A model generated the notes under the pieces. The model did not search any database. It was not told the origin of the DNA and saw only the letters and a program-made list of their open reading frames with translations. From assembly GCA_002840435.1 (NCBI GenBank), contig PHAT01000005.1, positions 484,460 through 548,459 on the forward strand: a stretch of DNA of 64,000 bases. The letters run 5' to 3'. The DNA comes from Deltaproteobacteria bacterium HGW-Deltaproteobacteria-6 (GTDB taxonomy: Bacteria; Desulfobacterota; Syntrophia; Syntrophales; Smithellaceae). This document shows, in pieces, positions 1 through 64,000 of the stretch. The position numbers were made by a program, and so were the translations under genes. Position 1 is the stretch's first letter. Each line of letters begins with the position of its first letter.

Positions 1-337
1 CATTATCCGCGGCACGACAAGTCGCAACCGCGTGCAGCACCTTCATGGCATAGGCATCAAGGAGCTCCACATGGTCATCAGCTGCCCTCCCACCCTGTTT
101 CCCTGTCCCTATGGCATTGACTTTTCCTCCAAAGGCGAATTGATTGCCACCAAAAAGGAAAACGAAAAAGCCATCGCCGAATTTATCGGTCTGGATTCAC
201 TGCACTACCTGACTGTGGAAGGTATGGTCAAAGCCACCGGCCTGCCTAAAGAGTGCTTCTGCCTGGCCTGCTATACCGGCGATTATCCGATTGCCCCGCC
301 GGAGAAGATTGATAAGTTCTGCATGGAATTGAAGTGA
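1..337 (+). CDS. purF: amidophosphoribosyltransferase, C-terminal fragment (5' end lies outside the window)
   Basis: The reading frame is open to the window edge. The tail ISCPPTLFPCPYGIDF...CLACYTGDYP looks like PurF C-termini (motif recognition). Confidence 0.8.
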   Translation, partial: IIRGTTSRNRVQHLHGIGIKELHMVISCPPTLFPCPYGIDFSSKGELIATKKENEKAIAEFIGLDSLHYLTVEGMVKATGLPKECFCLACYTGDYPIAPPEKIDKFCMELK

Positions 338-554
338 TTCCATTTCCACTTCAAGCGCTGCTTTTGTTGGCTTCGTCGTCAGCATCCTCAACGTATTAAT
401 AATACGCCTGCGGTGCCTCCTCCTTGCCGCCGCGGTATCATCTTGAATTGAAAATGAAATGCTTTTTATCCCATGGGCGGTTCAAATGCCCTGAAGGGCA
501 CACGAACAGAATATTTGAACAACCCCTAAAGATCTCTTTTAAAGTTCTGCCATC

Positions 555-591
555 ATAAGGGGGCAATACCTGTACGGTAATGCCCCCTTAT
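555..591. terminator. strong GC-rich hairpin between convergent purF and the hydratase gene; probable bidirectional terminator without a clear U-tract
   Basis: ATAAGGGGGCA (555-565) pairs with TGCCCCCTTAT (581-591), plus 4 further inner base pairs and a 5-nt loop. Confidence 0.5.
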
Positions 592-620
592 GACAGGATG
601 GATCAGATGTTTTATTTTTA

Positions 621-641
621 AATCATATTGTCAATATGATT
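621..641. repeat. 21-bp perfect palindrome AATCATATTG-T-CAATATGATT overlapping the stop codon of the hydratase gene
   Basis: Read directly: 10+1+10 nt, perfectly self-complementary, in an AT-rich context. Confidence 0.6.
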
Positions 642-1440
642 ATTTCCCTTTGAAATCCGCGGGCCGTCTTTCCAGGAAAGACATCATCGCTTCTTTTAAA
701 TCCTCCGACATGAGCAGGGTCGCATTCTTCTGAATAGCCAGCGCCATGCCTTCATAGACATTCACATAACGGCTGAAATTGAGGACTTCCTTGCTGTATT
801 TAATCCCCAGCGGCGCGTTGGCGGCAATCTGAGCGGCCATTTTTTGTGCGGCCGTCATGAGTCCTGCATGATCGGCATAAACATGATTGATAAGCCCCAT
901 CTTTTCCACGTCGCGCGCGGAATAGTTGGCTGCGGTGAAGGCCATCTCGCGGGCGAAGCCCTGGCCTACAATCATCGGAAGGCGTTGAAGAACGCCCATA
1001 TCCGCAACCAGACCGATATTGGCTTCTTTCAGGCAGAAGATCGCGTCTTCCGAGCACAGGCGGATATCGCAGGCGGATATCATATCGAGCCCGCCGCCGA
1101 TGCATTTGCTGTGAACGGCGGCAATCACGGGCTTGGGGCATTCTTCGATAAAATTACAGCAGTCAAACAAGGGTTGAGAATTTCTGATCGTGTCGATGAC
1201 ATTCTTAACCGTTCCGGCAGCGCCGCCGGCCGCTTCCTTTAAATCAAGTCCGGCGCAGAATATCCGCGCCTTGCTGCAGAAGATAATCGCGCGGACGTCA
1301 TCATTGGACCCCAGCTCGCGAAAGACGCCTGCGATTTCTGCTGCGAATTCGAGACTCAGCGCGTTGAGTGCATCCACGCGCGCCATGGCTACTGTGGCCA
1401 CATGATTTTCAATTTTCAGATCAATGTATTGATATGACAT
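640..1440 (-). CDS. enoyl-CoA hydratase/isomerase (crotonase family)
   Basis: 266 aa. Crotonase pattern (FCAGLDLKE ... GGGLDMISACDIR ... E). GGAGG RBS upstream of the ATG. Confidence 0.85.
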   Translation of the reverse strand: MSYQYIDLKIENHVATVAMARVDALNALSLEFAAEIAGVFRELGSNDDVRAIIFCSKARIFCAGLDLKEAAGGAAGTVKNVIDTIRNSQPLFDCCNFIEECPKPVIAAVHSKCIGGGLDMISACDIRLCSEDAIFCLKEANIGLVADMGVLQRLPMIVGQGFAREMAFTAANYSARDVEKMGLINHVYADHAGLMTAAQKMAAQIAANAPLGIKYSKEVLNFSRYVNVYEGMALAIQKNATLLMSEDLKEAMMSFLERRPADFKGK

Positions 1441-1529
1441 ATATCCTCCTTCTGGAAATTATTTCCATGATGCGGCGTTTAAATACGCCAAATGAACGGA
1501 TTTGTCTATGGACTTGCTTCTTTATGGAA

Positions 1530-2675
1530 TTACTTCTTCTTTTTCAGGTACTTTTCCAGCCGGTCCAGCCCTTCTTTGATATTTTCCAGGGACGTCGCAT
1601 AAGAGAAACGTAAAAAACCTTCTCCGCCGCTGCCGAAATCAATGCCGGGTGATACGCCTACTTTTGCTTCTTCGGTAATCCGGAAAGCCTCCTGGTAGGA
1701 ATCTTTGAAAAATCTGCGCCCGTCGGCAAAGACATAAAACGCTCCGGTCGGTTCGACGTGGATGGTAAAGCCCATGTCGGTCAGACGCGCCAGCATATAG
1801 CGGCGCCGCTCGTCGTAGGTCTTCACCATTTTGTCGACATCGTCCTTGGCCTCATGGAGTGCGGCAATCCCTGCCCACTGAATAAAGCCGTTGGCTGAAA
1901 TCATGAAATTCTGATGGATGCGCTGCATGACGGCGCTGAATTTTTTCGGAAAGATCAGGTAACCCAGACGCCAGCCGGTCATCGCGTAGAGCTTGGAAAA
2001 ACCGTTAATGACGAATGCCTTATCCGTGAATTCCAGGATGGAATGAGCCCGGTCCTGATAGACAAGCCCGTGATAGATTTCGTCGGAAATGATGTACTGC
2101 GTATCAAACTGCGCGATATCCCGCAGCTGCTCTTCCGTCATCACAATGCCGGTGGGATTGCAGGGCGAATTGATGATGATGCCTTTGGTCCGCCGTGAAA
2201 GTTTCTTCTTGATGTCCTTGTGGCGGTATTGAAATCCCTCTTCCGGGTAAGTTTGAATCTCTTTGAGAAGGCCCCCCGCCGCGCGGATAAAATTTTGATA
2301 ACAGGGGTAGCGGGGATTGGAAATAATGACTTCGTCACCATGATCTAAAATGGCCAGCATCGCAAAAAGCAGGACGGGCGACGTGCCGGTGGAGATGACA
2401 ATCTGATCGGGTGTAATCGTCACACCGTATTCTTCTAAATAATCATCACAAATGGCCTGGCGTAATTCAAGCAGCCCCAGGGCATGCGTGTAACGGGTTT
2501 TGCTGTTTTGCAGGGCAGAAATGGCAGCATCGGTGATGACCTGGGGGGTGGAAAAATCCGGCTCGCCCACTTCCATATGAATGATGTGCTCACCTTGACG
2601 TTCCAATTCTTCTGCTTTAGCCATAACGTCCATGACAATGAAGGATGTAAACTCCGAGGCCCGTTTTGAAATCAT
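1530..2675 (-). CDS. PLP-dependent aminotransferase class I/II (aspartate aminotransferase-like)
   Basis: 381 aa. Motifs NPCNPTG and FSKLYAMTGWRLGY (PLP lysine). AAGGAG RBS. Confidence 0.85.
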   Translation of the reverse strand: MISKRASEFTSFIVMDVMAKAEELERQGEHIIHMEVGEPDFSTPQVITDAAISALQNSKTRYTHALGLLELRQAICDDYLEEYGVTITPDQIVISTGTSPVLLFAMLAILDHGDEVIISNPRYPCYQNFIRAAGGLLKEIQTYPEEGFQYRHKDIKKKLSRRTKGIIINSPCNPTGIVMTEEQLRDIAQFDTQYIISDEIYHGLVYQDRAHSILEFTDKAFVINGFSKLYAMTGWRLGYLIFPKKFSAVMQRIHQNFMISANGFIQWAGIAALHEAKDDVDKMVKTYDERRRYMLARLTDMGFTIHVEPTGAFYVFADGRRFFKDSYQEAFRITEEAKVGVSPGIDFGSGGEGFLRFSYATSLENIKEGLDRLEKYLKKKK

Positions 2676-2793
2676 GAAAACTCCTTGCCGTTGCGTTATC
2701 CTTTGAAATTTAAAGGTTGTACATCTCTAGAGATATCTTTGAAAAATTTCAACCTCCTTTTTATCGTCACGCAAAGATAGTTAGACTATGTCA

Positions 2794-2822
2794 TTGACAT
2801 ACAAAACCGTTCTTCCTATAAT
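2794..2822 (+). promoter_or_regulatory. perfect sigma70-type consensus promoter TTGACA-17 nt-TATAAT upstream of the GMC/ferredoxin/AOR operon
   Basis: TTGACA at 2794-2799, a 17-nt spacer, and TATAAT at 2817-2822. Confidence 0.65.
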
Positions 2823-2841
2823 CGCCGTGAGCAAAAGCAGG

Positions 2842-2860
2842 TTCTTGTCCCGCACAAGAA
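2842..2860. promoter_or_regulatory. inverted repeat TTCTTGT-N5-ACAAGAA about 20 nt downstream of the -10 box (operator or 5'-UTR hairpin candidate)
   Basis: Left arm 2842-2848 is complementary to right arm 2854-2860. Confidence 0.4.
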
Positions 2861-2927
2861 TGTCGGCTCTTTTTAGATCGGACTTATAAACCAGTATTCA
2901 TCACAGAACAACCGGATGAGGTTTGAC

Positions 2928-4520
2928 ATGGAAGAGATCTTTGATTTTATTGTAATCGGATCGGGATTCGGCGGCAGTGTCGCCGCCTTGCGGCTGGCGG
3001 AAAAAGGCTATAGCGTTTGCGTTCTGGAAGCAGGCAAGCGCTGGCAGCCGAAGGACTTCCCCAACACCAACTGGAATGTCAGGAAATTTCTCTGGGCGCC
3101 GATCATCGGTTGCCACGGAATCCAACGCATCTGGCTGCTCAAGGATTTCATGGGGCTGGGCGGCGCGGGCGTCGGCGGCGGATCACTGGTTTATGCCATG
3201 GTTCTCATGCAGCCACTGGATCCTTTCTACCGCGATCCGCAATGGGTGGAACTTGACCCGGACTGGAAAGCGGCGTTAGCCCCGCATTACCGGATGGCCA
3301 GAAAAATGCTGGGTGTCGCCAAATTTCCCAAAATCACGGAACCGGACAAAGTCCTTGCCGAGTATGCCGCTGATATCGGACGCAGCGATCATTTCGCTCC
3401 GACGGAAGTAGGCGCTTTTTTCGGAGAGCCGGGTGTCACCGTCCCGGACCCGTATTTTGACGGAGAAGGTCCCGAAAGGACCGGTTGTGATTTTTCCGGG
3501 GCCTGTATGATCGGATGCAAAACCGGCGGCAAAAACACGCTGGACAAAAATTATCTCTATCTGGCTGAAAAGCTGGGTGCTCGCATCGTTCCTGAAACGC
3601 TGGTCACGGACATTCGACCGGACCCCCGCGGGGGCTATATCCTGAACTCCCGCAAGGCGACCTCCGTTTTTCCCACCGGCAAAAAAGCATGGCGGGCGCG
3701 TCAGGTCGTGGTCAGCGCCGGAACGCTCAACACGATATCGCTCCTTTTGCGCTCTAAGCAAAAGGGATTGCTTCCCGGATTATCGGACCGGCTCGGTTAT
3801 AAATTCCGCACCAATTCGGAAGTGCTTTGCGGCGGGCGGGCCAACTCGCTCGACGTCAAATACTGCGAAGGAACCGCGATCACCTCGATTCTTCAGGTTA
3901 ACGACGCCACGTCTATTGAAGTTACCCGCTACCCGGAAGGCTCCGATGTGATGGGAATACTGGCCCAGGTGCTGACCGACGGCGGCTCCAAGTGGGGAAG
4001 GGTCATGAAATATTTTTACCAGTGCCTGACCCATCCCACCCACTTTTTGAAAAGCTTGTGGATTTTCGGCTGGGCCAGACGGTCAATCATTCTGCTCGTC
4101 ATGCAGGTGTACGACAACAGCCTGAGAATCCGGCTGAAAAGAAATTGGCTTCTGCCCTGGCGCTGGCGTTTATCTTCCGAATCTCCGGAGGGAGGCATCC
4201 CGACATATATTCCGGAAGCCAACCACGCGGCGCGCGCGGTGGCGAAGAAGATCAACGGAATCCCGCAGGGCGCCGTCTCCGAAGTTCTGCTGAACCGGCC
4301 GCTTTCCGCTCACATGCTGGGCGGCTGCCCGATTGCCAAAGGGCCTGATCAGGGCGTGGTGGATAAGCACGGAAAGGTTTTCGGTTACGATGGCCTCTAC
4401 ATTGCGGATGGGTCCATCATGCCGGCCAATCTGGGCGTCAACCCGGCCCTGACCATCCTGGCCCTGGCGGAACATGTGATGACGGCGATACCACCAAAAG
4501 AAAAACAGGAGTTTTCATGA
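2928..4520 (+). CDS. GMC-family FAD-dependent oxidoreductase (cholesterol-oxidase/alcohol-dehydrogenase-like)
   Basis: N-terminal FAD fold DFIVIGSGFGGSVAALRLAEKG. C-terminal GMC signature HMLGGCP...GLYIADGSIMPANLGVNP. The ORF opens at 2916, but the ATG at 2928 has the better GAGG spacing. Confidence 0.8.
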   Translation: MEEIFDFIVIGSGFGGSVAALRLAEKGYSVCVLEAGKRWQPKDFPNTNWNVRKFLWAPIIGCHGIQRIWLLKDFMGLGGAGVGGGSLVYAMVLMQPLDPFYRDPQWVELDPDWKAALAPHYRMARKMLGVAKFPKITEPDKVLAEYAADIGRSDHFAPTEVGAFFGEPGVTVPDPYFDGEGPERTGCDFSGACMIGCKTGGKNTLDKNYLYLAEKLGARIVPETLVTDIRPDPRGGYILNSRKATSVFPTGKKAWRARQVVVSAGTLNTISLLLRSKQKGLLPGLSDRLGYKFRTNSEVLCGGRANSLDVKYCEGTAITSILQVNDATSIEVTRYPEGSDVMGILAQVLTDGGSKWGRVMKYFYQCLTHPTHFLKSLWIFGWARRSIILLVMQVYDNSLRIRLKRNWLLPWRWRLSSESPEGGIPTYIPEANHAARAVAKKINGIPQGAVSEVLLNRPLSAHMLGGCPIAKGPDQGVVDKHGKVFGYDGLYIADGSIMPANLGVNPALTILALAEHVMTAIPPKEKQEFS

Positions 4521-4933
4521 GTTATTCCATATCAACACTGTGTAACGGGTGCGGGGCCTGTGCTAAAATGTGCCCGGTGCAGGCCATATCGGGTGAAAAA
4601 AAAGAAATGCATCTCATCTGCGCATCGCTCTGCATTGAATGCGGCTCCTGCGGCAGGATATGCCCTGAATCGGCGGTTCTGGATGACAAGGGTAAAACGG
4701 TTGCCAGAATGAAGAAAGCGGACTGGCCGAAACCGGTGATCAACACGGACTGCTGCTCGGCCTGTGAAAACTGCGTGGCTGTCTGCCCGACGAACGCGCT
4801 CGCCATGGCCGATGAACGGCTGCCTCTGACCCGGAACCATGCGGTGCTTGCAAAGCCCGGCAAATGTGTGTCCTGCGGCTGGTGTAAAGAGAACTGCCTC
4901 TTCGACGCCATCACAATGAGAGGTGCAGCATGA
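4517..4933 (+). CDS. polyferredoxin with four Cys motifs for [4Fe-4S] clusters
   Basis: CNGCGACAKMCP, CIECGSCGRICP, CSACENCVAVCP and CVSCGWCKENC. ATGA start/stop overlaps with both neighbouring genes. Confidence 0.85.
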   Translation: MSYSISTLCNGCGACAKMCPVQAISGEKKEMHLICASLCIECGSCGRICPESAVLDDKGKTVARMKKADWPKPVINTDCCSACENCVAVCPTNALAMADERLPLTRNHAVLAKPGKCVSCGWCKENCLFDAITMRGAA

Positions 4934-6804
4934 AAGAGATCATAGGAACCAGCAACAAGTATCTGGACATTAACCTGACCGATAAGACCTGGAAGGTGCA
5001 CCAGGCCACACAGGACGATTTGAAGAACTATCTGGGCGGCAAAGGCCTGGGGCTCAAAATCATCTATGACCGCCTGAAAGATAAGCTTCGGGATCTCGAC
5101 CCTCTGGGGCCTGACAATTTGCTGGTCTTTGCCAACGGCGTACTGCTTACGACCGGGGCGCCCTGCTCGGCCCGGTTTGAAGTCATCACCAAGTCGCCGC
5201 TGACCGGCTACATGGTGGCTTCATCCTGCGGAGGCCCGTTCGGCGAAGCCTGCAAGACCGCCGGCTGGGATGGTGTGATCATTTCCGGCAAAGCGGAACG
5301 TCCCACGGTGATACGCTTCGACGACCAGGAGGTCATCTTCGAGCCCGCGGACGACCTATGGGGAGCAACGACGCATCAAACGCAGGAAAAACTTCACCTG
5401 GGTCCCAAAGAAGGAGCTGCCGTGATCGGACCGGCCGGTGAAAACAAGGTCTTCTATGCCAATATCTGTTCCGGCCACCGTTTTGCCGGACGCGGCGGTG
5501 TAGGGGCGGTCATGGGCGCGAAAAACCTCAAGGCCATCGTGGCCCGCGGGAAGGAATACCGCTGCATTCCGGTAAACCGGGAAAAGTTCGAAAGAACCCT
5601 GAAGAAAGCCAAAGCGCACATTCAGCGAAATGTATTTACCAGGGGATATAAGTTCTTTGGCACCAACATGAACACCCGTTTCGGCATTGACTCGGGTTAC
5701 TCTCCGGTGCGGAATTTCCGGGACCGTTACAGCCCCCAAACCGAGGCTATTACGGGTGAGGTGATGGCTGAAAAATATCAGACGCGGCATTCCACCTGCC
5801 GCTACTGCTCGGTGCTTTGTGGACATAAGGGCCTGTATCCCGATGGAAAAATGCGACAGATCCCGGAATACGAGACCACCGGTCTGTTTGGCAGCAATAT
5901 TGAAAATTATGATACGGACAAGATCGCCGTCTGGAACGACATCATGAACGACCTGGGGATGGATACCATCTCGGCAGGCGGTACGATGGCCTGGGCGATG
6001 GAGGCCGGTGAAAAGGGTTTACGCAAAACAGAATTATCCTTCGCCAATCATGATAACATTGCCCGCATCCTGGAAGATATCGCCTACCGCCGGGGCGAGG
6101 GGGCGGAGCTGGCGGACGGATCGAAGCGTTTAAGTGAGCAATACGGCGGCAGGGAATTTGCCATCCATACCAAAGGGCTGGAAATTGCGGCCTATGATCC
6201 CCGGGCCTGCTGGGGACACGGGCTTTCCTATGCGGTGCACAACAAAGGCGGCTGCCACCTCGGATCTTATCTGGTCAGCCTCGAAGTGCTCCTGGGTTTC
6301 ATGCCGTCACAGACAACACTCGGCAAGGCTTCCTGGGTGGTCTTTTGCGAGGATCTGTTTGCCGGCATCAACTCGCTCCAGTCCTGCCTGTTTACGGCCT
6401 TTGCCGTCATGACGGAGCCGGTCATCCCGAAATATCTTCCCAAAGCGGTCCTGAATGTCGCCACGATCATGACCCCCAGGATGTCGCAGATGATGATGAA
6501 CTGGAGCGTTTATTCCGATTTCTTTTCCGCCATTACGGGCATTCCCATGAATCAGTGGCAGTTCAAGAAAGCAGGCGAGCGCATTACCAAGCTGGAACGC
6601 TACATGAATGTGCAGATGGGGCAGCAGCCCTTCGAAGACACCCTGCCGGACCGGTTTACGAAAGAAGCTGTCACCAAATACCCCGTGGATTCCGTGGTAC
6701 CGATTGAACGGATGGTTAAAAAATATTACCGGATCAGGAAGTATGATCCGAAGACCGCCGGTCCCACCGTGGAAAATCTGAAACGCCTCGGAATTTCCGT
6801 TTGA
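4930..6804 (+). CDS. aor: aldehyde:ferredoxin oxidoreductase family (tungsten/molybdopterin AOR)
   Basis: 624 aa. AOR N-terminal domain (LDINLT...YLGGKGLG), CRYCSVLC cluster motif, and typical length. Confidence 0.85.
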   Translation: MKEIIGTSNKYLDINLTDKTWKVHQATQDDLKNYLGGKGLGLKIIYDRLKDKLRDLDPLGPDNLLVFANGVLLTTGAPCSARFEVITKSPLTGYMVASSCGGPFGEACKTAGWDGVIISGKAERPTVIRFDDQEVIFEPADDLWGATTHQTQEKLHLGPKEGAAVIGPAGENKVFYANICSGHRFAGRGGVGAVMGAKNLKAIVARGKEYRCIPVNREKFERTLKKAKAHIQRNVFTRGYKFFGTNMNTRFGIDSGYSPVRNFRDRYSPQTEAITGEVMAEKYQTRHSTCRYCSVLCGHKGLYPDGKMRQIPEYETTGLFGSNIENYDTDKIAVWNDIMNDLGMDTISAGGTMAWAMEAGEKGLRKTELSFANHDNIARILEDIAYRRGEGAELADGSKRLSEQYGGREFAIHTKGLEIAAYDPRACWGHGLSYAVHNKGGCHLGSYLVSLEVLLGFMPSQTTLGKASWVVFCEDLFAGINSLQSCLFTAFAVMTEPVIPKYLPKAVLNVATIMTPRMSQMMMNWSVYSDFFSAITGIPMNQWQFKKAGERITKLERYMNVQMGQQPFEDTLPDRFTKEAVTKYPVDSVVPIERMVKKYYRIRKYDPKTAGPTVENLKRLGISV

Positions 6805-6853
6805 ACACCGTAAAAAATCACGAAAGCATTGAATAAATGATGATGGAGAAAAA

Positions 6854-7333
6854 ATGAACTTATCACCTGAACAAATGATGGAAATTGCGCAGCATGCCTT
6901 TACGCGGATGGATGGAGCCTGGTTTCTGGCGCTGGCGAAAAAATTCGGCATTAAGACTGCCTGGGAGATGGATGTGGAAGCCTGGAAACAATTCTCTTAT
7001 GTTTTCGGTAAAAACCTCCGGAATAATTATATGGCAAATCCGGTTTGGCCGCAGAGCTTTCTCGATGCACTGGACATTTTCAGCAAAGTTTTAAAAATTG
7101 AAGGCCGGGACGTTACCGTTGACGGCGATCAAATCACGGTCCGTATTACGGATTGTGAAACACAGAAAGCCATCGCCAAGGCCGGCGTCGCCGATTGCGG
7201 GATCGTAACCGTTCAGTCGTATGAGGGAATCATCGGCGGCCTGTTTGACAGGGATGTCAATATCCATGTGGCCCATACGAAGAATTTAAATCACGGCGAT
7301 GACTGCTGCGAAGTCATTATTACCAGGAAGTAA
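6854..7333 (+). CDS. small conserved protein, possibly ATC-hydrolase/DUF6125-like fold (function unknown)
   Basis: 159 aa. MDGAWFLALAKKFG...W pattern and a C-terminal GDDCCEVII motif. GGAGA RBS. Co-directional, 50 nt after aor. Confidence 0.4.
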   Translation: MNLSPEQMMEIAQHAFTRMDGAWFLALAKKFGIKTAWEMDVEAWKQFSYVFGKNLRNNYMANPVWPQSFLDALDIFSKVLKIEGRDVTVDGDQITVRITDCETQKAIAKAGVADCGIVTVQSYEGIIGGLFDRDVNIHVAHTKNLNHGDDCCEVIITRK

Positions 7334-7402
7334 ATCAAACATAGAATCGGCAGTGGCGATCGATGCCCTGACCGGGTCATTATCACATGAAGGAGGAAAA
7401 CC

Positions 7403-8008
7403 ATGAAAAAAGGATGTATCGTTTTAGTAATGTTGATGATGGTATTGTCGCTTTCGAACATTGCCGCAGCCAAGGCCAAAACGCCCGCAGTCGCCCGTGT
7501 GGCCTTTTCCGAGATCGATGCCAATGGCGACGCGGTGGTCACCGTAGCTGAGCACGTGGCTTTCTGGCAGGGACGATTCAAGGAGATCGACACGGATAAA
7601 GACGGTAAATTGACGGCAGCGGAATTCAACGCCGCGACCAAAGATTTTTTTGGAAACATGGATACGGATAAAGACGGCGTCCTGATTGCTAAAGAATACG
7701 TAGCTTTCTGGTGCGGTCCTAAAGCCAGCCCCGATAAAGCCAAAGCGAAAGTGAAAACCAAAACCAAAACCAAGAAAATACTGGATGCTGATAAAAATGG
7801 CAAAATCAGCGACGATGAGTGCCTTGTTTTCTGGTCGGTGGAGTTATTCGATTTAGATTCGAATCATGACGGGAAAGTGACCTTGGAGGAATTTATGGCG
7901 GGCATGACCAGGAGGTTCAATGAGATTGACAAAAATAAAGATGGATTCGTGGCCATTGAAGAACATGCGCTCTTCTGGTCGGGTAAGACCGCGCCGGTCA
8001 GGAAGTAA
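7403..8008 (+). CDS. secreted protein with six canonical EF-hand Ca2+-binding loops
   Basis: Signal peptide (…SNIAAAKA). Loops DANGDAVVTVAE, DTDKDGKLTAAE, DTDKDGVLIAKE, DADKNGKISDDE, DSNHDGKVTLEE and DKNKDGFVAIEE. GAAGGAGG RBS. Confidence 0.8.
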   Translation: MKKGCIVLVMLMMVLSLSNIAAAKAKTPAVARVAFSEIDANGDAVVTVAEHVAFWQGRFKEIDTDKDGKLTAAEFNAATKDFFGNMDTDKDGVLIAKEYVAFWCGPKASPDKAKAKVKTKTKTKKILDADKNGKISDDECLVFWSVELFDLDSNHDGKVTLEEFMAGMTRRFNEIDKNKDGFVAIEEHALFWSGKTAPVRK

Positions 8009-8064
8009 ACAGGTGCTGAAAGCTGAAAATTGTTTTGAAGCACAGAATATGAGAAGCATGTTTT

Positions 8065-8098
8065 AAAAGAAGGGTGGAGTTTTCCACCCTTCTTTTTT
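8065..8098. terminator. bidirectional rho-independent terminator between convergent genes
   Basis: GAAGGGTGGA (8069-8078) pairs with TCCACCCTTC (8083-8092). It is flanked by AAAA upstream and TTTTTT downstream. Confidence 0.8.
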
Positions 8099-8110
8099 GC
8101 CGTACTTGCC

Positions 8111-9217
8111 TTATTTCCCCCGGTCCGTGACATCGACAATAATCTCTTTATCGGCAAACATCGGAATGGTTTTGATCTTATCTGCGTTGAAGTTCAGCCG
8201 CTTGAGGTCAATTTTACGCAGATTGAAATTGTCATAGGTGCGGAAATAATAAACGCGGTTGGTCAGATCACGATACGTTGACCACTGGGTGGTCTCGGAG
8301 GCGATGATCTTGCCTTCCTTATTGCGATCCGCCGCCATGCCGCGGACGATATGCAGGGAACTGACAATATGCTGGGCCAGATTCAGAGCGTTTTCGGCAT
8401 TTTCCGGCGTATCTGCGAATCTGGTGGTTACCGCCATACGGACAAAACGCGCGGGCGGTGTAATGTCGCCGGGCAGGCCGAACATGCCGGAGCCATGGCC
8501 GGTGGTTAGATAGGTCTGTCCGCCGAATGTTGCCGGTTCCCGCATGCCGTTGGTCATGCCGACATAGTTACGCAGGTTGGTCAGCATCCAGGGAAAATTG
8601 GGCGCGTTGGTCATGATGCCCAGGGGGTTGTCGTAAATATGCAGTTCTCCCTTTTCGTATTCAATGACCACGCAGTCACCTTTGGCATCATAGAGGATAA
8701 AATGGCCGGGAAGCACCGCTCCGCCCAACTCCGGATTTTTTATGCCGAATACTTTGACTTTGGCAATCGCCTCGACCGCCTCTTTTACGGTGCTGAAATT
8801 TCCTAAAACCCATGACCCGAAAACAATATTGGCGAGTTCCGGGGATTTGTCTTTTGGATTAACAACTTGCCACTGCATATCGCCGTCATACCAGAGCAGG
8901 CTGAAGGACAGGCCTGCTTCATTGATGCCGTCGCTGATGCCGTCTTCCTTGTTCAGAACGTTGCTGGCTACATAACCGTATCTGGTTTTCCACTTTAATC
9001 CGGTGATTCCATCCGGTGCCGGGCTTGCGAAATTTTTATTGCGGGGAACCACAATCATGGCATAGCCCATGTCGTGGCCGAATTCCATGGTCCGGCCGCT
9101 GATAATCGTTCCATCTTTGGCGGTTACGCGAAAAACGGAGCAGGCGTAGACGTCCATAAAGTGGGCCAAAGCAAAAAATAAAAGGAACCCCATGCTAACA
9201 ATCCGTAATTTTTTCAT
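8111..9217 (-). CDS. secreted Ntn hydrolase, choloylglycine hydrolase / linear amide C-N hydrolase family
   Basis: A signal peptide is followed directly by the nucleophile Cys (…VYA|CSVFRV). 368 aa. Confidence 0.8.
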   Translation of the reverse strand: MKKLRIVSMGFLLFFALAHFMDVYACSVFRVTAKDGTIISGRTMEFGHDMGYAMIVVPRNKNFASPAPDGITGLKWKTRYGYVASNVLNKEDGISDGINEAGLSFSLLWYDGDMQWQVVNPKDKSPELANIVFGSWVLGNFSTVKEAVEAIAKVKVFGIKNPELGGAVLPGHFILYDAKGDCVVIEYEKGELHIYDNPLGIMTNAPNFPWMLTNLRNYVGMTNGMREPATFGGQTYLTTGHGSGMFGLPGDITPPARFVRMAVTTRFADTPENAENALNLAQHIVSSLHIVRGMAADRNKEGKIIASETTQWSTYRDLTNRVYYFRTYDNFNLRKIDLKRLNFNADKIKTIPMFADKEIIVDVTDRGK

Positions 9218-9557
9218 AAATTGTTTCTCCTTCGAAAGTGGATCGGATGGAACGATATTTAATACTTTTAAAACAATCGACCGGAACTGGGCGAACTTTA
9301 TGCTTTGTTCTCCGTTAATTCAAGATTATTTACGATATTTCACATAAAAAAGCAGCAGGAAACAAATGATAATCATCGTTTTAACAGTCATTTTTTGTTT
9401 TATTTACAACGGCCGTTATATGGTTCTTGACGTGCTCTTTCAGGTATGATAACGCCAAAAGGTAATTTTTGAACTGCATCGTCGGATGGTGTAAAACTCA
9501 AACATTACCGAAAAAATAGTTTCGTCATAAAAAACTAAAAATATACAGGAGGAATTT

Positions 9558-10766
9558 ATGAGCAGAGAAGTAGTATTTGTAGAGGGTATCAGGACGGCCT
9601 TTGGAACGCTGGGGAAAACCCTGCGGACAATCCTGGGCGAAGAAATTGCCGGCATGGCTCTGAAAGGTCTTGTCGAAAAATCAAAAGTGATTGAAAAGGG
9701 TGGAGTTGTTGACTGCTGTTTCATGGGATCGGCCATTGGACCGAACACGGCGATCAATGGAGCCCGCTGGCCTGTTTTGGCTTCCGGTCTTCCGCTCAGC
9801 ACATCGGCTTCCTATATTGAAATGCAGTGCGGTTCCGCGATTGACTCCATCAATCACGCCGCCTGGAAAATCCTGGCCGGTCAGGCGGACATCATCATCG
9901 CCGGCGGTTATGAATCTTACAGCAACGCACCGTGCCGTTTCCCGATGACCACGGAACCTTACAAGATGATTCCGCCGCTGCCGATTGCTTTTTCGCAGTC
10001 TCCCACCCGCGACGCCGCAACAATGAACATGGGCCTCACGGCGGAAAAACTCCAGAAGATGTATAACATTTCGCGCGAAGCGCAGGATGAATTCTCTTTC
10101 CGCAGCCAGCAGCGTACCCAGGCAGCCATTGCCTCCGGCTTCTGCGCTCAGGATATCATGCCGATCATGGTTCCGCAGGGAAAGAAACCCCCCATCGAGT
10201 TCAAAGTGGATGAATTCCCCCGCGCCGAAACGACGATGGAAGGCCTTGCGAAACTGCCGCCCGCATTCATTAAAGACGGAACCGTCACCGCTGGCAACTC
10301 TTCCGGACGCAACGACGGCGCAGCCTTCGTTTTGATGATGACCAAGGAAAAAGCTCTGGAACTGGGTTTCAAGCCCTGGGCCAAGTGGCTGGCTGGCGGC
10401 GACTATGGCGTCGATCCCACCATCATGGGTATTGCGCCTGCTTACGCCGTTCCGATGGCGCTCAAACGCGCAGGCATTAAGATGAGCCAGCTCGACGTTA
10501 TCGAATGCAACGAAGCGTTCGCCGTTCAGAACCTCGCGGTGGCCGCGGAACTCGAAAAACAGACCGGTGATAAAGTGGATTTCAATAAATGGAATCCCAA
10601 TGGCGGCGCCATCTCCTACGGTCATCCCAATGGCGCATCCGGCGCCCGTATCTGCATCTTCACCATGCGCGAACTGCAGAAAAAAGGCGGCAAATACGGT
10701 TGCTTCAGTTCCTGCTGCGGCGGCGGTCTGGGTGTAGGAACGGTTATCGAAAACCTGATGGTCTAG
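9558..10766 (+). CDS. thiolase (acetyl-CoA C-acyl/acetyltransferase)
   Basis: 402 aa. Active-site Cys context MQCGSA. NGGAISYGHPNGASGAR and C-terminal CCGGGLG. AGGAGG RBS. Confidence 0.9.
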   Translation: MSREVVFVEGIRTAFGTLGKTLRTILGEEIAGMALKGLVEKSKVIEKGGVVDCCFMGSAIGPNTAINGARWPVLASGLPLSTSASYIEMQCGSAIDSINHAAWKILAGQADIIIAGGYESYSNAPCRFPMTTEPYKMIPPLPIAFSQSPTRDAATMNMGLTAEKLQKMYNISREAQDEFSFRSQQRTQAAIASGFCAQDIMPIMVPQGKKPPIEFKVDEFPRAETTMEGLAKLPPAFIKDGTVTAGNSSGRNDGAAFVLMMTKEKALELGFKPWAKWLAGGDYGVDPTIMGIAPAYAVPMALKRAGIKMSQLDVIECNEAFAVQNLAVAAELEKQTGDKVDFNKWNPNGGAISYGHPNGASGARICIFTMRELQKKGGKYGCFSSCCGGGLGVGTVIENLMV

Positions 10767-10945
10767 TTGTTCACCAGGTCTGGAAAAAACGCAGTATAAA
10801 GTGTAAATACTGATTTCGAATGCCGCCAGGTATACGCCTGGCGGCATTTTTACTTGTGAGATAAAGGTTACCGCGTGACCTTCAGGTTATTAACAGGCCC
10901 CCGCAATCTTATTGCGGCATGCCGCATAGAGAAAGAGGAAAAACT

Positions 10946-12754
10946 ATGGCAGAAAAATTTATCAGCGATCGAAATTTGAAGTTTTTGTTGTATGAGCTAA
11001 ACGACACGGAAGCCCTTTTGAAATATCCCCGTTACGCCGATCACAGCCGGGAAGTTTTCGACATGATCATGGATACGGCGATGAGAATGGGCAAAGATCT
11101 CTTTAAACCCCTTTTCGAGGAAATGGACCGCAAGGGGCCTGAATATGTGAATGGCGAAGTCAAAGTTCATCCCAAGGTCCGTGACATTATGAGGGAATGC
11201 GGCGCGGGCGGCTGGATTGCAGCGACCTTCCCCTACGACCTCGGCGGACAACAACTGCCGTTCACCGTCGGTATCATGGTACCGACGGCCATTTTCGGCG
11301 CGGCCAATTACTCGGCCGCCGTCTATCACGGCCTGACACATGGCGCGGCGGGCCTGATTGTTTCCTACGGCACGCAGGAAATGAAAGATACCTATCTGCC
11401 CAAAATGATTGCCGGCGAATGGCAGGGTACGATGGCGCTGACCGAACCGCAGGCGGGCTCGTCGCTCACCGACCTCACGACCACGGCGACGCCGACGGAT
11501 CAGGGGTACTATAAAATCAAAGGCCAGAAGCTGTTCATATCCGCGGGCGATCATGACGGCGCGGACAATGTCATTCACCTGGCGCTGGTCAGACTCAAAG
11601 ACGCACCTCCCGGCGTCAAAGGCATTTCGCTTTTCATTATTCCGAAGAAGCGCGTGAAGGCCGACGGGTCGCTCGAATTTAACGATGTCAACTGCGCGGG
11701 TATTTATCACAAGCTTGGCTACCGCGGCGCGCCCATCACCCAACTGGCTTTCGGTGAAAACGACGACTGCCGGGGCTATCTCGTTGGAGAGGCCAATAAA
11801 GGCCTGGGCTACATGTTCCAGATGATGAACGGCGCCCGGATCGATGTGGGACTGGGAGCCGCCTGTATTTCGTCCGCTGCCTACTATGCTTCTCTGGAAT
11901 ACGCCAGGGAAAGACCGCAGGGACGAAAACTGACCTCCAAGGATCCGCTGTCCCCCCAGGTCCCGATCATCGAACATGCGGACATCAGGCGCATGCTCTT
12001 GTTTCAACGATCGATTGTGGAAGGGTCGCTGGCGCTGCTGGTCCAATGCGGTCTCTATGAAGATATGGAAGGCGTTACGGAAGGAGAGGAGCATGAAAAC
12101 TACAACCTGCTTCTCGAACTTTTGACGCCGGTTGCCAAAACCTATCCTGCGGAAATGGGCATTCTATCCTGTTCCACGGGCTTGCAGATTCTCGGCGGCT
12201 ACGGATTCTGTGAAGAGTTCCCCCTCGAGCAGCTTTACCGCGACGTGCGCATTCACACGATTCATGAAGGCACCACCGGCATTCAGGGTATGGATTTACT
12301 GGGCCGCAAAATGATGATGAAGAAAGGCAAGGCCGCCCAATTGTATATAGCGGAAGTGCGCAAAGCCATCAAAGAGGCTGAAGGCGATGCGGAGTTAAAG
12401 CCATTTGCTGAAAAGATGACAGCGGCTTTGGCGCAGTTGGAAAAAGTTACTGCGCATCAGTTTGCCATAGCCGCCAAACAGGGTCCGGAAATGTTCCTGG
12501 CCGACGCGACGCTGTATCTGGAATTTTTCAGCATTATCGCCATCGGCTGGCAGTGGCTCCGTCAGGCGGCTTACGCCAGAAAGGCTCTGGAAAAGGGAGC
12601 CGGCGAGGCGGATACGAATTTCTATAACGGTAAACTTGTTACGTGCCGCTACTTCTTCGGTTATGAACTGCCGAAGATCGAAGGTTTGGCTGAACGCCTC
12701 CTAAACGGCGATGGTCTAACAGTGACCATGAAAAACGAATATTTCGAAGATTAG
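10946..12754 (+). CDS. long acyl-CoA dehydrogenase (FadE-type with extra C-terminal domain)
   Basis: About 600 aa. ACAD motifs (TEPQAGSSLTDL, GGYGFCEEFPLEQLYRDVRIHTIHEGTTGIQ). The ATG at 10946 has an AGAGGA RBS; the ORF opens at 10919. Confidence 0.9.
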   Translation: MAEKFISDRNLKFLLYELNDTEALLKYPRYADHSREVFDMIMDTAMRMGKDLFKPLFEEMDRKGPEYVNGEVKVHPKVRDIMRECGAGGWIAATFPYDLGGQQLPFTVGIMVPTAIFGAANYSAAVYHGLTHGAAGLIVSYGTQEMKDTYLPKMIAGEWQGTMALTEPQAGSSLTDLTTTATPTDQGYYKIKGQKLFISAGDHDGADNVIHLALVRLKDAPPGVKGISLFIIPKKRVKADGSLEFNDVNCAGIYHKLGYRGAPITQLAFGENDDCRGYLVGEANKGLGYMFQMMNGARIDVGLGAACISSAAYYASLEYARERPQGRKLTSKDPLSPQVPIIEHADIRRMLLFQRSIVEGSLALLVQCGLYEDMEGVTEGEEHENYNLLLELLTPVAKTYPAEMGILSCSTGLQILGGYGFCEEFPLEQLYRDVRIHTIHEGTTGIQGMDLLGRKMMMKKGKAAQLYIAEVRKAIKEAEGDAELKPFAEKMTAALAQLEKVTAHQFAIAAKQGPEMFLADATLYLEFFSIIAIGWQWLRQAAYARKALEKGAGEADTNFYNGKLVTCRYFFGYELPKIEGLAERLLNGDGLTVTMKNEYFED

Positions 12755-12765
12755 CCCGTCATAAA

Positions 12766-12795
12766 ATAGAGGCAGGCCACAGGGCCTGCCTCTAT
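12766..12795 (+). terminator. GC-rich hairpin after the acyl-CoA dehydrogenase gene (terminator-like, no U-tract)
   Basis: ATAGAGGCAGGCC-ACAG-GGCCTGCCTCTAT. Confidence 0.55.
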
Positions 12796-13074
12796 TCCCA
12801 TCTTCTGAAATACGTATTTAAAATTTCTTTTATCCACTTGTTATTTTCCCCGGTTCGTTCATAATCGCCGATCAGTTGATCTGATGATACTGCCGTATAA
12901 AAAATGGTCGGCAGTAATGTTGATAGTATAACATTCTAATATATCAGAATAATCATTTTAGAGATGATTTTACGGATTCGCAATCCGTCTGCACAATAAA
13001 TTGCGCTTGACAGCTTGAAATAATTGCGTTAAACAGCCAGACCTTAATAAAAAGAAGTTCAGGAGGAGATACTT

Positions 13075-13341
13075 TTGGCAACACATAAATCAGCAGAAAA
13101 AAGAGATCGTCAAAGCAAGGTCCGCCGGGAGCGCAATATTGCCGCCAAGTCAGCAATCAAAACCAAAGTTAAAACAGTTCTGGCAGCCGTCGAGGGTAAA
13201 AACAAAGAGAACTCGGTAAATGCTTTGAAAACAGCTGTTCCGGTGCTGGCCAAAGCAGCGTCCAAAGGCCTGATCCACAAGAAAAATGCATCCCGCAAAA
13301 TTTCGCGCTTAACCAAGAAAGTTAATGCCCTTCAGGGATAA
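13075..13341 (+). CDS. rpsT: 30S ribosomal protein S20
   Basis: 88 aa beginning ATHKSAEKRDRQS…. TTG start with an AGGAGGA RBS. Confidence 0.95.
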   Translation: MATHKSAEKRDRQSKVRRERNIAAKSAIKTKVKTVLAAVEGKNKENSVNALKTAVPVLAKAASKGLIHKKNASRKISRLTKKVNALQG

Positions 13342-13352
13342 ATTGATATGGA

Positions 13353-13386
13353 CGCGGTCTGTCAAGACAGGCAGGCCGCGTTTTTT
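13353..13386 (+). terminator. rho-independent terminator of rpsT
   Basis: CGCGGTCTG (13353-13361) pairs with CAGGCCGCG (13372-13380) with one G-U pair, then TTTTTT. Confidence 0.8.
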
Positions 13387-13418
13387 AATTTTCGCATCTT
13401 TTCCGCAAGTAATGCTTC

Positions 13419-14231
13419 CTACGCAAAAGACTTTTCGCCTACAGCCTTAAAAAAAGTATAGCAAAAGACGCCGTCGTCTCCGGTCGTTCTGTGCAGATCC
13501 CTGATTCCCTGATCGAATATATCCTGCTCCAGAAGGCCTGCCTGAAGAGCGGGAGCGCGTATGCCCTCAATCATGGCGGTGAAAGTTTTTTTTGTGAATC
13601 CTTCCACAAGCTCCGGTTTGCCGGAATCGACATAGACCATCCGGGGAGAGACGCGAACCGGATGGAAACCCGCACTGCTGAGCAGGGGATAAAGCTCCCG
13701 TCCGATCATGGCATTGCCCCCGGCCCGGCGCTGCAGCTCAACCTGACACTGAATTGCCCTGTGCGCCGCATCACTTGCCGGATGAAAATAGGCTGAACCG
13801 TGATCCCCCTCGATGACCGTGATGGTTCCTCCTTTTTTGAGAACCCGCTTTAAAGCGAAGAGTGCCTCCCGGGGATTCGTGAGATGCTCCAGAACGAAAC
13901 AGATAAAGACATGGTCAAAAGACTCCGCTGCGAACGGCAGATTAAAGATATCCGCCTGCTGGAATTGCACGTTCGTAAGCCCCGTGTCGGCTGCCTTTCG
14001 TTTGGCTTCGGCAATGGAAACTTCCGATATATCCACGGATGTGATCAGCGTGGCCGGACTGTTTTGGGCGAGTGTGACGGTTTGCGCCGCCACGCCGCAA
14101 CCTGCCTCCAGCACGCGGCTTCCCGCCGGATACACCGTATCGGCATGCAGTAATTCTACCAGTGTCGAAGCCTGGTCCTGTAGTCGAATATTTTCTTTTG
14201 GGTCATAACCGTGAACGTAGTGATTCTTCAT
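13419..14231 (-). CDS. class I SAM-dependent methyltransferase
   Basis: 270 aa. SAM motif VLEAGCGVA plus DHVFICFVLEH. The start overlaps the upstream gene's stop (ATGA). Confidence 0.8.
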   Translation of the reverse strand: MKNHYVHGYDPKENIRLQDQASTLVELLHADTVYPAGSRVLEAGCGVAAQTVTLAQNSPATLITSVDISEVSIAEAKRKAADTGLTNVQFQQADIFNLPFAAESFDHVFICFVLEHLTNPREALFALKRVLKKGGTITVIEGDHGSAYFHPASDAAHRAIQCQVELQRRAGGNAMIGRELYPLLSSAGFHPVRVSPRMVYVDSGKPELVEGFTKKTFTAMIEGIRAPALQAGLLEQDIFDQGIRDLHRTTGDDGVFCYTFFKAVGEKSFA

Positions 14232-15349
14232 GATTTACCGCGCTTGCCGTGACAGGGGCAGACTGCCCCTGATTTATTGTTTCCGTCTTTAAGGTTCTTT
14301 GGGGAAGTCCCCGGGTTTGGAGACAGGAAGGTGTTAACCATTTTTTTCAGATTATCCTGATCGCAAAAAAAAGCAAAATGTCCGCATGTCCCGTCCAGTT
14401 CGGACGATTCAGCTCCGGCCAGGCGGGCAAAAGCGATAGCATCGTCTTTCCCGATGATCTGATCCTGAGGGGATGTGATCACCAGGAACCTTGCCCTTAT
14501 TGATGTAGCTGCTTTTTCGCGTGATCCGCCAAAGTTGATCAGGATATCATGCGTCAGGATGGCCTTGACCTGCGAGGTCCAGTTCCGGGCGTCGTATCGG
14601 GAAATATTTTCCTGCTGCTTGGCCAGAAATGCGGGAAAGTCGGCCGGACTGGTTTTGTTTGTGCGGTACTCGCGCGTCCAGGCCTGCATGATGTGCAGGG
14701 GTGCGAGAGTCTTCATGGCGGCTGCGTTTCCCTTGCACTCCCCGACATTTTCCAGAATCCCCAGCTGGGCTGACCAGAAAAGCATATCATGGGATGTTAT
14801 CCAGGGGCTTCCCAGAATGGGAACAGCCTGATCCATAAAGTCGGGGTAGGACACCACCCATTGAAAGGTCTGCAGGGCGCCCATTGAAATGCCGGTTACG
14901 GCGCGGATGTGCCGGATGTTCAGATGTTCGGTCAACAGTATATACTGGGCGCGGACCATATCGCGGATGCTGAATAAGGGGAAAGACTGGCCTGGTTGTG
15001 TTGGGCTGTTGGACGGTGATGATGACCGGCCGTTGCCCAATGCGTCGACCGCAATGATGAAAAATTTTGAACTGTCAAAGACCTTGCCCGGTCCGATAAA
15101 GCCTAAGTCAACCAGTTCCTGGGCGGTCCCCGCCAACCAGGTCGGAACGAGCACAACATTTGATTTTTCGGCGTTGAGGGTGCCGGCGGTAATGTACGCT
15201 ACGCGGCAATTACGGATAACGCTTCCGTTTTCCAGCTTAAAATCACTCAGATCGGCATAGCGGACAGAGCTCTCCGCCCATGCGCTTCCACAGGCCAGAA
15301 GGATGCCTGCGAGCAAAAATAAAAGGCCGTTCCTGATATCATGTACCAT
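14228..15349 (-). CDS. exported alpha/beta hydrolase, MetX (homoserine O-acetyltransferase)-like fold, with a signal/lipoprotein-type N-terminus
   Basis: Hydrophobic N-terminus with LLAC lipobox-like motif. MetX-like F.LENG…VAY…NVVLVPTW and nucleophile elbow GISMGA. GGAGGG RBS. Confidence 0.7.
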   Translation of the reverse strand: MVHDIRNGLLFLLAGILLACGSAWAESSVRYADLSDFKLENGSVIRNCRVAYITAGTLNAEKSNVVLVPTWLAGTAQELVDLGFIGPGKVFDSSKFFIIAVDALGNGRSSSPSNSPTQPGQSFPLFSIRDMVRAQYILLTEHLNIRHIRAVTGISMGALQTFQWVVSYPDFMDQAVPILGSPWITSHDMLFWSAQLGILENVGECKGNAAAMKTLAPLHIMQAWTREYRTNKTSPADFPAFLAKQQENISRYDARNWTSQVKAILTHDILINFGGSREKAATSIRARFLVITSPQDQIIGKDDAIAFARLAGAESSELDGTCGHFAFFCDQDNLKKMVNTFLSPNPGTSPKNLKDGNNKSGAVCPCHGKRGKS

Positions 15350-15586
15350 TCTTCCCTCCTTGAGTTTCCTTCTCTGCTTTGTGCTTCATGACGTATCGAA
15401 AACGCGACAGTCTGTCAACGGGAAACCGGGCATCCGATGCCCGGCACCGGTAAGGACAAATAAAGTATGGACATTTTGCGGCGTTTAGAAAAGCTTAACG
15501 GAGGATTGGAATTTCTCATATAAAAAACGGTCAAGTGTTTATTTTTCCAACGGTGGAGTTTCAAGAGTTGTGTTTTAATATAGGGT

Positions 15587-15615
15587 TTGACATCACATTC
15601 CTTTATTACTATAAT
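15587..15615 (+). promoter_or_regulatory. perfect sigma70-type consensus promoter TTGACA-17 nt-TATAAT upstream of the MCP gene
   Basis: TTGACA at 15587-15592, a 17-nt spacer, and TATAAT at 15610-15615. It lies about 150 nt upstream of the start codon. Confidence 0.65.
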
Positions 15616-15767
15616 AACAACAACTAAAGGTCTATTCTCAAACGATTTTCTGAAAACATCCTCTTTCGATATCAACATTTGTTTTTAAGGGATTGATCAT
15701 TCTTTTTACCTGCTTTTCGTTGGAACAAAAAACTATTCAGAATCTGTTGATGCCACAGGAGGTTCCT

Positions 15768-17480
15768 ATGAAGAAAAGAAGTCTGCAAAAAAGAATCCTG
15801 CTTCCCATCGTTTTGCTGATTATCATCATTATGGGCGCTTCAACCGCGATTACTTATTTATTGTCCTCCCGCGCATTTAAGGAAGACGCCGTCAGTTCAC
15901 TGGCCATGACCGCTGAGAATAAAGCCGACCTGATTGATGTCTGGGTGGAGGATGCCAAAGGCATGATTGCCACATCAGCCAATAAAACAGAGTTTAAAGA
16001 AGTGTTGAAAAACGACACGGAAGAAACAAGGGCAAAGGCCAATGGCGAATTAGCCGAGCAACTCAAGCACCTCGGTGTCTTCTCGTACATTAACATTGCT
16101 AATACCCAGGGTGAAGTACGGGCATCGACCATAACGGATTCCGTCGGTAAAGTTAAAGTGCCCGACCGGCAGTATTTTCAAAAGGCGATGCAGGGAGAAA
16201 TAAACGTCTCCATGGTTTATCTCGCCAGAACAACGGGCAAGCCGGCATTCGCCATTGCCGCGCCGATTAAAGACGGCGGCACAGTCATCGGCGTTCTGGT
16301 CGGTGTGCCGGACCTGACCAAATTCAGCGAAAAATTTGTCGATCCGGTTAAAATAGGAAACGGGGGCTACCTCTACCTTTTCGACGGATCGGGAATCGTT
16401 TTTGCGCACCGGGACAAATCTCTGATTATGAAACTGAATCTGAAGGATGAAAAATGGGCAAGTGGTATCATTCAAACCGGTAAAGGGCTGGTGTCTTACA
16501 CGTACAAAGGAATTGAGGGTACGGCCTTTCTCGTTCCCTGTAAAAACGTGAACTGGACCACAACCGCAGTCATCCCCACCAGCGAGATACTTTCCCGTTC
16601 CAACTCGATGGCGGTGATCAATCTGGTGCTGCTGGGCCTGGGGCTTATGCTGGTCATAGGTTCCATTTTCTTTATGGTCCGTTCGATTGTCGGACCGATC
16701 AATCAAATAACGGAAGGCCTGCACACCGTTGCAGATCAGGTGGCAACGGGGTCCAGCGAGGTTGCCTCGGCCGGTCAGTCGCTGGCGGATGGCTCGGCCA
16801 GACAGGCGTCAGCGATTGAAGAGACCTCCTCGTCGCTGGAGGAAATGACGGCCATGACCAGGCGAAACGCCGACAACGCCATACAGGCTAAAACCCTGAT
16901 GGCCGAAGCCCGGCATGTTGTGGAACGAGTCGATGAGCATGTCAACAGCATGGCCGCAGCGGTAGGCGAAGTGACACGGTCAAGCGAAGAAACGGGAAAA
17001 ATCATCAAAACCATCGATGAGATTGCATTTCAAACCAACCTGCTGGCTCTTAATGCCGCCGTGGAAGCGGCGCGCGCAGGTGAAGCGGGCGCGGGGTTTG
17101 CGGTGGTGTCCGATGAGGTGCGCAATCTGGCGATCCGCGCCGCCGACGCGGCCCGCAGCACATCTTCTCTGATCGAAAACACCATCACCACGGTACACAA
17201 AAGCCGTGAACTGACGGCGCAAACACAGACGGCTTTCAAGGAGAACATGGAAATTTCCGCCAAGGTCGGAAATCTGGTTGATGAAATTGCGGCGGCCTCA
17301 CAGGAACAGGCTCAGGGAATTGATCAAATCAGTAAAGCCGTAGCGGAAATGGACAAAGTCGTCCAGCAAACGGCGGCCAATGCCGAAGAATCCGCCGGCG
17401 CATCCGAGGAAATGAGCGGTCAAGCCACTCGTATGAAAAAATACGCCGATGATTTGACGGTCATTATTGCCGGCCGCTGA
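15768..17480 (+). CDS. methyl-accepting chemotaxis protein (periplasmic Cache-type sensor, HAMP, MA signalling domain)
   Basis: TM, roughly 270-aa periplasmic domain, TM, then a conserved signalling hairpin ([24 protein letters not shown]). AGGAGG RBS at the ATG 15768; the ORF opens at 15693. Confidence 0.9.
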
Positions 17481-17575
17481 TTGTTCAGAGGTTTATATCT
17501 GATCGTGCTTCGCAAAGGCTGGAACGGTTTTTAGCATGCTCAGGCAACCATGCACTGCAAGACCCTTAAAGGGAG

Positions 17576-18712
17576 TCAGGGTTTTTTGCCGATCAGGTCA
17601 ATGATGGTGATTTCCGGCGGGGCAAAGACGCGAATGGGTGGACCCCAGGTGCCGGCGCCCCGGCTGACATAGAGTTGCTTGTTCGGGGCGAGTTCATGCA
17701 AACCGTAGTTTTTAGGAAAATATAGTTTCGTGACCAGTCCGAAAGGAAAAATCTGGCCGCCATGTGTGTGGCCGGAGAGGTGTAAATTGAAATTGGCCCA
17801 TTCATCGATGCGGGGTTGATGCTTTAACAGCAGAACAAAGCCGTCGCGCTTTTCGGACAGAGCCTTTTTAAAAAAATCTCTTTTATTGGAATCGCTCCAT
17901 CTGAGGCCGGTGATGTCGTCCTGACCGAAAATGGTGATGCCTGCCGCCTGTGTGATGTCATCGCGCAGCAGGCGGAAGCCCGCCGCTTCCGTAAAGGCGA
18001 TGGATTTTTCGAGCCCCGCGTAATATTCATGATTGCCGAAAATGGCAAATTTGCCGTAGGGTGCTTTGATCGCATCGAAACGTTTAGCATCCCCCAGGAT
18101 ATTGTCGAGTTCTCCATCGAGGAGATCACCCGTGGAAACCAGAATATCGGGCCGGCATTCCCGGATCCGCTCCAGAAGCGGATTTAAACGGTTGTTGCGG
18201 ATGATGATCCCCACATGCACGTCGGAGATCTGGACGATGCGAAGTTGTCCGTTGCCGGGGAGAAACTGGTTGGTGGTAATTTGCAGATTTCTGACGCGGA
18301 TTCGCTGAGCATCGATGTAACCATAGGCCACGAGGCCTGTGGCCAGAAGCACGGCAATACCGAACGTGGCGGTTTTGAGCGTGAGCGTGCCGGTTTCGGG
18401 AACGATCAACTTGTGGATAATCCGGATCAATTCCAGCGAAATGCTTAAAAAGAAAAAAAGAAAAACAAACGCCATCCAGACATAGCCGGTAATGGCGGCC
18501 AGCTGTGCCAGCTGTTCTTGATGGAGGGATTCCAGTATCCGGACAATGACCGGCGCAAGAATCAGCAGGATGATAAGGATCAGAATCGCACTCTGTAAAA
18601 AACCCGAAAAGTGCAGGATGCTTCTGGCCCGGAAAAAGAAATAAAAATTAATCCCGCCGTAAAGGCATAAAAAGGTTAAAAGAAAAAGAATCATCTTGGC
18701 TTCCATATTCAT
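17576..18712 (-). CDS. membrane-anchored metallophosphoesterase (YkuE-like)
   Basis: Four to five N-terminal TM helices. Motifs ISDVHVG, GDLLDG, GNHEYY and GHTHGGQ. Confidence 0.8.
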   Translation of the reverse strand: MNMEAKMILFLLTFLCLYGGINFYFFFRARSILHFSGFLQSAILILIILLILAPVIVRILESLHQEQLAQLAAITGYVWMAFVFLFFFLSISLELIRIIHKLIVPETGTLTLKTATFGIAVLLATGLVAYGYIDAQRIRVRNLQITTNQFLPGNGQLRIVQISDVHVGIIIRNNRLNPLLERIRECRPDILVSTGDLLDGELDNILGDAKRFDAIKAPYGKFAIFGNHEYYAGLEKSIAFTEAAGFRLLRDDITQAAGITIFGQDDITGLRWSDSNKRDFFKKALSEKRDGFVLLLKHQPRIDEWANFNLHLSGHTHGGQIFPFGLVTKLYFPKNYGLHELAPNKQLYVSRGAGTWGPPIRVFAPPEITIIDLIGKKP

Positions 18713-18828
18713 CAGCTTTATCGGCGAAGCTAAAGGAAAACGAAACAGAAGTCAATCATTAAGGAAGTACAGATTGGTATTGACAAGGGGAATTCCATAA
18801 TATAGATACGACATCTCTTAAATGGATG

Positions 18829-18904
<76 letters not shown>

Positions 18905-19248
18905 TAAAATCATGCAGTTAGCCGATAACAGATACTTCCTTCTATTACCCGCATCAAATTTTTAATCAACCGGCCTTGATAGTTGAATCGACCTCAGGTG
19001 TCAGCATTATTAACCGGCAATACGGTTATTTCGCTGCTGCCGGTGATCTCTGCTGCACGGGTCCGCTTTCAATTTCTGCTGAAATTTACCGTCTTCGTTT
19101 TTGTGCAGTGGTGTCATATCGTTCAACGCCATGAAATTCCCGCAGAGGATGCAGGTGTTCTGTTTTTTCTGCTTTTCTAATGCGTGACGGATCCGGTGAT
19201 GTCTTGATCAGAAAGGCTGAGATGTTATTTACTTGCAATAAAAAAGAG

Positions 19249-19267
19249 CTATGATAAATTATCATAG
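19249..19267. repeat. 19-bp perfect palindrome CTATGATAA-A-TTATCATAG in the long leader of the glycan cluster (operator candidate)
   Basis: Read directly: 9+1+9 nt, self-complementary, about 300 nt upstream of the GT2 start. Confidence 0.5.
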
Positions 19268-19563
19268 AGTCGGTTTGATAATAATATAATATCGATGCAA
19301 ACTTTTCATGTTCTTACCCCTGCCACCAAAGGAAAGCCATGGCGCAGGAGAGAAATAAATTTTGTGCTTTTTTTGATAACATTGATGTTATGTCACCGCA
19401 CCGGGACGCTCTTGGTAATCAATACGGGTGATGTACAGTAACACCTCTTTCTTGAGGAAAGCCGGCGCTACTTCTCGCTCGCGGGGTGCGCTTACAAAAC
19501 AAATCATGTTCCACAGCAAAACGAGCGCTAAAAAGAGGATCTGTTAAGCTTAAGGATAATTTT

Positions 19564-20505
19564 ATGGCAGATAAATCCATATCCGTTGTCGTTCCCGTTT
19601 ATAACAGTGAGCAATCCTTGCCGCTGCTTATAGACCGTCTTAACAAAGTCCTCATGGCTTCCTGTCAGGATTTCGAGGTGATCCTAGTTAACGACGGAAG
19701 CCGTGACGGAAGCTGGGAAACCATAGTTTCATTGGCTCAACAATATTCCTGGCTTCATGGCATAAATCTTATGCGTAATTACGGCCAGCATAATGCTCTG
19801 CTGTGCGGTATCCGCAAAGCTAAACACGAGCTTATTGTTACCATCGATGACGATCTCCAGAACCCGCCCGAGGAAATCCCCGGGCTTGTCGCCCGGCTGG
19901 AAGAGGGCTACGACGTCGTTTATGGCACGCCACAGGCACAGCAGCATGGAGTATTGCGCGATCTGGCCTCCATCATTACTAAAATGGCGCTTCAGGGCTT
20001 CATGGGGGCGCATGCAGCTCGCCAGGTCAGTGCCTTCCGCGTATTCCGGACTGAATTGCGTGAAGCTTTCCATCAATACCACGGTTCCTTCGTCTCCATT
20101 GATGTTCTGCTGACCTGGGGAGCGGAAAAGTTCTCAGCGGTTTCTGTGCGGCATGAACCAAGGACCATCGGGCAGTCTAATTATACCGTTTCGCGTCTCT
20201 TCAGGCACGCCATAAATATGATGACAGGATTTTCCGTCATGCCGCTGCAGGTTGCAAGTTTCCTGGGATTTGCCTGCACGATTTTTGGCCTTTTCATCCT
20301 GGTCTATGTCATTACCATTTTTCTGGTTCACGGCAGTCCGGTTCCAGGGTTTACGTTTCTTGCGTCGATTATTGCAATATTTTCCGGCGCACAGCTCCTT
20401 GCTCTGGGCATAATCGGCGAATATCTGGCACGTATGCACTTTCGAAGCTTGGGTCATCCCTCCAGTGTCATACGCGGTACAACGGATGACAAAAAGGGAA
20501 AATAA
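19564..20505 (+). CDS. family-2 glycosyltransferase, polyprenyl-phosphate sugar synthase type (ArnC/GtrB/DPM1-like)
   Basis: VVVPVYN…VNDGSRD…DDDLQNPP catalytic core plus two C-terminal TM helices. The ATG at 19564 has an AAGGA RBS; the ORF opens at 19486. Confidence 0.8.
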   Translation: MADKSISVVVPVYNSEQSLPLLIDRLNKVLMASCQDFEVILVNDGSRDGSWETIVSLAQQYSWLHGINLMRNYGQHNALLCGIRKAKHELIVTIDDDLQNPPEEIPGLVARLEEGYDVVYGTPQAQQHGVLRDLASIITKMALQGFMGAHAARQVSAFRVFRTELREAFHQYHGSFVSIDVLLTWGAEKFSAVSVRHEPRTIGQSNYTVSRLFRHAINMMTGFSVMPLQVASFLGFACTIFGLFILVYVITIFLVHGSPVPGFTFLASIIAIFSGAQLLALGIIGEYLARMHFRSLGHPSSVIRGTTDDKKGK

Positions 20506-20509
20506 ATTC

Positions 20510-21268
20510 ATGGTTAATAATGAGAGTTTAAATATATCGCTTGCCCCGCTTGAAGAAGAACGCTTCGGCATCAGATCGGCAAGAGCCGCTAATATTACAA
20601 GAGGCAATCTTTCACAGGTCATTGATTTCTGCCAGCAAAACAAGGTAACACTTCTCATTGCCAGATGTACGGCAACCCATCTGGATGCCGTACAAGAAAT
20701 GGAACACCTGGGTTTTTTTGTGGCCGACACACTTGTTTATTACGGCCGAAGTCTGGCGACGGGCATATTACCAGCGCCAGACTCGCCGGTTGTTATCCGA
20801 CCCCTTGAGAAAGGGGAGGGTTCCCAAGTGCAGGCCATTGCCGAAGAAGCTTTTAGCAACTACATCAGTCATTATCATCAGGATAAACGTCTGGACAGAA
20901 AAAAATGCAATGATGTTTATGGAGATTGGGCAAATGAAGCATGCTTCAATCGGGATGAATCACACGAAGTATTGATTGCTCTTCGCAATAATGAAATATC
21001 AGCCTTTGCGACGCTTCGGTTAAATAATCCTCAGCAGGGGGAAGGCGTCTTGTTTGGTATTGGTCGGGACGCTCAAGGCGCGGGTATATATAAGTTACTC
21101 ATGATGGCTGGAATGCGCTGGTGCGCTGATTTACATGCTCAGGAAATGATTGTTTCCACACAAATCATTAATGTCGCAGTCCAAAAGGTATGGGTGCGAT
21201 TAGGTTTTGAACCGCAAAAATATGTTTATACGCTGCATAAGTGGTTCGATCGCCAATCAACATTATGA
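20510..21268 (+). CDS. GNAT N-acetyltransferase resembling WecD (dTDP-4-amino-4,6-dideoxygalactose acyltransferase)
   Basis: Two-domain layout. The N-terminal L..E..RFG..SA…D.VQEMEHLGF matches my recollection of E. coli WecD (L.WE..FFG..SA…LDALQQLGF). C-terminal GNAT core. Confidence 0.6.
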   Translation: MVNNESLNISLAPLEEERFGIRSARAANITRGNLSQVIDFCQQNKVTLLIARCTATHLDAVQEMEHLGFFVADTLVYYGRSLATGILPAPDSPVVIRPLEKGEGSQVQAIAEEAFSNYISHYHQDKRLDRKKCNDVYGDWANEACFNRDESHEVLIALRNNEISAFATLRLNNPQQGEGVLFGIGRDAQGAGIYKLLMMAGMRWCADLHAQEMIVSTQIINVAVQKVWVRLGFEPQKYVYTLHKWFDRQSTL

Positions 21269-21511
21269 TGATCCTGGGAACGATGACTGAACCTGAAAGC
21301 ATATTCAGTGAAAAACCATGGATGTGTTCACATGACGGATAGAGTCCGGCTCATCGGGCATTTATCTTGCGCCGGCCTTTCATGCGGATCTTAATCATCA
21401 TGCGAAATATGCTCAGGGATATGGTCGCGGGAAAACTTGCTGATTAACCATAATATTGCTTCTGCCTGTCGGTGGCAGCGCCCGTTTTCATCGCCACCCA
21501 GGAGGTAAATG

Positions 21512-22660
21512 ATGGAGCCTTTCAAAATACCCTATAATAAGCCGTTCATTGTCGGCAGGGAACTGCTCTATATTGAGCAGGCCGTCATTGAAAATCGCCA
21601 TATTGCCGGTGACGGGCTCTTTACGAAGAAATGCCATGTCTGGCTTGAGGAGCGGTTGCGATGCCAAAAAGCGCTCCTGACCCATTCCTGCACGGCTGCG
21701 CTGGAAATGGCTGCAATCCTCTGTGATATTCAGCCCGGCGACGAAATTATCATGCCCTCATTTACTTTTGTATCGACGGCCAACGCATTTGTTCTTCGGG
21801 GAGGTGTGCCGGTATTTGTGGATATTCGGCGCGACACGCTTAATATTGATGAACGTCTTATTGAAGCTGCAATCACATCCCGGACGAAAGCAATCGTTCC
21901 GGTCCATTATGCAGGAGTGGCCTGTGCGATGGACGCCATTCTGGATATAGCGCAAAGACATAATCTGCTCGTTGTCGAGGATGCCGCTCAAGCGTTGCTT
22001 TCAACTTACAAGGGCCGGTTTCTGGGTACTATAGGGAATTTCGGCTGTTTAAGTTTTCATGAAACCAAAAATATCATCAGCGGTGAAGGCGGCGCCCTCC
22101 TGGTGAATGATCTTCGTTTCGAGGAGAGATCCGAAATTATAAGACAAAAAGGGACGAATCGAATAAAATTTCTAAAAGGCGAGGTGGACAAATATACCTG
22201 GGTTGATAAGGGATCTTCTTTTCTGCCAAGTGAACTGATCGGAGCATTTTTGTATGCTCAGCTTGAACAAGCCGAAAAAATTATCGATGCCAGGTGTAGA
22301 ATATACCATTATTACTGCGACCTTTTGACGCCTTTGAGTGAGAAGAAGTTTTTACGGCTTCCGATTACAGAAGAAGGATGTATTAATAACGGCCATATTT
22401 TTTATGTTATAACTCGCTCAGCCGAAGAGCGGTCTGAACTGATAGAATTTCTGAAGGACAAGTCAATTTTGCCGGTATTCCATTACATACCTCTTCACTC
22501 GTCTCCTGCCGGTGTCAAATATGGCAGAGCCTGCGGGACAATGTCTGTGACAGACGACATCAGTCAGAGGATATTACGCCTGCCGATGTACTATGAATTG
22601 AGTGAAGGCGATGTAGAAATGGTTGTACGGGCTGTGGAAAGTTTCTATAACAATAAGTAA
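21512..22660 (+). CDS. wecE: dTDP-4-amino-4,6-dideoxygalactose transaminase-like (DegT/DnrJ/EryC1 family, WecE type)
   Basis: Long stretches match the remembered E. coli WecE sequence (PGDEIIMPSFTFVSTANAFVLRG, VPVHYAGVAC, SFHETKN PLP-Lys, DKYTW.D.GSS). GGAGG RBS. Confidence 0.8.
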   Translation: MEPFKIPYNKPFIVGRELLYIEQAVIENRHIAGDGLFTKKCHVWLEERLRCQKALLTHSCTAALEMAAILCDIQPGDEIIMPSFTFVSTANAFVLRGGVPVFVDIRRDTLNIDERLIEAAITSRTKAIVPVHYAGVACAMDAILDIAQRHNLLVVEDAAQALLSTYKGRFLGTIGNFGCLSFHETKNIISGEGGALLVNDLRFEERSEIIRQKGTNRIKFLKGEVDKYTWVDKGSSFLPSELIGAFLYAQLEQAEKIIDARCRIYHYYCDLLTPLSEKKFLRLPITEEGCINNGHIFYVITRSAEERSELIEFLKDKSILPVFHYIPLHSSPAGVKYGRACGTMSVTDDISQRILRLPMYYELSEGDVEMVVRAVESFYNNK

Positions 22661-22682
22661 ATTAAAAACAGGAAAGAATCAT

Positions 22683-23477
22683 TTGGAAAAAGCGCATAAA
22701 ATTCAATCTATTATTAAAAAAGATTTTGATAATAATAAAAGTGTTCAGAATACAGGCATTACAAAAGATAATGGCCTGTTTTGTAAGATTCAAAACTTTC
22801 TGAAAAAGAACGGAACCGTATATTACTTTCTCCTGAATTTGTTTGCCCCGGTTCTGACAAGTTTTGACTATCGAAAAACCGTAAACAGGATGCTGAAGAA
22901 ATATGGCCGGGAACATTTTATATTGAACGTTGGCAGTGGACCAACGTATCTTCATAACCGGCAGGACGTTATTAATGTAGATTTTTTTCCATACAGCGAA
23001 ATCGACATCGTGGCGGATATCACGGATTTGCCGATAAAAGACGGGGGAGTGGATTTCATTATCAATATTGCTGTTCTTGAACATGTTGACAAAGCCCATG
23101 TTGTTGTCCGGGAAATGTTCAGAATGCTAAAACCCGGGGGTGAATTGCTGTGTTATGTTCCATTTGTTATGCCATTTCATGGAGCGCCGCAGGATTTTCA
23201 GCGCTGGACAATGCCGGGTATGGAAAAACTCTTTTCAGAGTTTGAAATTATAGAAATGGGCATTGGCGCCGGACCTACATCCGCGATGCTCTGGATTGTC
23301 CAGGAATGGCTTGCCATTCTCTTTTCCTTCGGTAGTAAAACATTACACGATATCATAATGATGGTCCTGATGGTTTTGACCATGCCCGTAAAGTTCATGG
23401 ATATGATTTTAGTTAAGTTCCCTAATGCAGAAAAAATTGCCAGTGGATTTTATGTGGTTGCTAAAAAAAAGGAATGA
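22683..23477 (+). CDS. class I SAM-dependent methyltransferase with hydrophobic N- and C-terminal segments
   Basis: LNVGSGPT SAM motif. The C-terminal hydrophobic stretch is probably membrane-associated. The TTG at 22683 has an AGGAAAG RBS; the ORF opens at 22623. Confidence 0.7.
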   Translation: MEKAHKIQSIIKKDFDNNKSVQNTGITKDNGLFCKIQNFLKKNGTVYYFLLNLFAPVLTSFDYRKTVNRMLKKYGREHFILNVGSGPTYLHNRQDVINVDFFPYSEIDIVADITDLPIKDGGVDFIINIAVLEHVDKAHVVVREMFRMLKPGGELLCYVPFVMPFHGAPQDFQRWTMPGMEKLFSEFEIIEMGIGAGPTSAMLWIVQEWLAILFSFGSKTLHDIIMMVLMVLTMPVKFMDMILVKFPNAEKIASGFYVVAKKKE

Positions 23478-23544
23478 TCTGATTATCCTGAAGCACCGGT
23501 TATGCATATCACGGGGATAAAAAGTAAACAGCAGGAGACAATAC

Positions 23545-25122
23545 TTGCATATGATTTTACAAAAGCTGGCGGATAATATTTTCCGCAGCACAGGATGTCT
23601 TTACAGTGTCTTCCTTCTATTCATCATTGTCTTAAAATGGCCTTTTTTTTCTATGCCGCCGGTCTGGGATGAAGCATTCAGTATTTTTCCGGCGGCGGAT
23701 TTCTTAGTCAGGCATGGTTTTGATTATTCGCTTTTAATGGCTCAGCCGGGTTACCATGACGGCGGCCCGACAGCGCATGCATTGTCTCTGCTCACCCTGG
23801 TGACGGCTCTTGTTTTAAAAATAACCGGCGGCGGGAAAATGGCCTGGCTGATTTTGCATGTTTTACAGTGGCTGATGGCGGCGGCCATAGGCACTCTGCT
23901 GGCGCGGATATACAGCAGGTTGTTTGATGATATGACGGCTTTCCTGCTTGCGGCAGCTTCGCTTGCCTATCCCCTCATGCTTGCCCAAATCGGTCGCATG
24001 TACATCGAAATTCCCTTACTTTTCTTCTCCCTGTTTGCATTTTATAATTATCGCAATGACCGGATATGGTTAACCTCCCTGTGCCTTTTGGCTGCCTGTC
24101 TGACCAAAGGAAGCGGTATTATTGCCGTCGGGGTCGTGTGTATCCTGGCATTATTTTCAAAGAACAAATCTCTTAAAAATAATATTTTGGACTTTTTCGT
24201 TATTTTGATCCCTTCTTTTGCCGTGCTTTTTGCGCTGTCGAGCATCGGACGTCTTCAACTTGCATTTTCCAATCAATCAACTTTTACGGATCTTTTAAAT
24301 GAAATCATTTACCGCAATCTCCATACGCAGCAGATCTATATATCCTCCATGCCGGAATTAAATTTTATTATTGCCGGAAGTGTTGTGATATCCATATTTG
24401 TCTTATTGAAAAATATTATTCGATATGTAAAATCGCAGGAAAATGATTCTAATATCATCATTTATAATTGCCTGTTTATCATTGCATTTTCCATCTTCCA
24501 TTTTGTCGTGTATGCTTATATACAAATAAGTGACAGTGCTTCTTTTATATCCAGATACTTTTTTTATGTTATTCCCTCCATGTTTTTAGTCATTTATTAT
24601 TCAATAGATGAGATTTTAAAAGTAGCAAAGATAAGAATCTTCGTTCTTTTATTGATCATAATAATTTTCCTTATTAACAGGAATGGAATGTTTTACCCGG
24701 AAATTCCCCATTCAAGTATTGCCATAGCAGAACGGTCGGAAGAATATGTCGACGGGTATCGGGTTCAGAAAGAGTATATACGGGTGATTGAAAATGAAGT
24801 GCCGGAAAACATACCGGTCTATGTCGATCTTCCGGATTATTTTTTAACGCATTATCCTGTTTCTCAGTATGTCGGGAAACCGCTGGCCAATGTTTATTTA
24901 CTGAGGCATGTTGTAAAATTAAATGGCAGCAAGTTCATATATCCGGATCATTTTGTTTTGGTGTATAATTATCCATGGTTAGGAGGGAGGCACATTAAAT
25001 ATTTATTGCAGGATGTGTCCGGAAATAAAGAATTTTTATCCAAGGAATTGGGATATTTTAAAAGAGGTTGTTTCAGCGCCAGGGTGGTTGAAGTTAAGCG
25101 AAAACAAACGGCGTCTTTTTGA
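23545..25122 (+). CDS. polytopic membrane glycosyltransferase candidate, GT-C fold (ArnT/PMT-like), with a C-terminal soluble domain
   Basis: 525 aa with 10 or more hydrophobic helices. Acidic WDE motif in the first predicted external loop and a roughly 150-aa non-hydrophobic C-terminus. Very AT-rich. Confidence 0.55.
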   Translation: MHMILQKLADNIFRSTGCLYSVFLLFIIVLKWPFFSMPPVWDEAFSIFPAADFLVRHGFDYSLLMAQPGYHDGGPTAHALSLLTLVTALVLKITGGGKMAWLILHVLQWLMAAAIGTLLARIYSRLFDDMTAFLLAAASLAYPLMLAQIGRMYIEIPLLFFSLFAFYNYRNDRIWLTSLCLLAACLTKGSGIIAVGVVCILALFSKNKSLKNNILDFFVILIPSFAVLFALSSIGRLQLAFSNQSTFTDLLNEIIYRNLHTQQIYISSMPELNFIIAGSVVISIFVLLKNIIRYVKSQENDSNIIIYNCLFIIAFSIFHFVVYAYIQISDSASFISRYFFYVIPSMFLVIYYSIDEILKVAKIRIFVLLLIIIIFLINRNGMFYPEIPHSSIAIAERSEEYVDGYRVQKEYIRVIENEVPENIPVYVDLPDYFLTHYPVSQYVGKPLANVYLLRHVVKLNGSKFIYPDHFVLVYNYPWLGGRHIKYLLQDVSGNKEFLSKELGYFKRGCFSARVVEVKRKQTASF

Positions 25123-25192
25123 TGGACAAAATGTTTTTTCGAGAGTGCAATACGAATGAATAAAACTCAATAGCAATCGCAAAGGAACAAAT

Positions 25193-25627
25193 ATGAAAAA
25201 AGTTTTTCCGGTTATTTTCTTACCATTCCTGATAGTCTTTCTGGTCGCAACGCCGCTAATTGCTTCATCAGATTGGGTGGAGCATTATACCGATGAGAGC
25301 GGGGATGTGATTTCCTATAAAATAGAAAACAAAATAAAAAATGTGGTTCAGGTGTGGGTAAAACGGGTCCTGACTGAGGAAGGTGAAAAAATATTTATCC
25401 AGGACAGCAGACAAAATGGATTGCCAACGGAAGGATGGCGCAGGCTCGAACATTTTACATCTCTATATGAGATCGATTGCCAGGCGAAAAGCGGCCGGGT
25501 GTTGTCCGTCGTCATTTATGATAAGGAAGGGAAAGTCGTGTATGCTGCTTCTTTTGGTGAGCCAAAATGGGAATATATGGTTCCTGATTCCATTGGAGAC
25601 TCTTTCCGGAAAGAGGTCTGTAATTAG
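25193..25627 (+). CDS. small secreted protein, Adhesin_E-like (surface-adhesin protein E-like) domain, paralog 1
   Basis: Signal peptide. The W…IDC…YD..G.V…W.Y.VPDS.G…VC pattern is shared with the next gene. Confidence 0.5.
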   Translation: MKKVFPVIFLPFLIVFLVATPLIASSDWVEHYTDESGDVISYKIENKIKNVVQVWVKRVLTEEGEKIFIQDSRQNGLPTEGWRRLEHFTSLYEIDCQAKSGRVLSVVIYDKEGKVVYAASFGEPKWEYMVPDSIGDSFRKEVCN

Positions 25628-25671
25628 CTCCGCCATTCCAAAATTGAAAGGTTCAAGGTAAAATAAAGAGG

Positions 25672-26148
25672 ATGATGAAAAATAAATTACAATTCCTGTT
25701 CATGCTTTTAATGGTCACCGTTCTTTCATTGCCTTCCGTCTGCTTTTCACAACAGCCAAATCCCAAAATATGGGAACCTCTTGAATATAATTCATATTAC
25801 AATAAAAAAATTATTACAAAATCACCGGACATTCGATTAGTCTGGACATACAAAACAATCACGGATGATCGCAGGGAAAAGAGCATCGAAGAAGTCAAAC
25901 AATATGATTTGGAGAACTCCGTAAAATACCGGAACTATCATCATGAAACAATCTTGTGGAACATCGATTGCAGGAATAAAATGATTATGATGGAAGAGTT
26001 TATAGATTTTGACAGGCACGGAAAGGTATTGGACCGCTACAGATATAGTCATAGTCAATGGGATCGTATTATACCCAACAGTAAAGGAGAGCAGCTATAT
26101 CGAAATGTTTGCATAAGCCAGAAAAAACCATCGAAAAAGAAGAAATAG
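25672..26148 (+). CDS. small secreted protein, Adhesin_E-like domain, paralog 2, with a Lys-rich tail
   Basis: Signal peptide. W…IDC…FD..G.V…W..IIPNS.G…VC. C-terminal KKPSKKKK. Confidence 0.5.
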   Translation: MMKNKLQFLFMLLMVTVLSLPSVCFSQQPNPKIWEPLEYNSYYNKKIITKSPDIRLVWTYKTITDDRREKSIEEVKQYDLENSVKYRNYHHETILWNIDCRNKMIMMEEFIDFDRHGKVLDRYRYSHSQWDRIIPNSKGEQLYRNVCISQKKPSKKKK

Positions 26149-26511
26149 TCAGATTTGATGCAGCAACCCGGCAAACCGCCGGAAAGGAATTGCCGGACAA
26201 CTTCCAAGAAACTGTGCATTGATTAAAATGTCCGTTGAGATATTTTAAGACCGCACACCGCTATGCCTGATAAAGATATTTTCTGAAAAAACCATTTAAG
26301 GCTCCTCGGGTGTTCCCGATTTGCGATGCTCCTCTGCTCAATAAAATGGGCTATCTTACACTGAACAATTTTGATATGGTTATCCTTCGTCAGCGGGTTA
26401 ACCCTGAATCCCCGGATCGTCATTCCGGACGCATCCTGTAAGACTGGCGGGGTATTGAAGGCTGCGGATGAACCGGTTGAAAAGAGCATTGGCATTCCGG
26501 GAGGTTTTGGC

Positions 26512-27225
26512 ATGAATCAGGAGCTTGGGATACTGCTTGTCACCGCTGTGTCCATCGGGTTTTTTCACACACTGTTAGGGCCGGATCATTACGTGCCGTT
26601 TATCGTGCTGTCCAAAGCCCGGAAGTGGTCAACCCTTAAAACGGTATGGATGACGATTCTTTGCGGTATCGGGCATGTCGGCAGTTCCATCATTCTTGGT
26701 TTCATCGGGATTGGTTTCGGTGTTGCCGTCTCGCGTTTGGAATCTCTGGAATCCATCCGTGGCAGCATTGCCGGATGGATGTTGATTGCATTCGGGCTCA
26801 TCTATTTCATCTGGGGGGTCCGCCTTGCCTATCGAAGCAAACCGCATACTCATTGGCATCCGCATAGCGACGGCAACATTCACGAACATGTGCACGTCCA
26901 TGCGCAAGAACATGTCCATCCGCACGAGAAATCCGGGCGTCCCGGGATGACCCCCTGGATTGTATTTGCCATATTGATCTTCGGCCCGTGTGAACCGCTG
27001 ATTCCACTTCTGATGTATCCGGCGGCTCAGGGGCATATTTTTCATGTTGTCCTCGTCAGCCTTGTTTTTGGCGCTGTGACGATCGGAACCATGCTGAGCA
27101 TTATCATGGCGTCCCTTGCCGGTTTGCATTGGCTGCCAACCGCGCGGTTTGAACGTTACACTCATGCTCTCGCGGGCGTTTCAATTTTATTTTGCGGAAT
27201 CGCAGTGCAGTTTCTGGGTCTTTAG
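26512..27225 (+). CDS. NicO/RcnA-like nickel/cobalt efflux-type membrane protein with a His-rich loop
   Basis: FHTLLGPDH in TM1. Loop HTHWHPHSDGNIHEHVHVHAQEHVHPHE. GPCEP motif in the second half. GGGAGG RBS; the ORF opens at 26371. Confidence 0.6.
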   Translation: MNQELGILLVTAVSIGFFHTLLGPDHYVPFIVLSKARKWSTLKTVWMTILCGIGHVGSSIILGFIGIGFGVAVSRLESLESIRGSIAGWMLIAFGLIYFIWGVRLAYRSKPHTHWHPHSDGNIHEHVHVHAQEHVHPHEKSGRPGMTPWIVFAILIFGPCEPLIPLLMYPAAQGHIFHVVLVSLVFGAVTIGTMLSIIMASLAGLHWLPTARFERYTHALAGVSILFCGIAVQFLGL

Positions 27226-27308
27226 GGCAGGCAGGATGATGACGTCCTGTCTGGAATGAAAAGTCGTAATCATATTTACCGCAGCAGATATCCGGGGAGG
27301 TCCTGCTC

Positions 27309-28193
27309 ATGTCAGAATTATTAACTATATTGGGGTGTCGTTATCCGGTTATTCAGGGGCCCATTGGTATGTTGAATGATCCCGGGATGGTTGCCGCCGT
27401 TTCCGGGGCAGGCGCGTATGGTATGCTGGCTTTGGGATTCGTCAAGGACGTTGACGAAGTCAGAAAGCTTGTGGACGGGGTGCGTGAATTAACGGATAAG
27501 CCGTTCGGAGCAAACATCATGCTGGTTAATCCGCTTAATGAAAAAATCCTTGAGGTTCTGGCAGGCGCGGGCGTCAAGGCCGTAACAACGTCCGTGGGTT
27601 CACCGGCCGGGATTTATCCGATCATTCATGACTTGGGGATGAAGGGGATTCATGTCGTCCTTGCCTTCCATCACGCCTTAAAAGCGGTGGAGGCCGGTGC
27701 GGACGGCCTGGTCATTGCGGGTTCGGAAGCGGGAGGGTTGCGTTCCGTAAATTCCGAATCATCCACCATGGTCCTTGTGCCTTTGGTGGTCGATCACGTC
27801 AAAGTTCCGGTTGTGGCAGCAGGAGGCATTGCGGATTCCAGAGGGTACAAGGCTGCACTGGCTCTGGGGGCGCAGGGGGTGCAGGTCGGGACAAGATTTC
27901 TGGCATCTGAGGAGAGCCCGGCCGACGAACGATGGAAGAAGGCTATTGTGGAGTGTGAGGATGGCGGAACCGATTTGATACCTGCCGGCAATTTGCGTTC
28001 AAGGATTATTGTTTCGCCCTGGATCAAACAGAAAATGGCTGATCCGGCAGTGAAAAATATTGCCGATGAACTGGATCGCGTTCCCACGGCAACCGGAAAT
28101 TATGAACGGGCCGCCCTGGGAGCGGGCCAGGTCAGCGCGCTGATTAAAGACATCAAGCCGATTAAGGTCATCATCGAGGAAATGGTGTCCTGA
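27309..28193 (+). CDS. nitronate monooxygenase / FabK-like FMN oxidoreductase family
   Basis: PVIQGPIG…, VVAAGGIADSRG and GAQGVQVGTRF motifs of the NMO family. Confidence 0.75.
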   Translation: MSELLTILGCRYPVIQGPIGMLNDPGMVAAVSGAGAYGMLALGFVKDVDEVRKLVDGVRELTDKPFGANIMLVNPLNEKILEVLAGAGVKAVTTSVGSPAGIYPIIHDLGMKGIHVVLAFHHALKAVEAGADGLVIAGSEAGGLRSVNSESSTMVLVPLVVDHVKVPVVAAGGIADSRGYKAALALGAQGVQVGTRFLASEESPADERWKKAIVECEDGGTDLIPAGNLRSRIIVSPWIKQKMADPAVKNIADELDRVPTATGNYERAALGAGQVSALIKDIKPIKVIIEEMVS

Positions 28194-28219
28194 GATCGCA
28201 TGACAATGGCAAGCGCAAA

Positions 28220-29185
28220 TTACTTTTTCATCATGATCTCTTTGAGTTTTGCGATCAGCTCCGTGGTGTTGGGTTTGGAGAGCTGGGCATCGGCGTGGAC
28301 GGCCTTTCCTTTATGCAACAGTTTATCGGTAATCAGCGAGGAAAATAAAACAACGGGCAGATCCTTCAGCACCGGATCGTTTTTGACTTTATGGCATAAA
28401 TGGTAGCCGTCCATCTGGGGCATTTCCACATCCGTAAGAATGATGTCGATAAAGTCCGTCAGGGGTTTGTTCTGCTCAGCGGCCCGCCTCTTGGTGTCCA
28501 TCAGATATTCCCAGGCGACGCTGCCGTCAACTTCTGATGTAACGATGAATTCTCCCCCCGATTCGAGGGCTTCCCTTGTTGCGCGGCGGATCATTCCGGA
28601 ATCGTCGGCATGAAGAACACGGATGGGATAGATGATTCCATCAGCTGCCGATTCTGAAACGGCCTTTTTGTTTTCAATCGGTTGAAGATGGGGCACCGCA
28701 AGATCAGGATTAATCTCACCGATGGCCCTTTCCAGATCGAGCATGAGCACGTTTTTATCTTCCAGATTAATGTACCCCGTAACGGCGGGGCAAAAATTCT
28801 GCATGTAACTATCCAGCGGTTTGATGTTGGCCCAGCTGGTGCGGTGAATTCTGGTGATGCCGGATACGAGAAAGGCGGATGTTACTCTGTTGAACTCCGT
28901 GATGATCGCGATCGGCCTGACGTCCTCCCGGCGTTCTCTTCCCAGCCAAATGGCCATATCGATCAGGATAATAACATTGCCGCAATGATTGAACATCCCG
29001 GAGACAAAATGTGCGGCATTCGGTGGTTTGATGATGGCAGGCAGGCTGATGATCTTGATAACTTTAGCTACATTGATGCCGTAATAACCCCGGTATCCGC
29101 CCACTTCGTCGATAAAGACTTCAATAATTTCCAATTCATTTGTACCCGTCTCCAGAAGTATTCCCTTGTTGTCGGAGATAGCCAT
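28220..29185 (-). CDS. cheV: chemotaxis protein CheV (CheW-like domain plus receiver domain)
   Basis: N-terminal CheW-like domain. C-terminal REC (VLHADDS…ILTDVEMPQMDG…K). Confidence 0.85.
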   Translation of the reverse strand: MAISDNKGILLETGTNELEIIEVFIDEVGGYRGYYGINVAKVIKIISLPAIIKPPNAAHFVSGMFNHCGNVIILIDMAIWLGRERREDVRPIAIITEFNRVTSAFLVSGITRIHRTSWANIKPLDSYMQNFCPAVTGYINLEDKNVLMLDLERAIGEINPDLAVPHLQPIENKKAVSESAADGIIYPIRVLHADDSGMIRRATREALESGGEFIVTSEVDGSVAWEYLMDTKRRAAEQNKPLTDFIDIILTDVEMPQMDGYHLCHKVKNDPVLKDLPVVLFSSLITDKLLHKGKAVHADAQLSKPNTTELIAKLKEIMMKK

Positions 29186-29548
29186 TACATCGCTCCTTTT
29201 CCACTGTTCATCGGCAGATGATACTCAGCTAATGCGAAGCCGCATCGATTTAATTTTTCGATGCCTATATCATACCCTTTACTGAAATCATATCACCGAT
29301 AACAGGCGCGACGGCTGATCGATATCATGGCGCCATGGCAAATCCCGTCGGATTGCCTGCCGTGACAGCCATCAGCACGGCTGCTTAAAAAATGGTTAAA
29401 AGAAAATACGTAAGCATCCACAGGATTGTAATCGGATGATATTTGCTATATTATGGCTACAGAAAAATACAGGACAGGATTTTAAGAATCAATCAAGCTG
29501 CGCGCAATCAAACAATCTAAAACCCCGGTATCAGCAGAGGAGTTGATC

Positions 29549-30937
29549 ATGGAGGCAGGAAACAGCAAAGAATCAGGCCCCGGTCAGGCGGGTTTTGCCA
29601 AAAATATCGGTGTTCGTTTCCGCAATCTGCAAGTGATGTTCGGGGAAACATTCGGTCTCGGTCCCGGCGCAACGCTTGCCGCTCTTATTTTTACCGTTGC
29701 GGTTTTGCTGACGGCCTCGTTCTGGTTCTTTTATTCCGCGCCCCCCGATACCATTGTCATGACCAGCGGGGATCAAGGCAGTCTCTTCCAGAGGAATGCC
29801 GAAAAATATGCCAAAATTTTAGCACGTAAAGGCGTAAAGCTGAAAATTCTTCCTTCTGAAGGATCGCTGGAAAATCTGCAACGGCTGGCGGATCCCAAAT
29901 TTCATGTGGATGTCGGATTTGTTCAGGCAGGCGTGACCAGGGGGCAAAATATTGATAACCTGGTTTCCCTGGGCAGCATTTCTTATGAACCGCTTTACCT
30001 GTTTTGCCGGAAAGATCAGCCGTTGAAACTTCTTTCCGACTTCAGCGGCAAACGCCTGGCTATCGGTGAAAAAGGAACGGGGACCCATGTACTGGCGCTT
30101 ACGCTTCTGGAACTGAATGGCATTAAACCCGGCGGGACGACCACGCTTCTGGCCATCGATGATGAAGAAGCCGAAAAAGCGCTTCTGGAAGGTGAAATAG
30201 ACGGGGCCTTTATGATGGGGGATTCCGCGGCTTCGAAAACCATGCGTGATCTGCTGAAGCAACCGGGCATTACAGCCTTTGATTTTTTACAGGCCGACGC
30301 CTATACGCGTCGCATCCGGTATTTAAATAAGCTGGTGCTGCTTGCGGGATCCATCGATTTTGGAAAAAATATTCCCGATCACCATATTAATCTGCTCAGT
30401 CCGACGGTTGAACTGATTGCGAGGGCTGATTTGCATCCGGCGCTTTCCGATCTGCTTCTGGAAGCAGCGACGGAAGTTCACGGCCGGGCAGGCCGTTATC
30501 AGCGCCAGGGGGAATTTCCAGCCCCGCTCGAACATGAATACCGCATCAGCGCGGATGCGCAGCGCTTTTACAAATCAGGCAAGAGCTTCCTCTACCGGTA
30601 TTTGCCTTTCCGGATGGCCAGTCTGCTCAACCGTATCCTGGTGGTTATTGTGCCGATGATTCTGGTTTTGATCCCGGGACTGAAGAGCATACCGGTGATC
30701 TACCGCTGGCGGATGCGTTTGCGGATTCTGCGCTGGTACCGGGCTTTACTGATTCTCGAGGGCGACCTCGGCCTGAATATGACGTCCGAAAAACAAAAAG
30801 AACTGATGGCCAGGCTGGAGGGGATTGAACAGGCCGTCAATAATATGAAAGTTCCGGCTTCGTTTGCCGATCAATTCTATTCCCTGCGCAGTCACATTGC
30901 CATTGTCCGCACGCGATTGATGAGCGGCATAGCCTGA
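29549..30937 (+). CDS. TAXI-family (TRAP-type) solute-binding domain protein anchored by N- and C-terminal TM helices, with a cytoplasmic helical tail
   Basis: TM, then a binding domain of about 300 aa (LKILPSEGSLENL…VDVGFVQAGV…GTGTHVLA), a TM, and an Arg-rich helical tail. GAGGAG RBS at the ATG 29549. Confidence 0.55.
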   Translation: MEAGNSKESGPGQAGFAKNIGVRFRNLQVMFGETFGLGPGATLAALIFTVAVLLTASFWFFYSAPPDTIVMTSGDQGSLFQRNAEKYAKILARKGVKLKILPSEGSLENLQRLADPKFHVDVGFVQAGVTRGQNIDNLVSLGSISYEPLYLFCRKDQPLKLLSDFSGKRLAIGEKGTGTHVLALTLLELNGIKPGGTTTLLAIDDEEAEKALLEGEIDGAFMMGDSAASKTMRDLLKQPGITAFDFLQADAYTRRIRYLNKLVLLAGSIDFGKNIPDHHINLLSPTVELIARADLHPALSDLLLEAATEVHGRAGRYQRQGEFPAPLEHEYRISADAQRFYKSGKSFLYRYLPFRMASLLNRILVVIVPMILVLIPGLKSIPVIYRWRMRLRILRWYRALLILEGDLGLNMTSEKQKELMARLEGIEQAVNNMKVPASFADQFYSLRSHIAIVRTRLMSGIA

Positions 30938-30959
30938 TATCCCGGCGTCAGGAGGGTCG

Positions 30960-32237
30960 TTAAGCATCCGCCTGTTTTTTCGGGAAAGTTTCTTTCACCT
31001 GCGTACTGGCGATGAGCGCTGCAAAAAGAGACAGCAGGCATATCTTGAACGCGGCGGAATAGGCCTCTACGGGGTAAATGCCGCCCACTGCGCCTGCGGA
31101 ATCCAGATACCAGCCGATGAGCGGTTGGCCCAGCGCGGCGCCGGCAAAGGGAAAAATATTCAATGTGCCGGTGGCGGTGCCGGAGATTTGTATCGGGAAA
31201 GAATCCTTGATGGCGGAATAGCCGACAACAACCAGACTGGACATGAAAAAGCTGTAGAAGAAGCACCAGAGATAGAGCGCCGTTTCGGAAAAATCGCCGG
31301 TGAAAAAGGCAAGCGGGGCAAAAACCAGCAGGCCGCCCAGCTGACTGAGAATCAGAACTTTCTTTCGTGAATGAAAGATCCGGTTGGAAAGCCAGCTCAT
31401 CACCGGCGCGCCGACGATCATGCCGATGGCCATGGCTGACAGCAGCGCTCCCGCCCGGGTTCTGGTCATTCCATAAACGTGCATTAAAAAAGGACCGCCC
31501 CACAGTCCGGAAAAACTCAAAGATACCAACGATCCGAAAAAACTGCACAGGGCCATCGGCCAGAAATCTTTGTTTTTAATGACCAGGAAGATGCTGCCCA
31601 GAATACCGAATTTTGTGCCGTCGCACGTGTCGTCTTCCGCACAGTTGGTGAGCGCCGGGTAACCAGCCTGTTCGGGCGTGTCCCGAACCAGGAGCCAGAC
31701 CAGACCCGAAATAACAAGCGTCAACACACCAATTGCGATCATGCTGCCGCGCCAGGTTATCGCATCGCTCATAAGCGCCAGAGGCGTTGATGCCGTGTAG
31801 GCGCCCACGCCGCCCAGCGCCATCAGCAAACCGCTCATATGGACAAATTTTTCCCGCTCAAACCAATGGGTCAGAATCTTCAGCGTAGGGATAAACACCA
31901 TGGCTACACCCAGGCCCACCACAATGCGGGCGGCTATCGCCGCGCTTACGGTATGCGCAAACCCCAGAGCCATTGAGCCCACCGCGCCGATGATGAAAAA
32001 AAAGACGATCGACCGGCGCGGTCCCCACGAGTCGGATAAAAGGCCCGCGGGAATCTGCATCAAACCGTAAGGGTAGAAATAAGCCGAGGCCAGAATGCCC
32101 ATCAGCGCGCCGCCGGTTTTTAAATCCGTCATCATATCGACGGCGACAACCGCCGGAGCCAGCCGGTGAAAAAAAACCAGAATGTAGGCGGCGCCCAGAA
32201 TGCCGAAAATCAGATAGCGGTATCTAACAAAGCTCAT
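30960..32237 (-). CDS. MFS transporter
   Basis: 425 aa, 12 predicted TM helices, with an MFS loop motif (GLLSDSWGPRR). Confidence 0.85.
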   Translation of the reverse strand: MSFVRYRYLIFGILGAAYILVFFHRLAPAVVAVDMMTDLKTGGALMGILASAYFYPYGLMQIPAGLLSDSWGPRRSIVFFFIIGAVGSMALGFAHTVSAAIAARIVVGLGVAMVFIPTLKILTHWFEREKFVHMSGLLMALGGVGAYTASTPLALMSDAITWRGSMIAIGVLTLVISGLVWLLVRDTPEQAGYPALTNCAEDDTCDGTKFGILGSIFLVIKNKDFWPMALCSFFGSLVSLSFSGLWGGPFLMHVYGMTRTRAGALLSAMAIGMIVGAPVMSWLSNRIFHSRKKVLILSQLGGLLVFAPLAFFTGDFSETALYLWCFFYSFFMSSLVVVGYSAIKDSFPIQISGTATGTLNIFPFAGAALGQPLIGWYLDSAGAVGGIYPVEAYSAAFKICLLSLFAALIASTQVKETFPKKQADA

Positions 32238-32300
32238 AGTCTTTGTGCATATAGGAAAAACGGTTTGCGAGTCAATGAAATTAACGCAAAGCGGAGCCGA

Positions 32301-32672
32301 TCATAATTCCGGAACTCCTGATGGAATCAGACAGGCAAATATCAGGATCTCCCGGTCTGTATTGCGAATTTGATGGTCTTCATCGGCCGGAACAAATATT
32401 ACGCTCCCGGCCTGAAGGGGATGCCATTTTCCCCGGCCGTAGACTTCGCCTTTGCCGGCGTGGATGAATATTTCGTGCTCCCACGCGTGTGCATGCCTGG
32501 GGGTATGGCCGCCCGGCGCAACCTCAAAGACGCGCATGCAAAAATGATTGGCGTCGTCATCTCTGCCGATGACGACGCGGCCGGAAACGCCTTTCGCCTG
32601 GTCGTTGTCGAAATGACGGGGTTCGACAGATGTATAATGAATGGTCTTCATGATGTTTTCGTCTTCCTCCAT
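32301..32672 (-). CDS. cupin domain protein
   Basis: G.HTPRHAH.WEHE…G…P.DEDH cupin metal motifs. Confidence 0.8.
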   Translation of the reverse strand: MEEDENIMKTIHYTSVEPRHFDNDQAKGVSGRVVIGRDDDANHFCMRVFEVAPGGHTPRHAHAWEHEIFIHAGKGEVYGRGKWHPLQAGSVIFVPADEDHQIRNTDREILIFACLIPSGVPEL

Positions 32673-32729
32673 TTGTGAAAGCGCCTGAGTGGCTGTTTAA
32701 TTGGAACGTCCGATGCCCGGAAACTTATT

Positions 32730-35700
32730 TTAGTCTTTTCCCAGGATCTCTCTGAGCTTCCGGGAGAGTTCCACCATAGTGAAGGGTTTCTGGATAAAGC
32801 CTTTGCAGCCTCCGTCCATGATTTCCTTTGCCAGACCGTCCTCGCTGTATCCGCTTGACAGCAGAGCCTTGACGGAAGGCTTCAGCCGCAGCAGCGCTTC
32901 AAAAGTTTCCTTGCCGCCTAAATCCGGCATAATCATGTCCAGAATCACCAGATCGACTGTTTCTTTATGGTTCTCAAAAATAGTGATGCCCTGCCGGCCG
33001 CCGGTGGCCGTCAGAACCCTGTATCCAAGTCCTTCCAGCATTTGAGTCCCGACATCAACAATCATTTCTTCGTCGTCGATCAGCAGGATAGTCTCCTGAC
33101 CTTCATAGAGTTTATTTTCTTTAACCGGTTCCGTTTCCAACTTTCTTTCCGACGCGGGAAGATAAATGATGAAGGATGTGCCGACGCCTTTTTCACTTTC
33201 CACACTGATAAATCCGCCATGGTTTTTGATGATCCCGTAAACAGAAGCCAGGCCCAGGCCGGTGCCGTGTCCGCGTTCTTTGGTGGAAAAAAACGGTTCA
33301 AAAATATGGGACTTGGTGGCTTCATCCATGCCGACCCCCGTATCCGTTACCGTCAACTTTACAAACTTTCCCGGGGGGACGCCGAAGGCGGCGACCTGCT
33401 CTGCACGCAGTTCGGTGTTTTCCACCGAAACATACAGGTTGCCGCCGCTGGGCATGGCCTGCCAGGCGTTTACGAACAGATTAAGCAGCACCTGATCCAT
33501 CTGGCCGCGGTCCACATCCACATACCAGACGGCGTCGTTCGTTTTATGATGAATGGCAATATCTTTCTTGGTCCGGCCGAACACGTCCACGCTTCGGAGA
33601 ACAAATTTGCCGAGGTTGGTCGTCCGGACTTCGTACTTGCCTCCCCGGGCAAAACCCAGAAGCTGCCGGGTAAGATTAGACCCCCGTTGAACATACTCCT
33701 CCATGGTCCTGAGACGGTCGTGGAAGGGGTGGGTTTCATCCAGATGCATGAGCAGCATGGAGAGATTGCCGAGGATGCCCATCAGCAGATTGTTGAAGTC
33801 GTGAGCAATGCCTCCGGCCAGCGTGCCGATGGCTTCCATCTTTTGCGCCCGCAACAGTTGATCCTCCATGGCTTTCTTATCGGACATATCCACAAGAAAT
33901 CCCCTGGTTCCCGCGGGGAAGCCGTCCTTAATAATAGGCGTACTGTGCACCAGGACGGGGAAGATGGTTCCGTCCTTCTTTCTGGCCAGGTACTCGCTGA
34001 GGCCGAAGTTTTTTCCCTGATAAAACCGTTCGGCGTTTGCCCGCACCCGTTCGCGTTCCTCCGGCGCCAGGACATCCAAAAGCTTCAGGCCTTTTTCCAC
34101 GTCATCGCGGGTATATCCGAAGCGGGCGAAGGATATTTCATTCACAAAGGTCAGCTTTCCGGTCATATCGGTTTCAAAAATGGTTTCCGGCAGAAGCCTG
34201 GCCATGTCCCTGAAACGTTCTTCGCTTTGCCTCAGGTTGTCCTGGGCTTTCTGGTAATCGGTCATGTCAATAAGAGACGCGATGCTGTTTTGGGTGCCGG
34301 GTATCATGGCCACGCTCATAAATAAGTTCCGGATTTCACCCGATTTGATCACGCCCCTGAATTCATAAGTGCTCGGAGCACCTGCCGGTTCAATTCGCCG
34401 TTTGACATGGCGTTGCTTCATTTTTTCCAGATCTTCCGGAACGACGAACTGAGTCCAGGACATTTTATTTTCAACTTCGTGCCGCAAAAACCCGTTGAGT
34501 TTCTCAAAATTGGAATTAACCAGCAGAATGGTGGTATCCTCGGCAACGATCATGTTGGCCGTTGCCGTGTGTTCAAAAATAGTCCGGTAGAGCTCTTCTT
34601 TTTTGATCAGATCCTGTTCGGCTTTCCTGCGCTTCGTGATGTCCCGGGTAACGCCGAGAAGCCCCTGCGGTTCGCCATGATCATTATAGAAAATGTTGAT
34701 GGTGAGTTCCGTCCAGATGGTTGAACCATCCTTGCAAGTCATTTCGAGCTCGATTTTTTTTACCCAATCCCTGTCGTGTCTCTGTCCGCTTTGTTCGAGC
34801 AGGCTTTCCTGGGCGAAGATATCCATGGCTGTCTTATATGAATCCGGTGTCAGGCGCTGTTCCAGAGATTGGTGCATTTCTTCCTCGGGGGTGTAGCCTC
34901 TCAGGCTCTCTATGGAAGGGCTGACATAAATATAATTCAGATTCGGATCGAGCACCCAGATGACATCCGTGAGATTTTCCGCCAGCAACCTGTATCGTTT
35001 CTCACTATCCTTGATTTTCTGCTGGGCCTGGATTCTGTCCGTGACATCCCTGCCGATGCCCCGAAAGCCTGTCGGTTCACCCGTTTGTCCCCGCAAAAGC
35101 GATACGGAAAATTCGATGTTTCTCCGGACGCCGTCTTTCCGGATGACCTCTGCAATGATGATATTTTGCGTGGAACCGGTTGCGGATAATTCCCGGCGGA
35201 TATCGGGAATGGTCTTTAATGATTCGGGTGTGACCGTTGCTTTATAGTTCATGCCGGTAAGTTCTTCACGGGGGTAACCCAGTATCCTGCATAGAGCCGT
35301 GTTGAAAAATGTGTAATTCCCCTGCGGATTGATTTCAAAATAGGCCTCTTCCATTGTTTCCAGGATATTGCGGTATTTTTCCTCGCTTTGGCTCAGGGCT
35401 TCCATGGCCCGCTTGCGTTCGGTGACGTCCATGCAGGAGGCCACGCTTTCTTTGGTGCCCGGCACTAATGCCACGGTGAGGGAAATATCCCGGATTTCTC
35501 CTGTCCCGGATTTTAACCTGAACTCATACGAATTCGGGACGGGATCCTTTGTTTCCCTTCGCCGGAAATGATATTGTTTCATCATGGCCAGATCTTCGGG
35601 GACAATGAAACCGGTCCAGCTCATTTTTCCTTCCATTTCCTCCCTTGTGTAGCCGACGAGACTGGCAAAGTTGGAGTTGGCAAGCAGGATGGTTGTGTCT

Positions 35701-35867
35701 TCGGCAATCAGAATAGTTGCATTTCCCGTATATTCAAAAATGGTGCGATAGCGTTCTTCGTCCCTTACAACGGTCCGTGCAAAGTCTCTTTTCTCGCTTT
35801 CCAATTCTCGAATGATTTGTTCAAGCTGGATTTTGGTAGGCTGTTTGCTCATTTCTATTTCCCGCAA
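32730..35867 (-). CDS. soluble hybrid sensor histidine kinase (about 5 PAS domains, HisKA, HATPase, receiver)
   Basis: Repeated PAS modules, H-box [11 protein letters not shown]-boxes and a C-terminal REC (LLIDDEE…[11 protein letters not shown]…K). No TM helix. The ATG at 35852 is an alternative start. Confidence 0.9.
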
Positions 35868-36172
35868 CTGGCTAAACTATTGATAGCCGGATCATGTGAA
35901 AAATTTTTTCCCCGGAGAGCGCAATATGAACACCGTATTTTGGAGATCAAATATTCATCATCAACTGAATGGATGGATTTCATTATTCGTGCGTTGAGCT
36001 CTAGCATAAAACTGCAGTTGAGTGAAGAAGATTATAATATCACAGCGTAATCCTTGCTGATAAAAGCGGTGGGGGCAGGAGGACGCGGCATGGCCGCCAA
36101 TGATCACGAGCGTTGCTGTCAAAATTTGACATGCCTTGCACCGCTGTTCTGACCGGAAAATGTAAAAGCGAA

Positions 36173-37759
36173 TCAGCTTTTTTCCATGGTTTTATGGAAT
36201 TGCATTTGCGGCCATTCTTCCATGGTGTGGGAAAGCCGCCAGTCGGAAAGCGCCAGATAAACGAGATTTCCTTCCGTATCCATCGCCAGATTCATCAGAT
36301 TTTTTTTCTGGAAGTCTTCCATTTTCCTGGCATCATCACAGGTGACCCAGCGGGCGGCTGCGTAATCCGTCTTTTCATAGTCGGCATAAACGCTGTATTC
36401 GTCTTTGAGCCTGGCCATGGTGACATCAAACTGCAGCGAGCCAACCGCGCCCAGTATATTATCCGATCCCCACAGGGGTTTAAAGACCTGGATGGCGCCT
36501 TCCTCGGAAAGCTGCGTCAATCCTTTTTGGAGGTGTTTCAGGCGCAGCGGATCTTTGAGCCGCACACGGCAGAAATGCTCCGGGGCGAAATGCGGGATGC
36601 CGGTAAACTTGAGCGGTTCTTTCTGGGAGAAGGTGTCGCCGACTTTGATCGTGCCGTGGTTGTGGATGCCGATGATATCGCCCGGATAGGCTTCTTCGAT
36701 ATTGGTGCGGTCCTGCGCCATAAAAATGGTGGCGTTGGATAAGGAAACTTCCTTGCCGATGCGATGCTGCACCACGCGCATCCCGCGTTCGAATTTGCCG
36801 GAGCAAATTCGCATAAAAGCGATGCGGTCACGGTGAGCCGGGTCCATGTTGGCCTGGATTTTAAAAACAAAGCCGGAGAAATCATCTTCATCCGGACTGA
36901 CGATCCGTGTCGTGGTGGGACGGGGAACCGGAGGCGGAGCAATTTCGATAAAAGCATCCAGCAATTCCTTTACGCCGAAATTGTTGATGGCGCTGCCGAA
37001 GAAAACCGGCGTCTGGTTTGCTTTTAGAAATTGCTTGATATCTAAAGGATTGGCCGCGCCTGTAAGCAGGGCTATTTCCTCACGCAGTTCGGCCGCCTGA
37101 CTGTCGAGCAGTTCATCCAGCAGCGGATCGGCCAGATCATTGATGATCACGCCGTCTTCCGAGCGCTTGGCTTTTCCCGGTGTGAACAGATGCAGCTTCT
37201 TATCATAGAGATTGTAGACACCCTTGAAGCGCTTGCCCATGCCGATAGGCCAGGACAGAGGCGAGCATTCAATTTGCAGTTTATCTTCGATATCCGTCAG
37301 AATATCGAGCGGCGCGAGGCAGTCGCGATCCATCTTGTTAATGAAAGTGATGATCGGGGTGTTGCGCAGACGGCAGACTTCCATGAGCTTCTGTGTTTGC
37401 GTTTCCACGCCTTTGGCGCCGTCGATCACCATCAATGCGCTGTCCACTGCGGTGAGCACGCGATACGTATCTTCGGAAAAGTCCTGGTGGCCGGGGGTGT
37501 CCAGCAGGTTGATGTCGCAGCCGGCATATTCAAATTTCATGACGGAGGAGGTCACGGAAATGCCGCGTTCCTTTTCAATGGACATCCAGTCGGAGAGCGC
37601 GTGCTTTGAGGCCTTGCGTGCTTTGACCGCACCCGCCAGCTGAATCGCACCGCCGAAAAGCAGCAGCTTTTCAGTCAGGGTCGTTTTCCCCGCATCCGGA
37701 TGGCTGATGATCCCGAAGGTCCGGCGGCGTTCAATTTCCTTTTCCAGTTGTTTACTCAA
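36173..37759 (-). CDS. prfC: peptide chain release factor 3
   Basis: GTPase motifs ([19 protein letters not shown]) and RF3-typical length and sequence. Confidence 0.95.
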
Positions 37760-37943
37760 GAGAACTCCAAATAAAATAAAAAAACGGGCATATGCCCGAC
37801 CTGACCCGTCTCATAGCCAATAAATCTTCCGCTGTCAACTGGGAAGAAAACCGGTTCCCCGGCTCATCAGGGCTCTCTGTATTGGTCGTAATGAAAAATT
37901 CCTTGACAAATAAAGCATGTTGAATAAAAGTCACCAGCCGTGA

Positions 37944-38018
37944 GCGGGCGTAATTCAGTGGTAGAATGTCAGCTTCCCAAGCTGGACGTCGCCGGTTCGA
38001 GCCCGGTCGCCCGCTCCA
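37944..38018 (+). tRNA. tRNA-Gly (anticodon CCC), CCA encoded
   Basis: Hand-folded. Acceptor GCGGGCG/CGCCCGC, anticodon loop TTCCCAA, T-arm GCCGG-TTCGAGC-CCGGT. A TTGACA box at 37903-37908 is a possible promoter. Confidence 0.95.
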
Positions 38019-38122
38019 TTTTTAGCCTGCCTGACAGCTTGTTTGGGGCGGTAAATAGTGCTTGCAATGCCTCATGGTATATGGTAGTTGCATTCCCAAC
38101 CATCACTGAAAGTAGTATGCTG

Positions 38123-38150
38123 AAGTGGGCTTTCGCCCACTTTTTTATTT
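38123..38150 (+). terminator. rho-independent terminator between tRNA-Gly and rimP
   Basis: AAGTGGGC-TTTC-GCCCACTT followed by TTTTATTTT. Confidence 0.8.
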
Positions 38151-38165
38151 TCTGAAGCGATAGAT

Positions 38166-38651
38166 ATGACCGATGATTTAAAAGACAAAATATGGCAGTT
38201 TGCCGAGCCGGTGGCTCTTTCCGAAGGGCTGGAGTTGATTCACGTCGAATGCGTGAAAATGCATTCGCGATGGGTATTTCGGCTGTTTCTGGACAAAGAA
38301 GGCGGCGTCACGCTGGACGATTGCACCGCCATCAGCAATCAACTGGGCGATATTCTGGATGTTCATGATCTGTCGGGCGGACCCTATACACTGGAGGTCT
38401 CGTCGCCGGGCCTCGACCGGCCCATATCGCGTGATCAGGATTTTGAAAAATTCCAGGGGGCCAAAGTAAAAATCAGGACCCATCTCAAGATCGACGGCAT
38501 CAAGAATTTTCAGGGCACACTTGTGAATTATGTGGAAGAAAACGGCCAAAAAGTAGTCCGCATCGATGTGGCGGGCAAAATATTCAGCATTCCGAAAAAT
38601 GAAATCGCCAAAGCAAACCTTGTTGATGAGACAGCGATGGTTGTAGAATGA
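38166..38651 (+). CDS. rimP: ribosome maturation factor RimP
   Basis: LEVSSPGLDRPI motif, and position upstream of nusA. Confidence 0.9.
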   Translation: MTDDLKDKIWQFAEPVALSEGLELIHVECVKMHSRWVFRLFLDKEGGVTLDDCTAISNQLGDILDVHDLSGGPYTLEVSSPGLDRPISRDQDFEKFQGAKVKIRTHLKIDGIKNFQGTLVNYVEENGQKVVRIDVAGKIFSIPKNEIAKANLVDETAMVVE

Positions 38652-38714
38652 TCAATAACGCCGACAGGCTGAAATTAGGTGCAGCCCGAAAGATGAAAAG
38701 GGAGGAATTTGTAA

Positions 38715-39977
38715 ATGTTGCAAGAACTTAAACGTCTGATCGAGCAGATGGGTAAGGACAGGGGTATCGACAAGCTCATCATTACAGAAGCCCTTGAGGC
38801 CGCCATGCTGACGGCGGCGCGTAAAAAGCTGGGACAGGATGTGGATATAGAAGCCCACTACAATGACGACGCCGGAGAAATTGAAGTCTTCCAGTTTAAA
38901 ACGGTTGTTGATAAAGTGCTCGATCCCGAAACGCAAATTTCCAAAGAGGAAGCCAGAAGAACCCTCGATGAAGGCGCGGAACCGGGAGACTCTCTGGGGA
39001 TGAAAATCGAAACCAGCTCTTTTGGCCGCATTGCCGTTCAAATGGCCAAGCAAATCATTATTCAACGCGTGAAAGACGCGGAACGTGACAATATCTATGA
39101 CGAGTACAAAGACCGCAAGGGTGAATTGATCAATGGTTTCGTCCAGCGGTTTGAAGGTGGCAACATTATCGTCAATCTGGGACGGGCGGAAGGCGTCGTG
39201 CCGCCGATGGAACAGATTCACCGTGAAACCTACAAACGCGGCGAACGCATCCGGACTTATCTCTTTGAGGTGAAGAAAAATACAAAGGGTGCGCAAATTA
39301 TTTTATCGCGAACACACCCCGCGTTTCTGAAGGCCCTTTTTGAAATGGAAGTGCCGGAAATTTCCGAAGGGCTCATTGACATTGTCAGCGTAGCCCGCGA
39401 GCCGGGCAAACGCGGCAAGATTGCCGTAAAGGCCAAGGATAAGGATATTGATCCGGTGGGCGCCTGCGTCGGAATGCGTGGCACACGCGTACAAAGCGTC
39501 GTGCAGGAACTGCGCGGTGAAAAAATCGATATCATTCCCTATACGGAAGATTCGGCCAAGTTTGTGTCGAGCGCTCTGTCTCCCGCCAAAGTCAACCGGG
39601 TGTTTGTCGATGAGGAAAACCGCGCGATGACGGTGATTGTTCCCGATGATCAGCTGTCGCTGGCTATCGGGAAAAACGGTCAGAACGTCCGTCTGGCGGT
39701 CAAACTGACCGGCTGGAAAATCGATGTCAAGAGTGAAACAATGGCCGCTGAAACGGACGACGACGGCCATAAAGCGCTCACCAAAATTTCCGGCATCGGA
39801 CCGGCCATGGCGGAAAAACTCTTTGCGCAGGGCGTTAAAAGCATCGCAATGCTTGCGGCCATGGAACCGGAAGCGCTTTCCGCAATTCCCGGTGTCGGCG
39901 AAAAGACAAGCACGGAATGGATTGAAGAAGCCATCAGGCTTTTAGACGAGGAAACGAGTGATCATAAAAAAGCGTAA
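38715..39977 (+). CDS. nusA: transcription termination/antitermination factor NusA
   Basis: NusA N-terminal domain, S1, KH1/KH2 (LAIGKNGQNVRLA) and a C-terminal HhH repeat. Confidence 0.97.
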   Translation: MLQELKRLIEQMGKDRGIDKLIITEALEAAMLTAARKKLGQDVDIEAHYNDDAGEIEVFQFKTVVDKVLDPETQISKEEARRTLDEGAEPGDSLGMKIETSSFGRIAVQMAKQIIIQRVKDAERDNIYDEYKDRKGELINGFVQRFEGGNIIVNLGRAEGVVPPMEQIHRETYKRGERIRTYLFEVKKNTKGAQIILSRTHPAFLKALFEMEVPEISEGLIDIVSVAREPGKRGKIAVKAKDKDIDPVGACVGMRGTRVQSVVQELRGEKIDIIPYTEDSAKFVSSALSPAKVNRVFVDEENRAMTVIVPDDQLSLAIGKNGQNVRLAVKLTGWKIDVKSETMAAETDDDGHKALTKISGIGPAMAEKLFAQGVKSIAMLAAMEPEALSAIPGVGEKTSTEWIEEAIRLLDEETSDHKKA

Positions 39978-40020
39978 TTTTTTTCAGGGACCCAATATTT
40001 AATTTGAGGGAGTTTCGGGA

Positions 40021-42690
40021 ATGGCGAAAAAGCGAGTTCACGAGTTGGCCAAGGAACTTGGTCTGGAGAATAAGGATCTGATTGCTCATCTGGAAAGATT
40101 AGGCATCACAGTCAAATCCCATGCCAGTACTTTGGAAGATAACGAGATCGAGAGGGTCAAGGAAGACCTGCAGGCAAAGTCGCCGCGGCAAGTCGTGGAG
40201 GAACGAATTAAAACCACGGTTATCCGCCGCCGGACCGTCCGCACGCCGGTTGAAGAAGCCCCCGCCGAAGAAACGGTTGAAGAAACGAAGCCGGCGGCCG
40301 AAAAGGCTGCGCCGGACAGTGCTTCCGGCAAAGAGGCGGTCGCAGCGCCTGCAGCCCCCGAAGTTAAAAAGACTAAGGAAGAGCCGTCCCATGTGCAGCC
40401 CGCGGCCGTAGCCGGGGAAGTCAAGAAAGAGGAAACTCCCGTTAAAGAAGAAACGAAGCCTGAGCAGGCTGAAGCAGCGGTTCCGCCCGTTCATGAAGCG
40501 CCGCCCGCCGAACCGGCTGTGGAAACGAAGCCTGTACAACCGGCGCCTGTGATACTTCCCGTCAAAATCAAACAACCGCCGGTGATTCTCCCGGTAAGAC
40601 CGCCGATGATGTCCCGGCATAAAATCACGAGGCCCGAAGAAAAAAAGGAAATTCCGGCCAAAGCTCCCATTCCGAAGCCGGGGGAAAGAATCGTTCCACC
40701 GCCGCCGGAGAAAATCATCAAACGGGAATTTGAAAAGCCCAAGAAGAAAGGCAAGGGGCCGGTTGAGGTTTTTATTGAAGAGGAAAAAGAAGTTCCGCGC
40801 CGCAAGGTCTTGGAAAAGAAGATTGAAAAGAAGTTAAAAAAAGTTGATGAAGACCGGGAAGTTATTTTCGGCAAATGGCGCGAAGAGAAAAAGTCTGCTC
40901 CCGTCAAAATGAAGAAAACCGAAATTACGGTGCCCAAAGCCATCAAACGGCGCATTCGGGTGGGTGAAACCATTACCACCGGTGAACTGGCCAAAAGAAT
41001 GGGGGTCAAGGTCGGAGAGGTCATCAACAAACTGATGGGAATGGGCGTCATGGCCACCATCAACCAGTCCATCGATTTTGATATCATCACCCTGGTTGCT
41101 TCTGAATTCAGCTTTCAGGTGGAAAAAGCGGAAGTGGAATTTGAAGACACGATGCTGAAACCTGAAGTCGCCTCGGAAAATCTCCAGCCGCGGGCTCCGA
41201 TCGTCACGATTATGGGGCATGTTGATCACGGCAAAACGTCGCTTCTCGATGCCATCCGGCAGACCAATGTCATTGACGGGGAGGCGGGCGGTATCACGCA
41301 GGCTATTGGCGCGTATCACGTGCATATCAACGGCCGCGACATCGTTTTTCTGGATACGCCCGGCCATGAAGCTTTTACCGCCATGCGCGCACGCGGCGCC
41401 CAGGTCACGGACATCGTGGTTCTGGTGGTGGCGGCGGACGACGGCGTCATGGATCAAACCATTGAGGCCATCAACCACTCCAGGGTGGCCGGTGTGCCGA
41501 TCATTGTGGCCATCAATAAAATTGACAAGCCGGGCGCCGATCCCGAAAAAATCAAACAGGCACTCACCGAGCACGGGCTTTTGTCCGAGCAGTGGGGCGG
41601 CGACACGATTTTTTGCGAAGTATCCGCCAAGAAGAAAACCGGCATTGAAGAACTGCTGGAAATGATTCTTCTGCAGGCGGATGTGCTGGAACTCAAGGCC
41701 GATCCCGATTTGTCCGCGCGCGGTATTATCATCGAAGCGAAACTGGACCGTGGACGCGGGCCGGTGGCGACCGTCCTGATTCAGCAGGGGACCCTGCGGG
41801 AAGGGGATGCTTTTGTTTCCAAAACCGAATTCGGCCGTGTCCGGGCGATGAACAATGATCAGGGCCGCCGCGTCAAGGAGGCCGGACCTGCCATGCCGGT
41901 GGAAGTCATCGGATTTTCCAGCGTTCCCCAGACGGGGGCGGAATTTGTCTGTGTGGAGGATGAAAAGAAAGCGCGCAATATCGCCGAATACTGGATCAGG
42001 AAAGCCAGAGAAAAAGAGCTTTCCGCTTCCTCCAAAATTACACTGGAGCAATTGTACCAGAAGATCAAAGAGGGCGTGAAGGATTTGAACGTCATTATCA
42101 AAGCCGACGTGCAGGGGTCCATCGAAGCGCTTTCCGACGCGCTCCATAAGCTTTCCACTGAAGATGTTCAGATGAAAGTGATTCACAGCTCGACGGGAGC
42201 CATCAGCGAAACGGATGTCATGCTGGCTTCCGCATCCAACGCGATCATTATCGGATTTAACGTCAGACCGGATGCCCGGGTGAGTGAACTGGCTTCGCAG
42301 GAAGGCGTGGAAATCAAGCTCTACGATATCATTTACAATGTCATTGCCGATGTGCGTGCCGCCATGGAAGGCCTCCTCGAACCGGAATACAAAGAGGTGG
42401 TGCAGGGACGTGCCGAAGTCCGTGAGCTTTTCAAGGTGCCTAAAGTCGGCATTATTGCCGGTTGTCATGTGATCGACGGCAAAATCACGCGTTCAGCCGG
42501 TGTTAAACTGGTGCGCGACAGCGTGGTCGTATTCGACGGCAAAATCCTTTCGCTGAGACGCTTTAAAGACGACGCCAAGGAAGTGTTGACCGGTTTCGAC
42601 TGCGGCATCGGCATCGAAGGCTATAACGATATTCGGGTAGGAGACGTCATCGAGGCGTATATCATCGAGACGCTGGAAAGAAAATTATAG
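40021..42690 (+). CDS. infB: translation initiation factor IF-2
   Basis: 889 aa. N-terminal low-complexity P/A/E/K region. GTPase motifs [14 protein letters not shown] and NKID. Confidence 0.97.
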
Positions 42691-42712
42691 CAGTTGGCTT
42701 GAGCAATGCTTT

Positions 42713-43048
42713 ATGGTTATCGGCTACGGAATAATTCAATTACGGATTCCGGAATCCGGCTCTTTGAAGGAAAAAAGAAGCGTTTTGAATAAAATCATAA
42801 AACGCGTGCAAAATGAGTTTAACATTTCCATCGCCCAGGTGGGCGATCTGGATCATCATCAGTTCGCCGAAATCGGATTTGCGATGACCGGTAATGAGTC
42901 GCGCTACATCAACGGCAAAGCCGATCATCTGCTTCGGTTTATTGGTGATTTAGAAGTGGCGGAAGTGCTGAACTCGAAAATGGAAATTATGGTGGTTTCG
43001 GATTTTCTGGAAGCGACCGATTGGGAAGCAGGCAAGTACGATGAGTAG
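42713..43048 (+). CDS. DUF503 (YlxP-like) protein
   Basis: L.IP.S.SLKEKR…FN.S…D pattern. Conserved position between infB and rbfA. Confidence 0.8.
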   Translation: MVIGYGIIQLRIPESGSLKEKRSVLNKIIKRVQNEFNISIAQVGDLDHHQFAEIGFAMTGNESRYINGKADHLLRFIGDLEVAEVLNSKMEIMVVSDFLEATDWEAGKYDE

Positions 43049-43403
43049 TTTTAAAAGAGCGGACAGAGTAGGCGAGTTGATTATGGCGGAAATGGCCGAT
43101 ATTCTGCTCAAAGTTGTGAAAGATCCCCGTCTGCACGCGGTGACGATTACGGCAGTCAAAATGACGGATGATTTGCGTAACGCCAGAATTTATTTTGTTG
43201 AGATGGGCAAAGATGAATGCAGCAAAGATGTTATGGCGGGCCTCAGCAAAGCCAAGGGATTTGTAAGGCGGGAACTGGGCCATCGTCTGCAGCTTCGCTT
43301 GGTACCGGATATTGTTTTTGTGCATGACAAGTCTTTCGGCTACGGCAACCGTATTGAAAAACTGCTGGCCGGAATCGCCAAACAGGATGAAGATAATGGT
43401 TAA
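43041..43403 (+). CDS. rbfA: ribosome-binding factor A
   Basis: KRADRVGELI…DPRL…VTIT.V..T.DL..A.IY pattern. 8-nt overlap with the upstream gene. Confidence 0.9.
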   Translation: MSSFKRADRVGELIMAEMADILLKVVKDPRLHAVTITAVKMTDDLRNARIYFVEMGKDECSKDVMAGLSKAKGFVRRELGHRLQLRLVPDIVFVHDKSFGYGNRIEKLLAGIAKQDEDNG

Positions 43404-44346
43404 AGAAATACTGGCGGCGATTTCGCAAGGGAAGAAATTTTTGATCACAGCGCATGTTCGGCTGGATGGAGACGCGTTGGGTTCTGAACTGGCGCTGTAT
43501 TTGATGTTAAAGGATTTAGGCAAGGAGGCGGTGATTTACAATCAGGATCCCACGCCTGAGCACTACCGGTTTTTGCCCGCAGCTGAGGATATTGTTCACG
43601 ACCTTGCGCATCTGGAAAGATACGATGTCGCTTTTATTCTGGATTGTTCCGAACTTGACCGTGTGGGCAAAATTGCCGAAAAAGTGGCCACGATTAAGAC
43701 GTTGATTAATATTGATCACCATGTATCCAATGGCGGGTTTTGCAAATTGAGATTGCTGGATCCCAAGGCCAGCTCTACCGGCGAACTTCTCTATCGTTTG
43801 ATGCGCAGGATGCACGTGAAGATGACAAAAGACATCTGTACGAATCTGTACGCGGCTATTTTGACGGATACGGGCGGTTTCCGCTATTCCAGCACGCATC
43901 AGGAAACGCTCAGGGCGGCAGGCGATCTGGTGGAAGGCGGTGCGGAACCCCAGTGGATTTCCGAAAATATTTATGAAAATGATCCGCCGGCCAAGATTCA
44001 GCTATTGTCCAGGGTTCTGGAAACGTTGACTCTGGATATGGAAAACAGAACGGCGTCGCTAACGGTCATGTGGAAGCACCTGCAGGACACCGGCGCCACG
44101 ATGGAACAGACCGACGGGTTTGTGGATATTCCCCGGACCGTCAGAGGGATTGACATTGCGATGCTCTATACGCAAATGGGAGAAAAACAGTTTAAGCTGA
44201 GCCTGCGTTCCAAAGGCAAGGTCAATGTGGAGAAAATAGCCCGGAAATTCGGCGGCGGCGGTCATGTCAACGCGGCGGCTTGCCGGATCGACGGCGATAT
44301 CGAGGCCATTAAGTTGCGGGTGCAAGAAGCGGTCAAAGAGTTGTAG
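43396..44346 (+). CDS. nrnA: DHH/DHHA1 phosphoesterase (NrnA-type oligoribonuclease/pAp phosphatase)
   Basis: H..LDGDALGS, NIDHH and GGGGH motifs. The ATG at 43396 overlaps the rbfA stop; the ORF opens at 43312. Confidence 0.8.
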   Translation: MVKEILAAISQGKKFLITAHVRLDGDALGSELALYLMLKDLGKEAVIYNQDPTPEHYRFLPAAEDIVHDLAHLERYDVAFILDCSELDRVGKIAEKVATIKTLINIDHHVSNGGFCKLRLLDPKASSTGELLYRLMRRMHVKMTKDICTNLYAAILTDTGGFRYSSTHQETLRAAGDLVEGGAEPQWISENIYENDPPAKIQLLSRVLETLTLDMENRTASLTVMWKHLQDTGATMEQTDGFVDIPRTVRGIDIAMLYTQMGEKQFKLSLRSKGKVNVEKIARKFGGGGHVNAAACRIDGDIEAIKLRVQEAVKEL

Positions 44347-44351
44347 GGCTT

Positions 44352-45290
44352 ATGGACGGTATCGTGGTGATTGACAAACCGGCAGGCGTAACTTCCCATG
44401 ATGTCGTGAGTGAAGTCAAAAAGATCCTGGGCGCTAAGAAAGCAGGTCATACCGGGACGCTGGATCCGCTGGCGACCGGTGTTTTGCCGGTTTGCCTCAA
44501 TGAGGCGACAAAACTGGCGCCGTTTTTATCGGCCCAGAACAAAACATATCTGGCGACCATGCTGCTGGGAGTTCAGACGGACACGCAGGATACGGAAGGG
44601 AAGATCACTGAAAAATCGGACCGCATTGTTTCCGAAACAGAGATTCGAAATGTGCTCGGGCAATTGGTAGGCAGAATAAAACAGGTTCCACCGGCTTTTT
44701 CGGCCTTGAAACATAAGGGCAAGCCCTTGTACAAATATGCGAGAGCCGGAGAATTTCCGGAAATAGCGGCGCGGGAAGTGGAAATATTCAGTTTAAATAT
44801 AAGAAATATTTCCTTTCCTTATGTAACGTTTGACATTGCCTGTTCCAAGGGCACGTATATCCGGACCATCTGCTCCGACGCCGGTCAAGCGTTAGGCTGC
44901 GGGGCATGTTTATCCGGTTTGCGCAGGCTCCGGAGCGGTTTTTTTACCGAAGATATGGCGATGGCTCTGGGAAATGCCGCGGCCGGGGAGAAAAAGAAGG
45001 AACTCTTGTCCGGGATGTTGTCGATGGCTCAGTCTTTGCCGGTATTTGCCGCTATTGAAATCAGTGAATCGCTGGCCGGCAAACTGCGGGCTGGATTTCA
45101 ACCGGATGCGGAGATGATGCGGCAAAATGTTCTTCCTTTTCTTGCGGCGGGAGATATGATAAAGTTTATTGCTCCCGGTGGTTATTTGGTGGCGGTAGCG
45201 GAAATGCAGATACCGGCAAGTGAAATGGCCAATCAGGATGGAAGAACTCAGGTGGCCAGGATACACAGGATTTTTAACAGTACAAATTAA
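44352..45290 (+). CDS. truB: tRNA pseudouridine(55) synthase TruB
   Basis: DKP.G.TSHDVV…GHTGTLDPLATGVLP motif. Confidence 0.93.
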   Translation: MDGIVVIDKPAGVTSHDVVSEVKKILGAKKAGHTGTLDPLATGVLPVCLNEATKLAPFLSAQNKTYLATMLLGVQTDTQDTEGKITEKSDRIVSETEIRNVLGQLVGRIKQVPPAFSALKHKGKPLYKYARAGEFPEIAAREVEIFSLNIRNISFPYVTFDIACSKGTYIRTICSDAGQALGCGACLSGLRRLRSGFFTEDMAMALGNAAAGEKKKELLSGMLSMAQSLPVFAAIEISESLAGKLRAGFQPDAEMMRQNVLPFLAAGDMIKFIAPGGYLVAVAEMQIPASEMANQDGRTQVARIHRIFNSTN

Positions 45291-45338
45291 CGAACAACTG
45301 AAATAAACAAGGAATTAATTTAGAGGGAGGAAAGCAGC

Positions 45339-45605
45339 GTGTTAACTTTGGAAAAGAGAAAAGCATTAATCGAGGACTACCGGCTTCACGAGAAAGATAC
45401 CGGTTCGCCGGAAGTACAGATTGCTCTTTTGAGCGCCAGGATTGAATATCTGACCGAGCATTTTAAGGCGCACCAGAAAGATCATCACTCACGGCGGGGT
45501 CTGCTGAAGCTCGTCGGCCAGAGAAGAAGATTGCTCAATTACATCAAAACAGATGATGTGGAGCGTTACAGAAACATAATCAAACGTCTGGGTCTCAGAA
45601 AATAA
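45339..45605 (+). CDS. rpsO: 30S ribosomal protein S15
   Basis: 88 aa. [12 protein letters not shown]…[16 protein letters not shown] start with a GGGAGG RBS. Confidence 0.97.
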
Positions 45606-45613
45606 CAAGAGCC

Positions 45614-45701
45614 ATTCAAGGGCGGAAGGCAAAAGGATAACCGATTGGACAAGTATTCGTAAATACCTGCGTCAATCGGCTTTTGCGTTTCGCCCTTGAA
45701 T
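45614..45701 (+). promoter_or_regulatory. long imperfect stem-loop in the rpsO-pnp intergenic leader (candidate RNase III / PNPase autoregulation hairpin and rpsO terminator)
   Basis: ATTCAAGGGCG…GCAAAAG…CCGATTG pairs with CAATCGG CTTTTGC …CGCCCTTGAAT. Confidence 0.6.
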
Positions 45702-45743
45702 TTCCTGTTCCAGGCATCAACCTAAGAAGGTGGAGGAAAATCA

Positions 45744-47864
45744 ATGAGTAATGTATTTAGTACGGATTTTGCGGGGCGTAATTTTTCAATTAAGGCTAAT
45801 TACGTAGCCGCGCAGGCGGACGGTTCGGCGCTGGTTTATTACGGCGATACCGTCGTGCTGGTGACGGCGGTCTCTTTAAAGAGCGTCAGGGAAGGCGTGG
45901 ATTTTCTGCCGCTGACAGTGGACTATCAGGAAAAGACCTTTGCGGCCGGTAAAATTCCCGGCGGTTTTTTCAAAAGAGAGGGGCGGAACAATGAACGGGA
46001 AGTTCTAACGTCGCGGATCATTGATCGTGCGATTCGCCCCCTGTTTCCCAAAGGATATTATTCGGAAACGCAAATCGTGGCCACGGTGCTGTCCGTGGAT
46101 AAGGAAAACGACTCCGATGTCGCGGCGATGATCGGCGCGTCGGCCGCCCTGGAGATGTCCGATGCCCCGTTTAAGGGACCGATTGCCGGTGTGCGTGTCG
46201 GGCGGATCAATGGTGAATTTGCTGCCAATGCTTCGGCGGAAAAAATGAAGGAAAGCGAAATGAACCTTTTCCTGGTGGGACGTAAAGTCACGCCGGGGCG
46301 TGCAGGCCGTCCCTATGACGTCGAACTGGTGATGATGGAAGGCGAAGCCAACGAGGTTGCGGAAGACATTATTATCGATGCTATTAATTTCGGATTGGAA
46401 GCCGTCCGTCCGGTTATTGATTTGCAGGACAAGATGCGTGCGGAGATTGGCAAAGCCAAGCGGCCCGTGGCAGAAGCAGCGCCGGATGAAGAACTCATCG
46501 CCCGTGTGCGTACCGAAGCTCTGCCCGGTTTAAAAGAAGGTTACAGCATACCGCGCAAGTTGGAGCGTTACAGTAAACTGGGCGATGTCCGCGAAGCGGT
46601 AATCAAAAGTATCGGCGCCGGCGACGCGGCGCTTAGTAAAAAAGTTGCGGCGATCATCGAGCATCTGGAATCCCGGATTCTTCGCGATATGATTATCCAG
46701 GAAAAGAAGAGAATCGACGGCCGGTCTTCGACCGATATCCGCCCGATCAACTCGGAAGTCGGCATATTGCCCCGCACCCATGGGTCGGCTTTGTTTACCC
46801 GCGGTGAAACACAGGCGCTGGCCGTGCTTACCCTGGGCACCTCCGCTGATGAGCAGCGGATGGACTATATTGCCGGCGAAGAACGGAGATCGTTCCTGCT
46901 GCACTATAATTTCCCGCCCTTCAGTGTCGGTGAGGCCAAGTCGTTGCGCAGTCCCGGCAGAAGAGAAATCGGCCATGGCGCGCTGGCGCGTAAAGCACTG
47001 GTTCCCGTCCTCCCTTCTCCCGAGACCTTTCCCTATACCATCCGGATTGTTTCGGAAATTATGGCGTCCAACGGTTCGTCGTCCATGGCTTCGGTCTGCG
47101 GCGGTATTCTGTCTTTAATGGACGGCGGCGTGCCGGTGAAGGACATTGTCGCGGGCATTGCCATGGGGCTGCTCAAAGAAGGCGACGAGGTTGTCATTTT
47201 ATCGGATATTCTCGGCGATGAAGACCATGCGGGCGATATGGATTTCAAAGTCTGCGGCACCGAAAAAGGCGTTACCGCCATGCAGATGGATATTAAGATC
47301 GACGGCCTGACGGAAGATATTCTGCGCAAGGCATTGGCGCAGGCCCGCGAAGGCCGCATCCACATCATCGGTAAAATCCGCGAGACCATGACTGCGCCAC
47401 GATCAGATATTTCTCTCTATGCGCCGCGGATTACCACTGTTAAGGTTAAGGAAGATCAGGTGCGCACAGTGATCGGTTCCGGCGGTAAGAACATCCGTCA
47501 GATTATCAGTGAAACCGGTGTGACCATTGATGTGGAAGATGACGGCACCGTAACCATTGCTTCCGCCGACGCCGAAGCGGCGGCCCGGGCCGTGGCGATG
47601 GTGAAGTGGCTGACCGAAGAAGCGGAAGTCGGGAAGATTTACCGCGGTACCGTAAAGAAAATTGTTGATTTTGGCGCGTTTGTCGAAATTCTGCCCGGGA
47701 CGGAAGGGCTGTTGCATATCTCGCAAATTGCCAAGGAAAGAATCGCCAAAGTGACGGATGTATTGCAGGAAGGCGATGAGGTCATGGTCAAGGTGCTGGA
47801 AGTCGATAAGTCGGGCAAGATTCGTCTCAGTCGTAAAGAGGCGCTGGACGCTGAAATAAAGTAG
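45744..47864 (+). CDS. pnp: polyribonucleotide nucleotidyltransferase (PNPase)
   Basis: 706 aa with two RNase PH domains, KH and S1 (GKIYRGTVKKIVDFGAFVEI). Confidence 0.97.
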   Translation: MSNVFSTDFAGRNFSIKANYVAAQADGSALVYYGDTVVLVTAVSLKSVREGVDFLPLTVDYQEKTFAAGKIPGGFFKREGRNNEREVLTSRIIDRAIRPLFPKGYYSETQIVATVLSVDKENDSDVAAMIGASAALEMSDAPFKGPIAGVRVGRINGEFAANASAEKMKESEMNLFLVGRKVTPGRAGRPYDVELVMMEGEANEVAEDIIIDAINFGLEAVRPVIDLQDKMRAEIGKAKRPVAEAAPDEELIARVRTEALPGLKEGYSIPRKLERYSKLGDVREAVIKSIGAGDAALSKKVAAIIEHLESRILRDMIIQEKKRIDGRSSTDIRPINSEVGILPRTHGSALFTRGETQALAVLTLGTSADEQRMDYIAGEERRSFLLHYNFPPFSVGEAKSLRSPGRREIGHGALARKALVPVLPSPETFPYTIRIVSEIMASNGSSSMASVCGGILSLMDGGVPVKDIVAGIAMGLLKEGDEVVILSDILGDEDHAGDMDFKVCGTEKGVTAMQMDIKIDGLTEDILRKALAQAREGRIHIIGKIRETMTAPRSDISLYAPRITTVKVKEDQVRTVIGSGGKNIRQIISETGVTIDVEDDGTVTIASADAEAAARAVAMVKWLTEEAEVGKIYRGTVKKIVDFGAFVEILPGTEGLLHISQIAKERIAKVTDVLQEGDEVMVKVLEVDKSGKIRLSRKEALDAEIK

Positions 47865-47952
47865 TAAGAAATCATCCAATGAATCATCTCATGCTGGCAG
47901 GGGAAAATAAATTCGCCTCTGCCAGCATCATGAAATGATGCCCCTGAGTTTC

Positions 47953-48396
47953 ATGGAAAAAATACAAATTCATATTCAAAAGATCGCGGGAAGTGATGAT
48001 ATTCCTTTTCCCCGGTATATGACCGAACAGGCGGCGGGTATGGATATTTTTGCAGCTGTCTTGTCCGACGAAACAATTCAGCCGGGCGAGCGCAGAAAAA
48101 TTCCGACCGGCATCGCCATTTCCCTGCCCGAAGGATATGAGGCTCAAATTCGACCACGCAGCGGTCTGGCCGTCCATAACGGCATCACCCTTTTAAATTC
48201 ACCCGGCACCATCGATGCGGACTATCGCGGTGAGATCGCCCTGATTGTTATCAATCACGGCGAGTCGCCTTTTGTGGTGCAAAGAGGCATGCGTCTGGCG
48301 CAAATGGTGATTCAGAAAATCTGTCAGGCCCAATGGGTCGAATCAGACACGCTTGATGAAACGGTCCGGGGCGGCGGCGGTTTCGGTCATACCTGA
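47953..48396 (+). CDS. dut: dUTP diphosphatase
   Basis: AAGMD, RSGLA, GTIDADYRGE and RGGGGFGHT motifs. The ORF opens at 47935. Confidence 0.92.
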   Translation: MEKIQIHIQKIAGSDDIPFPRYMTEQAAGMDIFAAVLSDETIQPGERRKIPTGIAISLPEGYEAQIRPRSGLAVHNGITLLNSPGTIDADYRGEIALIVINHGESPFVVQRGMRLAQMVIQKICQAQWVESDTLDETVRGGGGFGHT

Positions 48397-48530
48397 AGAA
48401 GGCAGCGGGCCGAAGATTCTCTGCGGCCTGACAATGATTGCTTCTATTTTCCTTCCCGGATTTTCTTGCTTTTGCATTTGTCCTGAAACAGTGATATGTA
48501 AAAACAAATTTGCCCGGACAAAAAGAGTTC

Positions 48531-49709
48531 ATGAAAAAATTCAAAGTTAAAAAAACATTTCAGGAAATCAACGAAAAGATCAAAAAAGGGCGAGCCGTTG
48601 TCGTGACCGCTGAGGAAATGATCGATATCGTGGAGCGGCATGGTGATGTGGAAGCGGCGCGGCGGATTGATGTCGTGACGACCGGAACATTCGGCGCCAT
48701 GTGTTCTTCCGGCGCTTTTCTGAATTTCGGGCATACCTCTCCGCGTATCAGGGCCTCCAAGGTCTGGCTCAACGACGTGCCGGCCTATGGCGGTATTGCG
48801 GCCGTCGACTGCTATCTGGGTGCAACCGAAGTCGTTGAAGGCGACCCGCAAAACAGTGTGTATCCGGGTGAATTCAATTATGGCGGCGGCCATGTCATTG
48901 AAGATCTGGTATCCGGTAACGTCGTGAAACTGCGCGCCGAGGGATATGGCACCGATTGCTATCCATCGCGTAAATTTGAAAAAAATATTACCATCAGTGA
49001 TTTACGGGACGCCGTTTTATTCAATCCGCGTAATGCCTATCAGAACTATAATTGCGCCGTCAACCTGTCGGATACGACGATTTACACCTATATGGGCATG
49101 CTGCGTCCGCGCATGGCCAATGCATCCTATGCAACGTCGGGGCAACTGAGTCCGTTGCTTAATGATCCTTATTACCGTACAATCGGTATCGGGACACGAA
49201 TTTTTTTAGGCGGAGCTCAGGGGTTTGTCGTCTGGCCGGGCACACAGCATAATCCAAATGTGGCCAGAGGGCCTAATGGCGTGCCCAAGGAAGGCGCAGG
49301 CACTATCGCTGTTATTGGTAATTTGAAGGAAATGAGCCCCGAATGGCTGACCGGAGCCAGTTTTTTAGGCTATGGTATTTCGATGTTCGTCGGCATCGGT
49401 ATTCCCATTCCCATTCTGGATGAAGACATGGCGCGCTTTACCGCGGTAAAGGACGCGGATATTTACGCGCAAGTCTATGATTACAGCATGGACTATCCCA
49501 AGGGCAATCCTAAGCCTGTTTTCGAAGTCAGTTATCAGGATCTCAAGAGCGGTTCCATTATCATTGATAATAAAAAAGTTATTACTGCCCCCCTGTCCAG
49601 TTATTACAAGGCCAATCAAATAGCCAATCTTCTCAAAGAATGGATTGAAAGCGGTAAATTTTTGCTTGGCGAACCGCAGCAGAATTTACCGAGTGTAAGT
49701 CATCTATAA
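48531..49709 (+). CDS. DUF39 / COG1900 homocysteine-biosynthesis-type protein (no CBS or ferredoxin domain)
   Basis: The sequence VVTTGTFGAMCSSGAFLNFGH… and the roughly 390-aa length are typical of the DUF39 family (recognition from memory). Confidence 0.7.
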   Translation: MKKFKVKKTFQEINEKIKKGRAVVVTAEEMIDIVERHGDVEAARRIDVVTTGTFGAMCSSGAFLNFGHTSPRIRASKVWLNDVPAYGGIAAVDCYLGATEVVEGDPQNSVYPGEFNYGGGHVIEDLVSGNVVKLRAEGYGTDCYPSRKFEKNITISDLRDAVLFNPRNAYQNYNCAVNLSDTTIYTYMGMLRPRMANASYATSGQLSPLLNDPYYRTIGIGTRIFLGGAQGFVVWPGTQHNPNVARGPNGVPKEGAGTIAVIGNLKEMSPEWLTGASFLGYGISMFVGIGIPIPILDEDMARFTAVKDADIYAQVYDYSMDYPKGNPKPVFEVSYQDLKSGSIIIDNKKVITAPLSSYYKANQIANLLKEWIESGKFLLGEPQQNLPSVSHL

Positions 49710-49792
49710 GTTTCCCGATAGAGAAACATAATTCCTCAGATTTGTTCTAAATAGATAAAAACACTATATGTTGTGTTGCCAATATTTCATAA

Positions 49793-49831
49793 ACACATGA
49801 TGATGTGTATTATCAATAATTAATATTAATT
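49793..49831. promoter_or_regulatory. pair of perfect palindromes, ACACAT-GATG-ATGTGT (49793-49808) and AATTAATATTAATT (49818-49831), in a very AT-rich gap upstream of the XRE gene
   Basis: Read directly. They lie 100-140 nt upstream of the HTH gene's start. Confidence 0.5.
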
Positions 49832-49930
49832 AATTTTAAATAATTTTAATGATAATTAAGTTTTTTTCTTGACTTTTTCTTTTGATTATAGTTTTTTGAA
49901 CCAAAAGAGAAGGTATTACTTTAACTCATT

Positions 49931-50128
49931 ATGGAAAATACAAAGAAAAATAGAGTAAAGAAGTTTCGCGAATCTATTCCTCTGAGTGTATCACAGCTTG
50001 CCCGCAAGGCTGAACTGACGCCGCAGACAATTGCCAAAATGGAAAAAGGATTACCTACAAGAAAGAACTCGGAGTTAAAAGTGGCCAAGGCCTTGCAAAA
50101 AACCTATGAAGAAGTTTTCCCTCAATAA
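49931..50128 (+). CDS. XRE-family helix-turn-helix transcriptional regulator (65 aa)
   Basis: LSVSQLARKAELTPQTIAKMEKG is a typical HTH_3 core. Confidence 0.7.
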   Translation: MENTKKNRVKKFRESIPLSVSQLARKAELTPQTIAKMEKGLPTRKNSELKVAKALQKTYEEVFPQ

Positions 50129-50181
50129 AGGGGAGTACAAAAGGCATTTTATGGTATTTCACCTGGAGGCATTGTTTGTAA

Positions 50182-50448
50182 ATGAAAATCGGCAGATATT
50201 TAGTTGCCTTTTTGTTTTTAATGACTCTTTTGATAACCTTTGGCAACAGAGGGGTTGTCGATAATTATTTTATGGGTAAAAGACTGTCACAGATGAAAGC
50301 GGAAAATAACGATCTGGTAGCGCAAAACAAAGAACTGGCAGAAAAAATAATTTTATTACGAAGTGATCTAGCTTATATTGAATCTATCGCGCGCAACGAG
50401 CTAGGCATGGTGAAAAGCGGAGATGTTGTTTACCGGCTGACAAAATGA
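50182..50448 (+). CDS. ftsB: septum formation initiator family protein (FtsB/DivIC-like)
   Basis: N-terminal TM, a coiled coil, and the C-terminal IE.IAR.ELGMVK.G motif. Confidence 0.7.
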   Translation: MKIGRYLVAFLFLMTLLITFGNRGVVDNYFMGKRLSQMKAENNDLVAQNKELAEKIILLRSDLAYIESIARNELGMVKSGDVVYRLTK

Positions 50449-50492
50449 ACGAAAGCATGTTTTCAAGCAAGCAATAACATGACGGTGCTTTA

Positions 50493-51569
50493 ATGGATTT
50501 AAAAGAACTATTTACAGGAAAAAAACAGCTTGTCGGGCTGGATATCGGATCAAACTCTTTGAAGCTGGCTGAGATCATCACGACCTCCAGCGGTCAGGTA
50601 CTCAACCGGTTCCGTCAAATCCCCGTCCCATCCGGAACGATCGTTGACGGCGTTGTGGAAAATCCCAGTGTTTTAGCGTCAACGATCAAAGAACTTTTCC
50701 ATAATTCCGGTTGCAAAGGAAAAGGAATTGTAACCTCTCTTTCCGGCAGTTCCGTCATTGTTAAAAAAGTAACGCTTGCCCAGATGGAAGAGACGGAACT
50801 GCGTGAGTTGATCCATGATGAAGCCGGTAAATACCTTCCTTTTGATAATATGGATGATGTAAATTATGATTTCCAGATCCTGGGAGATAATGAACAGAAC
50901 CCCAATCAAATGGACGTTATCATTGTTGCCGCCAAGAAGACGGATGTCAGCAGTTACCTGGATGCGATTACCGCGGCCGGTCTTACGGTCATGATCATGG
51001 ATGTGGATTCTTTTGCGCTGGAAACCATGTATGAGTCCAACTACGAATTTGAAGAGAATGATATTATCGTCATCGTTAACATTGGCGCGCACTTGACCAA
51101 TATTAATGTCATTAAAGGTGGAATATCCATCTTTACCAGAGATTTTACGATTGCCGGAAATGAGATCACCGAAAGGTTGCAGGAAAAATATCAGGTGTCG
51201 GCGGAAGAAGCCGAGGGCATGAAAACAGACGGTCTTCCCGGCAGCGAGCAGGAAAACATGGATCTGAAAAACGTTATTTTAGATTGTGCCGAACCGATAT
51301 GTTCAGAGATCGAAAGATCCATTGATTACTTCCGTTCAACATTCGGGGGCGATTATATCAAGCATGTGTATCTATCGGGCGGATCATCAAGAATTGCGGG
51401 TTTAGACAACCATTTATCGCAGCGATTAAATATAGAGACGGAATTAATTAATCCACTTTCAAAAATCGGCTATAACAAAAAAAATATTGATGCGGGGAAG
51501 CTCGACAGCATCAAGACAATCGGCGCTGTGGCCATTGGGTTGGGTTTAAGGAAAATAGGTGATAAATGA
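50493..51569 (+). CDS. pilM: type IV pilus assembly protein PilM
   Basis: Actin-like ATPase fold (VGLDIGS.SLK…). ATGA overlap with pilN. Confidence 0.9.
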   Translation: MDLKELFTGKKQLVGLDIGSNSLKLAEIITTSSGQVLNRFRQIPVPSGTIVDGVVENPSVLASTIKELFHNSGCKGKGIVTSLSGSSVIVKKVTLAQMEETELRELIHDEAGKYLPFDNMDDVNYDFQILGDNEQNPNQMDVIIVAAKKTDVSSYLDAITAAGLTVMIMDVDSFALETMYESNYEFEENDIIVIVNIGAHLTNINVIKGGISIFTRDFTIAGNEITERLQEKYQVSAEEAEGMKTDGLPGSEQENMDLKNVILDCAEPICSEIERSIDYFRSTFGGDYIKHVYLSGGSSRIAGLDNHLSQRLNIETELINPLSKIGYNKKNIDAGKLDSIKTIGAVAIGLGLRKIGDK

Positions 51570-52114
51570 TAAAGATTAATCTTTTACCTTACCGTGAAAA
51601 AGAAAAGAAAGATAATCTTGCCAGACAGATTACGATTATTGCAGGGTCGTTTATCTTTTTTATTCTTTGTCTTGTTCTGTTCCAGATTCATATGGTGACA
51701 CAAGTAAAGGATATAGAAAAAAAACTTGCGGATTCCAAAGAAACCTTGAAAGTTTTAGATGCAAAAATTGGAAACCTGGAAAAGTTTAAACGCCAGAAAG
51801 CCGACCTGGAGTTAAAACTCGGTGTGATCAGCACGCTGGAAGAAAATCGATTATTGCCGGTCAAAACGCTTGATGATTTATCCATGCTGGTTCCGCAAAG
51901 AAACGTTTGGCTGACAAGAATTGTACAAAACAATGACAGTCTGACGATCGAGGGAGTTGGCCGTGACAATATTGTTGCTGCTGATTTTATGAAAACCATT
52001 GAAAATTTTGCCCCCATCAAGTCGGTTGATTTGGTTTCGTCAAAAAACGTGGTGATTGCCGACACAACCTTGCAGCAGTTTATTTTTAACTGCAAACTGA
52101 AAAAGGGATTTTAA
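51566..52114 (+). CDS. pilN: type IV pilus assembly protein PilN
   Basis: MIKINLLPYREK, then a TM and a coiled coil, which is typical of PilN. Confidence 0.85.
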   Translation: MIKINLLPYREKEKKDNLARQITIIAGSFIFFILCLVLFQIHMVTQVKDIEKKLADSKETLKVLDAKIGNLEKFKRQKADLELKLGVISTLEENRLLPVKTLDDLSMLVPQRNVWLTRIVQNNDSLTIEGVGRDNIVAADFMKTIENFAPIKSVDLVSSKNVVIADTTLQQFIFNCKLKKGF

Positions 52115-52116
52115 TT

Positions 52117-52878
52117 ATGCCCATAACCGTAAACGATATTAAAAAATTGTCCCCGCAGGCCAAGGCCCTGATCGTTGTTATAGTTATTTTTCTTATCGGT
52201 TATGTGTATTACGCTTATTTTCTATCCGATACGTTAAACAAAAAAGCAGAACTTGATAAAGATTATCAGGATGTTGAATCACAAATTACACAGAAAGAAA
52301 AATTAGCGAAGCAATTCGATAAATACAAAACCGATGTTGCAGCGCTGGAACAGAATTATAAAGTGGCTTTGTTAAAACTTCCCGACCAGCGGGAAATCCC
52401 CGGCCTTTTTCATTCCGTCGCTATGGCGGGCCGGGATACGGGTGTTGAGTTTTTATTGTTTGAGCCGAAAGCCTCTGTGCCTAAAACCATGGCTGATGCC
52501 GGACCTGATAAACTTTCTGCAAAACTAAAGCCTTCCGATAAGAGGCAGGAAGAGAAGGAAAAAGCAGACTCTCAAAAAACGGCTAACATACCGGCGAAGC
52601 CCGGTGATGGAAAGAAGGCGCCGCCGCCGGCTCCAGAACCTTTTTATGAGGAAATACCGGTAAAAGTGACCGTAACGGGCAATTTTCAGAATATTGTTCA
52701 CTTTTTTGAAAAAGTGGCCAAATTGCCTCGTATTGTCAATATTTCCGATATTTCTATGGGTGAACGAAGAGCTGTTAAAGGACGGGGACATCTTATTACT
52801 ACATCCTGTACCGTGAAAACGTACATGTTTGTGGATAAAAAAGAGAAAACAAGTGAAAAGAAAAATGAAAAAAATTAA
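52117..52878 (+). CDS. pilO: type IV pilus assembly protein PilO (with a low-complexity insertion)
   Basis: TM, coiled coil, LP….IP.L and G.F..I..F…VA.LPRIV motifs. Extra K/E/P-rich segment at residues ~123-175. Confidence 0.8.
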   Translation: MPITVNDIKKLSPQAKALIVVIVIFLIGYVYYAYFLSDTLNKKAELDKDYQDVESQITQKEKLAKQFDKYKTDVAALEQNYKVALLKLPDQREIPGLFHSVAMAGRDTGVEFLLFEPKASVPKTMADAGPDKLSAKLKPSDKRQEEKEKADSQKTANIPAKPGDGKKAPPPAPEPFYEEIPVKVTVTGNFQNIVHFFEKVAKLPRIVNISDISMGERRAVKGRGHLITTSCTVKTYMFVDKKEKTSEKKNEKN

Positions 52879-53386
52879 AATTATCATTTTGTGCAATTTG
52901 TTGATTCTTTTTACAACAGCTTTTTGTGCTTTCGGCGCAGAAACAAATAAACCGGTTGTGAAAACATTGCCATCCGCTCCGCGAACCGGCCAGCCTCAAA
53001 TACAAGCACCCGCCTTGCCGCCTGTGCCAACGCCGCCGGTGAATGTTTACAGTTATAATCCGTCGGGCAAGCCCGATCCGTTTAAACCTTTTATTGATGT
53101 ACAAGTCGCGGCTGTGGCGAAAAAAGAAACTAAAGTGGAATCCATTTTCCCATTGCAGCGGGAGGAAGCGGAAAGTTTCAACCTGGTTGGAATCATCGGG
53201 GATCAGACGCGTCGTGTGGCAGTTGTGCAGGATTCGGCTAAAAAGTTTTATCCGCTTTTTATCGGAACGCGCATCGGTCTTCGTAACGGGAAGGTAACCA
53301 ATATTCTGGCAGATCGAGTAACAGTGGATGAATTGAACGGGAAAAAAGTAAAAAGAATCATTTTGAAACTGCGTAAAAATATTTAA
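52865..53386 (+). CDS. pilP: type IV pilus assembly protein PilP
   Basis: Signal peptide, a Pro-rich linker, and a C-terminal beta domain. Positioned between pilO and pilQ. The ORF opens at 52829. Confidence 0.7.
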   Translation: MKKIKIIILCNLLILFTTAFCAFGAETNKPVVKTLPSAPRTGQPQIQAPALPPVPTPPVNVYSYNPSGKPDPFKPFIDVQVAAVAKKETKVESIFPLQREEAESFNLVGIIGDQTRRVAVVQDSAKKFYPLFIGTRIGLRNGKVTNILADRVTVDELNGKKVKRIILKLRKNI

Positions 53387-53398
53387 TGAGGTAATATC

Positions 53399-55174
53399 AT
53401 GAAACAATATTTATCCAAAATAATCCCTGTTTTCATAATCCTTTGGGTTTTTTTATGTGCTCCGGCCGGGGTAATTACGGATTTAAGCGCAGCTCAAGAT
53501 AATAATCCCGGTGCTAAAAGTGAAACAACAAATGTAGGTTATCTGGAAAACATATTATTTGAAAAGTTGTCCGGCCGGGAAAGGATCAATCTTGTTGTAT
53601 CCCAGCAGCCCTCCATTGCTCCCACGTCCATTCAGGGAGATAATAGCCTGCTCATCAGTCTGGAAAATCTGTATGCGCCTGACAACATGCGCGACACCCT
53701 GGCGTGGAAACAGTCTCTTAATGTAACTGATGTGCAGGTGCAGCAGCGGACGTCGGAAGGCAAACAATGGATTAATTTGAAAATTAATCTTAAAGAAATT
53801 GTTCCCTATTCCATAAGACAGGAAGGAAAGATTGTTGTTATTGACTTCAATATTTCCGGTGTGGAAGCAAAGTTAAGCGCGGCTAGTCAAAAGTCCGGAG
53901 ACGCGCCGGCTGGCGCTGCTTCCAGTGAAGGGAATAGTGCAAAGCAACAGGCCGGTCGTGAGGCAACTAAAAGATATACGGATAGAATCGTGTCGCTTGA
54001 TTTTCAGGATGCGGATATCAAGAGCGTTTTACGTTTAATGTCTGAATACGGCAATGTGAGTATCATTTCCGGAGATGATGTTAAGGGTAATGTTACTCTA
54101 ACGATGAAAAATGTACCCTGGGAACAGGCGTTGGATTCAATTCTGGATATCAAAGGCCTTGGCAAGAAGCAAATGGGCAATGTCATCAGCGTTATGACTC
54201 TGGACAGAAAGAAAAAAGATGAAGCAGACAAACTCAAGGCGGAAGAGGATAAGGTAAAAGCGGATGACGCCCGCAAGGCAAGAGAACAACAAATTCTGGT
54301 CGAAAAAGGGAAACTGCGCCAGATCCTGATTGAAGCGAAAATCGTAGAAGTGACGGATGATTTTACCAGAAATCTTGGTATTCAATGGGGATTCGGCCAG
54401 CACGCATCTACCGGGAATTACGGATTGGGTTTTTCCGGCGGGATGAATCCGCTTTCGACAACCAATTCTCAATCGATCAGGTATCCGTCTGAAGTGGTCT
54501 CCAAGACCGCCACCACGCCATTAACAATGGCGGCTGTCAATTTTCCCGCCATAGTGGCCGGACCGACCTTCGGCCTTGTTTTTGGAGGGGCCAGCGGCTA
54601 TATCGAAACTCAATTGCAGGCCCTGGAAACAACCGCTCAAGGTAAAATAATTTCAGCGCCCAGAGTCGTGACGATGGACAATGTGAAAGCCGTTATCAAA
54701 CAGGGTGATGAAGTGCCCTATGTGACGCCGGCTTCAGGCACTTCAGCGGCAAGCGTTACTTTTAAGGAAGCTGTTTTGCGGTTGGAGGTAAAACCGAAAA
54801 TTACCGATGAAGGCCGGATTTCCATGGAAATCAAAGCGACTAACGACACACCGGACTATGCTACAGGACAAACACTTCAGGGCAATCCGCCCATTCGCAA
54901 GAATGAAGTGGAATCCAAGGTTGTCGTGTCCGATGGAGATACGGTCGTTATCGGCGGCATATCCAAAAATACAGAAAGTACGTCGGTATCCGGACTTCCC
55001 TTGTTTTATAAGATTCCGGTTTTGGGATGGCTGTTTAAAACGGAAGGCGTCACAAGGCAAAAACGGCAATTGATGATATTTATCACGCCAAAGATATTAT
55101 CGGAATCCGGATATGTTGAAGATGAGTGCAATACGTCGCTTGCCAATCAATCGGACCGTTGCCGTAAAGAATAG
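53399..55174 (+). CDS. pilQ: type IV pilus secretin PilQ
   Basis: AMIN-like N-terminus, a secretin N-domain (LDFQDADIKSVLRL), and a C-terminal secretin domain (…GDTVVIGG…VPVLGWLF…LMIFITP). Confidence 0.9.
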   Translation: MKQYLSKIIPVFIILWVFLCAPAGVITDLSAAQDNNPGAKSETTNVGYLENILFEKLSGRERINLVVSQQPSIAPTSIQGDNSLLISLENLYAPDNMRDTLAWKQSLNVTDVQVQQRTSEGKQWINLKINLKEIVPYSIRQEGKIVVIDFNISGVEAKLSAASQKSGDAPAGAASSEGNSAKQQAGREATKRYTDRIVSLDFQDADIKSVLRLMSEYGNVSIISGDDVKGNVTLTMKNVPWEQALDSILDIKGLGKKQMGNVISVMTLDRKKKDEADKLKAEEDKVKADDARKAREQQILVEKGKLRQILIEAKIVEVTDDFTRNLGIQWGFGQHASTGNYGLGFSGGMNPLSTTNSQSIRYPSEVVSKTATTPLTMAAVNFPAIVAGPTFGLVFGGASGYIETQLQALETTAQGKIISAPRVVTMDNVKAVIKQGDEVPYVTPASGTSAASVTFKEAVLRLEVKPKITDEGRISMEIKATNDTPDYATGQTLQGNPPIRKNEVESKVVVSDGDTVVIGGISKNTESTSVSGLPLFYKIPVLGWLFKTEGVTRQKRQLMIFITPKILSESGYVEDECNTSLANQSDRCRKE

Positions 55175-55196
55175 AAAATAACGCGACCGGACATCA

Positions 55197-55231
55197 ATCC
55201 CTCTGCAGCCGGATGTGCAGAGGGATTTTTA
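55197..55231 (+). terminator. rho-independent terminator after pilQ
   Basis: ATCCCTCTGCA-GCCGGATG-TGCAGAGGGAT followed by TTTTT. Confidence 0.8.
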
Positions 55232-55287
55232 TCGGTGAGTGCGCAAAACGCAATTCAATGTTCTTGCCGGCTCAAGTGGACTGAATC

Positions 55288-56049
55288 ATGAAATTGAAAA
55301 CAATAATTATCCTGTCGGTTTTATTTTGCCAGTTATTTCTTATCTCCTGCACCAGCACGCCCTGGCATAGAGATCAGGCCGATGCTTATTTGAAAAAGGG
55401 GATAGCCTTAATTGAAGCGCGGCAATACCTGGGCGCTCTCAAGGAACTGCTGGAGGCTGATAAAAATGCCCCAGACGATCCGGTCATCAATTATCATTTG
55501 GGAATTGCGTATCTGGGACGTGGTTTAAAAGACAAGGCGATGGAAAGATTTCAGACGGCTGTGTCGTTGAAAAATGATTATTCGGAAGCGTACAATTATC
55601 TGGGCGCCATTTATATGGATATGGGTCAATGGGAGAGGGCTATTGATGCATTTGATAAAGCTTTAAATAATCACCTGTATGTAACTCCGGGACGTGCCTT
55701 GTATAACTCCGGTTTAGCTTACTATAACCTGCAGAATTACGATATGGCCCTGTCACGGTTTCAGCAGGCATCAAGGCAGGATGGGATGATTGTCTTACAG
55801 CCTCAGATCGAAAAATTTCTGGGGTTAATCTATATCAAGAAATCCAATTTAGCCCAGGCAAAAGAGCATTTGGAAAAATCTGTGACGCTGAACCCTTCAC
55901 TTTATGACGCTCATTTTTTTCTGGCTGAAACTTACTTAAAAATTAAAGACCCCGCGAATGCGAAAAATTCTTTTCAACAGGTCATCAAGCTTGCCCCGCA
56001 ATCACCATTTGGACAAGAAGCCCGAGAGTATCTGCGGTCTTTGAGGTGA
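55288..56049 (+). CDS. TPR-repeat lipoprotein, PilW/PilF/Tgl-like pilus biogenesis candidate
   Basis: Lipobox LISC. Five to six TPR repeats. Located immediately downstream of pilQ. Confidence 0.6.
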   Translation: MKLKTIIILSVLFCQLFLISCTSTPWHRDQADAYLKKGIALIEARQYLGALKELLEADKNAPDDPVINYHLGIAYLGRGLKDKAMERFQTAVSLKNDYSEAYNYLGAIYMDMGQWERAIDAFDKALNNHLYVTPGRALYNSGLAYYNLQNYDMALSRFQQASRQDGMIVLQPQIEKFLGLIYIKKSNLAQAKEHLEKSVTLNPSLYDAHFFLAETYLKIKDPANAKNSFQQVIKLAPQSPFGQEAREYLRSLR

Positions 56050-56140
56050 AGGGTGATCGAAAGTATATAAACGAATGAACATACTTGCTGTTTTATCTTT
56101 TTGTTTCAATAAAACACATTCCCGCCATTTTTAAGCAGCC

Positions 56141-56644
56141 ATGGAAAATCAAACCTTCGAAAAAAACCGTATTGCATTTCCCGATCAGTACAAATATTTG
56201 CTTCAAAACAAACGGTATGCTGACGCACTGGTCTTGTCTCTTGAACGACTGAGAGAATTTCCCATGGACGCTGACGCCTACGTTGCAGTCGGTGAAGCAC
56301 AAATCGCGATGGCTCATCTCACGGAATCCCAGCGGATGCTTTGTGCTCTGGAGGACAAAATTGCCGCATTGACCGGCGTATTTGTCCGGATGGGAGAATT
56401 ATACGCAAAAAATGGCTATGCAAAAGAGGCCCAACTTTGTTATCAGCAGTATCGGGCGTATAGTCCGTTTGCTGAGAAGGGCCGGGCATTAACCTCGCCA
56501 GGGACTGCTTCTGAGGACGTACAAAAAAAAGAAAGTAAAATCGATCAACAGGATAATGCTTCTTCCGATCAATTAATCAATACGCTATCGGGATGGCTGA
56601 CCAATATTAATAGGACGAAGACTCATGCCGCATGCAATCGATAA
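56141..56644 (+). CDS. hypothetical protein with TPR-like helices
   Basis: 167-aa ORF with good coding appearance. No signal peptide and no recognisable catalytic motif. Confidence 0.4.
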   Translation: MENQTFEKNRIAFPDQYKYLLQNKRYADALVLSLERLREFPMDADAYVAVGEAQIAMAHLTESQRMLCALEDKIAALTGVFVRMGELYAKNGYAKEAQLCYQQYRAYSPFAEKGRALTSPGTASEDVQKKESKIDQQDNASSDQLINTLSGWLTNINRTKTHAACNR

Positions 56645-57713
56645 TTTTTCTCTCCTCAGGCTTCATGCCGTTCAGAAAAAATTCCCTGATTATCACGTCG
56701 ATGGCATCCTGTTTTCCAATATCAGTAATATCCGCTATCTGTCGGGATTTACCGGCAGTGACGGCCTGTTGGTTTTAAGCTCCGATGACGCGAGGCTTCT
56801 TGTTGATGGACGTTACACCACGCAAGCCGCAGCTGAGGTCAGGGGGATTTCCGTCCTTCATTATCAAAATAAAATTCAGGGAATCGAACAGGCCTTGAAG
56901 GAGTTAGGCCTGAAAAATATCGGCTTTGAAGCCTCTTGCGTTACGGTGGAAATGTATAATGATTTAACACGCAGGCTGAAAAATATTAAATTGGTCGGAC
57001 TGGGTGACGAATTAAGATTGCTTCGGGCTTATAAAGACCAGCATGAAATTGCCGTCATGAAAAAAGCGGCGGCTATCGCCTCGAAAGCGATAGACACACT
57101 TGCCCGCGAAATACGACCCGGCTGGACGGAACTGGAAACGGCTCTGCAACTGGAAATAACGGCGCGCCTTGCGGGGGCCGAGCAGGTTGCCTTTGAAACG
57201 ATTATCGCCTCCGGAGAGAATGCGGCGCTCCCGCATGCCCAGCCTACAAATCGCAAGATCAGGAGTGGGGATTTTGTGGTTATTGATTTTGGCGTTAAAT
57301 ATCAGGGCTACTGTTCTGATGAAACTTGTACATTTGCAATTGGGGAATTGACAGGTGATAAAAAAAATGCTTATCGTGCGGTACTGCGGGCTCATGATGA
57401 AGCCATCTTGTCCCTCAGGGCAGGAATAGCCGCGGCGGATGTGGATGCGTTGGTTCGCGGTGTGTTGGGTAAAAAATACAGCCGCTATTTTGTACACGGA
57501 ACAGGTCATGGTGTCGGTCTGGAGGTTCATGAAGCGCCTAGGCTGGCGCCGAATTCACAGGATGTTTTAAATGCCGGAATGGTGGTGACGGTTGAACCCG
57601 GCCTCTACTATCCCGGCCTGTGGGGCATTCGGATTGAGGACACGGTTGTCGTGAAAAAAAATAGTTGCGAAATAATTTCAAAGATGAAAAAAGATCTCAT
57701 CGTTGTTGAATAA
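56625..57713 (+). CDS. pepP: Xaa-Pro aminopeptidase/dipeptidase (M24B family)
   Basis: Creatinase-like N-domain. HGTGHGVGLEVHE…EPG…GIRIED metal ligands. Confidence 0.85.
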   Translation: MPHAIDNFSLLRLHAVQKKFPDYHVDGILFSNISNIRYLSGFTGSDGLLVLSSDDARLLVDGRYTTQAAAEVRGISVLHYQNKIQGIEQALKELGLKNIGFEASCVTVEMYNDLTRRLKNIKLVGLGDELRLLRAYKDQHEIAVMKKAAAIASKAIDTLAREIRPGWTELETALQLEITARLAGAEQVAFETIIASGENAALPHAQPTNRKIRSGDFVVIDFGVKYQGYCSDETCTFAIGELTGDKKNAYRAVLRAHDEAILSLRAGIAAADVDALVRGVLGKKYSRYFVHGTGHGVGLEVHEAPRLAPNSQDVLNAGMVVTVEPGLYYPGLWGIRIEDTVVVKKNSCEIISKMKKDLIVVE

Positions 57714-57731
57714 ATTAGAGGTTAAACTGTT

Positions 57732-58127
57732 ATGAAGGTATTTCCAGAAGACCTGCTTTACAGTCGTGAACATATTTGGGTACGGGTTGACGGAGATATG
57801 GCTACGCTGGGGATTACGGATTACGCCCAGGAAAGTCTCGGAGAAATCCTGTCTATAGAATTCCCTGAAGTGGATACCTATGTGGAACGCGACGAATCTT
57901 TCGGCTCTATTGAATCCACCAAGGCGGTGGTGGATCTGATTGCTTCGGTCAGCGGGACGATTGTCAGCGTTAACGAAGACATTAATGACGACATCGGCAT
58001 CATCAACAGTGATCCTCATGATACCGGCTGGCTGGTTGTCATTGAGATGGATGATCTGGAGCAACTGGATGATCTTCTGGATGCTGCGGGCTACCATGAT
58101 TTTATCATGCAGCAGGAAACTGACTGA
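57732..58127 (+). CDS. gcvH: glycine cleavage system H-type lipoyl carrier protein
   Basis: YS.EH.W…LGITDYAQ…G.IES.KAV.DL (lipoyl Lys) …DP...GWL. Confidence 0.9.
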   Translation: MKVFPEDLLYSREHIWVRVDGDMATLGITDYAQESLGEILSIEFPEVDTYVERDESFGSIESTKAVVDLIASVSGTIVSVNEDINDDIGIINSDPHDTGWLVVIEMDDLEQLDDLLDAAGYHDFIMQQETD

Positions 58128-58136
58128 ACTCCCCTT

Positions 58137-58964
58137 ATGACCTGGCGGTTGCTTAATTATCGGCCATACAGCGCTTTTGAAAATATGGCCATCGACGAGG
58201 CCATATTTCAGGAAACCATAAAAAATAGGAAGCCACCGACATTGCGTTTTTTCGGCTGGCGTCCGGCAGCTGTTTCTATCGGCTATTTTCAGGAATTAAA
58301 AAACGAAATCAATGTCAGTCAGTGCCAACTGACCGGCGTTGACATTGTCCGCAGGATAACCGGTGGTAAAGCCGTTTATCACCGTGATGAAATTACCTAT
58401 TCGCTTACGGCCGAAAATTCAGAAAAAATATTTCCCGACAATATTTCCGGCACCTATGAAAAAATCAGTATTTGTCTGGCGCGCGGCCTGTCGGAACTGG
58501 GGATTAATGCTCGCCTGGCGGAAGGGGGCAAAAGCGTTTCAGGTACAAAGAAGAACACCTCCTCCTGCTGTTTTTCCATACCATCCGGCAACGAACTGCT
58601 AGTCGACGGCAGAAAAATCTGCGGGAGCGCGCAAATGCGAACGCACGGGGGGTTTTTGCAGCACGGATCGCTGTTGATGACGTTTGATCCGGTTGAAACC
58701 GCCGCCTTGATTCTGTCGTCCCGGGCTCCGGAACCGGCCGAAAAACTCAGATGTTCTGTCACGGCTGTCAATGAGGTGATTTCTTCACCCGTCAGCGCGG
58801 AGACACTCTGTTTAGTTTTGCAGAAGGGGTTTATCGACGAATTGGGCATTGATCTGTCCGAAGGGCCGTTAACACCCGCCGAGAAGGAGTTAAGCGCTTA
58901 TCTGGTCGAAAAATACAAGAGCGACGCTTGGAATTGGCAGCGAAAAAAAGCAGCCTTTAAGTAA
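58137..58964 (+). CDS. lipoate-protein ligase A family / LipM-like octanoyltransferase (BPL/LPL catalytic domain only)
   Basis: PTLRFFGW.P.AVSIGYFQ…RRITGGKAVYH…GRKICGSAQ….GFLQHGSLL. Confidence 0.75.
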   Translation: MTWRLLNYRPYSAFENMAIDEAIFQETIKNRKPPTLRFFGWRPAAVSIGYFQELKNEINVSQCQLTGVDIVRRITGGKAVYHRDEITYSLTAENSEKIFPDNISGTYEKISICLARGLSELGINARLAEGGKSVSGTKKNTSSCCFSIPSGNELLVDGRKICGSAQMRTHGGFLQHGSLLMTFDPVETAALILSSRAPEPAEKLRCSVTAVNEVISSPVSAETLCLVLQKGFIDELGIDLSEGPLTPAEKELSAYLVEKYKSDAWNWQRKKAAFK

Positions 58965-59317
58965 GGCTGGAGGTCGGCACGGGCTCATTTTTTTATTTTA
59001 GTTGCAATTTCGATTCAGATCGCATATATGCAAACCTCACCGCGCAGGGGATCATGGTGAAAAATTTAAATAAGCTGCCGCGGATGAAAAATTATATGCG
59101 GGTAACCGCAGGAAATCACAGGGCATATGATATTTTTTAAGGGCTCTGCCCAACGTGATTTCCGAGCAGGGAGCGTGATTTAAAACTTATTGAAAATTCA
59201 AGGGTAGTTGACGGTGCGCAGATGAGTCTGTTTGTGCCGTGCTGCCCTTTTTTTGCGTTTAAAAGTCAAAAAATGACACAAATATTACACGGCAACCATC
59301 AACAAGGAGGAATAAAA

Positions 59318-59509
59318 TTGGAAGTAAAAGTCATTGATAACGATGTGGAGAAAGCGCTTAAGATTCTGAAAAACAAACTTTCGAAAAGCGGATTATTCAA
59401 GGAATTGAAAGTTCGCCGGGCCTATGAAAAGCCTTCCGTCAAAAAGAAGAGAAAAACCATTGAAGCACGCCGCAGACTGGCCAAGGTTCAGCGCCGTCGC
59501 AGCAATTAA
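59318..59509 (+). CDS. rpsU: 30S ribosomal protein S21
   Basis: …EKALKILKNKLSKSGLFKELKVRRAYEKPS.KKKRK… The TTG at 59318 is preceded by an AAGGAGG RBS; the ORF opens at 59222. Confidence 0.92.
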   Translation: MEVKVIDNDVEKALKILKNKLSKSGLFKELKVRRAYEKPSVKKKRKTIEARRRLAKVQRRRSN

Positions 59510-59679
59510 TTTTATCTGAAAAAAAAGATCAATAATCTTATTTCAGGGGCCGTTAAGAAATAATTGTTACATTTCCAGCCATTGTGTTACGGCCCCTTAT
59601 GCTGGCTATGATATTAAAATGTTGCATTATTATTGAATGACGGCTTACCGTTTTTGCTTGATGCAAGGAAACGAGCGGT

Positions 59680-60330
59680 ATGGAAAAGCAATATATTGTC
59701 GACGAATTATCCAAGGAAGAATCATGGCGGATTTTCCGCATCATGGCGGAATTTGTCGAATCCATTGAGATTCTTTCGAACGTCCATAATGCCGTGACGA
59801 TTTTTGGCTCTGCCCGCGTCAAACCCGGCGATAAGTATTATCAAATGGCGGAAAAGCTGGGACAGCTTCTGGCCCAGAATGGATTTGCCGTCATTACCGG
59901 CGGCGGCCCCGGCATCATGGAAGCGGGCAATAAAGGCGCTGCGGAAGCGGGTGGCCAATCCGTGGGAATGAATATCAAGCTGCCTTTTGAACAGAAGCCC
60001 AACCCTTACGCCAATATTCAACTGGATTATAAATATTTTTTCATTCGCAAAGTCATGTTTGTCAAATATGCGGTTGCTTATGTGATCATGCCGGGTGGCT
60101 ATGGGACGATGGACGAGTTTTTTGAAGCGCTGACGTTGATCCAGACCAAAAGAATGAAAAGTTTTCCCATCATTCTGATGGGCAGAGACTATTGGCAGGG
60201 TCTGCTGGACTGGCTGCAAAACAGCATGCAGCAAAATGGAATGATCCTGCCTTTTGATATCGAGATGATTCAAGTTATTGACGAACCTGAAGAAGTTGTG
60301 AAACATATCAAGAAATACGTCATCGTTTAA
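59680..60330 (+). CDS. LOG family (TIGR00730) nucleotide 5'-monophosphate nucleosidase-type protein
   Basis: FGSAR…ITGGGPGIMEA.NKGA…PGGYGTMDEFFE motifs. Confidence 0.85.
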   Translation: MEKQYIVDELSKEESWRIFRIMAEFVESIEILSNVHNAVTIFGSARVKPGDKYYQMAEKLGQLLAQNGFAVITGGGPGIMEAGNKGAAEAGGQSVGMNIKLPFEQKPNPYANIQLDYKYFFIRKVMFVKYAVAYVIMPGGYGTMDEFFEALTLIQTKRMKSFPIILMGRDYWQGLLDWLQNSMQQNGMILPFDIEMIQVIDEPEEVVKHIKKYVIV

Positions 60331-60363
60331 ACTCAACATGTTTCTCCTCCACGAGAGTCATAT

Positions 60364-61719
60364 ATGACCCTGGAAAAAACAATCATGGACTTAAAGAAGG
60401 GAAAAGTTGCGCCCTGTTATCTTTTGTATGGTGAAGAAGAGTATCTGATCAATGAAACGCTTCATCAAATACTGGACATCATCGTGCCCCAGTCCGATCG
60501 TGATTTCGGCCTTTTTTTTCTCGACGGCGAAAATGCCGATTTTGACATTCTGAAGGATCATCTCCTGGCACCCTCGCTTTTAGGCGGCAGAAAAGTGGTG
60601 GTGGTCAAAAACACGACGATTTTTCAATCGCGGGAAAACCTGGGCGATCTGATCCAGAAAATACGTGACAACCTTAATGAGCACCCCGATAAAGCCGCCA
60701 AATATTTTTTGACCTTTCTGAAGATATCCGGCTTTGCCTGGGAAGATATGCAGGGCTCCGGATGGCAGAAGATTACCGATGAACAATGGCGCAAAGCCGT
60801 CGAGGAAGATTCAGGCGACGACAGAAACAAGTGGCTGCCGCGCATCATCGAAATTTGTACCGGCCGGGGATGGGCATCCGGCAGTGTTGCCGATCCGTCC
60901 GAGCAATTTGAAGAACTGCTGGCACAGGGGCTTCCAACGGGCAATTGTTTGATAATGACCGCCGAGGCGGTTGATAAAAGAAAAAAAATATTCAAAGTAA
61001 TCGACAAAGCCGGTATTGCCTTGCACTTTGGTGAGATTAAGGGGGAAGCGGCAACCAGAGAAACGCTCAAGCTCGAAGCGCAGAAATTGCTGGACCGGTG
61101 CGGCAGGAAACTGACTCCCGCCGCCTGGATCGCCCTGGGGAAAAAAACGGGATTTCAGCTTCGTCCTTCATTGAACGAACTGCAGAAGCTCATTTCATTT
61201 GTTGGCGAGCGTGCCGTTATTGAGGAAAAGGACGTCGAGGCCGTTGTCGGCAAGACCAAAGAAGATTCCATTTTCGATTTGACGACGGCGCTGGCCGAAA
61301 AAAATGCGACAGCGGCGCTTTTGGCCCTCAAAGGCTTGCTGGATCAGGGCACGCATCATTTGATGATTCTGACGATGATCAGCCGTGAAATCCGTATGCT
61401 TTTGCAGGCGTCTGTGCTCGTTCGCTCGGGAAAACTGCCCAGAATCACACCAAGCATGGAGTACGGCTCCTTTCAGAAGAATGTTTATCCCGCTGTATTG
61501 GGGCTGGCGCCGGATGCATCCCGCAAGGAAGATCTGCTGGTCAATAAGCATCCCTTTGTCATTTACAACGCGCTCAAGCACTGCAGCCGGTTTTCCTATC
61601 CGGTTCTTTTGAATTACCTGGATGATTTGCTGAAGATGGACCGCGCGATGAAGTCTTCAGCCACGGATCCTCAGTTGCTGCTGGAGCGCTTCCTGATCAA
61701 GGCCTGCGTTAAGACGTAG
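60364..61719 (+). CDS. holA: DNA polymerase III delta subunit (unusually long, 451 aa)
   Basis: HolA-type N-terminus (…PCYLLYGEEEYL…) and a C-terminal HolA helical domain. Confidence 0.75.
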   Translation: MTLEKTIMDLKKGKVAPCYLLYGEEEYLINETLHQILDIIVPQSDRDFGLFFLDGENADFDILKDHLLAPSLLGGRKVVVVKNTTIFQSRENLGDLIQKIRDNLNEHPDKAAKYFLTFLKISGFAWEDMQGSGWQKITDEQWRKAVEEDSGDDRNKWLPRIIEICTGRGWASGSVADPSEQFEELLAQGLPTGNCLIMTAEAVDKRKKIFKVIDKAGIALHFGEIKGEAATRETLKLEAQKLLDRCGRKLTPAAWIALGKKTGFQLRPSLNELQKLISFVGERAVIEEKDVEAVVGKTKEDSIFDLTTALAEKNATAALLALKGLLDQGTHHLMILTMISREIRMLLQASVLVRSGKLPRITPSMEYGSFQKNVYPAVLGLAPDASRKEDLLVNKHPFVIYNALKHCSRFSYPVLLNYLDDLLKMDRAMKSSATDPQLLLERFLIKACVKT

Positions 61720-61830
61720 TTCAATAACAACTATAACGTTTTAACATCATAACCGGCATAAAGGGTCCAAACGAAATGAATAGAAATGTATCCTCTTGCC
61801 ACCCGCATGGATGGTTCTTTCTTAACGGCT

Positions 61831-62358
61831 CTAAAGCTTCCTGATTTTAGTCTGAGCCTGCCTTTGTGCGCGGGAAAGTTTGCGGGCGGGCCCTTTTTTG
61901 CGGGCAGAGCGGCTGTCTTCTTCCCCGTCTTCATCTTTCCGGCCGAAGAATTCGTTATCGGCCGGAGCTGCCAACAACTTATCAACAATCGTCTCAAATT
62001 CCAGGGATGACAGCGCGGCTTTGCCTCTGCGTGTTGCGTAAGAGGCCACTTCGCGATCGGAAGAAACCACCAAAATTTCCTCATCGGTAGAAGCGGCGAT
62101 TCTTTTCAAGACGTCATCGGCTTTAATGCCCCGGCCTGAGTAGATGATGTGAATGCCTGATGAATAATCGCGTTCTTCCTGGGCGGGACCACTCAGCCAG
62201 CCGTCAAAAACCACGGTAATGCGGTGGTCTTTTCTGTCCCGGTACCGGGCAAGCCAGGTGACCAGAGCATTGCGTCCCGCCTCAAGGCTTTGCCGCTCAA
62301 AGCGCCGCAAGGTGATCGACTGCCGGATCAGGTTATAACCGTCAATTAAAATATGCAT
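61831..62358 (-). CDS. NYN/PIN-like RNase domain protein (YacP/Rae1 family) with a basic C-terminal tail
   Basis: MHILIDGYNLI…VVFDG…SSDRE motifs. The ORF opens at the GTG 62373. Confidence 0.75.
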   Translation of the reverse strand: MHILIDGYNLIRQSITLRRFERQSLEAGRNALVTWLARYRDRKDHRITVVFDGWLSGPAQEERDYSSGIHIIYSGRGIKADDVLKRIAASTDEEILVVSSDREVASYATRRGKAALSSLEFETIVDKLLAAPADNEFFGRKDEDGEEDSRSARKKGPARKLSRAQRQAQTKIRKL

Positions 62359-62505
62359 GTCTGATTCTGGCACATTGACGCCTCGGGTTCAATAAAAAAG
62401 AGATCCGGTATTTTGCTTGACTTGACGGTTGCCAGTCTGTTACCATCCACGATGGCTTCAAGGCTGGAGCCGCCTGCTTGACAATAAATGAATTCGGAGG
62501 TTTGT

Positions 62506-63363
62506 ATGGAAATTAAAAAAGTATGCGTGTTGGGCGCGGGCTTGATGGGCAACGGCATCGCGCAGGTGTGCGCCGCGGCAGGCTTTGATGTCACGCTGCG
62601 GGATATTGAACAACGATTCATCGACAACGGCATGAACACGATCAAAAAGAACCTGAGCCGCGACGCCGAAAAAGGGAAGATCACCAAAGAACAGATGGAC
62701 GCCATTCTGGGACGGATCAAGCCGACGCTCGATGTAAAAGAAGCCGCGGCTGATGCGGATGTCGTCGTGGAAGTGGTCATCGAACTGATGGATCTGAAGA
62801 AGAAAGTCTATGCGGAACTGGAAGCGGTTGTTCCTTCGCACTGCCTGTTCTTCACCAACACTTCGGGCTTAAGCATCACGGAAATGGCGGCGATTACGAA
62901 AAGGCCGGATCGTTTTATCGGCACCCATTTTTTCAATCCCGTTCCGGTGATGCGCCTTTTGGAAGTCATTCGCGGCCAGCAGACTTCCGACGAGACGGTG
63001 GAGATTGCCAAAGCCTGGGGCAAGAAAATCGGCAAGGAAGTGGTGATGGTCAATGAAGCGCCGGCGTTTGTTGTCAACCGCATTTTGTGTTCCATGATCA
63101 ACGAAGCTTTTTTTGTGCTGGACGAAGGTCTGGCCACGGCTGCGGATATTGATAAAGCAATGCAGCTGGGCTGCAATCACCCCATCGGACCTTTGGCCCT
63201 GGGCGACCTGATCGGACTCGATACGCAACTGAGGATCTGCGAGGGCATGCACCGGGAGTTGGGCGATAAATACCGTCCGTCACCTCTTTTGAGAAAACTT
63301 GTTCGCGCCGGCAATCTGGGGCGTAAATCAGGACGCGGCGTCTACGACTATAGCAAGAAATAA
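62506..63363 (+). CDS. hbd: 3-hydroxybutyryl-/3-hydroxyacyl-CoA dehydrogenase
   Basis: [14 protein letters not shown] Rossmann motif, HFFNP and the C-terminal HPIGPL…D.IGLD. GGAGG RBS; the ORF opens at 62488. Confidence 0.9.
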
Positions 63364-63382
63364 TTGATTGTCAGGACATTTT

Positions 63383-63420
63383 ACGGCGGCCTTCATAACC
63401 CATAAGGCCGCCGTTTTTTA
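63383..63420. terminator. bidirectional rho-independent terminator between convergent hbd and rpe
   Basis: ACGGCGGCCTT-loop-AAGGCCGCCGT followed by TTTTTT. Confidence 0.8.
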
Positions 63421-63440
63421 TTGATGATGGCGGCAGGGTC

Positions 63441-64000
63441 TCAGGTTTTGTTGGCCGCGGCTTTCAGGGCAGCGATGGTTTGCGCGTAATCGGTTGTGCC
63501 GAAAACCGCCGCTCCCGCCACCAGCACATCCGCTCCCGCCTGGGCGATGGCGGAAATATTGGAAAGATTGACGCCTCCGTCCACTTCCAGCATCGGCTTT
63601 TGCGGCAGTTTCGCGATCATCTCACCGGCCCTCCTGATTTTGGACAGGGAGCTCTTGATGAATTGCTGCCCGCCGAATCCGGGGTTGACCGACATAATCA
63701 GGAGCAAGTCGATATCCGGAAGGATCTCTTCGATCTGACTGAGCGGTGTAGCCGGATTCAGAGAAACACCTGCCTTTTTTCCCGCCTTTTTGATGAGTTC
63801 AATGGTTCGATGAAGATGACGGGCTGCTTCCACGTGCACCGTAATATAATCGGCGCCTGCGGCGGCGAAGGATTCGATATAGCTGTCCGGATCATTGATC
63901 ATCAGGTGCACGTCAAAAGGCAGCCTGGTGGCTTTGCGCAAGGCGGAGATTATGGCAGGCCCCATCGTAATATTGGGGACAAAGTGTCCGTCCATAACGT
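63441..64000 (-). CDS. rpe: ribulose-phosphate 3-epimerase (N-terminus beyond the window edge)
   Basis: MDGHFVPNIT.G…DVHLM…SVNPGFGGQ.F motifs. The frame is open to the window end. Confidence 0.9.
   Translation of the reverse strand, partial: VMDGHFVPNITMGPAIISALRKATRLPFDVHLMINDPDSYIESFAAAGADYITVHVEAARHLHRTIELIKKAGKKAGVSLNPATPLSQIEEILPDIDLLLIMSVNPGFGGQQFIKSSLSKIRRAGEMIAKLPQKPMLEVDGGVNLSNISAIAQAGADVLVAGAAVFGTTDYAQTIAALKAAANKT

What the first reader, a model, noticed from the sequence alone, without database searches (positions are those of the whole stretch)
2794..7333. Translationally coupled GMC flavoenzyme - polyferredoxin - tungsten-type AOR operon behind a perfect consensus promoter
The GMC oxidoreductase stop overlaps the ferredoxin start (ATGA at 4517-4520). 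The ferredoxin stop overlaps the AOR start (ATGA at 4930-4933). A fourth small gene follows after 50 nt. A TTGACA-17-TATAAT promoter and a 7-bp inverted repeat precede the unit.

GMC enzymes classically oxidise alcohols or sterols to carbonyls using O2 or quinone-type acceptors. AOR oxidises aldehydes to acids with ferredoxin. A four-cluster polyferredoxin wedged between them suggests one electron-transfer complex. Two possible roles are stepwise alcohol to aldehyde to acid oxidation, or aldehyde dismutation in which AOR-reduced ferredoxin drives the flavoenzyme in reverse.

A ferredoxin-linked GMC enzyme in an anaerobe would be unusual. Beta-oxidation genes on both sides hint at long-chain alcohol or aldehyde substrates.
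Basis: partly seen in the sequence, partly recalled or inferred. Interest (0 to 1): 0.65.

Follow-up and report, generated by a model that had tools for sequence, protein, structure and literature searches.

The report
GMC flavoenzyme joined to ferredoxin–AOR operon
In one lineage of the syntrophic Smithella group, a flavin alcohol-oxidising enzyme with a predicted iron-sulfur cluster sits directly in front of a conserved two-gene tungsten-type aldehyde oxidoreductase, probably forming an alcohol-to-acid route, but the link is recent, optional and untested.

Summary
The genes, both ATGA overlaps, the four-cluster ferredoxin and the perfect TTGACA-17-TATAAT promoter are at the stated coordinates.

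- **Conserved unit:** only the polyferredoxin plus AOR pair. It overlaps in every one of about 20 loci, out to Spirochaetes.
- **GMC gene:** it carries its own promoter and is variable. It lies upstream of Fd-AOR in 7 related Smithellaceae contigs (two different genomic contexts), is missing from the same site in the closest AOR relatives, and stands alone in 9 other loci. One genome has GMC and Fd-AOR 1.3 Mb apart.
- **Fourth gene and 7-bp repeats:** not conserved.

Two results favour a functional link:
- The GMC family has an invariant C-x5-C-M-x2-C loop. It has the same spacing as, and is collinear with, the 3Fe-4S site of FAD-glucose and fructose dehydrogenases. It is therefore probably an Fe-S dehydrogenase, not an oxidase.
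- This AOR clade repeatedly sits next to, or is fused with, aldehyde-related enzymes (Fe-ADH, transaminases, a TPP decarboxylase).

Best reading: a co-transcribed alcohol to aldehyde to acid module. A physical GMC-ferredoxin-AOR complex is possible but unproven. I rate it a new variant of a known kind, of moderate interest.

The parts
2794..2822 (+). Sigma-70-type promoter, TTGACA-17-TATAAT, belonging to the GMC gene.
   Evidence: It matches 12 of 12 consensus positions. The window has 2 perfect sites against 0.01 expected. The hexamers are conserved in L009, L010 and L011. In the GMC-alone locus L012, TTGACATACAAAAC is identical.
2787..2801 (.). Perfect 7-bp inverted repeat TATGTCA-t-TGACATA overlapping the -35 hexamer. 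It is probably not a conserved operator.
   Evidence: Found. It is not conserved in the orthologous promoters. Its excess over chance is marginal, P about 0.04 for two such repeats.
2842..2860 (+). Second 7-bp inverted repeat, TTCTTGT-N5-ACAAGAA, in the roughly 100-nt leader.
   Evidence: Found. Its sequence is not conserved in L009-L011. No Rfam family matches the leader.
2916..4520 (+). ChoD/cholesterol-oxidase-like GMC flavoprotein (likely start at 2928). It has the FAD-binding motif GSGFGG, the catalytic residues His466 and Asn509, and an invariant Cys191-x5-Cys197-Met-x2-Cys201 loop predicted to bind an Fe-S cluster.
   Evidence: Pfam GMC_oxred_N and GMC_oxred_C match. NF058674 scores 570 bits, below its 850 cut-off. 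The Cys loop is invariant in 119 of 119 homologues and present in 68 of 71 distant representatives. The AF2 model has pLDDT 91. Foldseek ranks cholesterol oxidase first, then fructose DH and FAD-GDH.
4517..4933 (+). A 138-aa polyferredoxin with 4 x [4Fe-4S] motifs, inferred to be the electron-transfer subunit of the AOR. It resembles FwdF and MvhB, and it has no C-terminal filament helix.
   Evidence: Four Fer4 stretches match. All 16 Cys are invariant in 14 orthologues, each 138 aa long. It lies directly upstream of, and overlaps, the AOR gene in every locus. The closest PDB matches are FwdF and MvhB; no AorA, WorS or WOR5-S chain is listed.
4930..6804 (+). AOR-family (tungsto/molybdopterin) aldehyde oxidoreductase catalytic subunit.
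   Evidence: AFOR_N and AFOR_C match. The closest PDB chains are 1aor at 1e-106, 9mqx_D and 8c0z. The CxxCxxxC...C cluster ligands and the EYE, DxGxDT and GGCH motifs align with P. furiosus AOR.

Best explanation
The conserved machine is a two-subunit aldehyde oxidoreductase. One subunit is a 138-aa polyferredoxin with four [4Fe-4S] clusters. The other is an AOR-type pterin subunit with its own [4Fe-4S] cluster. The two genes are always translationally coupled.

In one Smithellaceae lineage, which includes this window, a GMC flavoprotein gene with its own consensus promoter lies within 0-8 nt upstream of that pair. All three genes are therefore transcribed from the GMC promoter.

The GMC protein is inferred to be an Fe-S-containing, oxygen-independent alcohol dehydrogenase: FAD, then a 3Fe-4S-type cluster, then an external acceptor.

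The most likely function of the joined unit is sequential oxidation.
1. GMC oxidises an alcohol to an aldehyde.
2. The AOR oxidises the aldehyde to the acid.
3. Electrons leave through Fe-S carriers, and the acid can enter beta-oxidation.

Shown here: gene anatomy, co-transcription geometry, conservation of the Fd-AOR pair, variability of GMC, and conservation of the Cys loop and catalytic residues.

Inferred: the Fe-S cluster itself, the substrate class, the pathway link, and any physical contact between GMC and the polyferredoxin.
For: **Fd-AOR is the conserved unit**
- The pair is present, and overlaps, in all informative AOR loci down to 65-69% identity. These include Spirochaeta isovalerica and a Desulfobacterales contig.
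- The AOR cofactor motifs are intact.

**GMC joins it in two contexts**
- The trio occurs in the window, L009, L010, L011, L018 and L030, with the aminotransferase upstream where the contig reaches that far.
- It also occurs in L008 with different flanks, followed by an acyl-CoA synthetase.
- There is no room for a separate promoter between the genes.
- The GMC promoter is conserved, including in the GMC-alone locus L012.

**GMC looks like an Fe-S dehydrogenase**
- The C-x5-C-M-x2-C-x2-G loop is invariant in 119 of 119 homologues and kept in 68 of 71 distant representatives. Most of the distant ones have the full CxxCxxCxxxC form.
- The spacing is identical to Cys212/218/222, which bind the 3Fe-4S cluster of B. 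cepacia FAD-GDH (PMC6719666; sequence).
- An HMM alignment is collinear with the conserved AE+xGA+I segment.
- FDH and FAD-GDH rank directly after cholesterol oxidase in Foldseek.

**This AOR clade repeatedly pairs with enzymes that make or use aldehydes**
- Fe-ADH::AOR fusions: P0230, P0233, P0234 and a gene in L032.
- Fd-AOR-FeADH with overlapping starts in L033.
- Fe-ADH two genes upstream of Fd-AOR, on the opposite strand, in L027.
- Class-III aminotransferases upstream in L036.
- TPP decarboxylase plus Zn-ADH in L011, L018 and L032.

**Other support**
- An esterase::GMC fusion (P0258) and a GDSL lipase after the AOR in L018 fit an alcohol substrate released from esters.
- Syntrophic alcohol oxidation through a tungsten AOR has a precedent in Pelobacter (PMC4275255).
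Against: **GMC and Fd-AOR are not obligate partners**
- The closest AOR relatives, L019 and L020 (88%), have no GMC upstream.
- L020, L023-L026 and L032 have Fd-AOR at the same aminotransferase-flanked site without GMC.
- GMC orthologues at 83-92% identity (L012, L013, L007, L001) and at 69-72% (L003, L005, L014-16) stand alone.
- In chromosome OY820932.1 the two are 1.3 Mb apart.
- Adjacency is patchy on both the AOR and GMC trees.

**The substrate inference is weak**
- The nearest characterised relatives of GMC oxidise a secondary alcohol to a ketone, which is not an AOR substrate.

**The conserved neighbourhood points elsewhere**
- The conserved Smithellaceae neighbours of Fd-AOR suggest amino-acid-derived aldehydes rather than alcohols.

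**Limits of the evidence**
- The Fe-S cluster is inferred from sequence only. The short-fragment HMM score is significant for FDH (0 of 2000 shuffles reach it) but not for BcGDH (318 of 2000).
- No expression or biochemical data were available.
Confidence: 0.5

Rival explanations
1. Incidental juxtaposition. The GMC gene with its promoter landed between the aminotransferase and Fd-AOR, or was repeatedly deleted from there. The three genes are co-transcribed, but GMC and Fd-AOR serve unrelated pathways and share no substrate or electrons.
For: - GMC is usually monocistronic, in varied contexts, across phyla.
- Fd-AOR works without an adjacent GMC in the nearest relatives and at the same locus.
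- One genome has both genes, unlinked.
- The promoter is GMC's own.
- The GMC/Fd ATGA overlap arose from a single stop-codon change.
- The home neighbourhood of Fd-AOR is an aminotransferase, TPP decarboxylase and ADH set.
Against: - The trio occurs in two different genomic contexts, the window type and L008/L017, each with very tight spacing.
- Fd-AOR has given up its own promoter region in these loci.
- The AOR clade is repeatedly associated with alcohol dehydrogenases elsewhere.
- L008 adds an acyl-CoA synthetase, which completes an alcohol-to-acyl-CoA route.
Confidence: 0.3
2. One physical complex. GMC docks on the polyferredoxin as an alternative flavin 'plug', analogous to AorC in AorABC or to the Bfu module in WorABCSL. 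Electrons pass between the tungsten site and the GMC FAD through five [4Fe-4S] clusters and the GMC Fe-S cluster. This would allow aldehyde dismutation, with AOR-derived electrons reducing a carbonyl at GMC. Alternatively, both oxidations would deliver their electrons into one wire.
For: - There are precedents for modular flavoprotein caps on polyferredoxin-AOR units. In AorABC the FS4-to-FAD distance is 9.5 A (PMC10413684). In WorABCSL a Bfu module acts as a plug (PMC12318220).
- In BcGDH the homologous 3Fe-4S cluster sits at the protein surface and hands electrons to a partner subunit (PMC6719666).
- Gene spacing is tight, and three lineages evolved a GMC/Fd overlap.
- Pelobacter grows by acetaldehyde disproportionation using an AOR.
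Against: - The polyferredoxin is the same length, with the same invariant residues, whether or not GMC is adjacent.
- GMC orthologues more than 90% identical live without Fd-AOR nearby.
- The polyferredoxin is not an AorA or WorS homologue at E<=1e-6 and lacks their C-terminal helix.
- No structural or interaction test could be run.
Confidence: 0.15
3. GMC is a genuine sterol 3-beta-hydroxysteroid (cholesterol) oxidase or dehydrogenase, working on steroids or bile acids together with the nearby choloylglycine-hydrolase-family gene. The AOR would be unrelated.
For: - The best NCBIfam model is cholesterol oxidase ChoxAB, matched over its full length at 570 bits.
- The closest solved structures are class I cholesterol oxidases.
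- JGI names for homologues say 'cholesterol oxidase'.
- A CBAH-family gene lies at 8111-9217.
Against: - The score is well below the equivalog cut-off of 850.
- Identity to solved cholesterol oxidases is only about 21%.
- The CBAH gene is on the opposite strand and absent from all related loci.
- Solved cholesterol oxidases do not align across the Cys loop.
Confidence: 0.05

Closest known systems
AorABC, the NAD-linked tungsten aldehyde oxidoreductase of Aromatoleum aromaticum (N-type WOR; PDB 8c0z)
   Same: - An AOR catalytic subunit is paired with a roughly 137-aa double-ferredoxin subunit carrying four CxxCxxCxxxC clusters.
- A flavoprotein is encoded alongside them.
- Electrons run from the tungsten site through [4Fe-4S] clusters to a flavin (PMC10413684).
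- AorB is a clear homologue of the window AOR (1e-79).
   Different: - The flavoprotein here is a GMC enzyme encoded upstream, not an AorC-type NAD-binding subunit.
- The polyferredoxin is FwdF/MvhB-like. No AorA chain appears among the listed PDB hits at E<=1e-6.
- It ends 11 residues after the last Cys, so it lacks the 20-residue C-terminal helix that builds the AorA filament.
- The flavoprotein is optional in close relatives.
WorSL modules of the WOR family: P. furiosus WOR5, and A. mobile WorABCSL with its Bfu 'plug'
   Same: - A large tungstopterin subunit is paired with a small four-cluster subunit encoded next to it.
- Different electron-output modules can be attached to this pair (PMC12318220).
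- A. mobile WorL (9mqx_D) is the second-best solved match of the window AOR (3e-103).
   Different: - There are no BfuABC genes here.
- The small subunit is not a detectable WorS or WOR5-S homologue.
- The paper lists clade 87 types BF, N, M and U, and no heterodimeric SL type. Neither an SL-only unit nor a GMC-linked one is described there.
3Fe-4S-containing GMC dehydrogenases: B. cepacia FAD-glucose dehydrogenase alpha subunit (6a2u) and Gluconobacter fructose dehydrogenase large subunit (7w2j)
   Same: - They share the GMC fold.
- The Cys spacing C-x5-C-M-x2-C-x2-G is identical, at a collinear position before the AE+xGA+I strand.
- They are the next-best structural matches after cholesterol oxidase, with TM about 0.63-0.66.
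- In those enzymes the cluster relays electrons from FAD to a partner subunit.
   Different: - Those enzymes are periplasmic or membrane-bound, with a multi-haem cytochrome c subunit and a TAT 'hitchhiker' subunit. Neither partner is encoded here, and GMC has no signal peptide.
- Sequence identity is only about 17%.
- The cluster in the window protein is predicted, not shown.
Class I cholesterol oxidase (Streptomyces ChoA, Brevibacterium; 1b4v, 1coy) and NCBIfam NF058674 ChoxAB
   Same: - These are the best sequence and structure matches.
- The catalytic His447 and Asn485 equivalents, His466 and Asn509, are invariant in the family.
   Different: - Identity is about 21%, and the score is below the equivalog cut-off.
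- The invariant Cys loop has no aligned counterpart in ChoA.
- ChoA is a secreted O2-dependent oxidase, whereas this family is widespread in anaerobes.
ADH plus AOR routes in anaerobes: Pelobacter syntrophic ethanol oxidation, and acid reduction in acetogens and Thermoanaerobacter
   Same: An alcohol-oxidising or alcohol-forming enzyme teams up with a tungsten AOR to interconvert alcohol, aldehyde and acid (PMC4275255; PMC10816221 listed). The same AOR clade is fused to, or coupled with, Fe-ADH.
   Different: Here the alcohol enzyme would be a flavin/Fe-S GMC dehydrogenase rather than an NAD(P)-dependent ADH.

Membership tests
GMC oxidoreductase superfamily | N-terminal FAD-binding GxGxxG fold, with the GMC_oxred_N and GMC_oxred_C domains above Pfam thresholds. 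| tested here: met
   GSGFGG lies at residues 15-20. PF00732 scores 37.8 bits (cut-off 23) and PF05199 scores 63.5 bits (cut-off 24.6). The AF2 model has pLDDT 91, and all top Foldseek hits are GMC enzymes.
GMC oxidoreductase superfamily | Catalytic His and Asn (or His) pair in the C-terminal domain. | tested here: met
   His466 aligns with ChoA His447, and Asn509 with Asn485. Both are present in 119 of 119 homologues.
Cholesterol oxidase ChoxAB (NCBIfam NF058674, equivalog) | Whole-protein score at or above the curated cut-off of 850 bits. | tested here: not met
   The score is 570.5 bits over the full length. The protein is related but is not an equivalog.
3Fe-4S-type GMC dehydrogenases (FAD-GDH / fructose DH) | Three Cys ligands, C-x5-C-x3-C, in the loop before the AE+xGA strand. 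| tested here: met
   Cys191/197/201 are invariant. The spacing equals that of Cys212/218/222, and the HMM alignment is collinear. Whether a cluster is actually bound cannot be tested with these tools.
3Fe-4S-type GMC dehydrogenases (FAD-GDH / fructose DH) | A multi-haem cytochrome c subunit and a small TAT-signal 'hitchhiker' subunit encoded alongside, with periplasmic location. | tested here: not met
   No such genes occur in the window unit or in any related locus. The GMC N-terminus runs straight into the FAD motif.
AOR / WOR family (tungsto- or molybdopterin aldehyde oxidoreductases) | AFOR_N plus AFOR_C domains, [4Fe-4S] ligands CxxCxxxC...C, pterin-binding DxxGxD motifs, and active-site Glu and His. 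| tested here: met
   Pfam E-values are 1e-68 and 9e-107. The alignment to 1aor keeps CRYCSVLC, PEYE, DLGMDT, GGCH and CLFT.
AOR / WOR family (tungsto- or molybdopterin aldehyde oxidoreductases) | Tungsten rather than molybdenum at the active site. | not testable with these tools
   This is only a family-level expectation. Pelobacter expresses a Mo isoenzyme under tungsten limitation.
AorABC-type (N-type) WOR | An AorA-type polyferredoxin with the conserved C-terminal filament helix of about 20 residues. | tested here: not met
   All 14 orthologues are 138 aa long and end 11 residues after the last Cys. The AorA core alone ends at D137, before the helix. No 8c0z small-subunit chain is among the 60 listed of the 72 PDB hits at E<=1e-6.
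AorABC-type (N-type) WOR | An AorC-type FAD/NAD(P)-binding subunit gene in the cluster. | tested here: not met
   None is present in the window or in related loci. In the window, a GMC flavoprotein is the only flavoprotein of the unit.
Bifurcating WorABCSL (BF-type) | BfuABC (NuoF/NuoE/HydA-like) genes next to WorSL. | tested here: not met
   They are absent from the window unit and from all loci examined.
Heterodimeric WorSL (WOR5-like) | A small four-[4Fe-4S] subunit encoded beside the large subunit. | tested here: met
   The protein has four CxxCxxCxxxC motifs, and its gene overlaps the AOR start in every locus.
Heterodimeric WorSL (WOR5-like) | The small subunit is homologous to WOR5-S / WorS. 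| tested here: not met
   The profile search finds FwdF and MvhB at 1e-29. No 6x1o, 6x6u or 9mqx small-subunit chain is listed. Structural comparison failed because the single-sequence model reached only pLDDT 33.

The most novel reading that the evidence does not exclude
The ChoD/'cholesterol-oxidase-like' GMC clade may consist of unrecognised iron-sulfur flavoprotein dehydrogenases. It is very large: 1,141 clusters at E<=1e-30 among 50%-identity representatives. In Smithella one member would dock on an FwdF-like polyferredoxin-AOR pair as a new kind of flavin 'plug'. The result would be a single GMC-polyferredoxin-tungsten enzyme that moves all four electrons of alcohol-to-acid oxidation, or of aldehyde dismutation, through one Fe-S wire.
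Probability: 0.15. Interest if true: 0.8.

Novelty: new variant of a known kind. Interest (0 to 1): 0.5.

Why it matters
**If the pathway link is real.** Syntrophic Smithella would have an NAD-independent route from alcohols to fatty acids. Such alcohols could be released from wax or other esters. Electrons would be delivered at Fe-S or ferredoxin level, which matters for hydrogen or formate production at the thermodynamic limit.

**The Cys loop, independent of that link.**
- It gives a directly testable prediction: a very large and widely mis-named 'cholesterol oxidase' family is an Fe-S-containing dehydrogenase family.
- That would explain why these enzymes are abundant in anaerobes.
- It would extend the 3Fe-4S GMC type beyond periplasmic sugar dehydrogenases.

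**For tungsten enzymes.**
- This adds an AOR close to the P. furiosus, A. mobile and A. aromaticum group (clade 87) that has a non-WorS, FwdF-like small subunit.
- In some strains it also has a GMC partner. Neither arrangement is among the four types listed in the 2025 survey.

Tried and rejected
- **Operator reading of the 7-bp repeats.** Rejected. They are not conserved in orthologous promoters, and their excess over chance is only marginal.
- **Riboswitch or leader RNA** (for example a Moco/Wco type) upstream of GMC or of Fd in GMC-less loci. No Rfam match was found in the window or in six loci.
- **Fourth gene (DUF6125/ATC-hydrolase-like) as part of the unit.** Rejected. No homologue lies next to the AOR in any other locus.
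- **Paralogues of GMC, Fd or AOR elsewhere in the window.** None were found.
- **PDB search with the 57-aa Cys-loop fragment.** No hits. The comparison was made instead through the BcGDH/FDH fragment retrieved and an HMM with shuffles.
- **Structure of the polyferredoxin.**
  - The single-sequence model was useless, with pLDDT 33, so no fold comparison with AorA or WorS was possible.
- **SCP2-like guess for the C-terminal extension of Spirochaete AORs.** Pfam does not support it.
- **Literature searches** for ChoxA/ChoxB, for GMC plus AOR in Smithella, and for an Fe-S cluster in ChoD/Rv3409c. Nothing relevant was found. My recollection that M. tuberculosis ChoD belongs to this Cys-loop clade is memory only and was not tested.
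- **Base composition.** It gives no sign that the trio is foreign DNA.

Full report
**1. What is in the sequence**

- The promoter TTGACA-17-TATAAT lies at 2794-2822 (12 of 12 matches). Only two such perfect sites exist in the 64-kb window, against 0.01 expected.
- A 534-aa GMC flavoprotein is encoded at 2916-4520. The ATG at 2928 has the better Shine-Dalgarno sequence.
- A 138-aa protein with four CxxCxxCxxxC motifs is encoded at 4517-4933.
- A 624-aa AOR-family protein is encoded at 4930-6804.
- A 159-aa DUF6125/ATC-hydrolase-like gene follows at 6854-7333.
- Both ATGA overlaps are real.
- Two perfect 7-bp inverted repeats exist, at 2787-2801 over the -35 hexamer and at 2842-2860 in the leader. 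This is a marginal excess over shuffles (P about 0.04).
- Record titles of the closest genome matches place the window in Smithella/Smithellaceae.

**2. The proteins**

*AOR*
- It keeps every cofactor motif of P. furiosus AOR: CxxCxxxC...C, EYE, DxGxDT and GGCH.
- Its best solved relatives are P. furiosus AOR (1e-106), A. mobile WorL (9mqx_D) and A. aromaticum AorB.

*Polyferredoxin*
- All 14 orthologues compared are 138 aa long, and all 16 Cys are invariant.
- As a profile it matches the FwdF and MvhB polyferredoxins (1e-29).
- No AorA, WorS, WOR5-S or BamC chain appears among the listed PDB hits at E<=1e-6.
- It ends 11 residues after the last Cys. It therefore lacks the 20-residue C-terminal helix that makes AorA and WorS polymerise (PMC10413684; PMC12318220).

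*GMC protein*
- It matches the NCBIfam cholesterol-oxidase model over its full length, but at 570 bits against a cut-off of 850.
- Its closest solved structures are class I cholesterol oxidases at about 21% identity. Fructose dehydrogenase and FAD-glucose dehydrogenase come immediately after.
- The catalytic residues His466 and Asn509 are invariant in the family.

**3. A conserved Cys loop in the GMC family**

- Cys191, Cys197 and Cys201 (C-x5-C-M-x2-C-x2-G-G) are invariant in 119 of 119 homologues at 53-93% identity.
- They are also present in 68 of 71 full-length representatives at 33-52% identity. Most of these show the full ferredoxin-like CxxCxxCxxxC motif, whereas the window's subfamily has Ser or Thr at the second position.
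- In B. cepacia FAD-GDH the 3Fe-4S cluster is bound by Cys212, Cys218 and Cys222. It lies at the protein surface and passes electrons from FAD to the partner subunit (PMC6719666).
- The GDH and FDH sequence CCGNNNCMPICPIGAMYNG...AE+xGAK+I has the same spacing. In an HMM alignment it is collinear with the window family's loop and with the following AEKLGA+I segment.
- That short-fragment score is significant for FDH (0 of 2000 shuffles reach it) but weak for GDH (318 of 2000).
- I therefore infer that this GMC family binds an Fe-S cluster and acts as a dehydrogenase rather than an O2-dependent oxidase. The inference rests on sequence alone.
- I found no paper in the library that reports this for the family.

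**4. Is the gene order conserved?**

I compared 36 loci from metagenomes and genomes.

*Fd-AOR is always together.*
- The pair overlaps in every informative locus.
- This includes Spirochaeta isovalerica (AOR 68% identical) and a Desulfobacterales contig (69%).

*GMC is variable.*
- GMC-Fd-AOR occurs in the window, L009, L010, L011, L018 and L030. The aminotransferase is visible upstream in L009, L010 and L011.
- It also occurs in L008, with different flanks: a SpoIIE-type gene upstream and an acyl-CoA synthetase 88 nt downstream.
- L017 has the same upstream sequence as L008 but ends inside GMC.
- L020, L023-L026 and L032 have aminotransferase | Fd-AOR at the same site with no GMC.
- L019, L021, L022, L027, L033, L035 and L036 have Fd-AOR without GMC in other contexts.
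- L019 and L020 are the closest relatives of the window AOR (88%), and neither has GMC upstream of Fd.
- GMC stands alone in L012 (92%), L013 (89%), L007 (87%), L001 (83%), L003 (72%), and L005 and L014-16 (about 69%).
- In chromosome OY820932.1, GMC lies at 3.80 Mb (L013) and aminotransferase-Fd-AOR at 2.46 Mb (L032).
- On neighbour-joining trees the adjacency is patchy for both proteins.

**5. Promoter and junctions**

- The -35 and -10 hexamers are conserved in L009, L010 and L011. They are also conserved upstream of the stand-alone GMC gene of L012, where TTGACATACAAAAC is identical. The promoter is therefore part of the GMC gene module.
- GMC-less loci carry a different, AT-rich promoter region in front of Fd.
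- In four window-type loci GMC ends at a TAG, 7-8 nt before the Fd start. In the window that TAG is CAG, so the reading frame continues to the ATGA overlap.
- L010 and L008 also reach an ATGA overlap through extended GMC C-termini with different sequences.
- The GMC/Fd overlap is thus recent, whereas the Fd/AOR overlap is ancient.
- In every trio locus there is no space for a promoter or terminator between the genes. Co-transcription from the GMC promoter is the only reasonable reading, although no expression data were available.

**6. What the AOR clade associates with**

- Fe-ADH::AOR fusion proteins occur: P0230, P0233, P0234 and a gene in L032.
- TetR-Fd-AOR-FeADH occurs in S. isovalerica, with Fd, AOR and Fe-ADH overlapping at each junction.
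- An Fe-ADH lies two genes upstream of Fd-AOR, on the opposite strand, in L027.
- Two class-III aminotransferases lie directly upstream in L036.
- The conserved Smithellaceae neighbourhood has a class-I aminotransferase on one side and a TPP-dependent decarboxylase plus Zn-ADH on the other (L011, L018, L032).
- All of these enzymes make or consume aldehydes. The Fd-AOR pair therefore looks like a general aldehyde-oxidising module placed beside different aldehyde sources.
- A GMC alcohol dehydrogenase fits that pattern.
  - L008 adds an acyl-CoA synthetase.
  - L018 adds a GDSL lipase 19 nt after the AOR.
  - One distant GMC relative is fused to an esterase (P0258).

**7. Mechanism**

- *Most likely (about 0.5).* The unit is a co-transcribed alcohol to aldehyde to acid module. 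GMC would run FAD to Fe-S to acceptor, and the AOR would run W-pterin to [4Fe-4S] to the four-cluster subunit to acceptor. Precedents for ADH plus tungsten AOR in syntrophic alcohol oxidation, and for aldehyde dismutation, exist in Pelobacter (PMC4275255).
- *Physical complex (about 0.15).* A GMC-polyferredoxin complex would be analogous to the AorC cap (FS4-FAD 9.5 A) or the Bfu plug. It is possible but untested. The polyferredoxin shows no GMC-specific features.
- *Incidental juxtaposition (about 0.3).* This remains a serious rival, because each partner is found without the other in near-identical form.
- *Genuine sterol oxidase (about 0.05).* This is unlikely.

**8. Comparison with known systems and novelty**

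- The closest analogues in how the unit works are AorABC and the WorSL modules with exchangeable plugs.
- Membership in those subfamilies fails on three points: the small subunit's homology, the C-terminal helix, and the partner genes.
- The 2025 survey of clade 87 lists BF, N, M and U types and no heterodimeric SL type.
- An AOR close to clade-87 members with an FwdF-like small subunit, and in some strains a GMC partner, is therefore a new variant of a known kind. It is not categorically new.
- The Fe-S prediction for the ChoD-like GMC clade is the most testable new point. The clade has 13,196 clusters at E<=1e-3 and 1,141 at E<=1e-30.

**9. Verdict**

A pathway link is plausible, a single complex is unproven, and the conservation criterion is met only for Fd-AOR.
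- Interest is 0.5.

Noticed in passing
window 6854-7333 (+): A 159-aa DUF6125/ATC-hydrolase-like protein ending in ...GDDCCEVIITRK lies 49 nt after the AOR. It has no counterpart beside the AOR in any related locus, so it is probably not part of the unit.
   Followed up: partly
window 7403-8008 (+): A 201-aa protein has a hydrophobic N-terminus and several EF-hands. It matches the lanmodulin model NF053806 at 61 bits, below the cut-off of 135. It could be a secreted metal-binding protein.
   Followed up: no
window 15587-15615 (+): A second perfect TTGACA-17-TATAAT promoter lies about 80 nt upstream of a dCache/MCP chemoreceptor gene (15693-17480). Two perfect sites in 64 kb compare with 0.01 expected.
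   Followed up: partly
P0241-P0390: The wider ChoD-like GMC clade mostly carries a full CxxCxxCxxxC motif at the loop, where the window's subfamily has C-x2-S/T-x2-C-x3-C. This suggests a 4-Cys to 3-Cys switch, as between 4Fe-4S and 3Fe-4S sites.
   Followed up: partly
P0258 (847 aa): This protein fuses an alpha/beta-hydrolase-3 (esterase/lipase) domain to the N-terminus of a GMC protein of this clade. That hints at alcohol substrates released from esters.
   Followed up: no
L034 6001-9102 (P0230); also P0233, P0234; L032 12317-13875 (-): Single polypeptides fuse an iron-containing alcohol dehydrogenase to an AOR of the same clade (57% identity to the window AOR). The ADH is N-terminal in P0230 and apparently C-terminal in the L032 gene.
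   Followed up: partly
L033 5589-9983 (Spirochaeta isovalerica): TetR, polyferredoxin (141 aa), AOR (778 aa) and Fe-ADH (549 aa) lie in a row, and the last three genes overlap at each junction. Spirochaete AORs carry a C-terminal extension of about 150 aa that has a hydrophobic stretch and no Pfam match.
   Followed up: partly
L036 2841-8846: In a Desulfobacterales-like contig, two class-III aminotransferases lie directly upstream of Fd-AOR and an amidohydrolase_2 gene lies downstream, with a sigma-54 activator nearby. This may be an amine to aldehyde to acid module.
   Followed up: no
L011 13209-17549, L018 5966-8530, L032 9688-13875: The conserved Smithellaceae neighbourhood of Fd-AOR has Zn-ADH and a TPP-dependent decarboxylase on the opposite strand, followed in L011 by an acyl-CoA dehydrogenase. 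The aminotransferase lies upstream. Together these form an Ehrlich-type set. The window lacks this downstream block.
   Followed up: partly
window about 2744-2765 and the equivalent position in L009-L011, L020, L023-L026: The element (C)TGAATTTTTCAACCTCC(TTTTT) is conserved on the aminotransferase side of the divergent intergenic region in all Smithellaceae loci, whether or not GMC is present. Its function is unknown.
   Followed up: no
L012 4091-7675: In the GMC-alone locus L012, the gene directly upstream of GMC on the same strand is an ABC-transporter ATPase with a TOBE domain. Three further upstream ORFs were not annotated. TOBE domains occur in molybdate/tungstate-type transporters, but this link was not examined.
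   Followed up: no
window 8111-9217 (-): A choloylglycine-hydrolase-family (linear amide C-N hydrolase) gene lies near a 'cholesterol-oxidase-like' gene. The pairing is suggestive but is not conserved in any related locus.
   Followed up: partly

Follow-up and report, generated by a model that had tools for sequence, protein, structure and literature searches.

A putative Arn/Gtr-like glycosylation module with a WecE-type aminotransferase and a GT-C enzyme of an unnamed family in a Smithella-like bacterium

Five adjacent genes of a Smithella-like uncultured bacterium, all on the + strand, probably specify a pathway for extracytoplasmic glycosylation of the Arn/Gtr-like "three-component" kind, fed by a dTDP-6-deoxyhexose branch; we put the probability of this reading at roughly 0.6. 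The carried sugar is predicted to be a polyprenyl-phosphate-linked, N-acylated 4-amino-4,6-dideoxyhexose (Fuc4N or Qui4N) that is probably methylated. The genes occupy positions 19564-25122 of the window, the 64,000-nucleotide stretch of DNA that was analyzed, and the five co-directional open reading frames (ORFs) listed in a preliminary description of this DNA are present there. Gene identities, folds and conserved gene linkage are established for the module; which donor nucleotide the GT2 uses, exactly which sugar is carried, at what stage it is methylated and what accepts it are inferred. The features are as follows.

19564..20505, + strand: GT2 polyprenyl-phosphate glycosyltransferase, GT-A domain plus two C-terminal TM helices (PF00535; ArnC/GtrB alignment)
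20510..21268, + strand: two-domain GNAT N-acyltransferase, distant WecD relative (PF00583; NF008212)
21509..22660, + strand: WecE-clade PLP aminotransferase, predicted substrate dTDP-4-keto-6-deoxyglucose (NF008687; TIGR02379; 4piw)
22683..23477, + strand: class I SAM methyltransferase with a hydrophobic C-terminal helical hairpin (Methyltransf_11; AF2 model)
23551..25122, + strand: GT-C-fold membrane glycosyltransferase of an unnamed family, with a periplasmic C-terminal domain (AF2 and Foldseek)

Position 20510 is the start of the GNAT in the database protein (P0045), and its longest ORF starts at 20465. The methyltransferase starts at 22683 in the database and has an alternative TTG start at 22623, where the ORF opens. 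The GT-C candidate has 523 amino acids from 23551, and a 525-amino-acid ORF opens at 23545.

The aminotransferase belongs to the WecE clade. It passes the cut-offs of both WecE models (NF008687, 595.5 bits versus 375; TIGR02379, 573.8 bits versus 434.85), shares about 58% identity with E. coli WecE (4piw; E 1.3e-138) and contains the SFHETKN lysine motif, as was recognized in the preliminary description. The next-best matches are far behind (perosamine synthetase at about 1e-45, ArnB at about 1e-43), and the ArnB model scores 190.8 bits versus its cut-off of 631. These scores rule out the ArnB and perosamine clades.

The GT2 enzyme matches PF00535 (E 1e-29, Pfam profile search), and a DDDLQNPPEE motif is visible in its translation. 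Its best-scoring named family is ArnC (NF007986 of NCBIfam), with 199.8 bits, under the cut-off of 529. The solved structure of ArnC (9hwj) aligns with the full length of the protein, TM helices included (residues 4-299, E 1.6e-50), as does that of GtrB (5ekp, E 3e-41). Hydropathy places two C-terminal hydrophobic segments at about residues 223-288, in agreement with these alignments and with the ArnC/GtrB-type architecture originally read from the sequence. We know of no ArnC/GtrB-class enzyme that uses a dTDP-sugar, and the donor could alternatively be an unrelated UDP-sugar. L-Ara4N is the homomorphous five-carbon analog of D-Fuc4N, so it is chemically plausible that an enzyme closest to ArnC would handle 4-N-acyl-Fuc4N.

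The GNAT matches PF00583 (E 6e-9) and represents a family of at least 301 members. The WecD model NF008212 aligns with it end to end (profile positions 12-229 of 232, E 5e-13), with 49 bits versus a cut-off of 219, and the WecD structure 2fs5 gives E 0.086. Because this alignment is weak and far under the cut-off, the earlier description of the protein as a WecD-like, two-domain GNAT applies only in the sense of a distant resemblance. The methyltransferase matches Methyltransf_11 (E 5e-12). Its hydropathy profile contains one hydrophobic stretch (residues 221-246), situated within the C-terminal helical hairpin of the AF2 model (pLDDT 87.6), through which the enzyme is probably membrane-associated. 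The model most resembles two sugar O-methyltransferases, AtmM and RebM, with a TM-score of only about 0.45.

The GT-C candidate has no match in a Pfam search. It consists of about 12 hydrophobic segments followed by a C-terminal alpha/beta domain. A WDE motif is located in the first external loop, directly after TM1, and across 33 homologs W41 and D42 are invariant and E43 is nearly so. The AF2 model is confident (pLDDT 89.2, pTM 0.90), and the first 29 Foldseek matches to it in the PDB are all GT-C enzymes. These matches include ALG9, ArnT (5ezm), STT3, ALG12, Pmt4, PglB, AftA and Emb, with E values down to 2.5e-5 and TM-scores of about 0.5. The GT-C/ArnT/PMT architecture suggested for the 525-amino-acid protein is thus supported. 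Whether the acceptor is a lipid, a glycan or a protein cannot be told from the structure matches of this model.

The GT-C family has 1590 cluster representatives at E<=1e-3. Twelve loci encode a GT-C protein with at least 38% identity to that of the window, and in nine of them a WecE-like gene is adjacent (the window itself, L007, L008, L011, L013, L014, L015, L027 and L028), and one is also linked in L017 (28%). No aminotransferase was found next to the GT-C gene in L001 (74%) or L002 (53%), and the GT-C enzyme is therefore not strictly dependent on it. The same methyltransferase family is found between the aminotransferase and GT-C genes in L008, L011 and L013, and in L030 and L031 it adjoins large membrane proteins without Pfam matches. 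The L008 operon comprises genes for an ArnC-like GT2, LPG_synthase_TM, the aminotransferase, the methyltransferase and GT-C, and L015 and L028 contain LPG_synthase_TM, methyltransferase, aminotransferase and GT-C genes. L027, from the cultured organism Desulfonatronum zhilinae, has two small EamA (ArnE/F-like) genes, two methyltransferase genes, the aminotransferase and GT-C genes, and a GT2 that carries a fused GtrA domain. LPG_synthase_TM, small EamA and GtrA proteins are the flippase candidates in these related loci. The GNAT was not found beside other GT-C family members in the related loci examined, so its link to this GT-C comes from the window alone. The conserved neighborhoods support a functional link among the module genes.

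The GT2, GNAT and aminotransferase genes recur as a trio in other phyla, with identities of 60-67%, 47-51% and 55-67%, respectively. Each time they are followed by a different large membrane protein, known GT-C families among them. The partner is a PF19528 protein (GtrC type) in Aggregatilineales, a YfhO protein, a 541-amino-acid protein and a PMT_2 protein in L026, and a 683-amino-acid TPR protein in L025. GT2 orthologs head the trio in L022, L025 and L026; the GNAT lies between GT2 and aminotransferase in these loci and in L033, and a small EamA gene sits between GNAT and aminotransferase in L025 and L033. A distant analog on a Pseudorhodobacter turbinis plasmid has GtrA and GT2 genes divergent from those for a 508-amino-acid membrane protein, rffA and a GNAT.

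As the preliminary description had stated, the 64-kb window lacks certain expected genes. Pfam scans of most window ORFs of at least 150 amino acids did not find rml, Wzx, Wzy, WecF, deacylase or flippase genes, and tblastn with the flippase candidates of the related loci found nothing in the window. The absence of a flippase, rmlA/rmlB and a deacylase from the window means that the pathway is locally incomplete.

In the proposed pathway, dTDP-4-keto-6-deoxy-D-glucose, made by RmlA and RmlB encoded elsewhere, would be converted by the WecE-type aminotransferase into a dTDP-4-amino-4,6-dideoxyhexose, most simply Fuc4N. The GNAT would N-acylate the amine, a role akin to ArnA formylation or WecD acetylation, and the ArnC-like GT2 would load the resulting N-acyl sugar onto undecaprenyl phosphate at the membrane's inner face. 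The methyltransferase would then methylate the sugar, possibly on its lipid-linked form, and a flippase encoded elsewhere would carry the lipid-linked sugar to the periplasmic face. There, the GT-C enzyme would rely on the conserved Asp/Glu in its first external loop to hand the sugar to an envelope acceptor, most likely LPS (lipid A or core), possibly a polysaccharide or a secreted protein.

The leading alternative, which we consider unlikely, is that the GT-C enzyme is a protein O-glycosyltransferase (PMT/TfpW-like) whose targets are secreted or surface proteins encoded by its neighbors. Two signal-peptide proteins matching PF16747 (Adhesin_E-like) are encoded directly 3' of the GT-C gene (25193-26148), three or four N_methyl pilin-like genes follow it in L015 and L028, and the best structural matches include Pmt4 as well as the oligosaccharyltransferases STT3 and PglB. 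However, those matches do not distinguish acceptor types, and Adhesin_E-like genes adjoin no other GT-C family member in the loci examined. Moreover, the distant family member in L029 is surrounded by genes of LPS biology (PagL, a PIG-L deacetylase and a GT9 heptosyltransferase), together with a 311-amino-acid GT2.

It is still less likely that two unrelated functions lie side by side, with the GT2 and GT-C enzymes forming a Gtr-like pair for a common sugar such as glucose, and the product of the aminotransferase, GNAT and methyltransferase passing to a cytoplasmic glycosyltransferase encoded elsewhere. A 240-bp gap separates the GT2-GNAT genes from the aminotransferase-methyltransferase-GT-C genes, L001 and L002 retain GT-C without the aminotransferase, and the GT2, under the ArnC equivalog cut-off, has a donor that cannot be read from sequence. 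Against these points stand the nine closer loci in which the aminotransferase adjoins GT-C. In addition, the GT2 adjoins both GNAT and aminotransferase in five of six GNAT contexts sampled across phyla, and no cytoplasmic glycosyltransferase was found in those operons. Linkage that recurs in this way across phyla would hardly be expected if the genes did not act in one pathway.

It is very improbable that the genes are part of an ordinary Wzx/Wzy locus (O-antigen or ECA-like) of which only a fragment is present, with the 523-amino-acid protein as polymerase or ligase. For that reading, the P. turbinis analog lies within a locus that also has a Wzx-type flippase and a gene of the O-antigen-ligase family, and the protein very weakly matches an NCBIfam family named "cell surface glycopolymer formation" (21 bits versus a cut-off of 150, E 1.5e-4). 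Against it, the protein is modeled as GT-C with no Wzy_C or ligase among its structure matches, and the window and the closer related loci yielded neither Wzx, Wzy or WecF nor an initiating transferase or a chain-length regulator. The module is flanked by genes for redox enzymes, a chemoreceptor, a metallophosphoesterase and a tRNA. Related genomes instead repeat the layout of WecE-like aminotransferase and GT-C, usually with the same methyltransferase, and have flippase candidates and ArnC-like GT2 genes in the vicinity. The Arn/Gtr-like periplasmic module put forward in the preliminary description is therefore supported, and none of the findings named there as contrary to it, such as a Wzx/Wzy fragment, was made.

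The module resembles the Arn system (PmrHFIJKLM: ArnB, ArnA, ArnC, ArnD, ArnE/F and ArnT) in its logic: a nucleotide 4-keto sugar gains its amine from a C4 aminotransferase, N-acylation follows, an ArnC-type GT2 loads Und-P, and a GT-C enzyme transfers in the periplasm. Among named families the GT2 scores best with ArnC, and ArnT stands near the head of the structure matches of the GT-C model. In contrast to Arn, the aminotransferase is WecE-type rather than ArnB, acylation would be by a GNAT rather than the ArnA formyltransferase, dTDP would replace UDP as the nucleotide, a methyltransferase is added, and the GT-C protein matches none of the ArnT/PMT families by sequence. The window has no ArnE/F, and the module has no ArnD-type deacylase, so the sugar would stay neutral.

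The dTDP-Fuc4NAc branch of ECA synthesis (RffG/RffH, WecE, WecD and WecF) shares the WecE equivalog and a two-domain GNAT of WecD architecture. However, this GNAT is under the WecD cut-off, WecF, WzxE and WzyE are absent from the module, and a single sugar on Und-P is predicted, whereas in ECA synthesis the sugar is added, on the cytoplasmic side, to a repeat unit carried by Und-PP. Bordetella Lgm and Francisella Flm/NaxD also combine an ArnC-like GT2 with an ArnT-like GT-C enzyme, delivering an amino sugar to lipid A via an N-acetylated Und-P intermediate, and the gene neighborhood of L029 recalls these systems. They start from UDP-GlcNAc or UDP-GalNAc, work without an aminotransferase and deacetylate the lipid-linked sugar, whereas the window has no deacetylase.

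Gtr-type systems (GtrA/GtrB/GtrC; CsbB/GtcA/YfhO; GacI-L; pentofuranose systems, PMC11127046) likewise pair a GtrB-fold polyprenyl-P-sugar synthase with a variable GT-C enzyme, and new GT-C families, for example GT136, are still being founded (PMC11127046). The pairing of the donor cassette with PF19528, YfhO or PMT_2 proteins parallels the exchange of GtrC among Gtr systems. The module differs in having no local flippase. Moreover, known Gtr systems move common-pool sugars (Glc, Gal, GlcNAc and pentofuranoses), whereas the present module includes tailoring enzymes of its own for a predicted rare sugar, an N-acyl, methylated 4-amino-4,6-dideoxyhexose.

The module occupies 19564-25122 of the window, where five co-directional ORFs are present as first described.

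19564-20505, + strand: ArnC/GtrB-type GT2
20510-21268, + strand: GNAT
21509-22660, + strand: WecE-like aminotransferase
22683-23477, + strand: methyltransferase
23551-25122, + strand: GT-C candidate, a 523-aa polytopic protein (525 aa in the preliminary description)

The aminotransferase had been called WecE-like, and this assignment is borne out by scores of 595.5 bits with NF008687 (cut-off 375) and 574 bits with TIGR02379 (cut-off 435). It is approximately 58% identical to E. coli WecE, and the E-values of other sugar aminotransferases are about 90 orders of magnitude worse than that of WecE. On the ArnB model, it scores 190.8 bits against a cut-off of 631. Judged by its sequence, the protein truly belongs to the WecE clade.

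The GT2 matches PF00535 and has two C-terminal hydrophobic segments, in agreement with the ArnC/GtrB-type architecture with two C-terminal TM helices that had been proposed for it. Among solved structures, it aligns over its full length with ArnC (E 1.6e-50) and GtrB (E 3e-41); its alignment with archaeal Dol-P-Man synthase is weaker. Because its score on the ArnC equivalog model (199.8 bits) is under the cut-off of 529, the enzyme is ArnC-like and not ArnC. That the named family scoring best for this GT2 should be ArnC is reasonable, since L-Ara4N and D-Fuc4N are homomorphous sugars. The GNAT, which was described as a WecD-like two-domain protein, covers the whole WecD model and the WecD structure, but does so weakly and under the WecD cut-offs (49.3 bits with NF008212, cut-off 219; 31.6 bits with TIGR02382, cut-off 195; E 0.086 with the WecD structure in the PDB). 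The GNAT family has at least 301 members.

The methyltransferase had been described as having hydrophobic ends. It is a class I SAM methyltransferase whose model (pLDDT 87.6) terminates in a long helical hairpin, and this hairpin holds the sole strongly hydrophobic stretch. Its first-ranking structure matches are RebM and AtmM, two enzymes that act on the sugar of a glycoside, although these matches are weak (TM approximately 0.45), and the fold is generic class I. Elsewhere, members of the methyltransferase family adjoin DegT aminotransferases, 310-aa GT2s, LPG_synthase_TM proteins and large Pfam-less membrane proteins in MAGs of Bdellovibrionaceae and Desulfobacteraceae.

The GT-C candidate is 100% identical to an entry annotated as hypothetical in the MAG Deltaproteobacteria bacterium HGW-Deltaproteobacteria-6, and its nearest relatives are in Smithella and Smithellaceae MAGs. 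It matches no Pfam family at E<=0.01, including PMT/ArnT (PF02366), PMT_2 (PF13231), YfhO, GT_STM0557_N and GT87. Its sole NCBIfam match is AZOBR_p60025 (21 bits, cut-off 150), and a sequence profile search of the PDB found nothing. Structure prediction supports the suggested GT-C fold. The AF2 model, built on a 33-sequence alignment, has a pLDDT of 89 and a pTM of 0.90, and every one of its 29 leading Foldseek matches in the PDB is a GT-C enzyme; among them are ALG9, ArnT (5ezm), STT3, ALG12, Pmt4, PglB, AftA and Emb (best E 2.5e-5; TM-scores of about 0.5). The acidic WDE motif noted in the first external loop is also conserved, with W41 and D42 invariant and E43 nearly so. It lies just after TM1, where the catalytic acidic residues of GT-C enzymes are located. 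In a library of 1.84 billion proteins, the family numbers 1590 cluster representatives when the threshold is E<=1e-3 and 395 when it is E<=1e-30, and a search for the family on plasmids gave no match.

Related loci in other genomes are designated by L numbers, each with its own coordinates. Four large membrane proteins from such loci were rejected as members of the GT-C family, as hhalign and hmmsearch detected no relation: the 541-aa protein of L026, the 508-aa protein of L032 (a Pseudorhodobacter turbinis plasmid locus), and the 620-aa and 612-aa proteins of L030 and L031 (loci of the methyltransferase family). Two further Pfam-less polytopic membrane families are seen repeatedly, either as neighbors of the GT-C family or in place of it. 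The first is a pair (L001 464-1909 and L029 7436-8971) that is 45% identical over the full length, and the other is a group (L002 8396-9925, L012 804-2414 and L025 10843-12894) with approximately 23-24% identity.

Linkage of the GT-C gene to a WecE-like gene is conserved at most of the closer loci. A WecE-like gene is located just upstream of the GT-C gene in nine of 12 loci, and these WecE-like genes are 55-76% identical to that of the window.

Loci with a GT-C homolog at least 38% identical to that of the window (n = 12, including the window). Columns are locus; GT-C identity; WecE-like gene; other linked genes.
Window; 100%; adjacent; family methyltransferase, ArnC-like GT2, GNAT
L001; 74%; absent; 69-aa remnant of methyltransferase C-terminus
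L002; 53%; absent; none entered
L007; 60%; adjacent; none entered
L008; 62%; adjacent; family methyltransferase, ArnC-like GT2, LPG_synthase_TM
L011; 58%; adjacent; family methyltransferase, B12-radical SAM
L012; 54%; absent; 536-aa membrane protein upstream
L013; 63%; adjacent; family methyltransferase
L014; 38%; adjacent; a different methyltransferase
L015; 48%; adjacent; methyltransferase, LPG_synthase_TM, pilin-like genes
L027; 48%; adjacent; two methyltransferases, two small EamA, GT2-GtrA fusion
L028; 48%; adjacent; methyltransferase, LPG_synthase_TM, pilin-like genes

A WecE-like gene is also linked to the GT-C gene in L017, at a GT-C identity of 28%. The L008 locus is a ten-gene operon that begins with an ArnC-like GT2, an ATP-grasp ligase and LPG_synthase_TM, continues with a B12-radical SAM enzyme, another aminotransferase of the DegT type and a pair of methyltransferases, and ends with the WecE-like aminotransferase, then the methyltransferase of the family, then the GT-C protein. 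The L027 locus is from the cultured organism Desulfonatronum zhilinae, and includes acyl-activation genes (ACP, KR, AMP-ligase and GNAT) in addition to the two small EamA proteins, which resemble ArnE/F, the two methyltransferases, the aminotransferase, the GT-C protein and the GT2 fused to a GtrA-type domain.

In the Smithella MAG locus L001, the aminotransferase is gone, and the methyltransferase remnant (9720-9926, upstream of the GT-C gene) is 57% identical to the corresponding C-terminus. The surroundings of this GT-C gene include GT2s, a methyltransferase and several other large membrane proteins, both polytopic and TPR. Shikimate-type genes occur in or beside three GT-C family loci (L015 4551-6956, L028 3607-6012 and L021 7016-8318), either as class II DAHP synthase with DHQ synthase or as HpcH aldolase with shikimate kinase, and L028 also has an ATP-grasp ligase. 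These neighbors hint that the sugar might carry an unusual acyl or aryl group.

The order GT2, GNAT, aminotransferase is found in five of the six GNAT contexts examined, counting the window. Identities of this donor cassette to the window are 60-67% for the GT2, 47-51% for the GNAT and 55-67% for the aminotransferase. The large membrane protein that follows differs at each locus. In Aggregatilineales (Chloroflexota), it belongs to PF19528, the Salmonella GtrC-type family; in L025, it is a 683-aa TPR membrane protein; in L033, it is a 431-aa protein between TPR proteins; and in L026, a YfhO gene is upstream, and the 541-aa protein, a PMT_2 protein and a GT87 protein are downstream. In the sixth context (L034), the GNAT lies among sulfatases without the GT2 or aminotransferase. 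A more distant analog is carried by the Pseudorhodobacter turbinis plasmid within a Wzx/Wzy-type locus, where GtrA and a GT2 are divergent from the 508-aa hypothetical protein, rffA and a GNAT.

The preliminary description reported no local flippase, and indeed none of GtrA, ArnE/F, MATE or similar proteins is found in the 64-kb window. Candidates are present at related loci: LPG_synthase_TM in L008, L015, L028 and L030, small EamA proteins in L025, L027 and L033, and GtrA in L027 and L032. In L025 (8859-9218) and L033 (7855-8217), a gene for a 120-aa, ArnE/F-like EamA protein lies between the GNAT and aminotransferase genes. The L025 ORF was missed by gene calling. The window has at this position a 240-bp non-coding gap (21269-21508), in which no remnant of a flippase gene is detectable. 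Pfam scans across the window likewise detect no WecF, WzxE, WzyE or RffG/RffH, and no formyltransferase or deformylase/deacylase genes are found with the module.

The rest of the window encodes housekeeping and syntrophy-type functions, including beta-oxidation enzymes, aldehyde:ferredoxin oxidoreductase, nusA, truB, pnp, RF3, pilMNOPQ, a chemoreceptor and a PAS histidine kinase, and no polysaccharide locus is seen around the five genes within the 64 kb. A tRNA-Thr(CGU) gene (18828-18903) lies 660 bp upstream of the module and is the only Rfam match between 18 and 27 kb. GC content drops from approximately 0.50 to 0.36-0.46 over 20.5-26.1 kb, from the GNAT gene through the Adhesin_E-like genes that follow the module. 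The GC dip and the upstream tRNA gene suggest that the module may be acquired DNA. Searches for an integrase and for an att-like direct repeat matching the tRNA end found neither, and codon bias of membrane proteins could explain part of the dip. Promoter and terminator scans gave match counts equal to the shuffled expectation. A second low-GC stretch (0.40-0.46) holds the pilMNOPQ type IV pilus assembly operon (50493-55174), approximately 25 kb from the module. Upstream of the module, a gene on the - strand (17576-18712) encodes a membrane-anchored calcineurin-like phosphoesterase with sub-threshold similarity to the lipid A enzyme LpxG (82 bits, cut-off 350) and also to YaeI; a connection with the module is unlikely.

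Hints regarding the acceptor diverge among loci. The neighbors of the L029 GT-C gene (approximately 29% identity) include PagL, a PIG-L deacetylase, a GT9 heptosyltransferase and a 311-aa GT2, a gene content that marks an apparent LPS-modification setting. In L015 (11836-16818) and L028 (10886-15871), both Syntrophales-type, three to four pilin-like (N_methyl) genes directly follow the aminotransferase-GT-C pair, and one gene of these stretches encodes approximately 1120 aa. In the window, the GT-C gene is directly followed by two tandem genes for signal-peptide proteins.

25193-25627: PF16747 (Adhesin_E, surface adhesin protein E)
25672-26148: PF16747, with the lowest GC of the region (0.36)

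These genes are not conserved beside other GT-C family members, and their products may be acceptors or may be cargo that has nothing to do with the module.

Periplasmic glycosylation by three-component systems is an established process whose set of GT-C families is still growing. GT136, founded in PMC11127046, joined it recently. The module shares with these systems a GtrB/ArnC-type GT2 and a GT-C transferase with an acidic loop motif, but lacks the dedicated flippase of their loci. It matches none of the tested equivalogs of the Arn (L-Ara4N) system proper (ArnA, ArnB, ArnC, ArnD and ArnT). From the dTDP-Fuc4NAc branch of ECA synthesis, it has the WecE equivalog, but not the WecD equivalog, and its neighborhood is without the WecF, WzxE, WzyE and RffG/RffH of that branch. 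The predicted sugar also differs from those of Arn, Lgm and Flm in being neutral. In keeping with the view that no described system has this combination, none was found in the open-access literature, subscription papers aside; nor does that literature yield a description of a WecE-derived amino sugar on Und-P or of this GT-C family.

Across phyla, an ArnC/GtrB-type synthase, a WecE-type aminotransferase, an N-acyltransferase, methyltransferases and a GT-C-fold or similar polytopic protein are linked, often with a flippase candidate. Because this linkage is repeated, the genes are best explained as forming one putative extracytoplasmic glycosylation pathway. The WecE-type aminotransferase would produce a dTDP-4-amino-4,6-dideoxyhexose, which might then be N-acylated and loaded onto polyprenyl phosphate. 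Methylation and flipping of the lipid-linked sugar might follow, and then its transfer outside the cytoplasm. As proposed, the intermediate would be a 6-methyl homolog of Und-P-Ara4FN. Within this scheme, we infer the nucleotide and sugar specificity of the GT2, the C4 configuration (galacto or gluco), which acyl group the GNAT adds, where and when methylation occurs, and the acceptor. The window module is a minimal version. Since it has no copies of its own, the flippase and rml genes must come from elsewhere, and because no deacylase is present, the delivered sugar would be neutral.

We give roughly one chance in three to a broader reading, namely that a widespread, undescribed cassette of ArnC-like GT2, GNAT, WecE-type aminotransferase and sometimes a small EamA protein makes a polyprenyl-phosphate-linked 4-acylamino-4,6-dideoxyhexose and plugs into several GT-C families in Thermodesulfobacteriota, Chloroflexota and others. 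One of these would be the window's unnamed group of approximately 1600 representatives, founding a new glycosyltransferase family; the GT2 would be the first of the ArnC/GtrB class to draw on a dTDP-sugar, and the target in diderms would be lipid A or core.

The finding is not categorically new, and is of moderate to good interest for envelope glycobiology. Lipid-carrier-dependent periplasmic sugar additions change antigenicity, phage receptors and antimicrobial-peptide resistance, and to our knowledge, few sugars are carried in this way (Ara4N, GlcN/GalN, Glc, Gal, GlcNAc, GalA and pentofuranoses). If the proposed cassette is correct, rare 4-amino-4,6-dideoxyhexoses would join these sugars, dTDP-sugars would enter the lipid-carrier route, and a sizeable new GT-C family would be defined. 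The cultured Desulfonatronum zhilinae, with its complete version of the system, is a testable candidate. A portable donor cassette that combines with differing large membrane partners, several of them known GT-C proteins, would also be useful for glycoengineering.
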